Below the pieces are notes generated by a model. The model saw only the letters and a program-made list of their open reading frames with translations. It was not told the origin of the DNA and did no database searches. This document shows, piece after piece, positions 1 through 64,000 of a stretch of 64,000 nt of DNA. The translations under genes were made by a program, and so were the position numbers. Numbering within the stretch: the first letter of the stretch is position 1; the number at the start of each line of letters is the position of its first letter. This DNA comes from Podarcis vaucheri (Eukaryota), in the NCBI GenBank assembly GCA_965113315.1, contig OZ220364.1; one strand, given 5' to 3'.

Positions 1-155
1 GGGACTGTTCTGACCACTACATCACTGGAGCGCCAATTTTTACTCTGTGATGCTCAAACCAGTGCATAAGAGTGGTTTAGCTATCATAATTAACTTATGC
101 ACTTTTGATGTCCCTTTGTAACATTCATGTTGGTATGTGTGGGTGGTATAAATTA

Positions 156-520
156 GCCGCGGGTGGCGCTGTGGGTTAAAGCCTCAGCGCCTAGGGCTTG
201 CCGATCGAAAGGTCGGCGGTTCGAATCCCCGCGGCGGGGTGCGCTCCCGCTGCTCGGTCCCAGCGCCTGCCAACCTAGCAGTTCGAAAGCACCCCCGGGT
301 GCAAGTAGATAAATAGGTACCGCTTACCAGCGGGAAGGTAAACGGCGTTCTGTGTGCTGCGCTGGCTCGCCAGATGCAGCTTTGTCACGCTGGCCACGTG
401 ACCCGGAAGTGTCTCCGGACAGCGCTGGCCCCCGGCCTATAGATGTGGGATGGGCGCACAAACCCCAGAGTCTGTCAAGACTGGCCCGTTCGGGCAGGGG
501 TACCTTTACCTTTACCTTTA
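156..520 (+). mobile_element. Sauria SINE
   Basis: tRNA-like head (GGTGGCGCTGTGGG...GGTTCGAATCC), (ACCTTT)n tail. Confidence 0.85.
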
Positions 521-2678
521 TACAAACAACATCTGTATTAGCTGTATTCTTCACAGTAAACATGACAAACGGGACAATAGCATCTTGGCTGTTGCCTTGC
601 TACTGTTGGGCAAACATTGAAGAAACAAGAATGATTGATTTATGTCCACAGTCTTTGTTTCACTGGACTTCTGCTACACCAGAGTGTGCCTTTGAGAAAC
701 CACCACATTATGTGCTCATATTCTCAGTAATAGCTCTGCAAGAATGGACCTCAATTCCTCCTGAGCTCAAGCAAGCACAGTCACTTAGGCCCTTTAAATG
801 GGTCTGCACCCTTTCCTGGGACTGTTCCACTAGAGCAGTGCTGCTGGGAACCCTTTTTAAGCCTGATGGCCACATCGCTTTGTAGACAATCTTTCAATGG
901 GCCACATGGTGGGCAGTGACCTGAGACAAAAGTGAGCAGAGCAACGGTTGCACCTCTTGCCACTATTCAGTAATGGCTGTGTTGTTTTAGTTGGATTATT
1001 TTATCATGCATTTTAATTACGGCTGTTGAATGTTTGTTGTAGCAGGTTTTCACACTAATTAGAAGCCTTTTTTTTTTTTGCATCAAGCAATTTAGGAATG
1101 GAGCTCCTCTGTATTCTGCGATGCTCACAATAATGACTTAGATATCATAATTAACTTAGGTGTATTTGACGCAGAGAATTTATAAAGGTTGATTTCAGCC
1201 ACACAAAAGTTAGCGGTTTCTACACAAACACACACACCTCTCCATTCTCTGCAGGCGAGTGAGAGGCATTTTCACAGTTACTGCTTGGCAAATTCCAGCC
1301 TTACCAAAGCGCCCTGTGTCAGGGGCAGGGGGAATGGAGCAGGGCTGTTGGGAAGGTGGCCTGGAAGAGTTCTGAGGGCCAGCGAGATAGGACTGGAGGG
1401 CTACATTGGGTCTCTTGGTCTTGGGATTCCCCACCCCTCTGTGAGTTTTGTGGTTTATCTCTGTGGGTTTTTAGGTTTTAGTATTATTATGACATACATC
1501 TTTTCAAAGGTGTTTATATTGCAATTGGATTCGGATCTTTAAGCATGTTGCAGTCTGCTTTGTGGAGTCTGGGTCTCAAGAAGTAGATCATAAAGCCATT
1601 AAACAGATACAGTCCTAGCTGCTTTAATCGTAGCCCAAGTGTTTTGCAATAGATAGGTTGGCTTTTATTCCAAAGAGTAAGAGATGGTGGAACGCCTTGC
1701 AGCATAGAGTCTTATTTCATCCCCAGGTTACGACTTCTTACACTTCCTCTTTTGCAGTCCTGAGCAAAGTCTGGAGTGTGAGAAACTCCCAAGGAAACGT
1801 TTTGCACCTCAGCCCCTTGGGTTTCAACATTTTCTTCTATGCCCAATGTTACTCAGTGACTTTATGAAGAAAATCAGGAAACTGGTTTGAGATCTGCTGA
1901 GTAAGTGTATTTTAATCCTATTCAAATTTGTCTCCTAAAATGTCCCGCAAGATACTATCCTTCCACTGGATGCTTCCCTATTGCTTGCCATTGCACTGAT
2001 GCAAACTGCATCTAGCACAGTTATGCGGTGGAGAGTGCCGTGCCTAACAATTAAAATTATTGGGCAACAGCCTATAAAATTATATGGCAGACCATTAAAA
2101 ATGGCAGTATATTCCTGTGTCGACTCCCTTGGGAACTCCCAGCAGTTATGTCTTCAGTTGACCAACCAGCATCTAACGAGCTGATTCTATTTTATTTTCA
2201 CATGGTAGGTTGTGCAAGAAGAGAGATCAATGGCACCTCCGCCCTTCAATCTCAAAATGGCATAGCTGACAGCCAAGTAGAGCAGTCCTTGCCTTTCCAA
2301 CGGTAGAAGAGGAACATTTGGGTGTGTTGCTTGCTTTGATGTACACCTGTAGACGCCTTCCTTTTGGGGGCAATCAGAACTCCTCCATCCCTGTGTTTTA
2401 CTGCAGGTGCATTCTGCAATATGTTCTTGACACAATAATAGCGTACTGGTGGATTTACTCTGCTTTAGTTTGTTCTGCGATGATTCCTCAGTGGTACCAC
2501 ATTATTGTTGTCTATAGTGCAACAAAAGCAGGGAGAAAAAACCCCCACCCAACATTGCGCTACAAAAAGGTACAGGATTTCAGCAGGAAGTTATAGGACA
2601 TACACTGATTGGAAATGAAGCAGTATGACTGCCCCAAAACCTCTGCAGGCGCAAGAGGTATTAAAAGTGGGATCATGC

Positions 2679-2725
<47 letters not shown>
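2679..2725. repeat. (AAT)n microsatellite
   Basis: Read directly. Confidence 0.95.
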
Positions 2726-2726
<1 letters not shown>

Positions 2727-2768
2727 TTATTTATACCCCAGACACTCTGGGTGGCTTCCAACAAAATA

Positions 2769-2994
2769 CAGTGCTACCTCAGGTTAAGTACTTAATTCGT
2801 TCTGGAGGTCCGTACTTAACCTGAAACTGCTCTTAACCTGAAGCACCACTTTAGCTAATGGGGCCTCCTGCTGCTGCCGCGCCGCCGGAGCCTGATTTCT
2901 GTTCTCATCCTGAAGCAAAGTCCTTAACTTGAAGCACTATTTCTGGGTTAGCGGAGTCTGTAACCTGAAGCATATGTAACCTGAGGTACCACTG
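2769..2994. mobile_element. Tc1/mariner (Tigger-like) MITE
   Basis: TA|CAGTGCTACCTC...GAGGTACCACTG|TA. Confidence 0.8.
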
Positions 2995-3782
2995 TACAGC
3001 AATCCATCAAACATTAAAAGCTTCCCTAAACAGGGCTGCCTTCAGATGTCTTCTAAAAGTCTGGTATGTACGGCTGTCCAAATTACATCATGAGTACAAA
3101 TCATCACAAATGTGCAATAAATGGGATGTCTGAAGGGGCCCTTACTGTTGTGGTCATTTCTTTTTGTGTATGCTGCTTTAAAATCCATAAATGGATATAA
3201 AAGCTGTGCATTTGTTTTTAAAAATAATTACTTTGCAGGCTGTATACATAATGCAGGTTTTAGTTTTAGACATTTCAGTGTTTCCAATAGATTCCTGCCC
3301 ATCTCCAGCATGCGGCCCCTGAAATGTTGCCCATGAGCGAATGTGGCCCCAGTTTTATCAAGTTCCCCACCACTGCTACACGGTGAAACCATCAGCCCTA
3401 GTTTAAATTTTACAGCTGTCAAGGATTCTCCAAAGTAGCCTGGGGCTACTCACTCATCTGTCCATCATCAGCCCTGCTTCTGATCTTCAGCAGGGCTGTC
3501 ACCAGTGTGTAGAAAAGTGACATACATTTAAGAAAGATAAATGTAGCCTTTGCAGGGTTGTTGTAATTATCCTTGGGGTAATGGGTGGGACCCAAATTAG
3601 CGTTAAGGAGATGGCTCCGTCAATGTGATGGGCTCTCTTGATTGCCCGGAGCTGATTTGGTGGGCAGGGGCATGATGGGAGAAGGAGGGAAAACCCCATT
3701 GCACTAGTGGGTCTTGTTGCTCAGGCTCCCATTTGTGCAAACATTTAGTTGAATTTGGCTCAATATGTCTGAATCGATAAGG

Positions 3783-4128
3783 TAAAGGTAAAGGGACCCC
3801 TGACCATTAGGTCCAGTCGTGACCGACTTTGGGGCACTCATCTCGCTTTATTGGCCGAGGGAGCTGGCGTACAGCTTCCAGGTCATGTGGACAGCATGAC
3901 TAAGCTGCTTCTGGCGAACCAGAGCAGCGCATGGAAACGCCGTTTACCTTCCCGCCGGAGCGGTACCTGTTTATCTACTTGCACTTTGATGTGATTTTGA
4001 ACTGCTAGGTTGGCAAGAGCAGGGACCGAGCAACAGGAACTCACCCTGTTGCGGGGATTCAAACCGCCGACCTTCTGATCGGAAAGTCCTAGGCTCTGTG
4101 GTTTAACCCACAGAGCCACCCGCGTCCC
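3783..4128 (-). mobile_element. Sauria SINE with 17-bp TSD
   Basis: TGTCTGAATCGATAAGG at 3766-3782 and 4129-4145. Confidence 0.88.
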
Positions 4129-5089
4129 TGTCTGAATCGATAAGGAGATGCAAAAAACAAGTCCTAAATAAATGTTAAGCGTTTGTGTGAGCAACAAACA
4201 TGGTGCCCTCTTGATGTTGCTGGATTACAACTCACAATACCCCCAGTCATCCTGGAAAATAGAACGATAAATTCACAGAACTGAAAAGTTGGAAGGGATT
4301 ACAATGGTCTTCTAGTCGAACCTCCTGCAATCCAGGAACCTTTTGTTCAATGTGGGGCTCAAATCCCACCTTATTGAATTCCTCCCATGGATTTCAGGAG
4401 CATTGAACTCCTTTGGATTTTGGATGCACGATGTAAAAAGCACCCAGAAAAATCATATTTCCAAGGACACAAGACACTCTGTTGTGTGTTGCACTTTGAA
4501 TGAAGAATCTTGGGGCTCATCCACATTTCCCCTTATCCCACTGCTTTGCCCTGGGAAAACCATTCTTTAATGCTCAATCAGAGCAAACAGCAGCCAGGTT
4601 TTCTGCAGTTTGCCATTTGTACTGATTTAAAGCTAAAGAGTGAATTTTCTCTTGGAAAAGAGTGGGGCAAGGGAGAAACTACTTGAGCCCTTGCTTTCTA
4701 CGCATGGGACCAGTGGAAGTATGGCTGAGCCCTAGCACTACACAGGAGATCCTTCCATTGCTGAATTACCAGCAAAGCACAGATCTTGAGAAAGTTTTTG
4801 TTTGTGCCTGCATATGTATGTTTTTTTTTGTGAGATGCTGGTTGGGAAGGTCAAGGACAAGCTTGACAAGGGGTAATTAAAGTATAAATTAAAATGGAAA
4901 CAAGCAATTAGCCTTTTCTTCCTCTCCTTTCTGCAGAAATATGCAGCCGCTCAAGAAATGGCAGGTAGTTAAGGTCTCATTGACACTGCGGTTTACACAC
5001 ACACATGCACACATTAAGAGGAAGGTCAGAAATCCTTAATATTGCCAGCAGCAATATTAGCCACTCAGGGCCAAATTAGATATTTAAAC

Positions 5090-6455
5090 ACCATAAATAC
5101 TATAATACATCAAACATTAAAAGCTTCCCTAAACAGGGCTGCCTTCAGATGTTTTCTGAAAGTCTGGTAGTTGTTCTCTTTGACATCTGGTGGGAGGGTG
5201 TTCCACAGGGAAGGCGCCACTACCGAGAAGGCCCTTTGCCTGGTTCCCTGTAACTTGGCTTCTCGCAGTGAGGGAACCGCCAGAAGGCCCTCGGTGCTGG
5301 ACCTCAGTGTCTGGGTAGAACGATGGGGGTGGAGACGCTCCTTCAGATATACTGGACCAAGGCCATTTAGGGCTTTAAAGGTCAGCACCAACACTTTGAA
5401 TTGTGCTCGGAAACGTACTGGGAGCCAATGTAGGTCTTTCAAGACCGGTGTTATGTGGTCTCTGCGGCCACTCCCAGTCAGCAGTCTAGCTGCCATGTTC
5501 TGGATTAGTTGTAGTTTCCGGGTCACCTTCAAAGGTAGCCCCACGTAGAGCGCATTGCAGTAGTCCAAGCGGGAGATAACCAGAGCATGCACCACTCTGG
5601 CAAGGCAGTCCACAGGCAGATAGGGTCTCAGCCTGCGTACCAGATGGAGCTGGCAGACAGCTGCCCTGGACACAGACTTAACCTGTGCCTCCATGGACAG
5701 CTGTGAGTCCAAAATGACTCCCAGGCTGTGCACCTGGTCCTTCAGGGGCACAGTTACCCCATTCAGGACCAGGGAATCCTCCACACCTGCCCGCCTCCTG
5801 TCCCCCAAAAACAGTACTTCTGTCTTGTCAGGATTCAACCTCAATCTGTTAGCCGCCATCCAACCTCCAACCGCCTCCAGGCACTCACACAGGACCTTCA
5901 CCACCTTCACTGGTTCTGATTTGAAAGAGAGGTAGAGCTGGGTATCATCCGCATACTGATGAACACCCAGCCCAAATCCCCTGATGATCTCTCCCAGCGG
6001 CTTCATGTAGATGTTGAAAAGCATGGGGGAGAGGACAGAACCCTGAGGCACCCCACAAGTGAGAACCCAGGGGTCTGAACACTCATCCCCCCCCACTTTC
6101 TGAACACGGCCCAGGAGGAAGGAGTGGAACCACTGTATGACAGTGCCCCCAGCTCCCAGCCCCTCAAGATGGTCCAGAAGGATGTTATGGTCGATGGTAT
6201 CGAACGCCGCTGAGAGATCCAGCAGAACTAGGAAACAGTTCTCACCTTTTTCCCTAGCCCGCCGGAGATCATCAACCAGTGCGACCAAGGCAGTTTCAGT
6301 CCCATGATGAGGGACTGGAAGGGATCCAAGTGGTCTGCTTCTTCCAGGCATACCTGGAGTTGTTCAGCAACCACTCGCTCAATCACCTTGCCCAAGAATG
6401 GAAGATTTGAGACTGGGCGATAGTTGGCCATCGTGGCCGCATCTAAAGATGGTTT
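5090..6455 (-). mobile_element. L2-clade LINE, 3' part of ORF2 (reverse transcriptase), 5'-truncated and frameshifted
   Basis: ORF 5110-6351 has LDLSAAFDTIDH, GVPQGSVLSPMLFNIY, QYADDTQLY, HITPVLKDLHWLPV; upstream NYRPVSNLPFLGK is in another frame. Confidence 0.9.
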
Positions 6456-8403
6456 CCCCTTTTCTCAGGCTGGATGGGAGAAAATGGCTGGCAAGGTCTG
6501 ATTCCTCGCGGTGAACCAGGGACGCTCCTTGTCCCAAACAACCAAAAATTTTATAGCATCTCAAAGACTGGCACCTTTATTCTTGTGTACATTTCTGCAG
6601 CCACAATGAATAAGCTAGCCTTTCAGGTGCCTTCACTCTTGGGCACCTAGGTATGGTCTTTGTGTCTCTGCTGGGTGACCTGATTTGAGGCAATAGCCAT
6701 TTTAGATTAGGATACGGGTTGTCTATAAGCAAGGATGAGCCTACCATCCCAGGCTGGTCATGGTGTCATCCCAGTGCCTGGATGGGCTGTGGATGATTGA
6801 TGACATGTTGGAGTGGTTTTCACTGGGAGGTGCAGGTGAGCACTACTGCTGCTCTGTCACCACTTGTCAGGTCTGTCAATCGGAGGACTAAAGCTCCAAT
6901 TCGACAGCTTTCTGGGCTTATCGCGGTGAATGAACTGTAACACTTACCTGAATAAGTGCATTGTGATTCAATGTGAATAGAATTTTCAACAGTTCATATA
7001 CCAGCTGTAATGCTCCCTGACTTGTGATGAGTCAAGTATCCCATTGTTCTACCTTTTTCTCTCTCTAACATTAGGGATGGGCAAATCTCTCTATGTTAGT
7101 TTCTCTCGGTTTCCAGTCATAAGTGCTGTTTCCCACATTTCTGCATCAGTTTGATTTTTTTGGCATAATCCTAATACATTTTTTTGCATGCAGTTTTGAC
7201 TGATATGCCTATTTTGGCACGGTATTGCCCCAACAGAATTTGCTTTTGTATGCTGTTTTTACTAATTTTTGCATTTATGCACACTTCCTCTAGTGTATGA
7301 ATTTTTTGTTCGCATCATTTGGCTGGTAAACTGCACAGCAAAATTCAGAGAAGTTCAAATGTCTAAGGAAGCTTGTGTTCGAGAAGTGCAGATTAGGTAG
7401 ATTAATCTTTGAATGCAAACTGAAGCAAATCTCCTTCCCATCCTTAAGCCTTTCCCTCCCAGAGTAACTTACACGATAATATATTGTTGCTTTTTCATTC
7501 TCTTAAAGAAGGCAGTTCTTTCTGCATTCCCGCCGTATCCAGGCAGATTGAAGCATATTGGGTTTGGGATTGTTCAAAATAACTCAGTGATTATCAGCCG
7601 TCTTTGTCCTACTTATATTTGGACTGTGCTGCATTTAGAATGGTAGACTCCTTGGGGCAGAGCCTTTCTGCAAAGTGACATGCACGCTGATAGAGCTATA
7701 TAGATAATCGTGCTAAAAGAAAGAAGGGATATAACATTTTAAAATAAAGAATAAATATACACAGTGAATGAATGAACGATTGCTTTGAAAATAAAAGTGA
7801 TTGAGGGGAGAAAAGAATCAAACATGCCACCTTGAGCTCCTTGGAGGAAGAGCTGGATAAAAATGTTGTAAAGCCCACAAGAGGCCTGGCAAGCTACAAG
7901 TTCTTTCCTGCTTGGCTGAATATTGTCATTTATTTGGCGTTTCAGATTGAGGAAGTGTCTTTTTCTCTACCCAACCTCCCGCCCCTTTGAGAAATCTGAA
8001 AGTCAGATTTGATGTTGGATTTATTTCTTTTATTCCAAGAAGAAATGCCCAGATGTGTGGTGCAATTGTGGGTGTGTATTTTTTAAAAAAAGTGAACTCT
8101 GCATGTCAGAAGGTTAATTTTGGAACCCTCTGAAAGGAGCCATCTGCCATCAAGTTTCAGAAAAGGGAGTGATGGGGATATCTCAGCCAGGGGATTATTT
8201 TCCCTGCAGGGCGAAAGAATGTCAAGGGAACTTGCCATGCCCTGCCATTCAGGCAAGGCTCACAGAGAAATCTAGAGTTGACAGAAGGGTGATGCAGGTA
8301 ATCTGGGGTCGCCAGGAGTTCACTGTCAAGTTGCAGGTTCTTCTCCAGCTCTTTGGGGTGTGTTTCAGGGAAGGTCAGTTTCTGGCACAGAGCAAGAGGG
8401 AGG

Positions 8404-8506
8404 GTGCCAAGCACACCTAAGCTCAAGAATACAATATAAAAAAATGACTACTTTTTTTCCTCCACTCCCCTGTCACCCAGCCAACTCTCCGAACGGATAA
8501 AAAGGA
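8404..8506 (+). promoter_or_regulatory. Proximal promoter of keratin gene 1 (TATA-like GATAAAAA at 8496)
   Basis: TGCCAAGCACACCTAAG ... AGCCAACTCTCC ... GATAAAAAGG, about 115 nt upstream of the ATG; same layout as genes 2 and 3. Confidence 0.55.
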
Positions 8507-8613
8507 AGATCTTCCTCCCTCCTGCCAGAGGGGCTCAGTTTCATTCATTACTGGGAACTCTTCCTTGGAACATCACTCCTTACACTACCAGCAAGACAAC
8601 CTCTCCTCTAGCC

Positions 8614-9135
8614 ATGTCTCGCCAGTCCTGTGCCCGGAGCATTGGAGGAGGGTTTCAGAACAAGGGTTTCAGTTCCAGCTCTGTCTGCTTTGGGGGTGGA
8701 AGCAAAGTCAGCTTCAACACTGCTTCCATGTCCCGTGGATGTAATGTCCGTAGCGGAGGCGGAGGCGGAGGCGGTGGCTTTGGCAGCAGGAGCCTGCATA
8801 ACATGGGGGGCAGCAAAAGAATCTCCTACGGTGGATATGGTGGCGGTGGCTTTGGCGGGGGTTTCGGTGGCGCCTGTGGCCAAGGGGCTGGGGGCTTTGG
8901 AGCTGGTGGTGGCCTTGGCGGTGGCTTTGGCGGTGGCTTTGGCGGTCCAGGTGGACTTGCAATCTGCCCTCCATTCCCAGGATGCCCACCTGGAGGCATC
9001 AAAGAGGTGACCATCAACCAACACCTCCTGCAGCCCCTCAACCTGGAGATAGACCCAGAGATCCAAAAAGTGAGGACTGAAGAAAGGGAGCAGATCAAGA
9101 CCCTCAACAACAAGTTTGCCTCCTTCATCGACAAG
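8614..9135 (+). CDS. Keratin gene 1 exon 1 (Gly-rich head, H1, start of coil 1A)
   Basis: GCCATGT start; ends ...FASFIDK|gtgaaa. Confidence 0.95.
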
Positions 9136-12100
9136 GTGAAATGATTTTGAGAGCATTTAACTTGCATGTAGCTCCAAGATTTTCTCTTTCTCTTTCCTTT
9201 TTGTTTCTCAGTATGAGGGCCTTTTGTCTTGTGTCTGTACTGAGTATTGTGTCTATCAGATCTGGTCTGATTTGTATTTTTTAAAACAACAACAACAATG
9301 AATTTCAAGGCTGAAAAATGGTGAAGCCATTTTAAAAGTGTTAGTTTGCCAGTTTTGTTATGATTATTTCTAATTTGCCTTGTTACAAAATCTCAAATCA
9401 AGAGGTTTTATATTTAACCTGTATACTTCATGGAGGGGTGGCCAAATGGGAGTCCCCAAGGGCATGCCAGTCCTGAGTGTTTCAAGTAAACAGGAACATA
9501 ATACAGGGCAAAAGTTTCTCTTAAAAATCTGTACCAATGTAACTGCCGTGGCTCTCTACAAAGGATTCTGGTTACTGCAGTTTGGTGAAGCAGATGCTTA
9601 TTCTCAGAGATCCTTCCCCATTACAGAACTATATTTTTCAGGAAGCCCTGGGGGTATGACCTGTGCAAGTATGTACTATTGGCATGCCCATTTGCATAAT
9701 GTTGTCAGTACTAATCAGTAAGCAGTGAAAGATAATCTGGGAAAAGGTGGGCATATGTTTCTTCCCCAGGACAATCCTGGACCAGTACCCAGAAACTACC
9801 ATGTTGATCCTTTAGTGACCCTACAGATAGGAAAGGGTAGAAGCTATTTTGAATCCCACTAAACAAATCCTTGTCCCTTTTTATTTCCTTTTCTGGTCAC
9901 CTCCTCATTGCATCCCTCAGCCGCCTATTGTGACTCAAGGGTCTTGGGGAGGCTAAAATGTAGTGGCTGCAGTACAGAACACACAACTGGAAGGTCTCTC
10001 TGCTTGTGGGCAATGCAAAGGAAAGCCTAGAATGGAGGAAGGAGATGCATAGCCGCCCTGAGCCCGGCTTCGGCTGGGGAGGGTGGGATATAAATAAAAT
10101 TTATTATTATTATAAGTGGTGTTAGGAGAACATAAGGAGAACATAAGTGGTGTTAGGAGAAAGCAACATCAGCAGCACATTTGGACTAATGGCCATATCC
10201 AGTAATCCATAAGAGGACACTGGTCAGAATCCAGCACCTGTTGCTGTGGTTTCAGTTATCCAGGAGTTGAGCAATGTGAAGAATACCTGGATGCTTTAAA
10301 AGCCCAGAAGGTGATGGTCACACCCTCATCATGATACAGCCAGTGGCCACATCCTCATCTCCAGAAAGCAAGGGCAGCCTGGCTTGCATGAGAAGGAGCA
10401 GGGCTCTTGCTCTTTAGAAGGAAACTGTGCAGGTTGAGTCAGATCACATGTGGCATAACTGAAAGTGGCTTTAATGTGGCTCCTGTAGCTTTGCGCATGA
10501 GCCTGAGTGGAACAGAGCCACTAACAGTAATGAGACAATGGGCAGGTGTTGTTCTGTATCCTGTCAATTTGCTGGCACTGGAGGGAGAGGTTTGTTGACA
10601 CCATCTTCTCTCCAGCCCTGAAGGTTAATAAATTTCCTCCACTATTTTAAAGATGAAAAAAGGGATACTCATTTTGTGCCTGCAGTCATTCATATTGCTA
10701 CCTCAGGAGCACTGCTAAAACATCCCCCTGTCACCACTATTCTTTGTATGTGCATCCATTGATTCTGCATTATCCCAAAGTTAAACAGTAAGCTTGTTCT
10801 TCTGGTTAAAGATATGCTAAAACAGCTTGACTTGTCTCCTATAATATATTACCTACATTTCAAACTTAAGCTTAACCCACTGCAACCTTTGAAATAGCAG
10901 GATGCGCATTATGCCACTGCCAACCTTGGACTACCTGGTGCCTTCTAGATGTCCTGGACTACAACTCCCATCATCCCCAGCCAGCACAGCTGGGAGTGGG
11001 TGGGAGTATTGAATTAGAGCATCTGGAGAAGACCAGCTTGGTGAAGGCTTCTCTACATATGCACATATTATGTTAATATATGGCAGTCCCTTCTGACATT
11101 GTTGGTTAGAGTGCGGTGCTGATAATGCCAAGGTTGCAGGTTCAGTCCCCGTATGGGACAGCTGCTTTGCAGGGGGTTGAACTAGATGGTCTTCAGGGTT
11201 CCTTCCAGCTCTACAATTCTATGATTCTATTATTTAGCTTCAAAGAAGCAGAGAAGAGAAAGCTTGCTCTATAGAAATTCACATTAGCATCATTTTTTTT
11301 TTTAAAAAGGAACACCAAACTCTTCAAAAAACCAAAACAGGGACAGAACAGGAATAGTGATTTACTCCAGGAACTGCCCTCCCCTTTAAAGGCAATTAGA
11401 GTACATGACCATAACCCTTTCTTTCTCCACCCTTATTCTTTGTTTGGTTCAGGTCCGTTTCCTAGAGCAGCAGAATAAGGTTCTGGAGACCAAGTGGAAA
11501 CTCTTGCAAGAGCAGGGCCAAGGGACTGGCATTGGTCAAAAGAACCTTGATCAGTTCTTTGAGGCCTATATCAACAACCTCAGGAAGCAGCTTGAGTGTC
11601 TTCAGAATGAGAGGAGAGGCCTGGAATCAGAGCTGAAGAACTTCCAAGATCTTGTGGAGGATTACAAGAACAAGTAAGGGATTATAGAACGAAAAGAATT
11701 GGGAATCAATAAACGATCTTTCCCGCCGGTGCAATTGAAGGTGGATGGGCCAGGCCCAGACTACCTATTTGAAAAGCCAGACCTGGCCTTTTGCTGAAGC
11801 TAGGATGACAGAAAATAGAAATATTAACTTTCAATTTATTTATTTATTTTAAACAAAAGTGTATATACCCACAGATAGAGTACAGAACGCCTCGGATGTG
11901 TGTGTGTGTGTGGTTTGCCTCTTAGCTTGGGCATTCAACAATGAATGTTCAGTGCCAGTGAGAAGTCGCAATTTGATCATGATGTCATGCTTCTGGCGGG
12001 ACCTAACTTCCTCTTGAATTTGAATTTGACCCCGGTAGAAATCTGATGGATTTGGAAAGGGATTATTCTATTTTATGCTCCCGGATTATCTGTGAGACCT

Positions 12101-13390
12101 TCCCTAGATCATTCATTGAGTGGAATGTGGAGTTGAACTTGAGTCTCCATGGTCTACTTACTATATCACACTGAATGATCTGATTCACTGTTATATATGA
12201 GATGACTCACGAACATAGTGTACATCCTGTGTGATGTACAGAGTAACCAGGGGATTTTTAAAGGTTTTACTGGTAAAATCATGTGATTGTATCTTTTGGG
12301 GGCTCTTTGCACCTTTATAATTATTGCAGCTAAGGTGGAAAACTATGGTTGATTTCCAATAACTCCTAACGTTGAAATATATGATTTTACAAATTGTTTT
12401 TGCTTTTCATTGCTCAAGACTCAATGAAGTCCAGTAACATGATTACACTATGCTATAATTGGGCAGGGAATACCGTGTGCTTGTACACATGTTGTACACT
12501 AGAACCTCCATATTCCTTAACCATTGGCCATGCTAGCTGAGGCTGATGGGACTTGTAGCTCAAAACACCAGGAAGGCACCACACTGGCTATGTCTGCTGT
12601 TAATCCTAGCAAAAATGGTGACCCACAGCTTGAATTCTGACAAACTGATCCATTGGGTATGCATTTGGTGGCACTTGAAAATAGGTACTGTAATTTAATA
12701 AACCCTTGAGCCAGGAAAGTATGTTGTAAATCAGGATGGCGTTCAACAGAATCTTTGTTTGTCTGATGCCAAAGAATGTAGAATGCCTCTTGGCAGAGGA
12801 CAGTGTCTGAAGAATGGAAACAATGAATAATGTTCTATGAGTTATAAACCTAGGATATCAAGTAACCCACAAAATTGGGGATTGGTAATTCTCTTTCACT
12901 TGCAGGCCAAGCAAATTCACAAGGCCTTTGACTGTTAAGAAAATCTAGAAAGAAGAAGGCAGGGCTATGTGTCCCTTGCTCAACCCCACCCCCTCCTGAT
13001 CTAGACTTTCTAAAAAAAAATTCTGGACCAAGATTTTTTAATCAAACGATGCTGTGGAATAACAAAGCAATATTTCGCATATTACTTCTATTTTATTGTT
13101 GCATCCAAGATTTCAGTTTCTTAAAATAAATTGGACCTTTTTTTTACAAGAAATTGGGGAGTGTAGATAGATGTTGGAAAAGACACACAAAACTGTGCAA
13201 ATAGAAAAGGGAAAGTATTTAAACCTGATGTTCTTTCTTTGCATTGACCAGATATGAGGAAGAAATTAACAAGCGCACGGCAGCAGAGAATGACTTTGTG
13301 CTCTTGAAAAAGGTAAGTGTGCCACTCTTCCTAACTCCTTTGCAGTGATTCAAAGGTGCAAGTTGCTATTCACATAATGGCATTTAGAAG

Positions 13391-13435
<45 letters not shown>

Positions 13436-16400
13436 TCCATCACTGTGTGCAAAATATGAACTTCTCTCTGTCCTTTCCTTCAGGATGTGGATGCTGCTTA
13501 CATGAACAAAGTAGAATTGCAGGCGAAACTGGACTCCTTGACAGATGAAATCAACTTCTTGAGATGCTTGTATGAAGCTGTAAGTAGTCTTTTTGTGGCC
13601 TCCTGGGAGAACACTAGAGTGATGCGAATTTTGGGGTGGAGTTAAGAGTGAGTGACAGGTAGAGAGTCATTTGGGAAATGGCAACTGGAGGAAGAGATAT
13701 GGAAATGAGGGGTGGAGATTAGAGAGGTAATGGAAGCATATGTAAAAGAGTTGGGATTGCTGTTATGAAAGTTAGGCTAAAATGTTAGATTAGGAAATTA
13801 TTCTGTATCTGATGACTACCTGTTTTGGGTGTCACATTACTTAATTAAGTATTAGGGGTGTGCACAGGCCCTAAGTTTCCCCTTCTACCTATGTGCTTGT
13901 AAAAATTCTAGTCTGCTTCTGAGTCACTCTGTGCTGTCTCCGCTTTGATCTGTAATTCATCTCCTGAGCTACTCTGTCTAAAATGAAGCTCACAGTTTCC
14001 CCATTCACTATAATGGGAAATCTTTTATGTTCTTCATTGCTCTGCAGAAGGTGCAAAAGTGCATTGCATCCTCTCCATAAGACATCCTTGCAATGCATAA
14101 ATCCACATGCACGCAACATCGTCTGCTGTTATGACAGCAATTTGACTAGTGTACAGTGGTACCTCGGGTTACAGACACTTTGGATTACAACCTCTGCTAA
14201 CCAGGAAGTGGTTGCTCCAGGTTAAGAACTTTGCTCCAGGATAAGAAGGGAAATTGCGTGCCAGGGGCGTAGCGGTAGCAGGAGGCCCCATTAGCAAAAG
14301 CATGTCTCAGGTTAAGAACGGACCTCCGAGAACGAATTAAGTTCTTAACCCGAGGTACCACTGTATTGTAACAGCTAATTTTCATGTCCAGCTTTTGGGA
14401 TGCCAGAAAGTTCTAAGCATAGTTTTTAGAAGGACAGACTTTTTGCAGGTGTGCCAATATGGACTACGACATCCATTAGTCACCTTTAGAAAAAAAATTA
14501 GACAGATGCCTCTACCAAGGGGAGAGGTAAGTGATAAAATCGACATTTATGGTGAAAAAACATGATGTGACCATGGCGCTGTCTACATATTTATTTATTT
14601 AAGGTAGATGTACTCTACATTTTAACCAAGTGGACTCCCATGGCAGCTTACAAAAATCAGTAAATCGATTTCTTTGGCAGGAATTGAGCCAGATGCAGCA
14701 GACCGTTTCTGACACCTCCGTTGTCCTCCAAATGGACAACAACCGGAATCTGGACTTGGACAGCATCATTGCAGAGGTCAAAGCTCAGTATGAGGAAATT
14801 GCTCAGAAAAGCCGAGCAGAAGCAGAGTCTTGGTACCAGAGCAAGGTGAGTTCTCAGGCCTATCAAGCCTTGCCAGTCTAAAATGACGTCCTTGAGCAAA
14901 AACCAAATCCAAACAAACAAAGAAACTCTTGTTGTTCGTTAATGGGAAAGGCCAAATGCACACAAGGCAATGTATTAAACTAGGAGTGATCCGACTTCAG
15001 CTCCGTGTGCTTTGCTTTATTTTTACTAGAATCGCCATGGTTTTCCAATGTGTTTTACATTCGCAAATCAAGAGTGCGGGTTCAAAAATCTGCCAGTTGA
15101 GCCACAGTAACCCTGAATGAAGTGGTCCTGTCTATGCTTATGAACATACAATGTAGTGCTTTGCTGGAACAGACAAAAGGCCCCCATTATTTACAAAGAA
15201 GCCCAGCAAACAGCAGTTGGGACATAGGAAGCTGCCTTATACTAGCTCTGACCATTGGCTCAGCTGATTGAGTATTGTCTACACAGAGTGGCAGCGACTC
15301 TCTGGGGCTTACAAGCAGGGGTGGAGAACTTGTGGCCCTCCAGATGCTATTGGACTCCAACTTTCACCAGACCCAGCCAGCAGGGCCAGTGATACTGTAG
15401 TCCAACAACATTTGGATGGTCACAGGTTCCCCATGCCTGGTTCATAGACTTCCCCAGCCCTATATGTAGATCCTGGGAGTGATCCTAGGACCTTCCACAT
15501 CCGAAGTATATGTTCTACCCATGAGCTCTTGCCCTTCCCCAAGGTGCTATGTTGTCCACTGGAAACTGGCTAGTAATCTATCAGTATTGCTTTAATCAAG
15601 CTAGTCCACCAAGCACTGCAGAAACACGCCTTTCTTTTTTGGGGACAACCCTGGAAGGGTGTCAGAGGGTTTGGCAAAATCTGAGCCATTGCTCAGCTGG
15701 GTTTTTGTTTGAAGAAGATTTATCTTCTCTGATATATCACAATTTGACCCCTTTCTTCTTTCTGAATTCCAGTATGAGGAGCTGCAGCAAACGGCTGGGA
15801 AACACGGTGACAGTCTCCGTGACACCAAGGCCGAGATCTCTGAACTGAACCGGATGATTCAGAGGATACGGTCTGAAATAGATAATGTGAAGAAGCAGGT
15901 AAGGCTGGAGGAATATATGCAAGATTAACCCTAGGGTGGAGGGGGGGGGCAGAGATTTTTATTGGAATTTCACAATCTGGTCATCTTAGTCCTCTGCTGT
16001 TGTCTTAACTGCAGCAATTCATTTAGTAACACAAGGCAAGCCAAGAGATATCAAGCTGAAGTAGGATGGCCTCTTTGTTTGAGCATTATCTCCTGACCTT
16101 GCACTTCAAAAAAATATGGCACTCACAAATGGTTCCCAGTGGATGTAGGGGGCCGCTGCATGCAGGAGGAATGGTGCTGCTGGTATTAAAAATAAAAATG
16201 ATATTCCAATAATCAGTTTTTCGAATGCCTTTCAGTGTGAGAAGCTGCAGGCTTCCATTGCAGAAGCTGAGGAACGCGGTGAGCTGGCCCTCAAGGATGC
16301 CAGGGACAAATTGAATGAACTGGAGGTTGCCCTGCAGAAGGCCAAGGAAGAAATGACCCGTCTCTTGAGGGAGTACCAGGAGCTGATGAATGTCAAGTTG

Positions 16401-18695
16401 GCGCTTGATATGGAAATTGCCACCTACAGGAAATTGCTGGAAGGAGAGGAGAGCAGGTGAGTGTGATGCACAGGAAGGAGGTGTGTATCTGGACTTTGCT
16501 GAAGAGAAGACAAAAAGGGAAATCATACTGGAGCTTTCATTGCATACCTGCTTCCCCTTCCTGGGGAGGGGGAGGGAAGGCCATGAAATGTTTGACTGAG
16601 TCCAGCAGTTAAATTCTAAAAAGGTGAGGTGCCATGACTGAAGCCCACTTGGGAAGGCCGGTCCATGAGATCAGAAATGTAAGGGTGGGCAATGTATACC
16701 CATTGGCGAGGAAAGCATGTACTGCAGTGATGGGGAATCGTGGGATCTACAAACATTGCTGGGCTACAACTCCCATCATCTCTGATGGTTGTCCATGCTG
16801 AGAACTGTGGTCCAGCAACATCTGGAGGGCCATTGTTTGCCCATCCCTGATGTACTGCATACTGGGCACACATGTGAACTGGTCTGGCTCAGATTAAGCC
16901 ATGGTTAAGCTTGATGGAATGGTAAGAGCTGAGGTTAGGCTGTGGCAGTGCAAATCCTGACCGAGAGGGTTTAGGTGGATGCTGTGGCAAGAACAGGGGA
17001 AGTAGGGACATTGTTAGAGGGTGGCTCAGGGTCCTGGGGTCCTGGTTCTTTTTTTTGGGGGGGGGTTCTCTCCTCCTTTTAAAAAGACTGATTTATTTAT
17101 TTTTGGTTACTTTACTTACTGCAAAGCTAGACCCCAGCCCCCTGCCATCTTTTTTGCCCAAAGGCATCTATCCAAATATTTTCATTTTCATTTCACTTTT
17201 AATTTGTATACCCCCTTTCTATATTGCTATATGCAAAATATACAACAAAGATCATACCTCTTACAACAATAAAATCCAATGCAAATAAGTCATAATAAGA
17301 ATATGAAGCATATAAAGAACACCTGCAATTTTTACTACTACTACTATTACTACTATTACTACAAATAATAATAATAATAATAATTCTTGAAGTACGTAGC
17401 AATTCTCCTGGTGGAGAGAGGTTGGGAATGTCACAAACAAAGGCACATATCGTTCTTCTGGGATTTCCTCTGCTTCCAGTGCTGGGAGAGGTTTACAATG
17501 TGGACTGTGCAGCTGCAGCAACCACTGGAAGTTGTGGCAGGCTAGTGTGAGCTGAAGGATCATGCCTATCTGAATTGCAAGTTCTGGAAAGGGTGTCCCT
17601 GACTCTTGAAATGAAGGCCGTCTATCCGATCATGCCCACATTATTCCCTAGTGATCTTGATGGCCAAGCAAGCAGCTGCACCCGGGTCTCCTGTGTCCAA
17701 CCCTATCTGCTCTCTGCACTGCACAGCACTCACCTTCACAGTGCCTGATGATTAAAGCAACAAAGGGATTCAAAGGATTTGTTCATTGTTGTTCAGTATT
17801 TTGTGTATCAACGCCCAATTGGATCTCATCTCTTGCCTAAACATCAGGTTTTTTCTCTCCTTCACAGGATGTCTGGAGAGTGTCAGAGCACCGTGAGCAT
17901 CTGTAAGTAGTGACTCTGTACTCAACTTTTAAAATTAGTGGCACTATCCTATAACCAGCTGCTCTGGAAAATGGCATGCGCTGGCACCACTGTGTCTTGA
18001 TGTGGTTTTTACAACAGTGGTCATAGTGGAGATGCACCAAGCTCTTAAGCGCCATAGATACAGACACAGAAGGAAAGTTGTGGATGCAGAATGTGGCATC
18101 AGGGCTGTGGAAGATCCCCCCTTGTGCTATCCTGAACACATTTTGACTACTACAAATGCAACTGTGTTGGTGCAACTCCAGTGTGCTGTAGTAACATGCC
18201 AGAAAGAGGTTGAAACTCAACAAAGCCAGGGATGATGAACTGGAGGGTCACGGTTTCTCTGTCCCCAATTTTAAATGTTACAAAAATACCACGTGGGAAC
18301 AACTTTTGTATGTGATGCCGTGGTTTGCATTTCTTCATGCTCATGGGTTGATAACATTTGTAACTTATTCAAAGCAAGCCAATGAACTTCATGGATGAAT
18401 GGGGATCGTTTTGAACCCAGCATCCCTTTAGTGCAAGGATGAGGAACTTGTGGTCCTCCAGCTGCTGCTGGACTGTAACTCCCATCATTCTTGACCATTG
18501 GCCATGCTGGCAAGGGCTGATGGGATCTGGAGTTCAGCAACATATGGAAGGCAACAGATTCCCTGCTTTAGGTCTCGTTCAGTGCTTAAGCCCTTACATG
18601 CCACATACTTTCTCAATTGACTCTCATCACACGGATGACTCCTTGGCCCTGGAGGCTTTGCTTGCCTTATTTTAAGATGCAAAGTAGCTGGGAGT

Positions 18696-18755
<60 letters not shown>

Positions 18756-19207
18756 GACTTGCCATCTCTTCAGGCGATGGCTTGCATGCTCCATTGGTGC
18801 ATTCCTGGGACAGAATGCCCTGGAACAGACAGGAAGTAGCGCCACCCCCAAGCTCAGTGCTAGAGAACTACATTCCAGGCATTAATTGGCCATATTAGTC
18901 CATAAAACCACCACAATGCTAACCATGGTTGTCTTTCTTTTTAGCTATGGTTGGCTCCTCCTCTACTTCTGGCGGTGGATATGGTGGCGGATTTGGAGGT
19001 GGATTTGGAGGTGGAATGTGCTATGGAGGAGGATCTGGTGGCCTTGGTGGATTCAGCTCTGGAAGCGGAAGAGGTGTTTGCAGCATAGGAGGTGGGGGAG
19101 CTTGCTCTGTCGGCGGAGGATACGGAGGAGGTTACAGTTCTGGAGGCACCATTGTGAAAAAAACCACCACATCCTCCACTTCAATCAAGTCTTCAAGCAG
19201 GAAATAA
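8614..19207 (+). CDS. Type II keratin gene 1 (KRT4/KRT3/KRT76-like or KRT78-like family), complete, 9 exons, 569 aa
   Basis: join(8614-9135,11453-11673,13252-13312,13484-13579,14681-14845,15773-15898,16236-16456,17868-17902,18945-19207) = 1710 nt, open frame, all introns GT-AG. Exon sizes 61/96/165/126/221 are typical of type II keratins. Motifs [53 protein letters not shown]. Confidence 0.95.
11100..11230 (+). mobile_element. tRNA-derived SINE with CR1-type tail
   Basis: GGTTAGAGTG...GCAGGTTCAGTCCC head; CCTTCCAGCTCTACAATTCTATGATTCTA tail. Confidence 0.6.
11453..11673 (+). CDS. Keratin gene 1 exon 2
   Basis: ttcag|[15 protein letters not shown]...EDYKN(K)|gtaag, 221 nt. Confidence 0.95.
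13252..13312 (+). CDS. Keratin gene 1 exon 3
   Basis: ccag|[20 protein letters not shown]|gtaag, 61 nt. Confidence 0.95.
13395..13434. repeat. (TG)n microsatellite
   Basis: Read directly. Confidence 0.95.
13484..13579 (+). CDS. Keratin gene 1 exon 4
   Basis: ttcag|[32 protein letters not shown]|gtaag, 96 nt. Confidence 0.95.
14154..14363. mobile_element. Tc1/mariner (Tigger-like) MITE
   Basis: TA|CAGTGGTACCTCGGGTTA...TAACCCGAGGTACCACTG|TA. Confidence 0.85.
14681..14845 (+). CDS. Keratin gene 1 exon 5
   Basis: ggcag|[30 protein letters not shown]...ESWYQSK|gtgag, 165 nt. Confidence 0.95.
15773..15898 (+). CDS. Keratin gene 1 exon 6
   Basis: tccag|[42 protein letters not shown]|gtaag, 126 nt. 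Confidence 0.95.
16236..16456 (+). CDS. Keratin gene 1 exon 7 (helix termination motif)
   Basis: ttcag|[16 protein letters not shown]...[14 protein letters not shown](R)|gtgag, 221 nt. Confidence 0.95.
17868..17902 (+). CDS. Keratin gene 1 exon 8
   Basis: cacag|[11 protein letters not shown]|gtaag, 35 nt. Confidence 0.9.
18696..18755. repeat. (CTTT)n microsatellite
   Basis: Read directly. Confidence 0.95.
18945..19207 (+). CDS. Keratin gene 1 exon 9 (Gly-rich tail)
   Basis: tttag|(S)[16 protein letters not shown]...[16 protein letters not shown]; phase matches exon 8. Confidence 0.92.
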
Positions 19208-20512
19208 GAAGCAACAGGTGCAGTGATGACAACATCAGCATGGATGAAAGAACCATTTTTCTGAAGATATCTGCAAAGCCACCCTGAACAGAATCTTGGC
19301 GCCTTTCAAAAAAATGGACTGTGCCTCTTATGGCTGCTCTCCCAGGATATTTTTTAAGTCTTGCATTGTTTGGGTGGGATACAGACTGAGTTAGCTGAAC
19401 TTAAGTACCATTGAGTTCTGTGAGACCTGTCATTGCTAACTTGTCTCATTTATGTCAGTGGGACCTTAGTTCATCTAATGTAGTCGGTATGCAACCCAAG
19501 CAACCCAACCCAAACTTAGTCTGTAACTCACCCTTTGTTCTTAACTCATTGTTGACACATTTCATGCCCCTAACGTAATTAGGTCTAGTCAACAGATGTG
19601 TAATATGTGAAGGCTGTATTTGCATGAACAAGGATGAACAGTATTAGGTAGTTCTATAGAGGATATTCTAGGCAATGTGTGCCTTGCTTTGTACCATTCA
19701 CACATCTTTTATGTAGAGCAGCACTCTGCCCCGTGTCCTACAAGGAGGAATATCTCTATCCTAGATATCCCAGAATTCTCATTGGCTGTTCTTCAACTGA
19801 GGAGACACTTTTATCTCTTTGGTGGATTGAAACACCTGGGACAGGCTTCACTCTGGATAGGTACGGTTCACACGAGAAAACAATTCTAGGAATCAGGTTG
19901 TTTGATTCTCATAACGTTTAAAGAGTACTGCTATTTTGTCTACATTCTAACTCCTCTGAATGAAACCTGATGAGGAAATAATGTGAATTACATCAAAAAC
20001 TGCTTATGTGAACACAGCCTTCATGTTTTGCTCATTCATGCAAATCAGTGCTATTTTTCTAGAAAAAAAGAGGTGCTGGAACTCACCATAAGCACCTCCC
20101 TCATTCTCTTAAATGGCAATGGTGCCCACCTGAGAGGTTCTGGAGAGTTCTGGCTGGGGAAAAAATGCCCTGATACAAATGAATATCTTTCCAGCTACTC
20201 TCCTGTGATTACCTGCCTGTGGTTTTGCTGAGTCATAATGGTTACTTACTTAAATGAATATGCAAAATACCTGCAGCTGAAAGGTAGGGGCATGTGATCT
20301 TGCCCAAGTTACACTCCTTTAAGTCCCATTGACGCCAATGAGAGAGCTTAAGCATATGCTTAAGTCATTCCTATTGAAAGCAAGACGGCTTATCCAGATT
20401 TAACTTTAGCTGCTTTGTGCTCCACATTCTGTCTTTCTTTTTGTAATGGCCTTGAAAATCTTTTTGTTTTGGTGGTGATTCCTTTCCTCTCGCGTGTGAT
20501 CACTTGCAGCTC

Positions 20513-20518
20513 ATTAAA
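20513..20518 (+). terminator. Candidate polyadenylation signal of gene 1 (ATTAAA)
   Basis: First A(A/T)TAAA I saw after the stop; followed by a GT/T-rich tract. Confidence 0.4.
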
Positions 20519-20900
20519 CTCTAAGTGAAGAGAACAATGGTGTCTTCTGGGTTTTTGCCAAGAGCTTTTATGCTGGGATAGTAATCATGAAAGCCTTAGG
20601 ATGGAGGATAAGGCTTTCAATGACTACTAGCCATGATGACCTTCTTCTGCCTCCATTGTGAGAGGTAGTGTGTCTCTGTATACCAGGAAGTGGCAAATTA
20701 CAAGACAGGAAAGTGTTTTTGCACTCAGGTCCTGCTAGCGGGTTTCCCATAAGCATCTACTGTCTTTCCCTGAAAGTAAGAAATCCCCTGAAAATAAAAC
20801 CTACTTCCAGTTTTGCCTCTCACTGTAATATAAGGCACCCCCAGAAAATAAGACCTCCCCAATAATAAGGCCTCCCCCGAACATAAGGCCTCCCTGGAAT

Positions 20901-21474
20901 ATCATAGAATCATAGAGTTGGAAGAGACCACAAGGGCCATTGAGTCCAACCCCCTGCCAAGCAGGAAACACCATCAGAGCACTCCTGACATATGGTTGTC
21001 AAGCCTCTGCTTAAAGACCTCCAAAGAAGGAGACTCCACCACACTCCTTGGCAGCAAATTCCACTGTCGAACAGCTCTTACTGTCAGGAAGTTCTTCCTA
21101 ATTTTTAGGTGGAATCTTCTTTCTTGTAGTTTGGATCCATTGCTCCGTGTCCGCTTCTCTGGAGCAGCAGAAAACAACCTTTCTCCCTCCTCTAGGTGAC
21201 ATCCTTTTATATATTTGAACATGGCTATCATGTCACCCCTTAACCTCCTCTTCTCCAGGCTAAACATGCCCAGCTCCCTTAGCCGTTCCTCATAAGGCAT
21301 CGTTTCCAGGCCTTTGACCATTTTGGTTGCCCTCCTCTGGACACGTTCCAGTTTGTCAGTGTCCTTCTTGAACTGTGGTGCCCAGAACTGGACACAGTAC
21401 TCCAGGTGAGGTCTGACCAGAGCAGAATACAGTGGCACTATTACTTCCCTTGATCTAGATGCTATACTCCTATT
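20901..21474 (-). mobile_element. CR1 LINE 3' fragment
   Basis: [19 protein letters not shown]...[11 protein letters not shown]; (ATTCTATG)n 3' tail. Confidence 0.92.
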
Positions 21475-21934
21475 AAGGCCCCTGAAGCTACCATAAGGTG
21501 TCTTGACTTCTCTGGACCGTAGCGGTGGGTGCCACCGTGCAGCTGTTCAGGCAGTGCAAGGTCTCTTTAAATCAGAGAGCCCGCACCACCGCCAGGACAA
21601 GCTGCCACCTGTTGCTTGCTCTGCCCCGACGGAGTCTGGCTGACTCACAATTAGACAATAAATGTGTACCGTATTCTTCTTCATGGAAAAATAAGACATC
21701 CCCTGAAAATAAGACCTAGCGCATCTATGGGAGCAAAAATTAATATAAGACACTGTCTTATTTTGGGGAAAACAGAACAGTGAGAACAGTTTCTCTCTCT
21801 GTGTGTCTCCATTCTCTGCTGGAACAGAATATGGGGTTGGGGTCCATTCCCATTGCAGGTGTGAACTTCACAGCCCAAACTTCCAGTAACAGGCCAAGCA
21901 AGGCAGAGGGAGGTGGAGAAAGGGCTTTAGAGGG

Positions 21935-22366
21935 TGTAATGTGTATGGGTTGCTCGTGCGTAAGTTGTCGCCTCTCCAGGCTTTGTTGCCTTGCTAAACC
22001 TTTCAGTCTGGGCAGCCCTTCACTTCGTGGCTGCCTCAGTCACTAGCAGAATCCGTCAGTGGGCGTTTCTTAAATCTTTACCAACATAAAAGTTGTTTGA
22101 CACCCAGTCTCCTCCTACTCTCTCTGCGCGGAAGTCTTCTGCGCAGGGTGGGCGTGGGTAGCGGAGGACCCGTGCTCTCCCCGCTGGTGTCCGGTGAAGA
22201 GTCCTGGAGCCCTCTCGCTGATTCCCCCATCAGCCCCTCTATATCCCTGGTGTTGTGCTGATTTGCTTCCCCATCTGCGGAGCTGCCTCTCTCCCTGCTG
22301 GGTCCCTCTCCAGCATCATTTGAGAGCCTTCCCTCCGCCTCTAGCTCCGATGTCAGTTCCCTGACA
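21935..22366 (-). mobile_element. Solo LTR (Gypsy-like), copy A; carries an LTR-internal frame with one premature stop
   Basis: TG...CA termini, perfect 5-bp TSD GAGGG (21930-21934, 22367-22371); homologous to 25141-25597. Strand is assigned from the ORF direction. Confidence 0.75.
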
Positions 22367-23439
22367 GAGGGGGATGGCAGGAGAGGAGGCTTTGGAGGAG
22401 GGGGCAGGGAATTGGAGGTAGATGTAAAACTGGGAGGGCAGGGAAGGAATTGATGATGGAGGGGATGGGGCAAGTTAGACTGAAAGGGACTGACACATGG
22501 CATAGAGCTTGACAACGGGAGGATCTTCTAATCTGGAGCATATACAGACCACAAGCATTGGACTCTGGCCTGTCTGTGACTCCAGATTCCTTAATGCCCT
22601 TTAATCACCCTGTTCAAAAAAGGGCAAATTAGGTAGTTTCCATTTAATTGCAATAATAATCCAATTTTCCCCTCTATTCATAATTTTCAGAACCCTCTCA
22701 AACATCAGTTTCCAGGATTCTTCGAGAATAGCCATGAAAGCTAAACTTGTGGAAAACTTTGTAGTGTGAATGGCTCCCAAAGCTGAAGGGCATTTCCATT
22801 CAAATGGTGTTTGTGTGCCACGTCACGTGATCAGTTATATGGGGTGGGGCTTACCTGCTCCCCACGTACTTTATTCAAGTTGGCACCCCTGGCAGAACAT
22901 CTGAGATTACAGCAGCATGACTGAAGTAGAGTCATGTGCACAGGATTGCGTATGCAAGTGAGACCTTCCCTTAAGTGGGAAACCTCATGCTGATTCACCT
23001 TTTGCTGAGACGGCCAAATGAACGGCTAGTGTCTCGCCTTAGTTTTGTAACTTTATGCTACCAAGCACTTAACCACCACCCACAAGGAGCAATGAAAGAC
23101 GTGCGGCTTCCCTCAAGGAACTCCTCCCACTGGCTTCGCAAACCTAGATTTCAGTTTCCTTTTACACCAAGTACACAATGTTCTTGCTCTGTTAGATTAT
23201 CAGATAGAAGCAAGAAAAATGGGACAGTGACAAACCACTGGATTTTCTCTTAGCAAAACGATAGAATACAGGGGTCAGCAAACTTTTTCAGCAAGGGGCC
23301 GGTCCACTGTCCCTCAGACCTTGTGGGGGGCCAGACTATATATATATATATATATATGCTTTCGTAGATTTTCACGGGTACAGGAATGCAGGTTTTGGTG
23401 TCTTCGGGTGTCTTCCCGTGTAAGAGTCGGGGTGTCTGT

Positions 23440-23477
23440 GCGACGTTTCGACGAGGTCTCACTCGTCATCTTCAGGC
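23440..23477 (-). ncRNA. Mirror copy of the hammerhead motif in the left arm
   Basis: Reverse complement of 24581-24618. Confidence 0.6.
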
Positions 23478-24580
23478 TGGTGCTTTCGGCTTCTTGTTAC
23501 TGGAACAGAGCAGAGTTTGGTGTTTGAGTTCCTATAAATACTGTTGAGGGGTGTGGTGTATAGCCTCCAACGTTCTGGGCAGAGAGGAAGTTCCTAGATT
23601 AGTGTGCCTTTTCTTCTTTTGTTCCTTAATTACTTGAGGGATATCTTGGGTGATTTCATGAGTGATATTCTGAATATCACTGGGTGGGTCATTAAGTGTA
23701 GATTAGTTGCTAAAGCTTTCGTGTCTTGACCTCTTGAGCTTGTGAAGAGTTTTTCTGAGAAGATGGCTGTGCTGCATTTAGTTGTGCTCTGGCTTGGCTT
23801 CGTGTATAGGGGCGAGCTATGGTTTTGTGCCTTGTGCCAGCCAGATCTGTGTAGGGATTGCAGGGGGGTGCAGCATCCGGAGGTGCCACTATAGTTTGGC
23901 TACTGGATGGAGTCTGTAATATGTCTGTGGAGAGGGTCTGGGTTTGGGTCTGGTGTGGTTGATTGGTGACGGCGTTCTGTGTGCCTCTGGTTCTGGTGTC
24001 GGTTTTTGTGGGGAGGGCCTGCCAGACATCTGGAAATTAGCCCTCCCCACAAAAACCGACACCAGAACCAGAGGCACACAGAACGCCGTCACCAATCAAC
24101 CACACCAGACCCAAACCCAGACCCTCTCCACAGACATATTACAGACTCCATCCAGTAGCCAAACTATAGTGGCACCTCCGGATGCTGCACCCCCCTGCAA
24201 TCCCTACACAGATCTGGCTGGCACAAGGCACAAAACCATAGCTCGCCCCTATACACGAAGCCAAGCCAGAGCACAACTAAATGCAGCACAGCCATCTTCT
24301 CAGAAAAACTCTTCACAAGCTCAAGAGGTCAAGACACGAAAGCTTTAGCAACTAATCTACACTTAATGACCCACCCAGTGATATTCAGAATATCACTCAT
24401 GAAATCACCCAAGATATCCCTCAAGTAATTAAGGAACAAAAGAAGAAAAGGCACACTAATCTAGGAACTTCCTCTCTGCCCAGAACGTTGGAGGCTATAC
24501 ACCACACCCCTCAACAGTATTTATAGGAACTCAAACACCAAACTCTGCTCTGTTCCAGTAACAAGAAGCCGAAAGCACCA

Positions 24581-24618
24581 GCCTGAAGATGACGAGTGAG
24601 ACCTCGTCGAAACGTCGC
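24581..24618 (+). ncRNA. Minimal type I hammerhead ribozyme motif (PLE pLTR)
   Basis: GC-CUGAAGA-U-GACGAG(UGAGAC)CUCGUC-GAAA-C-GUC-GC: conserved core, 6-bp stem II, palindromic ACGU helix III, GUC triplet; helix I only 2 bp. Confidence 0.6.
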
Positions 24619-24667
24619 ACAGACACCCCGACTCTTACACGGGAAGACACCCGAAGACACCAAAACC

Positions 24668-24670
<3 letters not shown>

Positions 24671-24714
<44 letters not shown>
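24671..24714. repeat. (TA)n microsatellite (right flank of the Penelope insertion; left flank 23337-23357)
   Basis: Read directly. Confidence 0.95.
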
Positions 24715-24716
<2 letters not shown>

Positions 24717-25140
24717 GGGATTGCACCAGGCAGGCCCCACAAACAACCCAGAGATGCATGTTAACTAAAAGGACACATTCTACTCATGTAAAAACACACT
24801 GATTCGTGGACCATCCGTGGGCCGGATTTAGAAGGCGATTGGGCTGGATTCGGCCCCCGGGCCTTAGTTTGCCAACCCATGCAATAGAGGAAAAAACCTA
24901 GTAAATGAAATCAAAGGGAATGACCTCTTGCCAAACAGCAAAGCAAACGTTACACAAACATGGGTAAGTGCACATATGCTTATGTACATGAAGTGTACAC
25001 TAGTTGTGATAAGATTATGGGTCTTCTTCATTTTCTCCCACGTGAGCAACAATGGAGGAGTGGGATTGAATTGACAGCCCCATTTGCAACTTTCACATGT
25101 ATATTGGCTTTGGAAAACAGGTGGAAAGGTCTATCAGTGG

Positions 25141-25597
25141 TGTCAGGGAACTGCCATCGGAGCCAGAGGGAGAGGGAGGGCTCCAGAGGGATTCTGGAAA
25201 GCGTCCCGGGAGGGAGAGAAGCAGCACATCTTCTGGGGAAGGGAATCAGCGTAACACCAGTGGAGAAGGGGGGCAGATGGGGGAATCGGCGAGGTGGCTC
25301 CAAGACTCCTCGCCGGGAACCAGTGGGGAGAGCACGGGTCCTCTGATGCCCACACCCTCCCTGCGCAGAAGGCTTCCGCGCAGGGAAAGTAGGCGGAGAC
25401 TAGGCGTCAAAGAGCTTCTTTGCTGGAAGAAGTTCAAGAAAAGCTCACTAATGGATTCTGCCAGCGATTGAGACAGCCACGGGCGCGTGGCTGTCCAGAC
25501 AGAAAGGGTTCATTCAAGGAACCAGCCAAGGGTGGCGTTGATTTACACACAAGCAACCCGTGAAGGCTGAAAAACAGAGCCTCCATTTGTCAAGACA
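25141..25597 (+). mobile_element. Solo LTR (Gypsy-like), copy B; intact 110-codon frame 25142-25471
   Basis: TGTC...GACA termini; colinear with copy A. TSD is imperfect (gtgg/gtgt) and the 3' end is less certain. Confidence 0.65.
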
Positions 25598-25938
25598 GTG
25601 TATGCGGAATTCAATGTCATACTGCGCTGAACATGGTGTCAGCGCAAACATTGCAGTTTGACAGATGGAATTATCCCCCTTTCCTCCCCTCACATTGTTC
25701 TGGGGATTCTCCTGACCCCAAAAATTATTTGGGGGGCATCAGAGGGGGCACAGGGAGGGAAGAGTGGTGGAAGCCATTCTATATCTTTGTGTACTAAATA
25801 TGAAGTTTTGTCACTTTCTAAGAAGCCTTATCTGTCTCTGGGCAACTTGAAGCCCTAGGTTTGATGAGAGAGAGAAGAAAGGCTTCTCAGCCAGCTTAAT
25901 TGCTGGGATGCAGAACATTGTGTAGCTTTTTGCAGTGC

Positions 25939-26078
25939 NNNNNNNNNNNNNNNNNNNNNNNNNNNNNNNNNNNNNNNNNNNNNNNNNNNNNNNNNNNNNN
26001 NNNNNNNNNNNNNNNNNNNNNNNNNNNNNNNNNNNNNNNNNNNNNNNNNNNNNNNNNNNNNNNNNNNNNNNNNNNNNN
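25939..26078. other. Assembly gap (N run)
   Basis: 140 Ns. Confidence 1.
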
Positions 26079-26122
26079 TGAAGGTCATCTATTGCATTTA
26101 GCTGTGCATAGGATAGGTGTTA

Positions 26123-26484
26123 GGGATGTGCTGTGGGTTAAACCACTGAGCCCTGGGCTTGCTGATCAGTAGGTTGGCGGTTCGAATCCCCATGACAGGG
26201 TGAGCACCTGTTGCTCGGTCCCAGCTCCTGCCAACCTAGCAGTTCGAAAGCACATTAAAGTGCAAGTAGATAAATAGGTACCGCTCCCGAGGGAAGGTAA
26301 ATGGCGTTTCCGTGTGCTGCTCTGATTTCTCCAGAAGCGGCTTAGTCATGTTGGCCACATGACCTGAAAAAACCGTCTGTGGACAAACATTGGCTCCCTC
26401 AGCCAATAAAGCGAGATGAGCACCGCAACCCTAGAGTCGTTCACGACTGGACTTAACTGTCAGGGGTCCTTTACCTTTACCTTT
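26123..26484 (+). mobile_element. Sauria SINE
   Basis: Same consensus; flanks TAGGATAGGTGTTA / TAGGACAGGTGTTA. Confidence 0.85.
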
Positions 26485-26697
26485 TAGGACAGGTGTTACC
26501 AGGTTAACTGATTTATTTACAGCATTTACAGGGCTCCTAATAAAGGCTCTTAATGAAGGCCTCTCTAATTGAGAAGGGGGAGGGAGGCTGAAGGCTGAGT
26601 TGTCCTTAAGTGAACTTACAAGGTCTGAATTACAGTTTTCTTAGGAAACAAGGAAGAAAAGGAGGGGCTGGGGGCAAGAATGGGAATATACTAAGGA

Positions 26698-26699
<2 letters not shown>

Positions 26700-26739
<40 letters not shown>
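26700..26739. repeat. (CT)n microsatellite
   Basis: Read directly. Confidence 0.95.
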
Positions 26740-26742
<3 letters not shown>

Positions 26743-27322
26743 TGCAGAAGTAACATGTTACTTTCCATGTCCTCCTTGTAGATCTGCATTTGTATATTAC
26801 CAATTCTTCCACTGGTTGGTACAAAACATCCAAATCAAGGTTGAGCCTTAATAATCATAATAAAATCTGGAGTTGTCTGGAGTTACCTCCAGTGATGCAA
26901 GAGACACATTATCTCTAAGTTGATTCATTGGCTTCTTTTGATATAGGGTTCTTGCTGACTTAACACCTTCTGTGTTCTCTAAGGCCTGGGAAATGAATGT
27001 TGCTGTTTGTTGTTTTTTTTAAATTAGTGAATCACTTACATGTTCTTGGTTGTTGCTGGTTTTTTTGCATCTGTAGTTGGGTGTGACAGCATTGTCACTG
27101 GGACAATGCCATTCACATGTTAGGGGAAAAAATAGGATGGTGTCCTATGAAAATAATGGTAAGTGTGTTTGTATTAAGGGAACAGGGGCTACCTCAGTCC
27201 TCCTCATATACACAAGAGCTGCATTTGCATAACTAAGGGCTCAACCATATTTCTGCTTGTCCTGCACCACAAAATCATGGGCCTGAGTGGTTTTCCAGAA
27301 GTGTGGCTGAGCCCTCAGTGTA

Positions 27323-27572
27323 CCTTTACCAAAGGTGTCATGGGCTTTGAAGACACTCAAACTCAGGACGAAAGGGAGAAACGTGCTAAGAGGAAGGCAC
27401 GCTTGGCAAATCCACACCATGATCAACTCCTGCCTGGAAACAATTGTCCCCACTGTGGAAGGACGTGTGGATCCGGAATTGGCCTCCACAGTCAGTTACG
27501 GACTCATTGTTAAAACCATGTTTATGGAAGACAATCTTACTTGGCTACGAGGGATCGCCAAAGAAAGAAGAA
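27323..27572 (+). mobile_element. RTE-clade LINE 3' fragment with C-terminal zinc finger
   Basis: EKRAKRKAR...CPHCGRTCGSGIGLHSQLRTH*, short 3'UTR with GAA-rich tail. Confidence 0.65.
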
Positions 27573-27937
27573 AATGCATGGGAAACCCCTGCTGCCAATA
27601 TTAGCTGAGGGTCCTTCCCATGTTCACTGGAGCCTGTGGATAGGGCTGTCAGTCTAGAAACCCATTATACAGACATTAAAACTCACTGTAAACATCCATA
27701 ATTAAAATACACAATAAAACAATCCAATTAAAACAAGATGGCTTTTAAAACAGGAGACTCAGGTTGAGTTCAGGTAGCTAAATATAGCTGCAGTCCTAAG
27801 GTTAGGGAGGGGAATTTGGAGGTGGTTCAACCATTGCATTCTGTGCCCTGCTGGTCTTGAACTGTCAGGGCAGAAATGAAGGTAGAGGAAAGCTCTGTGT
27901 GCTTTTGCCCATTTCCTGAAGTCAAATTTTAAAACAT

Positions 27938-27984
<47 letters not shown>

Positions 27985-28921
27985 TCTCCACCCATTGGAA
28001 ATGGAGGAAAAGATGCCCCCATTACTTCCCCATTTGGAGAGGCTCAATGGATGTCAGGATGCTGTCAGCAGCTCCTGGCTGGTTGCCCAGGAAAGTATAA
28101 AGACAAGGAAAAATTTATTACCGTCCTTTTTTATTTCAATCTTTACACAGAGAGGCTATAGAACCCAGCCTCTTCCATAAACACCCAGGTCCAGAGTGAA
28201 TCTCCACCTCCTGTCTCTCCCACTTCCTCATTTGTCATTCTCATCGTCTCCTCTACGGGTGCTGCTACGTTCCCTCTGTCTTTGAGCTCTTTGTTCTCCT
28301 ACTTTTAAGGCTCTCCAGATTCTGGGAGATGGAGGGTCTGGAATGCTTTCTAATGAGAATGTGTCCGCTGGGTGTTGTCCTGGCTCTCCCATGATTTCCC
28401 ATCTTCCCCCCTCATCTGCCTCTGAGCTGCTACCTCCCTCAAACCCCTGTTGTAAATTTATACTATCTTCTTCTTCCTCCTCCCTGGAATGGTCAGGATG
28501 GGGAGGCTGCCTCCACCATTCCTCCTCTTCCCAGTAACTTCATATCCTTCACTAAAGGGGAATACGAACACTTGGTTTATATAGTCAATGAAGTCTTCAT
28601 AGGGTTGCATTGAAAGACCTCACTTTTAATATTTTAATATACCCTGTGGAATATTCATCCAGAAAAACTTGGAAATATGAACTTCTAAATACATTAAGCC
28701 TTCAATGTATGTGGAGGTTCCATTCTGGGGGTCACACCTAAAGTCAAAACTGCATATAGTCAAAACACATAGGGTTCAATGGTGGGTGGTATTGCTGAAG
28801 TCTTTTTTCCTGGATGTCTGCCTCCCCTTCCCACTGCCTGTTTGTATGAGAGGAAAAGTCCAAAATATAATAATTGGACAAAGGTAGTTTCCAGTAACAC
28901 AAAGAAGGTGCAAATCTCATA

Positions 28922-29481
28922 CAGTGGTACCTCAGGTTACAGTTGCTTCAGGTTATAGACGCTTCAGGTTACAGACTCCACTAACCCAAAAATAATACAG
29001 TGGTGCCTCGCAAGACGAAAAGAATCCGTTCTGTGATTCTCTTCGTTGAGCGGTTTTTTTGTCTTGCGAAGCAAGCCCATTGACGGATTAGCGGATTAGC
29101 GCTATTAGCGCTATTAGCAGCTTTTAGCGGCTTATCGGCTTATCGGATCAGCTGATAAGCGGCTTAGCGGCTTAGAAAAAGGGGGAGAGGAAAAAAACCC
29201 TGCAGGAACTCGCAAGACATTTTCGTCTTGCGAAGCAAGCCCATAGGAGATTCGTTTTGCGAAGCACCTCCAAAACGGATAACTCTTTCGTCTAGCGAGT
29301 TTTCCATCTTGCGAGGCATTCGTCTTGCGGGGCACCACTGTACTTTGCTTCAGGATGAGAATAGAAATTGTGCGGTGGTGGTGCAGTAGCAGCAGGAGGC
29401 CCCATTAGCTAAAGTGGTAGCACAGGTTAAGAACAGTTTCAGGTTAAGAACGAATTAGGTTCTTAACTCGAGGTACCACTG
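28922..29481. mobile_element. Tigger-like MITE containing a nested second MITE (28998-29340)
   Basis: Outer TIR CAGTGGTACCTC; inner TIR CAGTGGTGCCTCGCAAGACGAA; both flanked by TA. Confidence 0.85.
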
Positions 29482-31083
29482 TACACACATTTTGGGAATG
29501 GGAATGCCCCCAAATAAATAATCTGTTGGAAATTTAAGTGGAAGATATTATTGGATACAGGATACCAAAAGGACTACTCCCAGTGCCCCTCCTTCCTTCC
29601 TTCCTTTTGACTACAGTATACTTGATGATGTGAGATAACTTGGAAAGATTTTCTCACTTATTAAGAGCTGCAAGGACAGATGTTGCCCTGGGATTGGAAA
29701 ATGCAAATATGTGATGATTATTATGGACAGGTTATGTACAGCCTGGGATGTGGGTGGTCTCCTGATCAAATTAACAAATGTTGTATGGATTAGAGACGTG
29801 AGACAAATGGAAAGTGTGTCAATTTTGTGGCAATACGTTGAAGCACAAGAGGAATGAAGAATTCAGCCATAGACATTTTTACAATCCGAAAGGAAATAGA
29901 TAATCTACACACACTCATCATAGAAACCGGAGGAAGTCATTCTTAGTCAGGAAATCGGGATTATGTCCGTTGTAATTTCTGATTCATCACCATCATTTCC
30001 ACAATCAATTTATTGTGTATTTTCAAAAGCGCTTAAGTATTGATGTGGTACAAAAAATCGAGTGGGAATTCTGATTTCTCTGTGCAGGCTCGCAATCTAA
30101 AAAGAAAGGCATTGGACCCAATGAGAAGAGGGCAGGACAAAATGAGGAAAACTCTGCAATAGCTTGGAGAAAGAGAGAGGAAAAGAAAGGGAAACCGTTA
30201 AAAATATAGACTTTCCCTCAATGTACTGGCGGAGTTAGTTGCATGGGTGCCCAGAGCAATGGCCGTGCTGTGCATGGGGGTGGGGGTGATCCGCTGTGCA
30301 GGGGGGCTGGGCAAGCCCTCCACAATGTGCCTTTTTGTCGCCTGCCTCAGAGATGACTGCCCCCCTTTCCTATGCCCCTGCCTCAATGCTAACCCAACCA
30401 TAGTAGACCTATGGGAATTAAAGGCCTTGAGTTAGGCATTTTATATATTCATATTATATATTACAAAATATAAATACTTCTTGATTGTAATAAAACATCT
30501 GAGCAGGATTAACATGGGATAAAACCCCCCAAATAACCTTTTTTATTAAAAAAATGATACTTTATTAGCCCTCTGTTGCACAAGGATGCTATCTTAGAGC
30601 ACCAAAAGGAATCAAACATATAATTGCTTACATGGTTTAGTAATAGGATTGACTGCATGTAGACTGTGTTTGTTATTGCTTGCTTGAAATGTACTGTATT
30701 GCTGAACAAAGTGGGTAGTATTTGACTAGGTTTTACACAGAGTGGACACACTGAAATTAGTGAACATGATCAAGTTTTTTCTATTCATTTCAGTGGGTCT
30801 TCTCTGAGTAACACTTAGTTGACTACCACTCAGATTTCCACACCTCCCCCCAAAAACCAACAACAATGTACACACCTTATCTACCTAACACGAAGATGCT
30901 CCTGTATGCCCAGATGCAGAATATTATGTATGTTTAGCACAAATTGGAGAGGTGTTTCAACTCCTTTTAGTGCTCCAAATACTCTCCTGTTCTTCGAAAT
31001 GTGACATTTATCTTCCCAGGCAGAGCGCCCATTAAGTGCCAGGTTCCATAGAGCTCCTATGCAGATGGAAAGGGCACCTCCAG

Positions 31084-31739
31084 TGCCAGACTAAAGGGAA
31101 GCAGAAAGAACTGACAACCCTGGGACGGGGGGGGGGGGAGGGGACGCTGGAAGAAGATTGGATTGTTTTTATTCTATTGTATTTTTCTTTTTGTATTACT
31201 ATTACTAGAAATGTTTTATGAACTATTATTATTAGAAATGTCTGATGAATGTTGGGGAAATGCTGAAATGAAAGTACCTGGCTCTTGTTAAAATGTTTAA
31301 AGAATATGGTAAGAAGGTAATGGTTACGAGAAGTTGGTAAAAAAGATTTAAGCTCTAAGATTATTTTTATAAGATAAAACGAGAATAGAGTAAGGTAATG
31401 TAACGATTAAATACTATGAATTATGGATTTAAGTTTTAAGTACCAAGGATTCCTATAAGATAGGATGATAATAGAGTAAGGTAAAGTAATGATAGAATAT
31501 TACGAACTTTGAAAAGGATTTGCTGGGGCAACTATCAATCAAGATACAAGAGAAGGGAGGAGGTCGTGGAAAGAAGGTAATGGAAATTGGAGAATTTGAA
31601 AAGGATGGTTTTATTTTTGATTTCTTTTTATATTTTGTGTGTTTTTTTCCCTTTTTTGTAATTTTGTCTGTTTTTGTGTGTATTTTTTTTTAAAAAAATT
31701 CTTATGTTCTAATAAATGTCATTTTTTTTTTAAAAAAAA
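31084..31739 (+). mobile_element. Retroposed AT-rich fragment (L1-type 3'UTR) with 17-bp TSD
   Basis: GGAAAGGGCACCTCCAG at 31067-31083 and 31740-31756; AATAAA at 31711 then an A-rich end. Confidence 0.65.
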
Positions 31740-33490
31740 GGAAAGGGCACCTCCAGAGGCATTGCCCATGATATTGAAGTACACAAGAAGGGAATGCAAA
31801 TCAAGGTATTACATGTGCACCTGCAAGAAATGGATGGGTGTATTAATCATCAAGGATAGAGAAGAAGCACTGACCTGTTTATTCATGTACAAACAAGGCT
31901 TCAAAGAGTCTGATTGGTTCAATAGAAAATAATGCTAAGAAATTCTTTCTTTCTTTTTAAAAGGGCAATATTTAAAAATGGTTATTTTCTTAAATCTGCA
32001 TTATTATTATTATTAGTGGGAGGGGAGTTATAGCAAAAATGCTATTTGGTGAATTCAATCATTATTACCTAAGAAATAATGTCTGGCAAAGTCACAGCAG
32101 ATTTTAATTTGTATATTTAATGGAGATTAGCAAAAAGGGAAAAGAAGATGAAGACATGGCTCATGTCTTCGAAAAACGATAACTCAGCTTGTTACAGCTT
32201 AGCTCCTGCGTGATGAATGCATTTCATAATAATAAAAAAAGTACATTTCACAATGACTTTCTTCACAATGTTGCCTTTGCTTCATAAGCAGCTAGGTGGC
32301 TGCTAGGTCCCATTTTCAGGTGGCCTGAATAGCAATTTCTTTAAGCTCAAAGTTTACCATCCAATCTGTTTCACAATTGTTTGCCCACCTCTCCATCAAT
32401 GACCCATCCAATCTTTCTAATCTACCTTCACACTTTTGACTGCTTCTCTTTTTTCTCTCTGTGACACATATACATTCATTTATATGTATCTTTTTTAAAA
32501 AAATTAAAAAATGTTTGCTTGGTTTTCCCCACAATCAAGTGGCATATAAATTTTATGAAACAAGCTAAAGTCTAGAAATTGGCTGAACACAGTATGTATC
32601 TTATGGGATTCCTACATGTGACCTAGAAAGAGACAGACAGACAGAGAGAAGAAGTAGAAACAGTTTTGTTCTTATTGCATGGAAGTTCATGCTGCAATTA
32701 ATTGGTCAATCACAAAGGTCTTGCAGAACAGTTGATCCTTTCCCTTCTGCTGTTTTAGCCCATCCATTCTTCTTGAGCTTTGCCATCCACAGTCTGCCAT
32801 CTCCACCAAAGCAGAGGGTTGCATGCCTCAGTCGCCTCTTTCTTTCCTTATGCCCACCATCCAAAGTAAAAAGAGAAGTGTCCTCCATGGATGTCCATCA
32901 TTTGTTCATCAGCATGTGATCTCTATTCTCTTTTAGCTGGTGTTGCCCGTCTTAAGATTCATTCAGTGTTGTTGCTAGCTTCTTGGAGTAAAGGAACTGC
33001 TGCTGTCCCAAGGAGTTTTAGGGATGCCCATGCGAGAAGAGCCCAGACAGATCTGCTCTGACAAAGCATTTTGTTTACCAAGGTGATGAAGATCCTCCGT
33101 GAACTTCAAGTTGAGAAACTGCTCTTAGGGAGCCAAAGGCAATTTTCCACATAGAGGCAGATTTAGGGTGTAATTGCGGGCGTGCTTTTGGGGATTGTGA
33201 AAGGCGTGCTAATGCTTTGCATGCTGCAAAGCGGCTGCCTGCCATGGAGCTTTGCAATTAGAAATGCAGATGAAGATACTGATAGATAGGACCTCCATTG
33301 AGAATTAAGAGTGATGCACTGTGTCAATTAAAGAGCCTACTCCCCAGACAAAATAATCAAGCTTAAAGTATCTTAGTCACTGCAAAGACATTGTGCCATC
33401 ATTGGTCATCATCATCATCTTCTCTTCCTTTGGCAGTGAAGGGGTGTGCTAATGGGTAGGGTCAGTGTTTGGAAAATTGAAGATGAAGAT

Positions 33491-33590
33491 CTGTCAACCA
33501 CACCAAGTTCATGAGCACAATACAATGATATCCTTCTTCCCGCCCATGCAAACTCAAGCCCAGCTCCTCCCTAAAGCAGATATAAGGGAG
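33491..33590 (+). promoter_or_regulatory. Proximal promoter of keratin gene 2 (TATAA at 33581)
   Basis: TGTCAACCACACCAAG ... AAGCCCAGCTCC ... GATATAAGGG. Confidence 0.65.
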
Positions 33591-33721
33591 GCTCTTTCCA
33601 ACTCCGGATCCAGAGGGATTTGCTTCCCTTGGGCTCTGCACATCTCTTCATCTCCCTTTTTTGCATTGCAACCTCTGGGCTTGATCATTTTCTCTGCTCC
33701 TCGTTCAACTCTGTCACAGTG

Positions 33722-34360
33722 ATGTCTGTCAAAACCAGCAAAATGAGCCGCAGAGGCTACAGCTCAACTTCTGTTATCGGCGGTGGTGGAGGAGGAGGAA
33801 GTAGAATTGGCTATTCTTCATCATGCCAGGGATATGGTGGAGGCATAAGAGGCCAATATGGCAGCAGGAGCCTCCATAACTATGGCAGTAGAGGAACAAG
33901 AATTTCCTATGGACGAGGCTATGGCTATGGCGGTGGAATGGGTGGCGGCTATGGTGGTGGGATCTGTGGTGGAGGAATGGGCGGTGGGATCTGTGGTGGA
34001 GGAATAGGCGGTGGTTATGGTGGCGGAGGAATGGGCGGCGGCTATGGTGGTGGAGGAATGGGTGGCGGAGGAATGGGCGGTGGTTATGGTGGCGGAGGAA
34101 TGGGCGGTGGTTATGGTGGCGGAGGAATGGGCGGTGGTCCCTTTGGTGGTGGTTACGGTGGCGGAGGAATGGGCGGTGGTCCTTTCGGTGGGGGAATTGG
34201 CCCTGGTGTTAGTGGTGGAGGCATTGGCAGTGTCCAAATAGACCCAAGTCTTCTGAGACCAGTTCGTGTAGATATTGACCCTCAGATCCAGCAAGTGAAA
34301 AATCAGGAGAAAGAGCAAATCAAGAGTCTCAACAATCAATTTGCTAGCTTCATTGACAAG
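33722..34360 (+). CDS. Keratin gene 2 exon 1
   Basis: [12 protein letters not shown]... GGYGGGGMG repeats ...[11 protein letters not shown]|gtaag. Confidence 0.92.
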
Positions 34361-37309
34361 GTAAGCTGCCAGAAAAGGAAGTGATGCAGTTTGACTGATT
34401 TCACATAATGCGTGTTGTCTGGGAAGATGCGGTTAATTTTTGCTATGAACAGTTGAGTAACGTCTGAAAATATGAAAGCTTGAATTTTGAGGTTTACATT
34501 ATGGATTAGATGGGATTTAATTTCCACAGAATATTTTACTTAAATTCTGAAATTATGAGTTCTTTGCTTTATTCATTTATACCAGCATTTATATCCTACC
34601 CTTCTGCATGCATATGTATCACTCAGGGCAGTGATACTTAGGTATATATCACAATATCTGTAACAGCCTCCTGGTTAACTGTTTACAAGCCATTAATGTC
34701 AGTTAAGGCCATTTGCAATGGCGGATGATCAGGGTGTTGAATATGTTTGTGGCATGAAACAGAGGGAAGAACATTTGCTCTGTTCCTCCCACCCACCCAA
34801 TATTAAGAAAATTAAGCAGAAGCAGATGTCTGGAGTCTCTGCATTAACCAGCAGATTCACCAAGAGACTCCAGGATAGCAATAGTATGTTGCTACTTTTT
34901 TATTGGTGTTGGCTAAGACACAAGTGATATTTATTGGGAGAAATGTGTGTGTTACAGGTACATGGATGTATATGGTTTCACAAGACATATGAAATGGAAA
35001 AAGTTTAACTAAGTGTTAAGAGTTGTTCAAAGCCCAAGGAAGTGTGCAGAATTGGCCCAATGGGATGCACTGAGGCTTGTCACACAGGACAAGTGTTAAG
35101 AGTTGTTCAAAGCCCAAGGAAGTGTGCAGAATTGGCCCAATGGGATGCACTGAGGCTTGTCACACAGGACAACATGCCATTTAAAATTGACGTTGCCTGA
35201 AACTTGGCTTCAAGCAAAATTCAAAGGGATTCCGGGAAACTCCTCTGCTGAAACATTGGATTGTATCCAGTGATATTCCTGCTCAGAGTAGATCCATTTA
35301 AGTCAATGGATAGGACTAACTTAGGTCCATTAAATTCAATGGATCTATTCTGAGTAGGACTAGCACTGGATATAACCCAAAGCAAGGATTCGAAGGAAGC
35401 AAAAAATCTTTTGGTGTGACTAGCAAAACTTCTCAGCTGTGAGTTGCATAGCTGTTAAAAAGTAGCTTTTTCGTATTTGTCAGGGGAACCTGGTGCCCTT
35501 CTGATGATGTTAGACTTCATCTCCTATCAGCCCCAGCTAGCATGGCTAGTGGTGAGAGTTGCAGTCCATCAACTTCAGTCCTAATATATGTCATATGAAG
35601 CTGCTGCTGACTCAGACCACTGGTCTATCTGGCCTAGTGTTGTCTATTTTGATTGGCAGAAGCTCCCCAGGGTCTCAAGTAGGGGTCTCCCCCGTCCTCC
35701 TACCTGATATACATTAATTACAGATGGCAACCTTTGACTGTCTTACACGCAATGTCATTTCCCCAGCATTGATCAGGGGTGAGTTTCCCCACTGCTTCTG
35801 GATTGAATGAGGAGGGTAGTATACTACATCTTCACTATGACTCAGGAATGACCCTTCACATGACCCTACACAAGGCAATACTGCCTGTAACTCTTCTATC
35901 CCTTTGGTGCACCTACCTAGTCATCCTGGGGCTGATAGCCAGGGCTATGGTGGCCTGTTATTTGTGTAGTCAGAGTAGGATTTATCTGGGGTGGGCTTAA
36001 GATCCACCTTTGAGCACATCTTTTCCATCTGCTCCTCACTGTCATGTCTCTTTTTTGGTGTGCTTCTCTTGTGGCTGATTTGCTTTCTGACCAGTTTAAG
36101 GGTGGGTATGGTGGACATAAGTGTAGAATATTTGGTGAGTACCTTGAGGCATGTGGGGTGAAGGAACATAGGAAACTGCCTTGCATTGAGTCAGACCATT
36201 GATCCATCATATTCAGTATTGTCCACATTGACTGGTTGAGACTCTCTAGGTATTCAGACAGGAGTCTCACCTAATCTTACCTGGAGATGGCAGGGATCTT
36301 TTGCATGCAAAGCAGATGCTCTATACTGAGCTATCACTTCTTGAAAGTTTAAGATGATGTGGGAGGATGCAGAACTCATTCTAGGTGGTCCTTTTCCTGA
36401 TGAATGCAGACCAGAGAGCAAGTATGGACTCCCCAGGCTGCCTTTAGGACATTGTGGCTGTGGCAAGAGCTGATCCACTCTGGTGGGTCCAGATAGAGGC
36501 AACTGCAGTTTACAGTGCCAACACTGGTTTATTGTTGCATGACTACAGACCATAAAAATGGCCCTTCATCCCAGTTTCTTATGTTGTATCATCACTTGGG
36601 GAGCAGGCACTGATCTGTAGTCCTACTATGAGAACCACAAAGCACAGTTCTAAGGAAATGGGAAGGTTCCGCATACCCCCAGAAACTGAAAATTGCGAGT
36701 GTTTTCAATTCTGCAATTATTAATTTGGAGTAACAACAAACAGGAGAAGCAGAGTGTAGTTTGGGACTCAGCCATGTGAATCCAGTTAACTTGTGAAAGA
36801 ATGGACTTTGCTGTTAGCACCCATCTTCAATATGCTATGATGCTGAACCTCTTCAATGTCTTATACATCTTCCATTTCTTGGGTTTCAGGTCCGGTTCCT
36901 AGAGCAACAAAACAAGGTTCTGCAAACCAAATGGCAGATCTTACAGCAGCAAACCCAGGGCCGAGGCCCACAGCAGAACCTGGATAGTGAATTCCAGCAA
37001 TTCATCAATGGCCTGAGAAGCCAAATTGAACGAATCCGCATGCAGAAGTCACAGCTGGCATCAGAACTTCAGAACATGCAGCACCTTGTAGAAGACTACA
37101 AGAACAAGTAAGGAACAACCAAAAATGAAAGATGCTTCGTCACCACTATTTGTGCTTCAGGGGGAGATCTGCCATTAATCATTAAGTGACTTTGGTTCAG
37201 AATAATGAAATTGTCCTCAGCTCCAGGGCATTCCAAATGAGTGCAGGTTGCACTCTGCACTACAACTTTCTGCAGTACAACAGAAGGTTGGAAACACTAA
37301 TCTGAGTAG

Positions 37310-37347
<38 letters not shown>

Positions 37348-40300
37348 CTCTGGGGAATTTGCAATGTTCAGCTTGTGTGGTTTATTTTAATACCTTGGCA
37401 TCTTATACACTTGCAGTAGTCTATCTCAGTGAGCTCATTGTGACCTCTTTTTCTGGTTTAAACAGGTATGAAGAAGAGATCAGCAGGCGCACATCTGCTG
37501 AGAATGAATTTGTGGTGCTGAAAAAGGTGAGAAGTGGCGCTTGGCAGCATACTGTAAATAGAGAAGGCACCGTGGTGGGATAGAATTGAATCAGGCATCA
37601 GAATGTTTTCAAGCCATTGCATAGAAATGTTGTTTTCTCCCATATGTCAGGGGGAAGTCAAGGCTACAAGTACAGCGGAACCTCGGGTTGCGAACGTGAT
37701 CCGTGTGGGAGGCACATTCACAACCCGCAGCATTCTCAACCCGCAGTGCCGCATCTGCACATGTGCGTGATATAATCTGGCGTTTCTGCACATGCACAAA
37801 TCATGATTTAGTGCTTCTGCACATGCACAAGCGCTGAAACCCAGAAGTAACCCGTTCCAGTACTTGCGGGTTTCGGTGCGTCCGTAACCTGAAAATGCAT
37901 AACCCGAAGCGTCTGTAACCAGAGGTACCACTGTATAGGCCTTCCCCCTGACATGTTAGCACAAGTTGGCAAATGCGCTTCCCCCTTCCCCATTTTATCC
38001 TCACAGTATCCCTGTGAAGTAGGTTAGACTGAGAATCTGTGACTGGTCCAAGGTCACCCAGCAAGCTTCATGGTTGAGTGTGGATCGGAAACCTTTTCTC
38101 CCAGGTCCTGATCTGACACTTTGACCACTGCACCACCTCTGGTTCTCTTGAGCCTGCAAACATGTTTAATGGCCTTTTGGAGAACAGCTGAACCCCACAA
38201 GACACCTATCACTCATCTTTAGCTCTCACTGGAGAGCTCATGGTAGCAAATTATACTGGATCTATAGCAGTTCAAAAGGGCAATCATAGAAATTGCAGGG
38301 GCACACTGCAAAATATGGCAGCATAGATTAAACTGCTGCTTCCTATGTAATTTGTTTAAAAATCCATTGTTTCATTAATAAATTGAGAGGAACTGTTGGA
38401 TTAAGCCTGCTTGGCAGCCCCACCCTCTGACCCAGAAGCCCTTTCCCCCTACAGCCATATGTGTGGGGAATTCCTGGGGTTTCTTGGTGAAGAGGCATGC
38501 TAGGAACATCCTGCCTTTAATTATGTCTTCATATGGGAAGCAGAGTCCCTGTTGAGTCATCACAGCTAAACATCCCTACAGGAATGGAGAATAAAATGTT
38601 ATCTATGTGGACATGCCTAAACTCTTGTATGTGGTGCCTCAGTCAGTGATAACACTCTGTGAAGCTTTAAAGTTTGCATTCCTCATAATCTATCTTCTAG
38701 GATGTGGATTGTGCCTACATGACCAAGACTGACTTGGAAGCCAAAGTGGGTGCTCTAGCTGAGCAGATCCAATTCCTTAGACGTATCTTCCAACAGGTAA
38801 GGAATCTATCCATTCCATCTGCTCGCTAAGAATATTCTCTCTTCTACCATCACCCATTGAACCCACATTCAAAGGAACTGAATTCCCTCGCCTTAAGATA
38901 GATGAAGGCATACATGGGAATGTTACTTACCACTCCACATAGTTTTGAGGGAGGGATGCAAGGAACCAGAGGAAAGTATGTGATAGTCACAGAGGACTAA
39001 AGGACTAAGATGGATAGCCCCTGAAGCCTCACTCCATCCTGGTGATTCTGTACTTCCCTTGACTGTGCCACCACAATTAAACTGGGACTGAGATATCTGT
39101 GTTCACCTTAGATTGGATTGCTCTATGCCCTGCGCCTGAAACAAAAAGCTTAATCAGTGTAACAGCATGGCAAGTTTCAGGTTTGTTTTTCCCCCTTTTC
39201 CTCTCTGAGATCTAGAAACTTGCATTCTTTTTTAAAAAGCGAAAGCTATGAAAAAGCACGAAAGCAATTACAACTCAGACACATCAAAATCATGCTTGTG
39301 GAGACATAATTTATATTAATTAGTTCAAACATAATTGATATTAATTAGTTATTTTTTTTTCCATGAGTGGTGAATCAGGGGAGAAATGAGGCAGACTTAC
39401 TGATGGATGGCTTTTTGGTCCTTTAACAGGAACTATCTCAGGTCCAGATGGGTGGTCATGACACCTCTGTGGTAGTGAGTATGGATAACAGCAGCCACTT
39501 CAACTTGGAAGGCATCATTGATGAAGTACGAAATCAATATGAAGAGATTGCCCGGAGCAGCCGAGCTGAGGCTGAAAGTTGGTACCATAGCCAGGTAAGG
39601 AATCAAGCACAGAGGAAACCTGACATGCCTTGTGGTTTCCGGGGTTTTCTTTCTATTGCAAGGGACCTGAGGGCAGATCACTTTCTCCATGGGACCCCTG
39701 TGAAGGAAGGAAAGTCACTGCAAATCTCGAACCGAGAGTTCTTAGCTCCTTAGCCAGACTAGAATATTATTTGGAGGTGGGGGAAGCCATGACATTTAAA
39801 ATGGCAGCCGCAATTCCTAGTCCTTTGGTGAAGCCGTGATAGTCAAACTGGTGTAATGATATCAACATAGGCTTGTAGCATAGTGAGAAGTTCTCTGTAG
39901 TTTGCTGCTTCCATCATGAACCAGGGATGGATTTAGGGCTGTGTGAGTGGTGTGCCTGCGCTGAGTGCTGAGATGAAGGGGTGCTGGGCTTCAGGAAGGA
40001 GTCACGAGGCTCTGACAGGGTCATAGAGTTCATCTAGTTAGCACCTTCATGATTTTGGGAAGGAGGTAGGAGGACCCTTTCCAAATCTACCCCTGCATGA
40101 CCCCTGTGCTTGGGCTAATGTGTTGTGGTAGAGGGACCTTTGGATGGGCCCCTTCTTACCTGCCTTTGAAAAGGAACTGCAAAGACTGAAGGGGGCACCA
40201 AATATTGGCCTCGCACAGGGCACTATAGTACCCAGATCTGCCCCTGCATGACCCCTGTGCTTGAAGCTAATGTGTTGTGGCAGAGGGACCTTTGGATGGT

Positions 40301-43300
40301 ATCCATGATTAGAACATTGCTGGAGGAACTTTTGCTTTGTTTCTTAAACACAACACTGTTTCTGCCCAACAGTATGAAGCTCTGCAAAACACAGCTGGAA
40401 GACATGGGGACAGCCTGACTAACACCAGACATGAGATTCAAGAGCTGACTAGGAACATTCAGAGACTGCGTGGCGAGATTGACCGTGTCAAGAAGCAGGT
40501 ATGGCACTTAAACATTCCATTTGGGCAAAGGCTGAAAAATGTCTTCTTTTTCAGGCGGTCCACATCACACCACATGGGTGTAAAGTTCATCTTAGCTATC
40601 AGATGGGCTTTAGCTCAGTGATAGCTTGAGAAGCTCCTAGTCCAATCCTTGATAATTCCAGGTCTAAGTATTACATTGTTGTCTTAGACCTTGGAAGAGA
40701 CCAAATTGATGGTACTCTGACTCAGCAACTTCATACATTTATCTCTGGAAGATGCCTGATGCCCATTATTCTCTTTTGGAATTGCCCCTCCAATCTCTCA
40801 ACACTCTGCAATCTATTAAGGATGGCGGTGGCTTTGTTCAACAGTTGCATCAGATCAGGCAAGCACACAATGCAAATTGCATTGCCTGTATGTAAATTCA
40901 GGCGTGACAGTGATTGAAGTTGCATTTCCCTGAGAAGCCTGGGTGGTTCAAGGGACATCGTGTTGCAATTTGAACATGGGAGGCTTTTAGGGTGGAAACG
41001 TTTTGGCTTTAAACCAAGTCTTATCTGTAAATACTGGGGAGCTGCAGTCAGTCAATTTGGACCAGCTTGGCACCCTTGAGATATTCTGGACTACAATTCC
41101 CATAAACCCCAGCCAGCATAGCTAATGGTTGTGGATAATGAGAACTGTAGTCTAAACCATGTTAGGGAAGGCTTGCTTAAACAATACTGACCTAGATGAT
41201 CAAATGATCTGAGTTTGTATAAGGGAGTTTCCTATGTTTCTCAGCTTTTAAGGGATGCTGACTCATCACTTAGTGGATTGTGCAGGCAGCAGTAGTCGTT
41301 CTGTTCTGAGTCTTGTCTCTTGCCTAAAAGGAATCTGGCAGAAACTCTGCTCCACTGCACCCGTACACATGACTTGGAGAGAAAGAGTTCCTTTCTGGGG
41401 AGGACCTTGGCTTACAACTGTTGCTCAGCAATGGACTCATGATACTCTAATTCAAGATGCATGGATGTTGGCAATGAGGGATCAACACATTCATCTTGGC
41501 TACATGGAGGCCACATGGAATAGCCTCTGTGTGGTGCCCTCTCCAAGCTGCTGCCTTAATGTGCAGTATAATGTCAGAGGTGTTGCTCCATATTCTGCAG
41601 AGAGTTCTCAGTCTCTCACACATCAACTGTTGCTAGAAGCTGCCACTCTTCTGTGGAAATGTGCTAAGGTGCCAAGTGTCAGCTGAGATACCTTAGTACA
41701 GGAAGACTGGAAAAAGCACCTGGAGGTAGACTTACCAAAAAACCCCCAAATATTGCTTAATTTTCTCCATTAAATAATGACATCTAACATACCAATAAGT
41801 AGAAAAGACATGTGTTGGGAGAGCTGAACTTAGAATCATAGAATCATAGAGTTGGAAGAGACCACAAGGGCCATCGAGTCCAACCCCCTGCCAAGCAGGA
41901 ACTTGATCCCAGGCTTACCTGGACTCAGCCTCTGAACCTCTTTGGAACATCAGGATTCAGACTTGAAAGAGATGGCTCAGTTCAGGCAAAGTGTTGGTCC
42001 CCACCACTGCTGAGCCCTCACAAGAAGTCTCTCCTTCAGATGTCATTAGACTCCAGCTCTCATCAGTATCATTCAGCATGGCCAATGGCCAGTCCAGCAA
42101 CATCTGGTGGGCATCAGGTTGGGAAAGGTTGCTCATGGTATCTTGAATACATCTTTCAGAGCAACCACGAAGGCTCCTATACAGTTTTGAGCCTCAGCAT
42201 CTTTCTTTTTCTAAGATTATGAACATGGCCATATCCCTTGGCACTATGGGTCCAGGCTGGCCTATAAATCCCATTCTTTGACCTGGAAACAATTATCCCT
42301 GATGGGTGCTCAGATCAGGGATCGATCAGTCTGTTCCCAGCCTTTGTTCCTAAATTCAGGGTTTCAGGTGATAGACAGGAATAATGAGACAGATATTCAG
42401 AGATTGGACTGAACAGCTGTCAGAAAAACATGGGCTTCTGATGCAATCCCTGCCTGGGAGGCTTGTTAAATAGCTGGGTAGGTAAACAAAGCAACAAGGA
42501 AGTCTGGGATTCCAAAAAGTCCATCCCAAGGTCTCAGTCGTACTGGAAATAGAAAAGTTTTTATCTTTCTCTTCTTCTTGTCTTGCAGTGTGCTCAGCTG
42601 CAGTCAGCCATTGCTGAAGCTGAGGAGCGCGGCGAGTTGGCTCTCCGGGATGCTAGGCAGAAACTGGAAGAATTGGAATGTGCCCTGACAAAGGACAAGG
42701 AAGAGTTGGCTCGCCTATTGAAAGAGTACCAAGAGCTGCTGAACGTCAAGCTTGCTCTGGACATTGAGATTGCCATGTACAGGAAACTGCTGGAAGGAGA
42801 AGAGAGCAGGTGGGTGACCACTGCAACCTTCCACAGAGGGAATTTTTTTTCTTTGTAGATTAACTGGACCAAGGGTCTGCAAGCAGCTTCTGCCTTGATT
42901 TCAAATATTGCTGGGTTCAGGGAGGATTTTGCAAATATTTGAACATTCATAGAATGCTTAGTGGCATAGTGGACATCCAAATTATGGGGAGCAAATTTGT
43001 TATGGCTCCAGAAGGAATGTCCTTGGTGGTTTTATTGTTTGTTTTGTTTTGTTATTTTGTTATGCCTCCTTGGTGTGTTGTGTGCTTTTCTTTACTTATT
43101 TTGATGACGTTGTGTAGCACTCTGCCTTTTCTGCTTGTTTCTCATTGGTCCAGATTATATGGATTGATTTGCAGAAGGGAATTTGGGGGGGCAGGAGTTA
43201 GAGGAAGGAAGGTCTAGCCTTGTAAAATGGGCATAGGACTACATGGCTTTTGGGGTCACTTGTAAGTTGGGCCTAGTAATTCTATGACTCACAGATGCTA

Positions 43301-44088
43301 GACAGGACTACTATTATCTGCAGAAACCACTCTGCCTATTAAGTCAGGCTTCCTCAAACTTGGCCCTCCAGACGTTTCTGGCCTACAACTCCTATGATCC
43401 TTCGCTAGCAGGACCAGAGGTCAGGGATGATGGGAATTGTAGTCTCAAAACATCCAGAGGGCCGAGGTTGAGGAAGCCTGGATTAAGTGATCATACTTGT
43501 AGCAAAAAGAAGGTTTTGTTTCATTTTGTGACCAATTTTTCTTATTCCTAAACAGGCTGAGTGGCCAAGGATCCCAAGTCCATGTCTGTAAGTAGCTTCC
43601 ATGTTCACCTCCACTGTTTCAAACATGAGTTATTTCCAACATGAAAGTGTATGTACTGAACCTGTGTTTCCTTTGCAGCTGTGAGGAGTTCCCAATATGG
43701 CGGCGGCATGGGAGGAATTGGCGGCGGCGGCATGGGCGGAATTGGCGGCGGCATGGGCGGCGGCATGGGCGGAATGGGCGGCGGCATGGGCGGCGGCATG
43801 GGTGGAATTGGCGGTGGCGGCATGAGCGGCGGTGGCATTAGCGTTGGTAGCATGGGTGGCGGCATTAGCGGCGGCAGCATCATAGGGGGAGGAATGGGCG
43901 GTGGAAGTTGTGGCTATGGCGGTGGAAGCGGAGGTTATGGCGGTGGAAGCGGAGGTTACGGAGGAGGAGGCTCTGGAGGCTCCTGCATAGGCGGTGGCGG
44001 ATACTCTCAAGGTTCCGGTTCCGGCTCTAGCACGATCATTAGGAGAACCACCACAAGCAGCTCATCCATCAAAGGCGGAAGGCATTAA
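33722..44088 (+). CDS. Type II keratin gene 2 (Gly/Met-rich, suprabasal epidermal type; KRT1/2-like or KRT78-like family), complete, 9 exons, 655 aa
   Basis: join(33722-34360,36890-37107,37466-37526,38701-38796,39430-39594,40373-40498,42589-42809,43556-43587,43679-44088) = 1968 nt, open frame, all introns GT-AG. Motifs [29 protein letters not shown] and [14 protein letters not shown]. An alternative in-frame ATG lies at 33743. Confidence 0.94.
35011..35170 (+). repeat. Perfect 80-bp tandem duplication in gene 2 intron 1
   Basis: 35011-35090 equals 35091-35170. Confidence 0.95.
36890..37107 (+). CDS. Keratin gene 2 exon 2
   Basis: ttcag|[21 protein letters not shown]...EDYKN(K)|gtaag, 218 nt. 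Confidence 0.95.
37311..37345. repeat. (TG)n microsatellite
   Basis: Read directly. Confidence 0.95.
37466..37526 (+). CDS. Keratin gene 2 exon 3
   Basis: aacag|[20 protein letters not shown]|gtgag, 61 nt. Confidence 0.95.
37673..37933. mobile_element. Tigger-like MITE
   Basis: TA|CAGCGGAACCTC...GAGGTACCACTG|TA. Confidence 0.75.
38701..38796 (+). CDS. Keratin gene 2 exon 4
   Basis: tctag|[32 protein letters not shown]|gtaag, 96 nt. Confidence 0.95.
39430..39594 (+). CDS. Keratin gene 2 exon 5
   Basis: aacag|[22 protein letters not shown]...AESWYHSQ|gtaag, 165 nt. Confidence 0.95.
40373..40498 (+). CDS. Keratin gene 2 exon 6
   Basis: aacag|[15 protein letters not shown]...IDRVKKQ|gtatg, 126 nt. 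Confidence 0.95.
41831..41901 (-). mobile_element. CR1 extreme 3' fragment
   Basis: TAGAATCATAGAATCATAGAGTTGGAAGAGACC..., matching the other CR1 3' ends. Confidence 0.8.
42589..42809 (+). CDS. Keratin gene 2 exon 7
   Basis: tgcag|[16 protein letters not shown]...[13 protein letters not shown](R)|gtggg, 221 nt. Confidence 0.95.
43345..43480. mobile_element. ~135-bp hairpin hAT MITE
   Basis: TIR CAGGCTTCCTCAA; TSD TATTAAGT/GATTAAGT. Confidence 0.8.
43556..43587 (+). CDS. Keratin gene 2 exon 8
   Basis: aacag|[10 protein letters not shown]|gtaag, 32 nt, phase-compatible. Confidence 0.88.
43679..44088 (+). CDS. Keratin gene 2 exon 9 (Gly/Met-rich tail)
   Basis: tgcag|(S)[15 protein letters not shown]...[17 protein letters not shown]. 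Confidence 0.92.
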
Positions 44089-44905
44089 ATGTCCCAGCTG
44101 GTCCCTAAAAGGAAAGAAACATCTTCTAGCTTCTTGCGGCATCAGCGCAACACCTTCAACCCCACCCTGGTAATACAGAAAAGAACAAACTGTGTCCTTC
44201 AAAACACAATGTTGTATCTATTTTGCTCCCCAAGAAAGCACCATTAAGCTTACCACCTTCCATCTTGCTTCTGTCACCTGTTGCTTTGTTGTACAATGGT
44301 GGAAGATAGCTGGTAGAGAATGCTAATGAAATATGCTGATGGTGTTGCATTTTAGGATGTCAGAGAGTAGCTAGAAGGGGGAAGGGGAGGGGAGGAGTGT
44401 GTTTCTTTCAGAGTATGCTGTACATTTTTTGGCTTTTTATGGTGGCTGCCAGTTCATGGCATTCTGTATTGAAGTGGCCTTTCCTTCTCTTTCTTGAGGC
44501 TTCTTCCAGTTGGTTGTTCTCTCCAGGTGTTGTTGTAGTTCCTTGCTTCCCAAAAGACATAATTTGTCCCCACTGTATTTGACTATGTGCTGATGTTGGA
44601 CCAGCCAACATTGATAATGCTAAGTCACGATTGCTCTTATCTGCCTAGAAAGAGAAAAGAAAATAGAGCATTTCCTCCCTTGAATCAAAGTCATGATTTA
44701 ATCAATGATCAGGCAGCCTGATCGTGGCTACAGAGCAACAAGGTCCTGTACAACACTGAGTAAACAATCATTTACTATAATTGTGTCATTGGAAAAGCTA
44801 TCTCATTATCAAAAGTACATTCTTGTGTCAGTTTTGTGAATTACATTGCACCTGTCTTTATTTCCCATGGTTTGCTTCCCATGTTTTTGGGAGGTGGCCA
44901 TTTTC

Positions 44906-44911
44906 AATAAA
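44906..44911 (+). terminator. Candidate polyadenylation signal of gene 2 (AATAAA)
   Basis: AATAAA about 820 nt after the stop, followed by a GT/T-rich tract. Confidence 0.65.
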
Positions 44912-45535
44912 CTGCAGTCAAGTTATATGTGGTCTTGATTCTTATTATTTACTTATTGGTACGTTTAATTTAATTTAAGGCTAAAACAACTTTGGAGGGA
45001 TCTTGTACACTGCCAGTTTTCAGCTTGTAGATTGAGGCCACAGCTTGGTGGTCATGGCCTGATCTAAAGTGGGTTGCGAAAACAGCACTGCCACTATACA
45101 AACGTATGGCAAGAAGTTAAGAAAGGGGTCTCCAAATGTAGGTTAAAAGGTGGATTCCTGGCCAGAAAAGGCTGGAGATTGCTGTCATATGGCATCTCTG
45201 AAGCTGAATTAGCTTTCAAAAAAACTCTTGCAATGAAATCCTGTGCATGTTTACTTAGGCATTAAGGCCCATTAAGTTTCGTGGGACAAACCTGAACAAG
45301 TGTTTATAGGATTGCAGCTTCAAGTCAGTTCCTTTCTCCAGCATTCAGAAATGCGGGTGACGTTTGGGTTACACAGGGATTTAGTCTGGCCAATTAATAC
45401 TTTTGTTTCTTAAAATTAAGCAATATAATTCATGATTTAAGAACACTATCCAACTAAAAGCTCAGAGTGGCAGAAACAATACTATCAAGCGTTGACCCAA
45501 GGATAGGAATCCATGTTCCAGCCTGTCATTGCAGT

Positions 45536-45536
<1 letters not shown>

Positions 45537-45579
<43 letters not shown>

Positions 45580-45810
45580 TTATTATTTGTACCCCGCCCA
45601 TCTGGCTGGGTTTCCCCAGCCACTCTGGGCGGCTTCCATAGTAACCAAAAAAACACTAAAATATCATACATTAAAAACTTCCCTGAACAGGGCTGCCTTA
45701 ATATGTCTTCTGAATGTCAGGTAGTTGTTTATCGTTTTGACATCTGATGGGAGGGCGTTCCACAGGGCGGGCGCCACTACCGAAAAGGCCCTCTGCCTGG
45801 TTCCCTGTAG
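45537..45810 (-). mobile_element. L2 3'-end fragment with (AAT)n tail
   Basis: Homologous to 5110-5250; a similar remnant at about 2680-3068 is split by a Tigger-like MITE. Confidence 0.75.
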
Positions 45811-46043
45811 TTTAAACAAGTCTCTGGTTCACAACATGCTTCATTACATTAGTTCACAAGTGTCACAGGTGAGACTAAGAAGTGTTCCTAATGCTGGTTG
45901 TGAATATGTCCTGGGGGAGAGCAATCTAAATAAATTAAGCAGTCCTTTTCAAAATGAAACAATAGTAGTCATTTAAAGAACTGCTTGCTGCTCACTGGCC
46001 CTTAAATGTTTCCTGACAGGAAGAGGCTGGTTTTGGAATAGAG

Positions 46044-46179
46044 CAGGCATCCCCAACCTTTGGCCCTCCAGATGTTTTGGACTACAATTCCCATCATCCC
46101 TGACCAGTGGTCCTGTTAGCTAGGGATCATGGGAGTTGTAGGCCAAAACATCTGGAGGGCTGCAAGTTGGGGATGCCTG
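46044..46179. mobile_element. ~135-bp hairpin hAT MITE
   Basis: Near-palindromic; TSD GAATAGAG/GAATGGAG. Older relatives near 10935, 12470, 15317, 16727, 18435, 58620. Confidence 0.8.
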
Positions 46180-47100
46180 GAATGGAGGCTTTGGCTTTGC
46201 TTTGTCTGTGAAAAAAGGAAGATCTGAAGCCCCTATGAACACCCTTTTACATGCCCTCGCCTTTCAAAATTGACAGCAGGAGGGTGTCACCATGAGCCAG
46301 CAGAATCTAGTAGAAAGAGAATCCTGGAAGAAAACCTAGAGTCATTCCTTGAACTATGAAAAATACCATGTGTGCCAAATTCCTCCTTTTGAATAAATTA
46401 TGCAGGCTGCTACATTTTGCATAAATGTTGCAAAGTATAATTTATTCTAAATTTGCTTTCTGAAGACTCAGAATTTCTTCTGAGATTTTTTTTGGTAAAG
46501 AATAGAGTGGCGGGGGGTAGGCAACAACATGTAGGTGTGGACTTAGAGCCATGGGAAAGGGGCCAAGAACTATGGGGGGCTATGAAGGCTGACCCTCTAA
46601 TCACTGGAACCTCTTCCCAGCTTCTGGGAGTCTGTTCACATAGATTAGATGGCAAACATCTAATGTGAGCACACAGGGAAAGCCTGTGTCTGGAAACAGC
46701 ATCAAAACAGAAGGCAGTCATGGCATCTAAAGTGTGCAGTTCCATTATAATGTTATATTATCCATTAGGAGACATGAAGTGGATGAGAACATATTGGTCT
46801 CTTGCAAACAGTGTGAACAGGTCAGTCCAAATGTTTGTTAACAGGATGGCAAATTTATCATCATCACCCCCAGAGTTTCATGGACACCTTGCCAAAGACA
46901 TCCCAGGTATTTCACCTGCTAATCATTTGATGAGTTCACTGCCATGGCAACAGCCACAACGGATCTGTACATTGTACTGTAATGGGTGGAGGCTTGCTGA
47001 TGTCATCATGGAAAGTGTGAATGAGGAATAAGTCTGCCTGTCTGCTAGATAAGAATGGCAGCTGCAATACATCCTCCTGGTTTAAACTGAAACTGGCTAA

Positions 47101-47102
<2 letters not shown>

Positions 47103-47142
<40 letters not shown>
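47103..47142. repeat. (TG)n microsatellite
   Basis: Read directly. Confidence 0.95.
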
Positions 47143-47144
<2 letters not shown>

Positions 47145-47308
47145 GTAACACACACACACTGAGAAAGGGGGGAATGCAATTGTTGCAGATTTTTCTTTTT
47201 GTACTACAACCATTACAACAATCCTTTTCTTCTTTTAAAGGTAACCACTAAAAGTAAGCAATTATGCTTATAGCATAATGATAAAGCCATCATATAAGCA
47301 ATACAAAA

Positions 47309-47352
<44 letters not shown>

Positions 47353-47381
47353 ATATTTAGATTTCTTACTCATGCTTCCTC

Positions 47382-47724
47382 GGGATGCTGGTGGCGCTGT
47401 GGTCTAAACCACAGAGCCTAGGGCTTGCCGATCAGAAGGTCGGTGGTATGAATCCCTGCGACGGAGTGAGCTCCCGTTGCTCGGTCCCAGCTCCTGCCAA
47501 CCTAGCAGTTCGAAAGCACGTCAAAGTGCAAGTAGATAAATACCTCCGGCGGGAAGGTAAGCGGCGTTTCCGTGCGCTGCTCTGGTTCGCCAGAAGTGGC
47601 TTAGTCCTGCTGGCCACATGACCCGAAAGCTGTACGCCAGCTCCCTCGGCCAGTAAAGCAAGATGAGCGCCGCAACCCCAGAGTCATCTGCGACTGGACC
47701 TAACAGTCAGGGGTCCCTTTACCT
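47382..47724 (+). mobile_element. Sauria SINE
   Basis: Same consensus; flanking direct repeat TTACTCATGCTTC. Confidence 0.85.
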
Positions 47725-48934
47725 TTACTCATGCTTCACCATAAGGTCCCAGTACAAATGTAACAAACAATTTCTAAAAGCAATAACAAGCACTTTTACC
47801 AGCATTTAAAAGCAAACCAGAAAAACCTGCTTGGAAGGTGCCCTCTATTTGCAGGTCTTTTCTGGCCCAGGACTGGTGTAAAGAAAGGAAAGGCGTGGCC
47901 TTGAAGTTGTCTGCCAACGTTTATTCCAAGCAGGCACACAGGTCACTTGGCCACAGTTTTCCCCACTATGGTGAGATGTACTTATTCCTACAGGAGGCAG
48001 TGATGGCTGCCAACTTGGATTAATCTAATCTTTTAAAAGAATTAGCTTTATCCTCCCTTTATTTATCTAATTCTTTCAAAAGATTAGATTAATCCACTGA
48101 CACTTTTGCTCGGCCTCCGCAATTGGAGGCGGTAATGGTTCTGAATACCAAGTGCTAGAAGCCACAAGAGTGAAGAATGCTTTTGTGTTCAGGTCCTGCT
48201 TACAGATTTCCCTTGTGGGCATCTGATGGCAACCGTGAGAACCATCATGTGGACCAGATAGGCCATTGGTCTGATCCAGTAGGGCTCTTTTTATGTATTT
48301 GGATTTGAATCTTAGAAATTATTAATAAATGTGCATCTATTCATCTAAATCAGCACCTGCCATTTTGATGCAAATCTGTGTCCTCTTTTGCCCTCTCTTT
48401 GTGATGATGCATAATTGGCCACACCCTAACAGGTTACACCTCTGCAATACTGTTTTCTGCAATAGATAAATTCTAGACCCCACCCTAATGAATCCAGCCT
48501 GTTTATCCTGTCTCTTACCACACTTCTTCTCCTATATATACACCAACACCCTCAAGTTGCAGTTAAGCCTGCGTGGTTCTCTAAATTTCTGCTGGTTCAT
48601 ATGGTTCAGTGTGCCCAGATCTTTACTGCTCAGACTGGGTGATGCTGACCTCTGTCACTTTCCCATCTTGCTCACAAACAGTCCTGGTTCATAGAGTCCC
48701 AGGATGACAGAGAGAGAAGGAAGCAACATAACACATAATATGCAATCTTAATGTCCCAAAGACTCAGCATTTTTGCCTCCTCCTTGGACTCTAAATGAAT
48801 GATGTCTCATCCACACTGCACATTTAAATCTTAAAGCTCAGATTGAGGGGGTCATGCTTTTCTGTATGGTTCATTCCCAGGCTTCTCCTCTGTTCTAGAA
48901 TTTAAACTGGTTCCTTGGTGTAGAATAGCTAAAC

Positions 48935-49133
48935 CAGGCATGTCCAAAGTCCTTTTTGGGGGCCTAATCCTGCCCGCCAGTCGGTAAAATCCTAAAAAAC
49001 CCCTCAATAACCTCAATCCTAAAAGAAGCTCAACAGCTCGAACCCTAAAAAAAAGGTCAACAACTTTGGTTGGCCCCCATGGCCCTTCACTTCATCAAAT
49101 ATGGTCCTCTTTGAAAAAGGTTGGACACCACTG
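48935..49133. mobile_element. hAT MITE
   Basis: CAGGCATGTCCAA...TTGGACACCACTG; TSD AGCTAAAC/ACCTAAAC. Confidence 0.7.
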
Positions 49134-49609
49134 ACCTAAACTATGGGCGTAGGATACCTAAACTATGGGTTTTTGTGATAGGACTCATCCCTGACCCTAG
49201 CATGATCCAGTCGCTAGGCCAACTGCACACTTCCAGGCTCCACCTCAACCTACCAGAGACATTTTGCCATGACCTGCTAGCCTCTCAGGCTCTGCCCCGA
49301 CCCCCCTGTATCTGTATCTCTGAAGATTTGGGCAATAATATCCAGACTGCCACCACAAGCCCTCAGTCTCCCTGTAACCCAAGCCTTAGTTAACAGAACA
49401 CTTGAATCAAGCCGTTTCATTTCATGCCAATCTGCCCAGGGGCTTCTCCACCTGACTTAGGGTTGCTTGGCCCGCTGAGACCCTAAGACCCAGAGGGCAG
49501 AGGCTATAACAAGACAGGGATGGAGAACCTGCAGCCTTTCCGATGTTGCTGGACTACAGCTCATATAAGCTTTAGCCATTAGCCATGCTGGCTAAGGCTG
49601 ATGGGATTT

Positions 49610-49970
49610 GGATGGGTGGCGCTGTGGGTTAAGCCACAGAGCCTAGGGGTGGCCGATCAGAAGGTCGGCGGTTCGAATCCCTGCGACGGGGTGAGCTCCC
49701 GTTGCTTGGTCCTTGCTCCTGCCAACCTAGCAGTTCGAAAGCACGTCAGAGTGCAAGTGGATAAATAGGTACCGCTCCGGCGGGAAGGTAAATGGCATTT
49801 CCGTGCGCTGCTCTGTGCTTCGGTTGGCCAGAAGCGGCTTAGTCATGCTGGCCACATGACCCGGAAGCTGTACGCCGGCTCCCTCAGCCAATAAAACGAG
49901 ATGAGCACCGCATCCCTAGAGTCGGTCACGACTGGACCTAATGGTCAGGGGTCCCTTTACCTTTACCTTA
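49610..49970 (+). mobile_element. Sauria SINE (nested in a hairpin MITE)
   Basis: Same consensus, ACCTTT tail. Confidence 0.85.
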
Positions 49971-50594
49971 CTATCTGAAAGGCCACAGGTCCCCTTTTCT
50001 GAAGTAAGGGATGCTGTCTGATAGGTTATGGAGTGGAGCCTAGTGGAATAGGGCAGAAGCCAAGCCCAACCTGACAGGAAAGAGAACCTGGTAGAAGAAG
50101 GGACCAGATCTTGGCTGTATCTGGTGCATCAGAGGTTGGAGACTGATGAGCATGGGGGGGGGGGTGAAAGCTAACAGCAAAGGTTATGAAAGCCAAGCAA
50201 AAATGATCCTTGTGGTCCCTTCCAACTCTGCAATCCTATGATTCTATGAAATTGGTGTGCGCTCTCTGGTTCTGATCTCTTGCCCAGATACTTTAGCTTT
50301 GATTTTCTGACAGTTTGCAGCCGTGATCATCTCTTTGTCCCAAGGGTGGAGATGCATTCCTAGCTTTTGGAATGATGCTGCAACCACAGCACAGAGTGCG
50401 AAGAGTTTGGCAATACACCCCCTCCCCAATGTTGCCTAAGTACCTGCACAACACTTGCCAAATGAAAGCAAGCATTTCCCAGTTGCCTAGGCACCACAGG
50501 CACACACCCTACTCTTTGCACTATGCTGTAAGGATGCCGTGCAGCCTACTGAACTACATGAACCATTAGTCTGACTCAACAGAAAGCAGCTTCC

Positions 50595-51315
50595 TAGAAT
50601 CATAGAATCATAGAGTTGGAAGAGACCACAAGGGCCATCGAGTCCAACCCCCTGCCAAGCAGGAAACACCATCAGAGCACTCCTGACATATGGTTGTCAA
50701 GCCTCTGCTTAAAGACCTCCAAAGTAGGAGACTCCACCACACTCCTTGGCAGCAAATTCCACTGTCGGACAGCTCTTACTGTCAGGAAGTTCTTCCTAAT
50801 GTTTAGGTGGAATCTTCTTTCTTGTAGTTTGGATCCATTGCTCCGTGTCCGCTTCTCTGGAGCAGCAGAAAACAACCTTTCTCCCTCCTCTATGTGACAT
50901 CCTTTTATATATTTGAATATGGCTATCATATCACCCCTTAACCTCCTCTTCTCCAGGCTAAACATGCCCAGCTCCCTTAGCCGTTCCTCATAAGGCATCG
51001 TTTCCAGGCCTTTGACCATTTTGGTTGCCCTCCTCTGGACACGTTCCAGTTTGTCAGTGTCCTTCTTCAACTGTGGTGCCCAGAACTGGACACAGTACTG
51101 CAGGTGAGGTCTGACCAGAGCAGAATACAGTGGCACTATTACTTCCCTTGATCTAGATGCTATACTCCTATTGATGAGGCCCAGAATTGCATTGGATTTT
51201 TTAGCTGCCGCGTCACACTGTTGGCTCATGTCAAGTTTGTGGTCAACCAAGACTCCTAGATCCTTTTCACATGTACTGCTCTCAAGCCAGGTGACACCCA
51301 TCTTGTATTTGTTCC
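50595..51315 (-). mobile_element. CR1 LINE 3' fragment (near-identical to 20901-21474)
   Basis: [19 protein letters not shown]...[11 protein letters not shown]; same octamer tail. Confidence 0.92.
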
Positions 51316-51369
51316 GATGTTCCTTAGTCAAGCTCTAAACTCTTACATGGCCTTTCAATTTTTCTAGGG

Positions 51370-51556
51370 CAGGGGTCCACAAACGTTTTTCAAAGAGGGC
51401 CAAATTTGATGAAGTGAGCATGCATGAGGGCCGACCAAAGTTGTTGAGCTTTTTTTACACTGATTTTTAAATACTGATTTATACTGCCACGGGGGCCAGA
51501 TTAAATCGACCGGCAGGTCCAGATTAGGCCCCCAAAACGGACTTTGGACATGCCTG
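51370..51556. mobile_element. hAT MITE
   Basis: Perfect 8-bp TSD TTCTAGGG; related inverted copy at 48935-49133. Confidence 0.8.
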
Positions 51557-52404
51557 TTCTAGGGTCAGATGAGCTAACCAAAGTCCAGAATAGGGTCAGA
51601 CTAGAGTTGCAGGACCTTGGATAGCTCCAATCAGACTCTACCTGCCTGACTAACCACCACCAAGTGTTTGTCAGAGTAGTGGTGGTAGGTAATTTTAGAT
51701 TCTGGACTTAATGATCTTATGAGAAGGCCCTATGTAGTTGGTCTTATGACCACTGCACCTCTTTATGTGGTTATGTGTATTACTTCATTGACTTTAGAAC
51801 TGTTTTAAGCCAATCTCTGCACCAGGAGCCTCCCTGCTCATTCTATTGAATGGGGCTCTGGACTTCTGCCCCAAAGTTCTGCTGTGTTGCCACTACAGCC
51901 TGTGGTCTTGTGTGGTCGTGCTTGTGGTCAAACAGGACACATACCAACCTCGTTTCAAATCCAAATCATGAAAGATTTTGGTTCAATTAAACTTTATTGA
52001 ATAGGACCATAGCTTCCTTTCTACAAGGTTAAAGGTTCAGTCCTTGACCTTCTACTTTGTTAAAGCATCTCTGGGGAAATACAACAAAAACATGAGGCCA
52101 ATGCTGTGCCCTATAAATCTATGGTTTGACCCAAGTGACTGTGTAGCCTTTCTGATTGCATCACGGTGGTGGTGATGGTAGTGGTGACCAGTGAGCCCAC
52201 AGGTCCTTCCCTCTTCCTTGATAGCAGGAATAATAATAAATTCTGAAAATGTGAGTTGAAACAAGACTTCAGAATACTGTGTGGAGCCAAGGAAGACAAT
52301 TCAATTCAGCCTTCAAATATATTTCACATTTAAAAAATAATATGGCGAGGATCCACCCTGAGAGTACATTTGGAAATTCCAGAGAAGTACAAACTAAGCT
52401 AAGT

Positions 52405-52607
52405 TACAGATGGGTAGCCGTGTTGGTCTGCCATAGTCAAAATAAAAAAATTCCTTCCTGTAGCACCTTAAAGACCAACTAAGTTAGTTCTTGGTATAAG
52501 CTTTCGTGTGCATGTGTATCTGAAGAAGTGTGCATGCACACGAAAGCTTATACCAAGAACTAACTTAGTTGGTCTTTAAGGTGCTACAGGAAGGAATTTT
52601 TTTATTT
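52405..52607. mobile_element. Short palindromic Penelope-like (pLTR end) insertion
   Basis: 75-bp arms 52440-52514 and 52533-52607; 14-bp direct repeat AAACTAAGCTAAGT at 52391-52404 and 52608-52621; hammerhead motif. Confidence 0.8.
52516..52553 (+). ncRNA. Minimal type I hammerhead ribozyme motif
   Basis: GUAU-CUGAAGA-A-GUGUG(CAUG)CACAC-GAAA-G-CUU-AUAC: 4-bp helix I (GUAU/AUAC), stem II, palindromic AGCU helix III. Confidence 0.65.
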
Positions 52608-53120
52608 AAACTAAGCTAAGTAACCATATTCTGATCTGCGAAATGATCAGGTCAGTTCAGTCTGAAATTAATAATGAACAAATTCTTCCAGTATCTTTCA
52701 TAAACTTTTTTGGGCCCATGGGCACATTTACAAAAATGAGAAACCAGTGCTATTCTTCTAGAAAAAGAGGTGCTGAACTCACTACGAATGCCTCCCTTGT
52801 GGTCTGTTAAGAACGGAGAGGTGCTGGAACTGAGTTCTGGTGAGTTCCAGCTGGGGGAAAAAAGCCCTGGGAGAAACTGCAATGGGTACCACATACCCAC
52901 GAGCTGTGCTTTTGGCTACAGTAGAATGTTTGTTTTAAGCCTAATTTCAGCAAGATGGAAGGAGGGGGTCCTGTGGGCATCTGCAAAGGCTTTGATGGGC
53001 CCATGTGTGCCCATCGGCACCATGTTGGGAACCTCTGCTTTAATATTATATTAAAAGAAACCCAAACAATTCATTTAAACATTTACTACACACACACATG
53101 TACCATATCAATACATATTA

Positions 53121-53478
53121 TTGTTGTCGTTGTTTAGTCGTTTAGTCGTGTCCGACTCTGCGTGACCTCATGGACCAGAGCACGCCAGGCACTCCTGTCT
53201 TCCACTGCCTCCCACAGTTTGGTCAGACTCATGCTGGCAGCTTCGAGAACACTATCCAACCATCTCGTCCTCTGTCGTCCCCTTCTCCTTGTGCCCTCCA
53301 TCTTTCCCAACATCAGGGTCTTTCCCAGAGAGTCTTCTCTTCTCATGAGGTGGCCAGAGTATTGGAGCCTCAGCTTCACGATCTGTCCTTCCAGTGAGCA
53401 CAAAGGGCTGATTTCCTTCAGAATGGATAGGTTTGATGATCTTGCAGTCTATGGGACTCTCAAGAGTCTCCTCCAGCA
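53121..53478 (-). mobile_element. Bov-B (RTE) LINE 3' fragment
   Basis: KLRLQYSGHLMRREDSLGKTLMLGKMEGTRRRGRQRTRWLD...; (CAA)-type tail. Confidence 0.9.
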
Positions 53479-54369
53479 ATTATTGAATATAATATATTCA
53501 TTATTATAGGATGGACAAACCATACTATAATAACAGTCCCTTAAAATAAGTTATAGCCATTTTTAAAATTATTATTTCCAAATCATATTCTTACAGCATT
53601 CCAAAGATCCCAATAGGCCCACATTTTCCTTAAACTTTTTTTAAAAATCCACCTCAGTACATCTTACGTAGATATTTAACATGGTTAATGAATGCAAGTG
53701 ACCCTGCTCTAGAGACACCAGAATACTAGTGGCTGGGAACCGCGGAAGGGCAGAATGCTCTTGTGCTCAGGCCCTGCTTAAGGGTTTCCACACAGGCATC
53801 TGGGTGGCCCATGTGAGAACAGGATGTACCATTGGCCTGATCCAGCAGAACTCTTCTTATGTTCTTGTGACACTCAGTTGAATGTTGGTAAGTGGTGCTC
53901 CATGTTAGGATTCTTGCTCCATGTTTGCAGTCATGGGATTGTTGTCTATCATATGACGGTGTATGTTTTCATTCCACAGTGTGGGAAGTGACGGAGAGAG
54001 GATGTTTTGTGTTACTGTGTTCCGTGATGTAGGACTATTGTCCTTTGTTTCTTTCTCTCGTTGCTCTCTGATGAGAAAGAGGAAGGGGCTAAGGTAGAAT
54101 GCTCCGAGTGTATTATATGTAAATACAGTGGTACCTCGGGTTACATACGCTTCAGGTTACATACGCTTCAGGTTACAGACTCTGCTAACCCAGAAATAGT
54201 ACCTCGGGTTAAGAACTTAGCTTCAGGATGAGAACAGAAATCGTGCTCCGGTGGTATCAGTTGCTGTGATGTTCGGGCTGAAGAAAGCTTTTGAAGCTTC
54301 CGAACGACCGACCAGGAGGGAGAGAACTTGCCATTCGGGCATGTGCCTCTGCCAGGGTCCTACACAAGA

Positions 54370-54724
54370 GTAAAGGTAAAGGGACCCCTGACAGTTAAGT
54401 CCAGTCACGAATGACTCTGGGGTTGCGGCGCTCATTTTGCTTTGCAAGCCGAGGGAGCCGGTGTTTGTCTGCAGACAGTTTTTCTGGGTCATGTGGCCAG
54501 CATGACTAAGCCACTTCTGGCGAAACCAGAGCAGCACATGGAAACGCCGTGTACCTTCCTGCCAGAGCGGTACCTTTTTATCTACTTGCATTTTGCTATG
54601 CTCTTGAAATGCTAGGTTGGCAGGAGTTGGGACCGAGCAACGAGAGCTCACCCCGTAGCAGGGATTCAAACCGCTGACCTTTGGATTGGCAAGCCCAAGG
54701 CTCAGTGGTTTAGACCACAGCACT
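54370..54724 (-). mobile_element. Sauria SINE
   Basis: Reverse complement of consensus (GTAAAGGTAAAGGGACCCCTGAC...). Confidence 0.85.
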
Positions 54725-55741
54725 ACACGAGATTAGGAAGAGCCCAACATGGTTATGGGCCCAGGAATCAGGACCACAGACCCAATGCCAGCAGAGGAAG
54801 GACCGGGGACTGTACAGTTGTCTGGGTTCTACACAGACACTCTCATAAATAAGAATGGGGTAAGTGCCCCTCTTCTCACACAGGCATTCATTGCCCAGGG
54901 ATCCTTAGCATTTTAAAGGGGTTTGTTTTTTCCTTGGTAATCAGGTCATCCCCCCCCCCCAAAAAAAACCCCAGCATTTGTAGCTGGAGGCCTGTCTGTG
55001 GCAGGAAGTCAATTTCAAAATTCTTAACTTAGAAATCCACATGCCTCCCTTTCTGTATTTACAGATTGCCTTCCAGAATTGTCCCTCAAAGTGGATAATT
55101 AAATAATAATGCATACAAAGATGGCAGGGACGTAATGACACTTGTAATGTGGAATTAACTATGGTAACTATGGATATATAACAGATGGAGAATTGTAAAA
55201 GATGCAAGAAATTTTATCTTAAATATGGAACCCATGGAGGGAGGGAAGGTTCAAAATACCTTGTAATGTGGTCTTATTTTAATGTTTGAAATGGTTAAGT
55301 TAAAATGTATAAAATTGTGAAAAAACCAATAATATTCTTTTTTTTAAAGAGAAATAATAATAACTTCTGAATGGAAGGGGGAGGGGCAATATACTTCACA
55401 AATTGTCAACCACTCCCATAAATTACCAATGAGGGAGGGATAGATTTACTTGACTGCAGTAAATAGTAGAAAGAAACTAAAGGGGGGGGGGAAATAAAAG
55501 CTTTCTGGATGTTTATAGCTGACAATTTAATACCTATGTTGGTCATGAGTGACAAGGATGATGAAATATGGATTTCAACTAGAGGCAGATACTGTGTTAA
55601 TTATATAGGGGTAGGCTTCCGGAGTTAAAATGTTTGCAAGGTGAACGTCTGATAATCTCAATGAAAGTCATTTTTTGCATTTCACCCAGACCCACTAGGT
55701 GTGGACATATTATTTAGTGGGTTTCAAGAAAGGATGGGCTG

Positions 55742-55830
55742 GTGCCAGACTAACCAAGCCTGTGAATAGTTCGAATTTCTTTCATTTCACTTCTCCAACC
55801 AAGCCCAACTCCTGAAAGCCATATAAAGGA
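55742..55830 (+). promoter_or_regulatory. Proximal promoter of keratin gene 3 (TATAAA at 55822)
   Basis: TGCCAGACTAACCAAG ... AAGCCCAACTCC ... CATATAAAGG, 68 nt upstream of the ATG. Confidence 0.7.
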
Positions 55831-55889
55831 AGACTTGGAGAGGATTTTGGACTGTTCATCTCTCTCTACGCCGCCACCTTTATGCCGCA

Positions 55890-56369
55890 ATGAGTCGACA
55901 GCTGAATGCCAGAGCTCTGAATGGAGGGAGGGGGTTTAGTGCTGGTTCTGCAATTGTTTTCGGAGGGGGCAGGATCAATGACTCCTCTCCTAGCCGAAGA
56001 AGCGCCGGAGCAGCAAGTGGAATTGGTGGCATTTACAGTAGAAGCCTTTACAATCTGGGGGGTACTAAGCGCATCTCCCAGAGTGTGGTTCCTGGAGGTG
56101 CACATCGTGGAGGTGGATTTGGTAGCTATGCTGGTGTTAGTTTTGGTGGATTTCCTGGTGGTGGATGGGCCAATGGCAACTTTGGCAATGGAAGGAATGG
56201 CCCTGGGTTTCTTTCCCATCCTCCGGGGAGCATCCCAGAAGTCATCATTAACCAGAGCCTCCTGGCGCCACTTAACCTGGAGATTGATCCTGAGATCCAG
56301 AAAGTACGCAGAGAAGAAAGAGAGCAGATCAAGAACCTCAATGACAAATTTGCTTCCTTTATAGACAAG
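55890..56369 (+). CDS. Keratin gene 3 exon 1
   Basis: [13 protein letters not shown]...[11 protein letters not shown]|gtagg. Confidence 0.93.
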
Positions 56370-59300
56370 GTAGGATTTTTGAGCTCCTGTGTTAACTAAC
56401 CGTTTCGTACTGTTGTTACATATTACTAAACTGTTACTAAATTCCTTTGTCAAACAGGAAATATTTAGCAGTACTCCAAATTGATATGCCTGTGATTATG
56501 TTAGTTCATACATTTTTGAAATATATATAATTTATCTGCCTCTTCCCCCCTTCGTACAAACACTTTACGGTTCTTATCTCACTTGTCACCACCCCTGGAC
56601 ACACTGATGGTTATATAGGCATCTACTTTGGCCAATTATTATCTAAATCTGGGAATGGGTCAGCTTTCTTGGATTCTGCCTGTCTTTTTATTATGGCAAA
56701 TTAAAATAAATGAAAAATAGACATTTTAGTAGAAACACTGAACCTTAATTCATAGAATGAGGACAGATGGATGATTTAATAAGACTGTCCTTTTTCAAAT
56801 TTATTTGGAAATCTTCTAATGAAGCTTGATGATGTTAAGGAAATAGGCTCTTTTCAGTTAGCCAGTGTGGTGTAGTGGTTAAGAGCGGTGGATTCGTAAT
56901 CTGGTGAACCGGGTTCGCTTCCCCGCTCCTCCACATGCAGCTGCTGGGTGACCTTGGGCTAGTCACACTTCTCTGAAGTCTCTCAGCCCCACTCACCTCA
57001 CAGAGTGTTTGTTGTGGGGGAGGAAGGGAAAGTGGAATGTTAGCTGCTTTGAGACTCCTTTGGGTAGTGATAAAGCGGGATGTCAAATCCAAACTTTTCT
57101 TCTTCTTCTTTACATTTGTAAGAAGATCTTCTAACAATGTATTCTGGGTACAACCCCTGTTTCCATTTGAGCGAAAACAGCATGTGGTAATATCATGGCA
57201 TGATGCATTTGGGTTGAACTTACTTTTTTGGCAATTTTTAAGACCTGCTGTGACAGATAGATAGAGAGACAGAGAGATAGATAGAGAATATTGAAAGGCA
57301 ACTCCATAATGTGAAACCGCTCCATAACACATATCTTGACAAGTCTTGTGCGAGCCCAACAAACTCTCAGCATTGTTCTTCCTGGGAGAGGGGCAACGAG
57401 ATGCAAAGCCCAAGGAGGTTAAATAAACACAAGGTAGAGCAGCTTCTCGTTGTTCAGGAAGGATGTCTGAATCAAATTCCATACTCTAATATTTGTAAAT
57501 TAAAATTCATAGTTTTCCATCTAAGCCAAAGGAAATTTACCTGGCGATTTTCGTGTAGGGGAACATGGGTTGCAAGCTACATAGTAAAGCAATCAGGTGA
57601 TTTCTTCAATGTAGACTGGATGGGACACACAATACACCACAAGAATTCCTGTGATGCTGCTTCCTATGTGCTAGAGAAGAAATAAAATTGAAAAGAAAAC
57701 TCAAGGAAATTTTCCTAATTTGATTCTCTTCCCCCAATTTGAAAGCTTTATGATTGCTTATGATGGCATGCATCTCCATCCAGCAAGTGATATCCATTTG
57801 CAGAAGTAGACATTGGTGTGTGCAGCCAGTCAATGGATATTAACATCTTGTTGCTCATGCATACTGCAGTGTTTATCCAAATCATATTGAACAGAGAGTG
57901 AGACCACTTTCATCCAAGGCCAGCAATTGTTTCTGCAACTACAGCTGAATCAGGATCAGGGTGTTTAGAAAACATCTTGTATGTACAGGATTTGGCAAGG
58001 AAAATAATAATAGAATGTTAAGCATTATCATGCAGACTTACCTTTTATTCAGGCAGTTATGCATCCAATGTCACAGTGTGGAGTGTTCTGTTAAGGGTTC
58101 CAGCCAGCCAGTGAGCCAGCCAGCCATGCCCTTTTCCAGGACTCCCTTCCATTTCCTCTCCCTCCTCTCAGGAAGTTTTCCATGCTCTCCTTCAATAGCC
58201 AGCATTTTGTGGTCACTCAGCATACTGTCCTCAATGTGCTGCTTTGGATGTTCCCCTTTCCACGTGGTGTTCTGATTTTGTGTGTGTGTGCTTTTGCAAA
58301 ATTGGCGTTCCCCCATGAGTGCAGATACTACCATCTACAGCATGCATGGAACTGTTTTGACTACAGAAGGATTACCTTTGCAATTACAGTGGTACCTCTG
58401 GTTACGTACTTAATTTGTTCCGGAGGTCCGTTCTTAACATGAAACTGTTCTTAACCTGAAGCACCACTTTAGCTAATGGGGCCTCCCGCTGCTGCCGCGC
58501 CGCCGCTGCACGATTTCTGTTCTCATCCTGAAGCAAAGTTCTTAACCCCAGCCAATATTTCTGGGTTAGTGGAGTCTGTAACCTGAAGCATATGTAACCC
58601 GAGGTACCACTGTAATATCAGGAATAGCCAATATTGTGACCTCCAGTCAGATGTTGCTGTACCACAACTCCCACCATCCCCGACCATTGACTGTGCTGGA
58701 TGGAACTTATGGGAGCTGTGGTCCATCAACTTCTGAAGGGCATCACATTGGCTACCCCTGATAGAGAGTGCCCTGTCCTTTAGAGTCGAAACCTGAATCT
58801 GAGCATTTTGGACTTCAAAATTTGCACTAAAATATTCAACAGTTCAGTTTTCTTTTATGTCATGTGACATTTTAGTAGAATTGCTCTCCATGCTATGCCT
58901 GGAAGGGCTTAGAGCTGCAGTGCGACTACCCTTGGCCCAGTGGCGTAGCGTGGGGGGTGCAGGGGGGGCCGCCTGCACCGGGCGCAACATCTGGGGGGCA
59001 CGCGCACACTCGCAGCTCTCTGACCCTACCAGGCTCACTCACTCTCTCTCACTGCAGTGCTGGCTGTGCGAATCCGATCCTGTCGCCGCCCACTGTGTGT
59101 GTGTGGGGGGTGCCAGGCGTGCGGTGCGGAGAGAGAGCGAGGGACTATCTGGGGGAGGGACAGTGCAGCGGCCGCCCAGCGCAGCGCTGAGCGCGGGAGA
59201 GAACCACACCAGACCAGACCAGGCAGCAGCAAGAAGAAGCTGGCAGTGGCGGCAGGTTAGGGGTTAGGGGGCGCAAATTACTTGCCTTGCCCCGGGTGCT

Positions 59301-62300
59301 GACAACCCACGCTACGCCGCTGCCTTGGCCATTCCTATATGCATGTTGAAGCTGCTCGCCAGTGCCCTGTCCCTTTCAATCTGTTTGATCCTCAGGTTCG
59401 ATTCCTCGAGCAGCAGAACAAAGTCCTAGAGACCAAATGGAACCTCCTGCAGCAGCAACCCATCTCCCACGCGAAGAGCAACATGGATTCCCTCTTTGAG
59501 GCCTACACCAACAGCCTGAGGAAACATCTAGACTCTCTGAAGGGTGAAAGAGGGAGGCTGGGCTCAGAACTGAAGAACGTGCAGGAGCTGGTGGAAGACT
59601 TTAAGCGCAGGTAGGTGAGGAAAGGCAAGGCCAACACTCAGTTCTTCCCACCCGGAGTGCAATTCCCCAGTGATGGAGACGTACATTTTGAAGTTCAGGA
59701 GCTCATCATGACAGCCTTCATAGCTACGATCCGAACAGCAGCTCTCAGATACAGGCAGCTGTGTTATCCGTATCTTCACAGGCACTTCCCCTGCACCAAA
59801 GCAGGCGTGTGTAGCATAACACTAAATTTAATTAGGAACAACTGACAAGCCATAGATGTTAAAGAACAAATTCATCTGGTAAAGCACATTAGGCTTGAAC
59901 CAAAGATCTTCAGCCCACTGAAATGCAACCTTTAGCTTTTAATTAGAAATGCAAACAGTCTTGCAAAAGTACCCAGCTTCTCCTTGACCACCCCCCTCAT
60001 TCTCTGAGTCTCTAAGCTAATCAGTCACAAATAAACTAGCAATCCTCATCAGCACCACATTCACTTGCCAGTGCACGGTACTCTTTGCTCCTGTTTTGAG
60101 AAAGGTCTCCTATCATGGTTTACACATTTGATGGGAAGTGCCATTGTAGAATAGAAATTAGTAGAGCCCCTTACTCTCTATTTCACCTTGCCAGTGGCGT
60201 TTCCCCTGGTTTTGTGCCCCCCTTTTTTACTTTAAACAGATATTGAACAGATTATGGCCGCAGATCCATCACAATCTTTGCTTTTGTTTTCGTTCACTCT
60301 CAAAAGGTACGAGGAAGAAATCAACAAGCGCACCACTGCTGAGAATGAATTTGTACTGCTAAAAAAGGCAAGTCTTGAAACGCACGCAAAGTGATGACAC
60401 CCGTTATAAATCAGGGGTGAAATACCTCAGGCCTGAGGTTTGAATAAAGCTCTGCCCAGGCCTCTTTCTGGCTCTGGGGAATCTTCCTACACAACCACAC
60501 TCTCTCTCTCCTCATTGTCCTGGCTTCATAGCATCCGGGCCGAAATGTCCGTGAACTCTGATAATGACTCTTGTGTGCCAGGGTGAAGGCTAGAGGCTGC
60601 ATGTGTGTGTGTGTGTGTGTGTGTGTGAAAGCCAGCCTTCTGTACAAATGTAAAATCTACCTTCCTTTCCCTGCCCACATGGGCCTCTGGTATCGGTCCC
60701 CTGGGGGGCTGTACAGAAAGGAATGTGGCCTTTGCTCTGAAAAAAGTTCTGCACACCTATTCCAAATGGAGGTAAGTGAAGGGGTATGTGAGTGTGGAAA
60801 TATGTTTATATACAGGCAACCTACCCATCAACTGTCCTGCTTTAAGCGGTACATCCTGGAATTATAGAAGCTTCTGATCAGATCCCATGATGTCCTGTTT
60901 TGGCTCACACAAGAGTGCAGCCCTGAAAGATGTGCATTTGGGGGGGCGGCACACTCTCACACAAGTCACATGACTCGTGCAGGAGCTGCTCTCCCGATTT
61001 TCCTCTGTGGCATGTTAGAGGGTGTGCAACTAGTGAATTTACAATCAAAGCAGTGCATGAGTTTTGTTAAATTAAAAACAAACAAATGAACACGTATATC
61101 TAGAATGAGCTCCATGTTCGAGTGGGCACTGGGGAAAAATAAAGCCCTCTAGTGTGCCTCCTCTGATGTTGATCTTTCCTGGTGGGCTTACCTGCTAGAG
61201 ATCATGGTGGCAGCAGTGGCAGGCAACTGTAGCAGGACTGGTGGCAGAGGCAGCACAATAAGTCATCTGCCATGTAGATTTCCCACAGTGCTCTAGAATG
61301 ATGCCACATTGGGGGTTTTATGAGTATCTGAAATGGTGGGTGACTTCCAAATCCACCATCATCTGTACTGGGCCCTGCCCCAGCAGTGGAGCCCTAGCAG
61401 CTGCTCAAGGATATCAGNNNNNNNNNNNNNNNNNNNNNNNNNNNNNNNNNNNNNNNNNNNNNNNNNNNNNNNNNNNNNNNNNNNNNNNNNNNNNNNNNNN
61501 NNNNNNNNNNNNNNNNNNNNNNNNNNNNNNNNNNNNNNNNNNNNNNNNNNNNNNNNNNNNNNNNNNNNNNNNNNNNNNNNNNNNNNNNNNNNNNNNNNNN
61601 NNNNNNNNNNNNNNNNNNNNNNNNNNNNNNNNNNNNNNNNNNNNNNNNNNNNNNNNNNNNNNNNNNNNNNNNNNNNNNNNNNNNNNNNNNNNNNNNNNNN
61701 NNNNNNNNNNNNNNNNNNNNNNNNNNNNNNNNNNNNNNNNNNNNNNNNNNNNNNNNNNNNNNNNNNNNNNNNNNNNNNNNNNNNNNNNNNNNNNNNNNNN
61801 NNNNNNNNNNNNNNNNNNNNNNNNNNNNNNNNNNTTCAACATAGGATTTAAGTTTGGGAGAGTGGAGGGCACAAATCTGAGATCTAAGATGGTAATTTCA
61901 GGGCTTTCAGCACCAAAAAAATGAGGGCCTATGTTTGGAAGGTGGGATGCAACGTGTTTCCATTTTTACCTCCCTGCTCCAACTGGATTCACCTTTTTTT
62001 TTTTGGCAGAGGGAGGTGTGTTTTCAATGTTCTTCCCCTGCAGGCCCAGGACCTTGCATTGTAGATTTGAAAGGACCCTAGAGTAAAGGAGGAATGCCCC
62101 ACAGTCTGTGATTTACTCCCTGCAGTTTCATCAAATGCTTAACTTGGGCTATACCTCTACTGCTGTGTGTTCATTTGACTGGTTCTTAACCCTTTATGAT
62201 CTTCAATGTAATTTCCCCTTCCCAGGATGTAGATGCAGCCTACATGAACAAGGTGGAGCTGGAGACCAGGGTGGCTTCTCTGACAGATGAACTCAACTTC

Positions 62301-62624
62301 TTGAGATCCCTGTATGAAGTGGTGAGGATACTTTGTGCTCTCCTAAGGACCACCTGAGATTCCCTGCATGAAATAAACTGATTGCAAACATTCCTACCCT
62401 TATCTGGATTCCATAGAGCAATGGCTACCCAATGATTAAGATTTTTGTGTGACTTACAGGAGCTATCACAGATGCAAGGGCAGCTAAGTGACACCAGCAT
62501 CATCCTCTCAATGGACAACAACCGTGACCTGGACCTGGACAGCATCATTGCAGAAGTCAAAGCTCAGTATGAAGATATGGCCAATAGGAGTCGAGCAGAA
62601 GCAGATGCCATGTACCAAAGCAAG
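55890..62624 (+). CDS. Type II keratin gene 3 (resembles KRT71-74/KRT75 group), exons 1-5; remainder lies beyond the window
   Basis: join(55890-56369,59396-59610,60307-60367,62226-62321,62460-62624), open frame. Intron 3 is GC-AG. Motifs [26 protein letters not shown] and [13 protein letters not shown]. Confidence 0.93.
56859..57110 (+). mobile_element. tRNA-derived SINE (Squam3/CORE-like)
   Basis: A box TGGTGTAGTGG, B box GGTTCGCTTCC, GTGACCTTGGGC core, (CTT)n tail. Confidence 0.7.
58387..58612. mobile_element. Tigger-like MITE
   Basis: TA|CAGTGGTACCTC...GAGGTACCACTG|TA. Confidence 0.85.
58938..59322. mobile_element. hAT MITE, GC-rich
   Basis: TIR CAGTGGCGTAGCGTGGG / CCCACGCTACGCCGCTG; perfect 8-bp TSD CCTTGGCC. 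Confidence 0.88.
59396..59610 (+). CDS. Keratin gene 3 exon 2
   Basis: ctcag|[15 protein letters not shown]...EDFKR(R)|gtagg, 215 nt. Confidence 0.94.
60307..60367 (+). CDS. Keratin gene 3 exon 3
   Basis: aaaag|[20 protein letters not shown]|gcaagt (GC donor), 61 nt. Confidence 0.92.
61418..61834. other. Assembly gap (N run) in gene 3 intron 3
   Basis: 417 Ns. Confidence 1.
62226..62321 (+). CDS. Keratin gene 3 exon 4
   Basis: cccag|[32 protein letters not shown]|gtgag, 96 nt. Confidence 0.95.
62460..62624 (+). CDS. Keratin gene 3 exon 5
   Basis: tacag|[30 protein letters not shown]...ADAMYQSK|gtgtg, 165 nt. Confidence 0.95.
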
Positions 62625-62699
62625 GTGTGTACATCTGGCTTGGGCAAGTAACATGACAAGTGATGCAAGATGTGGCCATTAAAATGCCACTCGAATCCA

Positions 62700-63347
62700 T
62701 GTGAAACTTGACAAATTCATCCGAAGAAATTTGGACACCTGGAGCAGATTGAAGCTATCCTTTTTAGGAAGGATCTCTATAATAAAAATGAATGTGCTCC
62801 CCAAACTATTGTTTCTCTTTCAATCGATCCCGATACTGGGTGGGACGAACCGTCTCAGGGAATGGCAACGATATATTTCAAAATTCATCTGGTAGGGGAA
62901 GAGACCCAGAACAAAACACCTAGTCTTAATTGATATTAAGGACAGAGGAGGCTTCTCACTGCCAGATATAAGTCTGTACTCTGAGGCGGTCTGTTTCACC
63001 TGGTTGAGGGACTGGTGTTCATTGGGGAACCCAGACTTATTAGATCTTGAAGGATTTAATATCAGGTACGGTTGGCGTGCATACCTGATCTATGGAAAGT
63101 ACATAAGGACTTTATCAATCATATTATCATAAAACCCTTATTTAAAGTCTGGGAGAAATACAGAGACCTTCTAGAACAGAAGATGCCATGGTGGATCTCA
63201 CCAATTGAGGCAGTGGCTGTAAGGAGGAAAAACTCAAGTGGAAAGTGGCCCGTCTACTGAACATTACTTAAAGAAACTTGACAAATTCAAAATAGGAGAG
63301 TTAATGAGAATTTCCCAACTAAAAATAATTCCCGCAGTTAGAGCACT
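62700..63347 (+). mobile_element. Decayed L1/Tx1-type LINE ORF2 fragment
   Basis: WSRLKLSFLGRISIIKMNVLPKLLFLFQSIP...SKFIW*GK.PR...GGFSLPD, the post-RT region of L1-type ORF2; contains stops and frameshifts. Confidence 0.8.
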
Positions 63348-63667
63348 GTAAAGGTAAAGGGACCCCTGACCGTTAGGTCCAGTTGCAAACAACTCTGGGG
63401 TTGCGGTGGTCATCTCGCTATACTGGCCGAGGGAGCCGGCGTACAGCTTCCGGGTCATGTGGCCAGCATGACTAAGCTGCTTCTGTCAAACCAGAGCAGT
63501 GCACGGAAATGTCTTTTACCTTCCCGCCGGAGCGGTACCTATTTATCTACTTGCACTTGACGTGCTTTCGAACTGCTAGGTTGGCAGGACCAGGGACTGA
63601 GCAACGGGAGCTCACCCCATCACGGGGATTCGAACCGCCAACCTTCTGATTGGCAAGCCCTAGGCTC
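63348..63667 (-). mobile_element. Sauria SINE, slightly 5'-truncated
   Basis: Reverse complement of consensus. Confidence 0.85.
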
Positions 63668-64000
63668 ATGCTTTCTTGTTGCAAAGAAGAGCTCAAAACA
63701 ATAAAAATCTATTGACTTGCTTCTAAAAAAATATCTAGCCCACTCTTGTCTACTCTGGCTGGCTGCTATGGCTCCTCAAGGTCTTGGGCAGAGAGAGGGA
63801 GAGGGCTTTCTCATCACATGCCCCTTGATCCTATCGATTGGAGATGCCCAGGGACCTCCTGTATGTAAACACCTGCTTTGCCACTTAGCTAAGATCCTTC
63901 TTGTCTGGGAATTTCTGCATTCAAAAGCCAAAGTTGAGAATCTGAGCGGCACTCAAGATTCGGAAGGTTTTTTGTTTTATTGCTTCTTGCTTTTGCAATT

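Follow-up and report, generated by a model that had tools for sequence, protein, structure and literature searches.

Coding sequence that overlaps the U3 region of a long terminal repeat (LTR) is known from HIV nef and MMTV sag, both of which are separate genes, and HIV integrase uses LEDGF. In plants, an extension of the Pol polyprotein into the LTR has been described for CRM elements. Excerpts from two sources on the Tf1/Sushi group (10.1101/2022.12.06.519325; PMC6317226) describe self-priming and, outside the fission yeasts, expression of Gag-Pol by a -1 frameshift. The TND-interacting motif, as defined in section 6 of PMC9987994, lies in disordered sequence and combines a short helix bearing a hydrophobic anchor with an acidic linker of 8-16 residues that leads to FxGF.

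The window analysed here is a 64,000-nucleotide stretch of Podarcis vaucheri contig OZ220364.1 (assembly GCA_965113315.1). It contains two intergenic solo LTRs. Copy A (21935-22366, minus strand) is a 432-nt repeat of a Tf1/Sushi-type chromovirus with TG...CA ends, flanked by a 5-bp target-site duplication, GAGGG, at 21930-21934 and 22367-22371; both the ends and the duplication had been recognized in an earlier note on this DNA. Among 3763 first-look candidates, the best 39 other matches to copy A were 98% identical. The subfamily A LTR was 432 nt long in 29 of 30 fetched copies, and an exact 5-bp duplication was present at 24 of 30 loci. Copy B lies on the plus strand and was originally taken to span 25141-25597. 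Its true extent is 25141-25559, because similarity to its subfamily is confined to bases 1-419 of the LTR; the remaining 25560-25597 are not LTR. All 39 other matches (from 3237 first-look candidates) stop at query base 419, and the subfamily B LTR measures 433 nt in 23 of 30 copies. No target-site duplication was found at copy B.

Each copy carries the same 330-nt frame, consisting of 109 codons and a common TGA, at 22036-22365 (minus) in copy A and 25142-25471 (plus) in copy B. The two frames align without gaps, as had been reported; the frame is open in copy B, whereas copy A has a premature TAA as its codon 96 (22080-22078). The counts given for this pair were also exact: the last 40 codons comprise 14 that differ only synonymously, six non-synonymous, one stop and 19 identical, and amino acid identity is 24/45 followed by 53/64. 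Over codons 46-109, the Nei-Gojobori dN/dS between copies A and B was 0.11 when read in this frame and 1.20-2.84 in four others. The antisense frame with the same third positions gave 0.17; that frame is broken by stops in every one of 60 family copies. Differences at codon positions 1, 2 and 3 numbered 9, 4 and 24 over codons 46-110, and 12, 11 and 11 over codons 1-45.

The earlier note offered two sources for this peptide, a long conserved Pol/integrase tail or a separate 64-residue accessory protein starting at a conserved ATG. The first is supported by 30 copies that retain both body and LTR. Of these, 20 have their chromodomain in frame with the LTR, 17 of the 20 with a constant spacing of 410 nt, and 13 of the 30 have the integrase core in that frame. 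A single open frame of 1304 residues begins with protease and closes at the stop codon in the LTR, with RVP_2, RVT_1, RT_RNaseH, Integrase_H2C2, rve, SH3_Tf2-1 and Chromo (residues 1055-1100) all above the Pfam cut-off. The order protease, reverse transcriptase, RNase H and integrase, with a chromodomain at the integrase C-terminus, is that of a Ty3/Gypsy chromovirus, as are the polypurine tract, the TG...CA LTRs and the short target-site duplication. The Pol frame is continuous into the LTR: it passes through integrase, chromodomain, an acidic stretch, the polypurine tract and U3 to a stop in R. The sequence beyond the chromodomain amounts to about 200 residues, and the LTR encodes 109 of these.

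The chromodomain is in another frame in nine of the 30 copies, and further copies are frame-shifted in G-runs ahead of the LTR. We read these as scattered post-insertion indels, the alternative being a regulated short form. Fourteen fetched copies matched only up to the polypurine tract. Checked for a swap of LTRs, these copies proved to carry the same LTR, with indels, deletions or truncation.

Very probably, copies A and B are both solo LTRs from a family of Gypsy chromoviruses in which the Pol frame stays open through the polypurine tract and across the whole of U3. The peptide would accordingly constitute the last 109 residues of integrase, with a conserved basic end that likely brings integrase to the nucleus or nucleosomes. 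A separate accessory protein of the Rev, Rex or Sag kind, translated from the codon-46 ATG (25277-25279 in copy B, plus) by way of its own promoter or splicing, is hardly credible. The ATG is common to copies A and B and to 24 of 40 diverse copies, and in the A/B pair strong selection is seen only after codon 46. However, this methionine is missing from the other 16 copies, including whole subfamilies, and from the matching place in translations of family C, an older third LTR family of about 62% DNA identity. Conservation also begins near codon 55-68 rather than at codon 46, reading passes into the LTR from Pol without a break, and transcription is inferred to start some 170 nt downstream of the ATG. 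The codon-46 ATG is an internal methionine and not a conserved start.

The strength of selection along the Pol frame was estimated from 40 diverse copies (700 between-subfamily pairs). The dN/dS was 0.08 for the integrase core, 0.15 for the chromodomain, 0.24 for the acidic stretch, 0.66 for the first 53 LTR columns and 0.18 for the last 47. The last 42 residues gave 0.18 (0.11-0.30), like the chromodomain, and the part of the basic end outside the selection filter gave 0.19. Solo LTRs that had not been chosen for an open frame gave 0.13 over codons 46-109, and the last 42 codons gave 0.12 between solo subfamilies A and B. Frame length varies by whole codons (102-112 among the 40 copies), and the stop is TGA or TAA. 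Family C retains the frame length and the end motif, with a pN/pS of 0.35-0.42 at near-saturation of synonymous sites. The last 42-60 codons show purifying selection and are preceded by an unconstrained spacer. The selection claimed in the earlier note is real; it acted on the Pol of active parent elements and not on the solo LTRs.

It is very unlikely that the Pol tail as a whole is passive read-through, its conservation being due to promoter or priming signals in the DNA or RNA. Codons 1-45 do evolve almost neutrally (dN/dS 0.83-1.04 across A/B comparisons, 1.04 for copy A against copy B, and 0.66 in the 40-copy set), and a self-primer overlaps codons 103-106. At the conserved end, however, the amino acids are kept while synonymous sites are free to change (dS 0.69-0.82), and the R and L of the R-L-G-V motif are written with four and five different codons, respectively. 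The codon-position pattern refutes read-through for the last 42 codons; it holds true only for the spacer. These 42 codons (22039-22164, minus, in copy A; 25343-25468, plus, in copy B) are conserved by dN/dS and also kept in family C. They encode a Pro-rich and then an Arg-rich stretch, R-L-G-V-x-x-x-L-C-W and a D-S-A-S-D terminus.

The self-primer is an 11-nt sequence at LTR bases 307-317 (22050-22060, minus, in copy A; 25447-25457, plus, in copy B, with two differences). Pairing between it and the primer-binding site is perfect in 16 of 24 elements, and 23 of the 24 have at most one mismatch. The self-primer and primer site covary in four versions, with a fifth in family C. Self-priming of the Tf1/Sushi kind is present, as judged by pairing with the 5' end of R alone. 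Relative to Gag, protease occupies the -1 frame in 12 of 21 copies; the other nine are decayed and have it in other frames. By these shared features, the family, which has a high copy number, belongs with the self-priming Gypsy chromoviruses of the Tf1/Sushi group.

The complementarity and its covariation suggest that R and the transcript would start at about LTR base 307. With such a start, translation would take in just one of the LTRs, the 3' copy that closes the genomic RNA, as part of Gag-Pol via the -1 frameshift, and solo LTRs would be unable to make the peptide from their own promoter. RNA reads from runs added by species label, mostly less than 90% alike, gave thin coverage of the LTR in both orientations. 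They revealed no clear site of initiation, none of them spanned the polypurine tract, and they speak neither for nor against expression or a particular start.

Between the chromodomain and the LTR, and hence outside the two window copies, the tail carries two motifs, each composed of a putative helix, an acidic linker and FxGF. The pattern, which was drawn up after inspection of these sequences, matches twice in 36 of 44 tails and once in the other eight. It also matches all four of the JPO2 (both), POGZ and MLL motifs, and it gave no match in 72,126 residues of the upstream polyproteins. The anchor residues F and W are retained in 39-40 of 40 copies. The linkers are 8 and 9 residues long, that of motif 1 having 8 as in JPO2 M1 and POGZ. 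In a low-confidence AlphaFold model (pLDDT 52) the tail is disordered; short helices are predicted for motif 1 (residues 5-13) and for the L-L-C-W end, and none for motif 2. The acidic linker, FxGF and disordered setting of a TND-interacting motif are present, and the FxGF motifs would be expected to bind a domain of the TFIIS-N-terminal type, such as the integrase-binding domain (IBD) of LEDGF or HRP2. Tethering by LEDGF would predict a bias of insertions towards gene bodies; the two window copies lie between genes. When motif 1 (34 residues) was modelled in complex with the IBD of Podarcis LEDGF, the predictions scored 0.28 and 0.29 against a mark of 0.34, values that are evidence neither way since they were obtained with no alignments and with a tool not validated for peptides; a pass would anyway have been eased by solved IBD-peptide structures.

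To judge from its motifs, the tail likely tethers integrase to host chromatin proteins. Its roughly 200 disordered residues may form a string of docking motifs made up of the chromodomain, the two FxGF motifs and the Arg-rich, LTR-encoded end. We advance more tentatively, as possible though short of probable, the fuller proposal of a multi-motif chromatin-docking integrase tail in which two mimics of LEDGF/HRP2-binding motifs are combined with an LTR-encoded arginine anchor; the lentiviral host tether would then have been reached by another route and be encoded in part by promoter DNA.

Pfam returned no family for the LTR frame or for the last 42 residues, a PDB search with the tail profile gave no match, and the ESM Atlas gave no usable one. 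Seven PDB matches to the end profile at E 0.6-5.6, among them CKS2 and a viral polymerase, were taken as chance. A profile search of 1.84 billion representatives gave five matches, all to the family itself or its LTRs, from a library that is poor in vertebrate repeats and hence informative on range for lacertid lizards only. A nuclear or nucleosomal role for the basic end is likely on the strength of sequence patterns. That the end is specifically a CENP-C-like motif targeting centromeric nucleosomes, a vertebrate counterpart of the CR motif of plant CRM elements, is quite improbable. An arginine does stand nine residues ahead of the tryptophan in a basic stretch, as do R527 and W536 in chicken KNL2, and among 46 copies of family C the two residues persist in 43 and 44, respectively. 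In addition, 29 of 47 body-bearing copies lie near contig ends, in the outer tenth. Position +8 is nevertheless Cys where the motifs of CENP-C and CENP-C-like KNL2 have a second aromatic, position +17 is not Asp, and the end profile found no CENP-C or KNL2 chain in the PDB at E up to 10. Solo LTRs, moreover, are spread evenly and not restricted to centromeres (13 of 59 in the outer tenth, with 20% expected).

Parts of this architecture have been recorded before. Automatic UniRef Pol predictions from Podarcis muralis already extend to the LTR-encoded end, and extension of Pol into the LTR is known from the plant CRM elements, which lessens the novelty of the initial observation. In titles and abstract openings, no paper was found that treats this lizard family, a vertebrate chromovirus whose LTR encodes such a tail, or FxGF motifs in the integrase of a retrotransposon; an earlier description may exist. 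Thousands of solo LTRs in the P. vaucheri genome carry this protein-like frame and mislead gene predictors; two UniRef models fuse pieces of it with host proteins. Insertion-site choice by vertebrate Gypsy elements has been little studied, and the lizard family supplies short candidate motifs. Should LEDGF or HRP2 prove to be bound by the FxGF motifs, a retrotransposon would, through motif mimicry, be using a factor of the host that is known from lentiviral integration.

Compared with known systems, the lizard family shares several features with the vertebrate V-clade of Tf1/Sushi chromoviruses (Ty3/Gypsy, Metaviridae), such as Sushi-ichi: a post-integrase chromodomain, a Gag of the CCHC type, a Pol that is mostly -1 to Gag, a self-priming primer site with a second U5 duplex, TG...CA LTRs and a 5-bp duplication. 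It differs in the length of sequence after the chromodomain, as most other chromodomain relatives found have tails of less than 70 residues. With the plant CRM group A it shares the extension of the polyprotein into the 3' LTR. In CRM, however, the CR motif (CHDCR) replaces the chromodomain, priming is by tRNA-Met and the elements are centromeric, whereas the lizard family keeps its chromodomain upstream of the polypurine tract, primes by self-pairing, has an end without a Pfam match and leaves solo LTRs dispersed over contigs whose centromeres are unmapped. Unlike nef and sag, the lizard frame is the end of Pol. With the motifs of JPO2, POGZ, MLL1 and IWS1 that bind the TND or the LEDGF IBD, the tail shares a putative short helix ending in Phe, an acidic Ser/Thr/Gly linker of 8-9 residues and FxGF, in tandem as in JPO2; here these lie in the integrase tail of a retrotransposon, and the last residue is Trp in some subfamilies.

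Copy A (21935-22366, minus strand) and copy B (from 25141, plus strand) are solo LTRs whose frames align without gaps across 330 nt on inspection of the sequence, as the earlier note had described, and a recount of its codon and identity figures returned exactly the same values. The interval given there for copy B was too long: the LTR match stops at LTR base 419 (25559), and the remainder is non-LTR. Both copies sit between two intermediate-filament genes with rod-end exons at 16233-16457 and 42583-42810. Intermediate-filament exons with Gly-rich heads were found at 14678-16457, 42583-42810 and 59393-59620, and the window belongs to a long keratin-like gene cluster on its contig, C10. A perfect 633-nt inverted repeat (23386-24018 and 24040-24672, spacer 21 nt), flanked by TA runs, lies between the two LTRs, and may be comparable to the inverted termini known from Penelope-type elements. 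Runs of N occupy 25939-26078 and 61418-61834; the first starts about 380 bases past copy B and has no effect on the finding.

Searches of the same genome gave 3763 first-look candidates for copy A and 3237 for copy B, the best 40 of each being scored. Most of the 60 fetched loci were solo LTRs, 432 or 433 nt long, and an exact 5-bp target-site duplication accompanied 24 of 30 subfamily A loci and 20 of 30 subfamily B loci. Internal sequence was present at three of the 60: two LTRs are followed by Gag, which has a CCHC knuckle, and one is preceded by integrase and a chromodomain. The frame that starts at LTR base 2 was open through all 109 codons in 27/30 A and 22/30 B copies, while every other frame carried stops in at least 28/30. 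Its closest named proteins were Podarcis muralis models.

Between copies A and B, dN/dS was 0.11 over codons 46-109 and 1.04 over codons 1-45; four other frames gave 1.20-2.84. The antisense frame sharing third positions gave 0.17, yet it contained stops in 60/60 family copies. Solo LTRs unselected for an open frame (indel-free in 29/30 A and 25/30 B) gave 0.13 and 0.83 for the same two parts. For body-bearing elements, filters requiring the frame to stay unshifted between the integrase core and a recognisable end retained 44 of 70 loci, and removal of four (two mis-framed, one deletion, one duplicate) left 40. Across their 700 between-cluster pairs, which are non-independent (intervals were bootstrapped over codons), dN/dS was 0.08 in the integrase core, 0.11 in SH3, 0.15 in the chromodomain and 0.24 in the acidic stretch; within the LTR it was 0.66 over the first 53 columns, 0.25 over the next 13 and 0.18 over the last 47. 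Requiring a recognisable end biases this set towards conservation in the last 16 residues; the basic end outside them gave 0.19. Because two distant LTR peptides matched in a profile search pointed to it, an older related family, C, was traced in the same genome. Its DNA is about 62% identical to A, its frame also begins at LTR base 2 with similar length, and the end is retained, its motifs P-x-L-x-R, E-x-R-x-R-L-G-V, L-C-W and D-S-A-S-D being present for the most part in 38-46 of the 46 copies kept from 54. One deleted copy shows the in-frame polypurine junction. The family C LTRs (L197-L263) start with identical bases and carry an AATAAA in R/U5; their U3 spacer differs, and the motif at the protein end is shared.

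The earlier note had offered two sources for the frame, a Pol/integrase tail or a separate LTR-encoded protein, and the first is supported. Of the 30 copies that retain both body and 3' LTR, 20 have the chromodomain in the same frame as the LTR and nine have it in a different one, and in one it was not found; for the integrase core these numbers were 13, 14 and three. In frame-shifted copies the indel sites differ between copies, often falling in G-runs just before the LTR. When the chromodomain and tail together served as a protein query, the best 150 of 17,806 candidates were scored; identity ranged over 57-100%, and the longest open frame reached 1304 residues. That longest frame runs to the LTR stop and matches protease, RT, RNase H, integrase, SH3 and Chromo in Pfam; no Pfam match was found in the roughly 200 residues after Chromo. 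UniRef models P0002 and P0003 and Logan protein P0001 reach the same LTR-encoded end. The LTR frame is real and is explained as an integrase tail. Protease is -1 relative to Gag in 12/21 copies. Two Podarcis muralis UniRef models also carry pieces of the frame: P0005, a phospholipid-transporting ATPase model, ends in its last 42 residues, and P0222, a Gla-domain protein model, starts with its first half. These are probably prediction artefacts, although exon capture may be their source.

The other source, a separate protein, is not supported. It would begin at codon 46, which is Met in 24/40 copies and missing as such from whole clusters. The element also appears to prime itself. An 11-nt site after the 5' LTR can pair, by complementarity, with bases 307-317 of the LTR (bases 310-320 where the LTR is longer); among 40 elements fetched, 25 had the 5' end and 24 could be anchored, and pairing was exact in 16/24 and had at most one mismatch in 23/24. 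Site and partner change together, with four versions in the main family and a fifth in family C, and a second duplex with U5 (4-12 nt) is present. Transcription would then start near LTR base 307, placing codons 1-102 in U3, so that the genomic RNA would be expected to translate the LTR frame from its 3' LTR only.

Downstream of the chromodomain and upstream of the polypurine tract, outside the window copies, the tail holds two motifs, each a helix ending in Phe, an acidic linker (8 and 9 residues) and F-x-G-F, the last residue being Trp in some subfamilies. Tandem pairs occur at loci L095:1501-2124 (minus) and L131:4615-5217 and in proteins P0001-P0004. A single pattern, composed after the tails had been viewed, matched twice in 36 and once in eight of 44 tails, recovered all four human motifs in JPO2, POGZ and MLL fusion constructs, and had no match in 72,126 upstream polyprotein residues. 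Among 99 related polyproteins (chromodomain found in 67) it matched five, all of this family. Linkers are variable, but the anchors persist in 35-40 of the 40 copies, and motif 1 is present in one family C copy. AlphaFold predicts, at low confidence, a disordered tail in which residues 5-13 and the L-L-C-W end form short helices. In TND-interacting motifs the FxGF part is required for LEDGF and HRP2, and by sequence pattern the tail motifs fit that definition (PMC9987994). They share the sequence pattern of the LEDGF-binding motifs of JPO2, POGZ and MLL and are candidate mimics of them. Exons of LEDGF type and HRP2 type are both present in this genome.

The LTR-encoded end is sufficiently basic that it could act as a nuclear localisation signal. 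Solo LTRs lay in the outer tenth of contigs in 13/59 cases (16 others, on contigs of unknown length, were excluded), and body-bearing copies in 29/47 (46 from the chromodomain-plus-tail search, one from elsewhere). Another contig, C41 (41 Mb), held 89 of the best 150 body-plus-LTR matches by hand count and none of the best 80 solo-LTR matches. Low recombination would explain the gathering of body-bearing copies near ends and on C41, which is probably a chromosome without recombination, for example W. The end of the lizard LTR frame shares with the nucleosome-binding motif of chicken KNL2 an Arg nine residues ahead of Trp (PMC10015371), but lacks its second aromatic, and a PDB search with a profile of the end returned no KNL2-type nucleosome-binding chain. 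Since solo LTRs are dispersed, centromere targeting is disfavoured, and the end likely serves nuclear import or general nucleosome binding. A second chromovirus family, represented by P0130 (UniRef, Podarcis muralis; 42% identical), has an unrelated 134-residue tail, acidic then basic, ending in R-R-S-A-R-L (R-R-S-x-R-L in two relatives). This end resembles the HMGN nucleosome-binding motif.

Among the papers searched, none was found to describe the lizard tail, nor any retrotransposon integrase with FxGF motifs, and 12 of 20 passages of an LTR-structure review that models Sushi LTRs hold nothing on coding within them (PMC3601003). The element shares all features tested with Tf1/Sushi chromoviruses, a placement by features. 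Extension of Pol into the 3' LTR is already known from plant CRM elements, which carry a conserved motif there (PMC3059260, PMC3605345). Unlike the lizard element, CRM elements have no chromodomain and differ in priming and location; the FxGF-bearing tail is without description in the literature searched.
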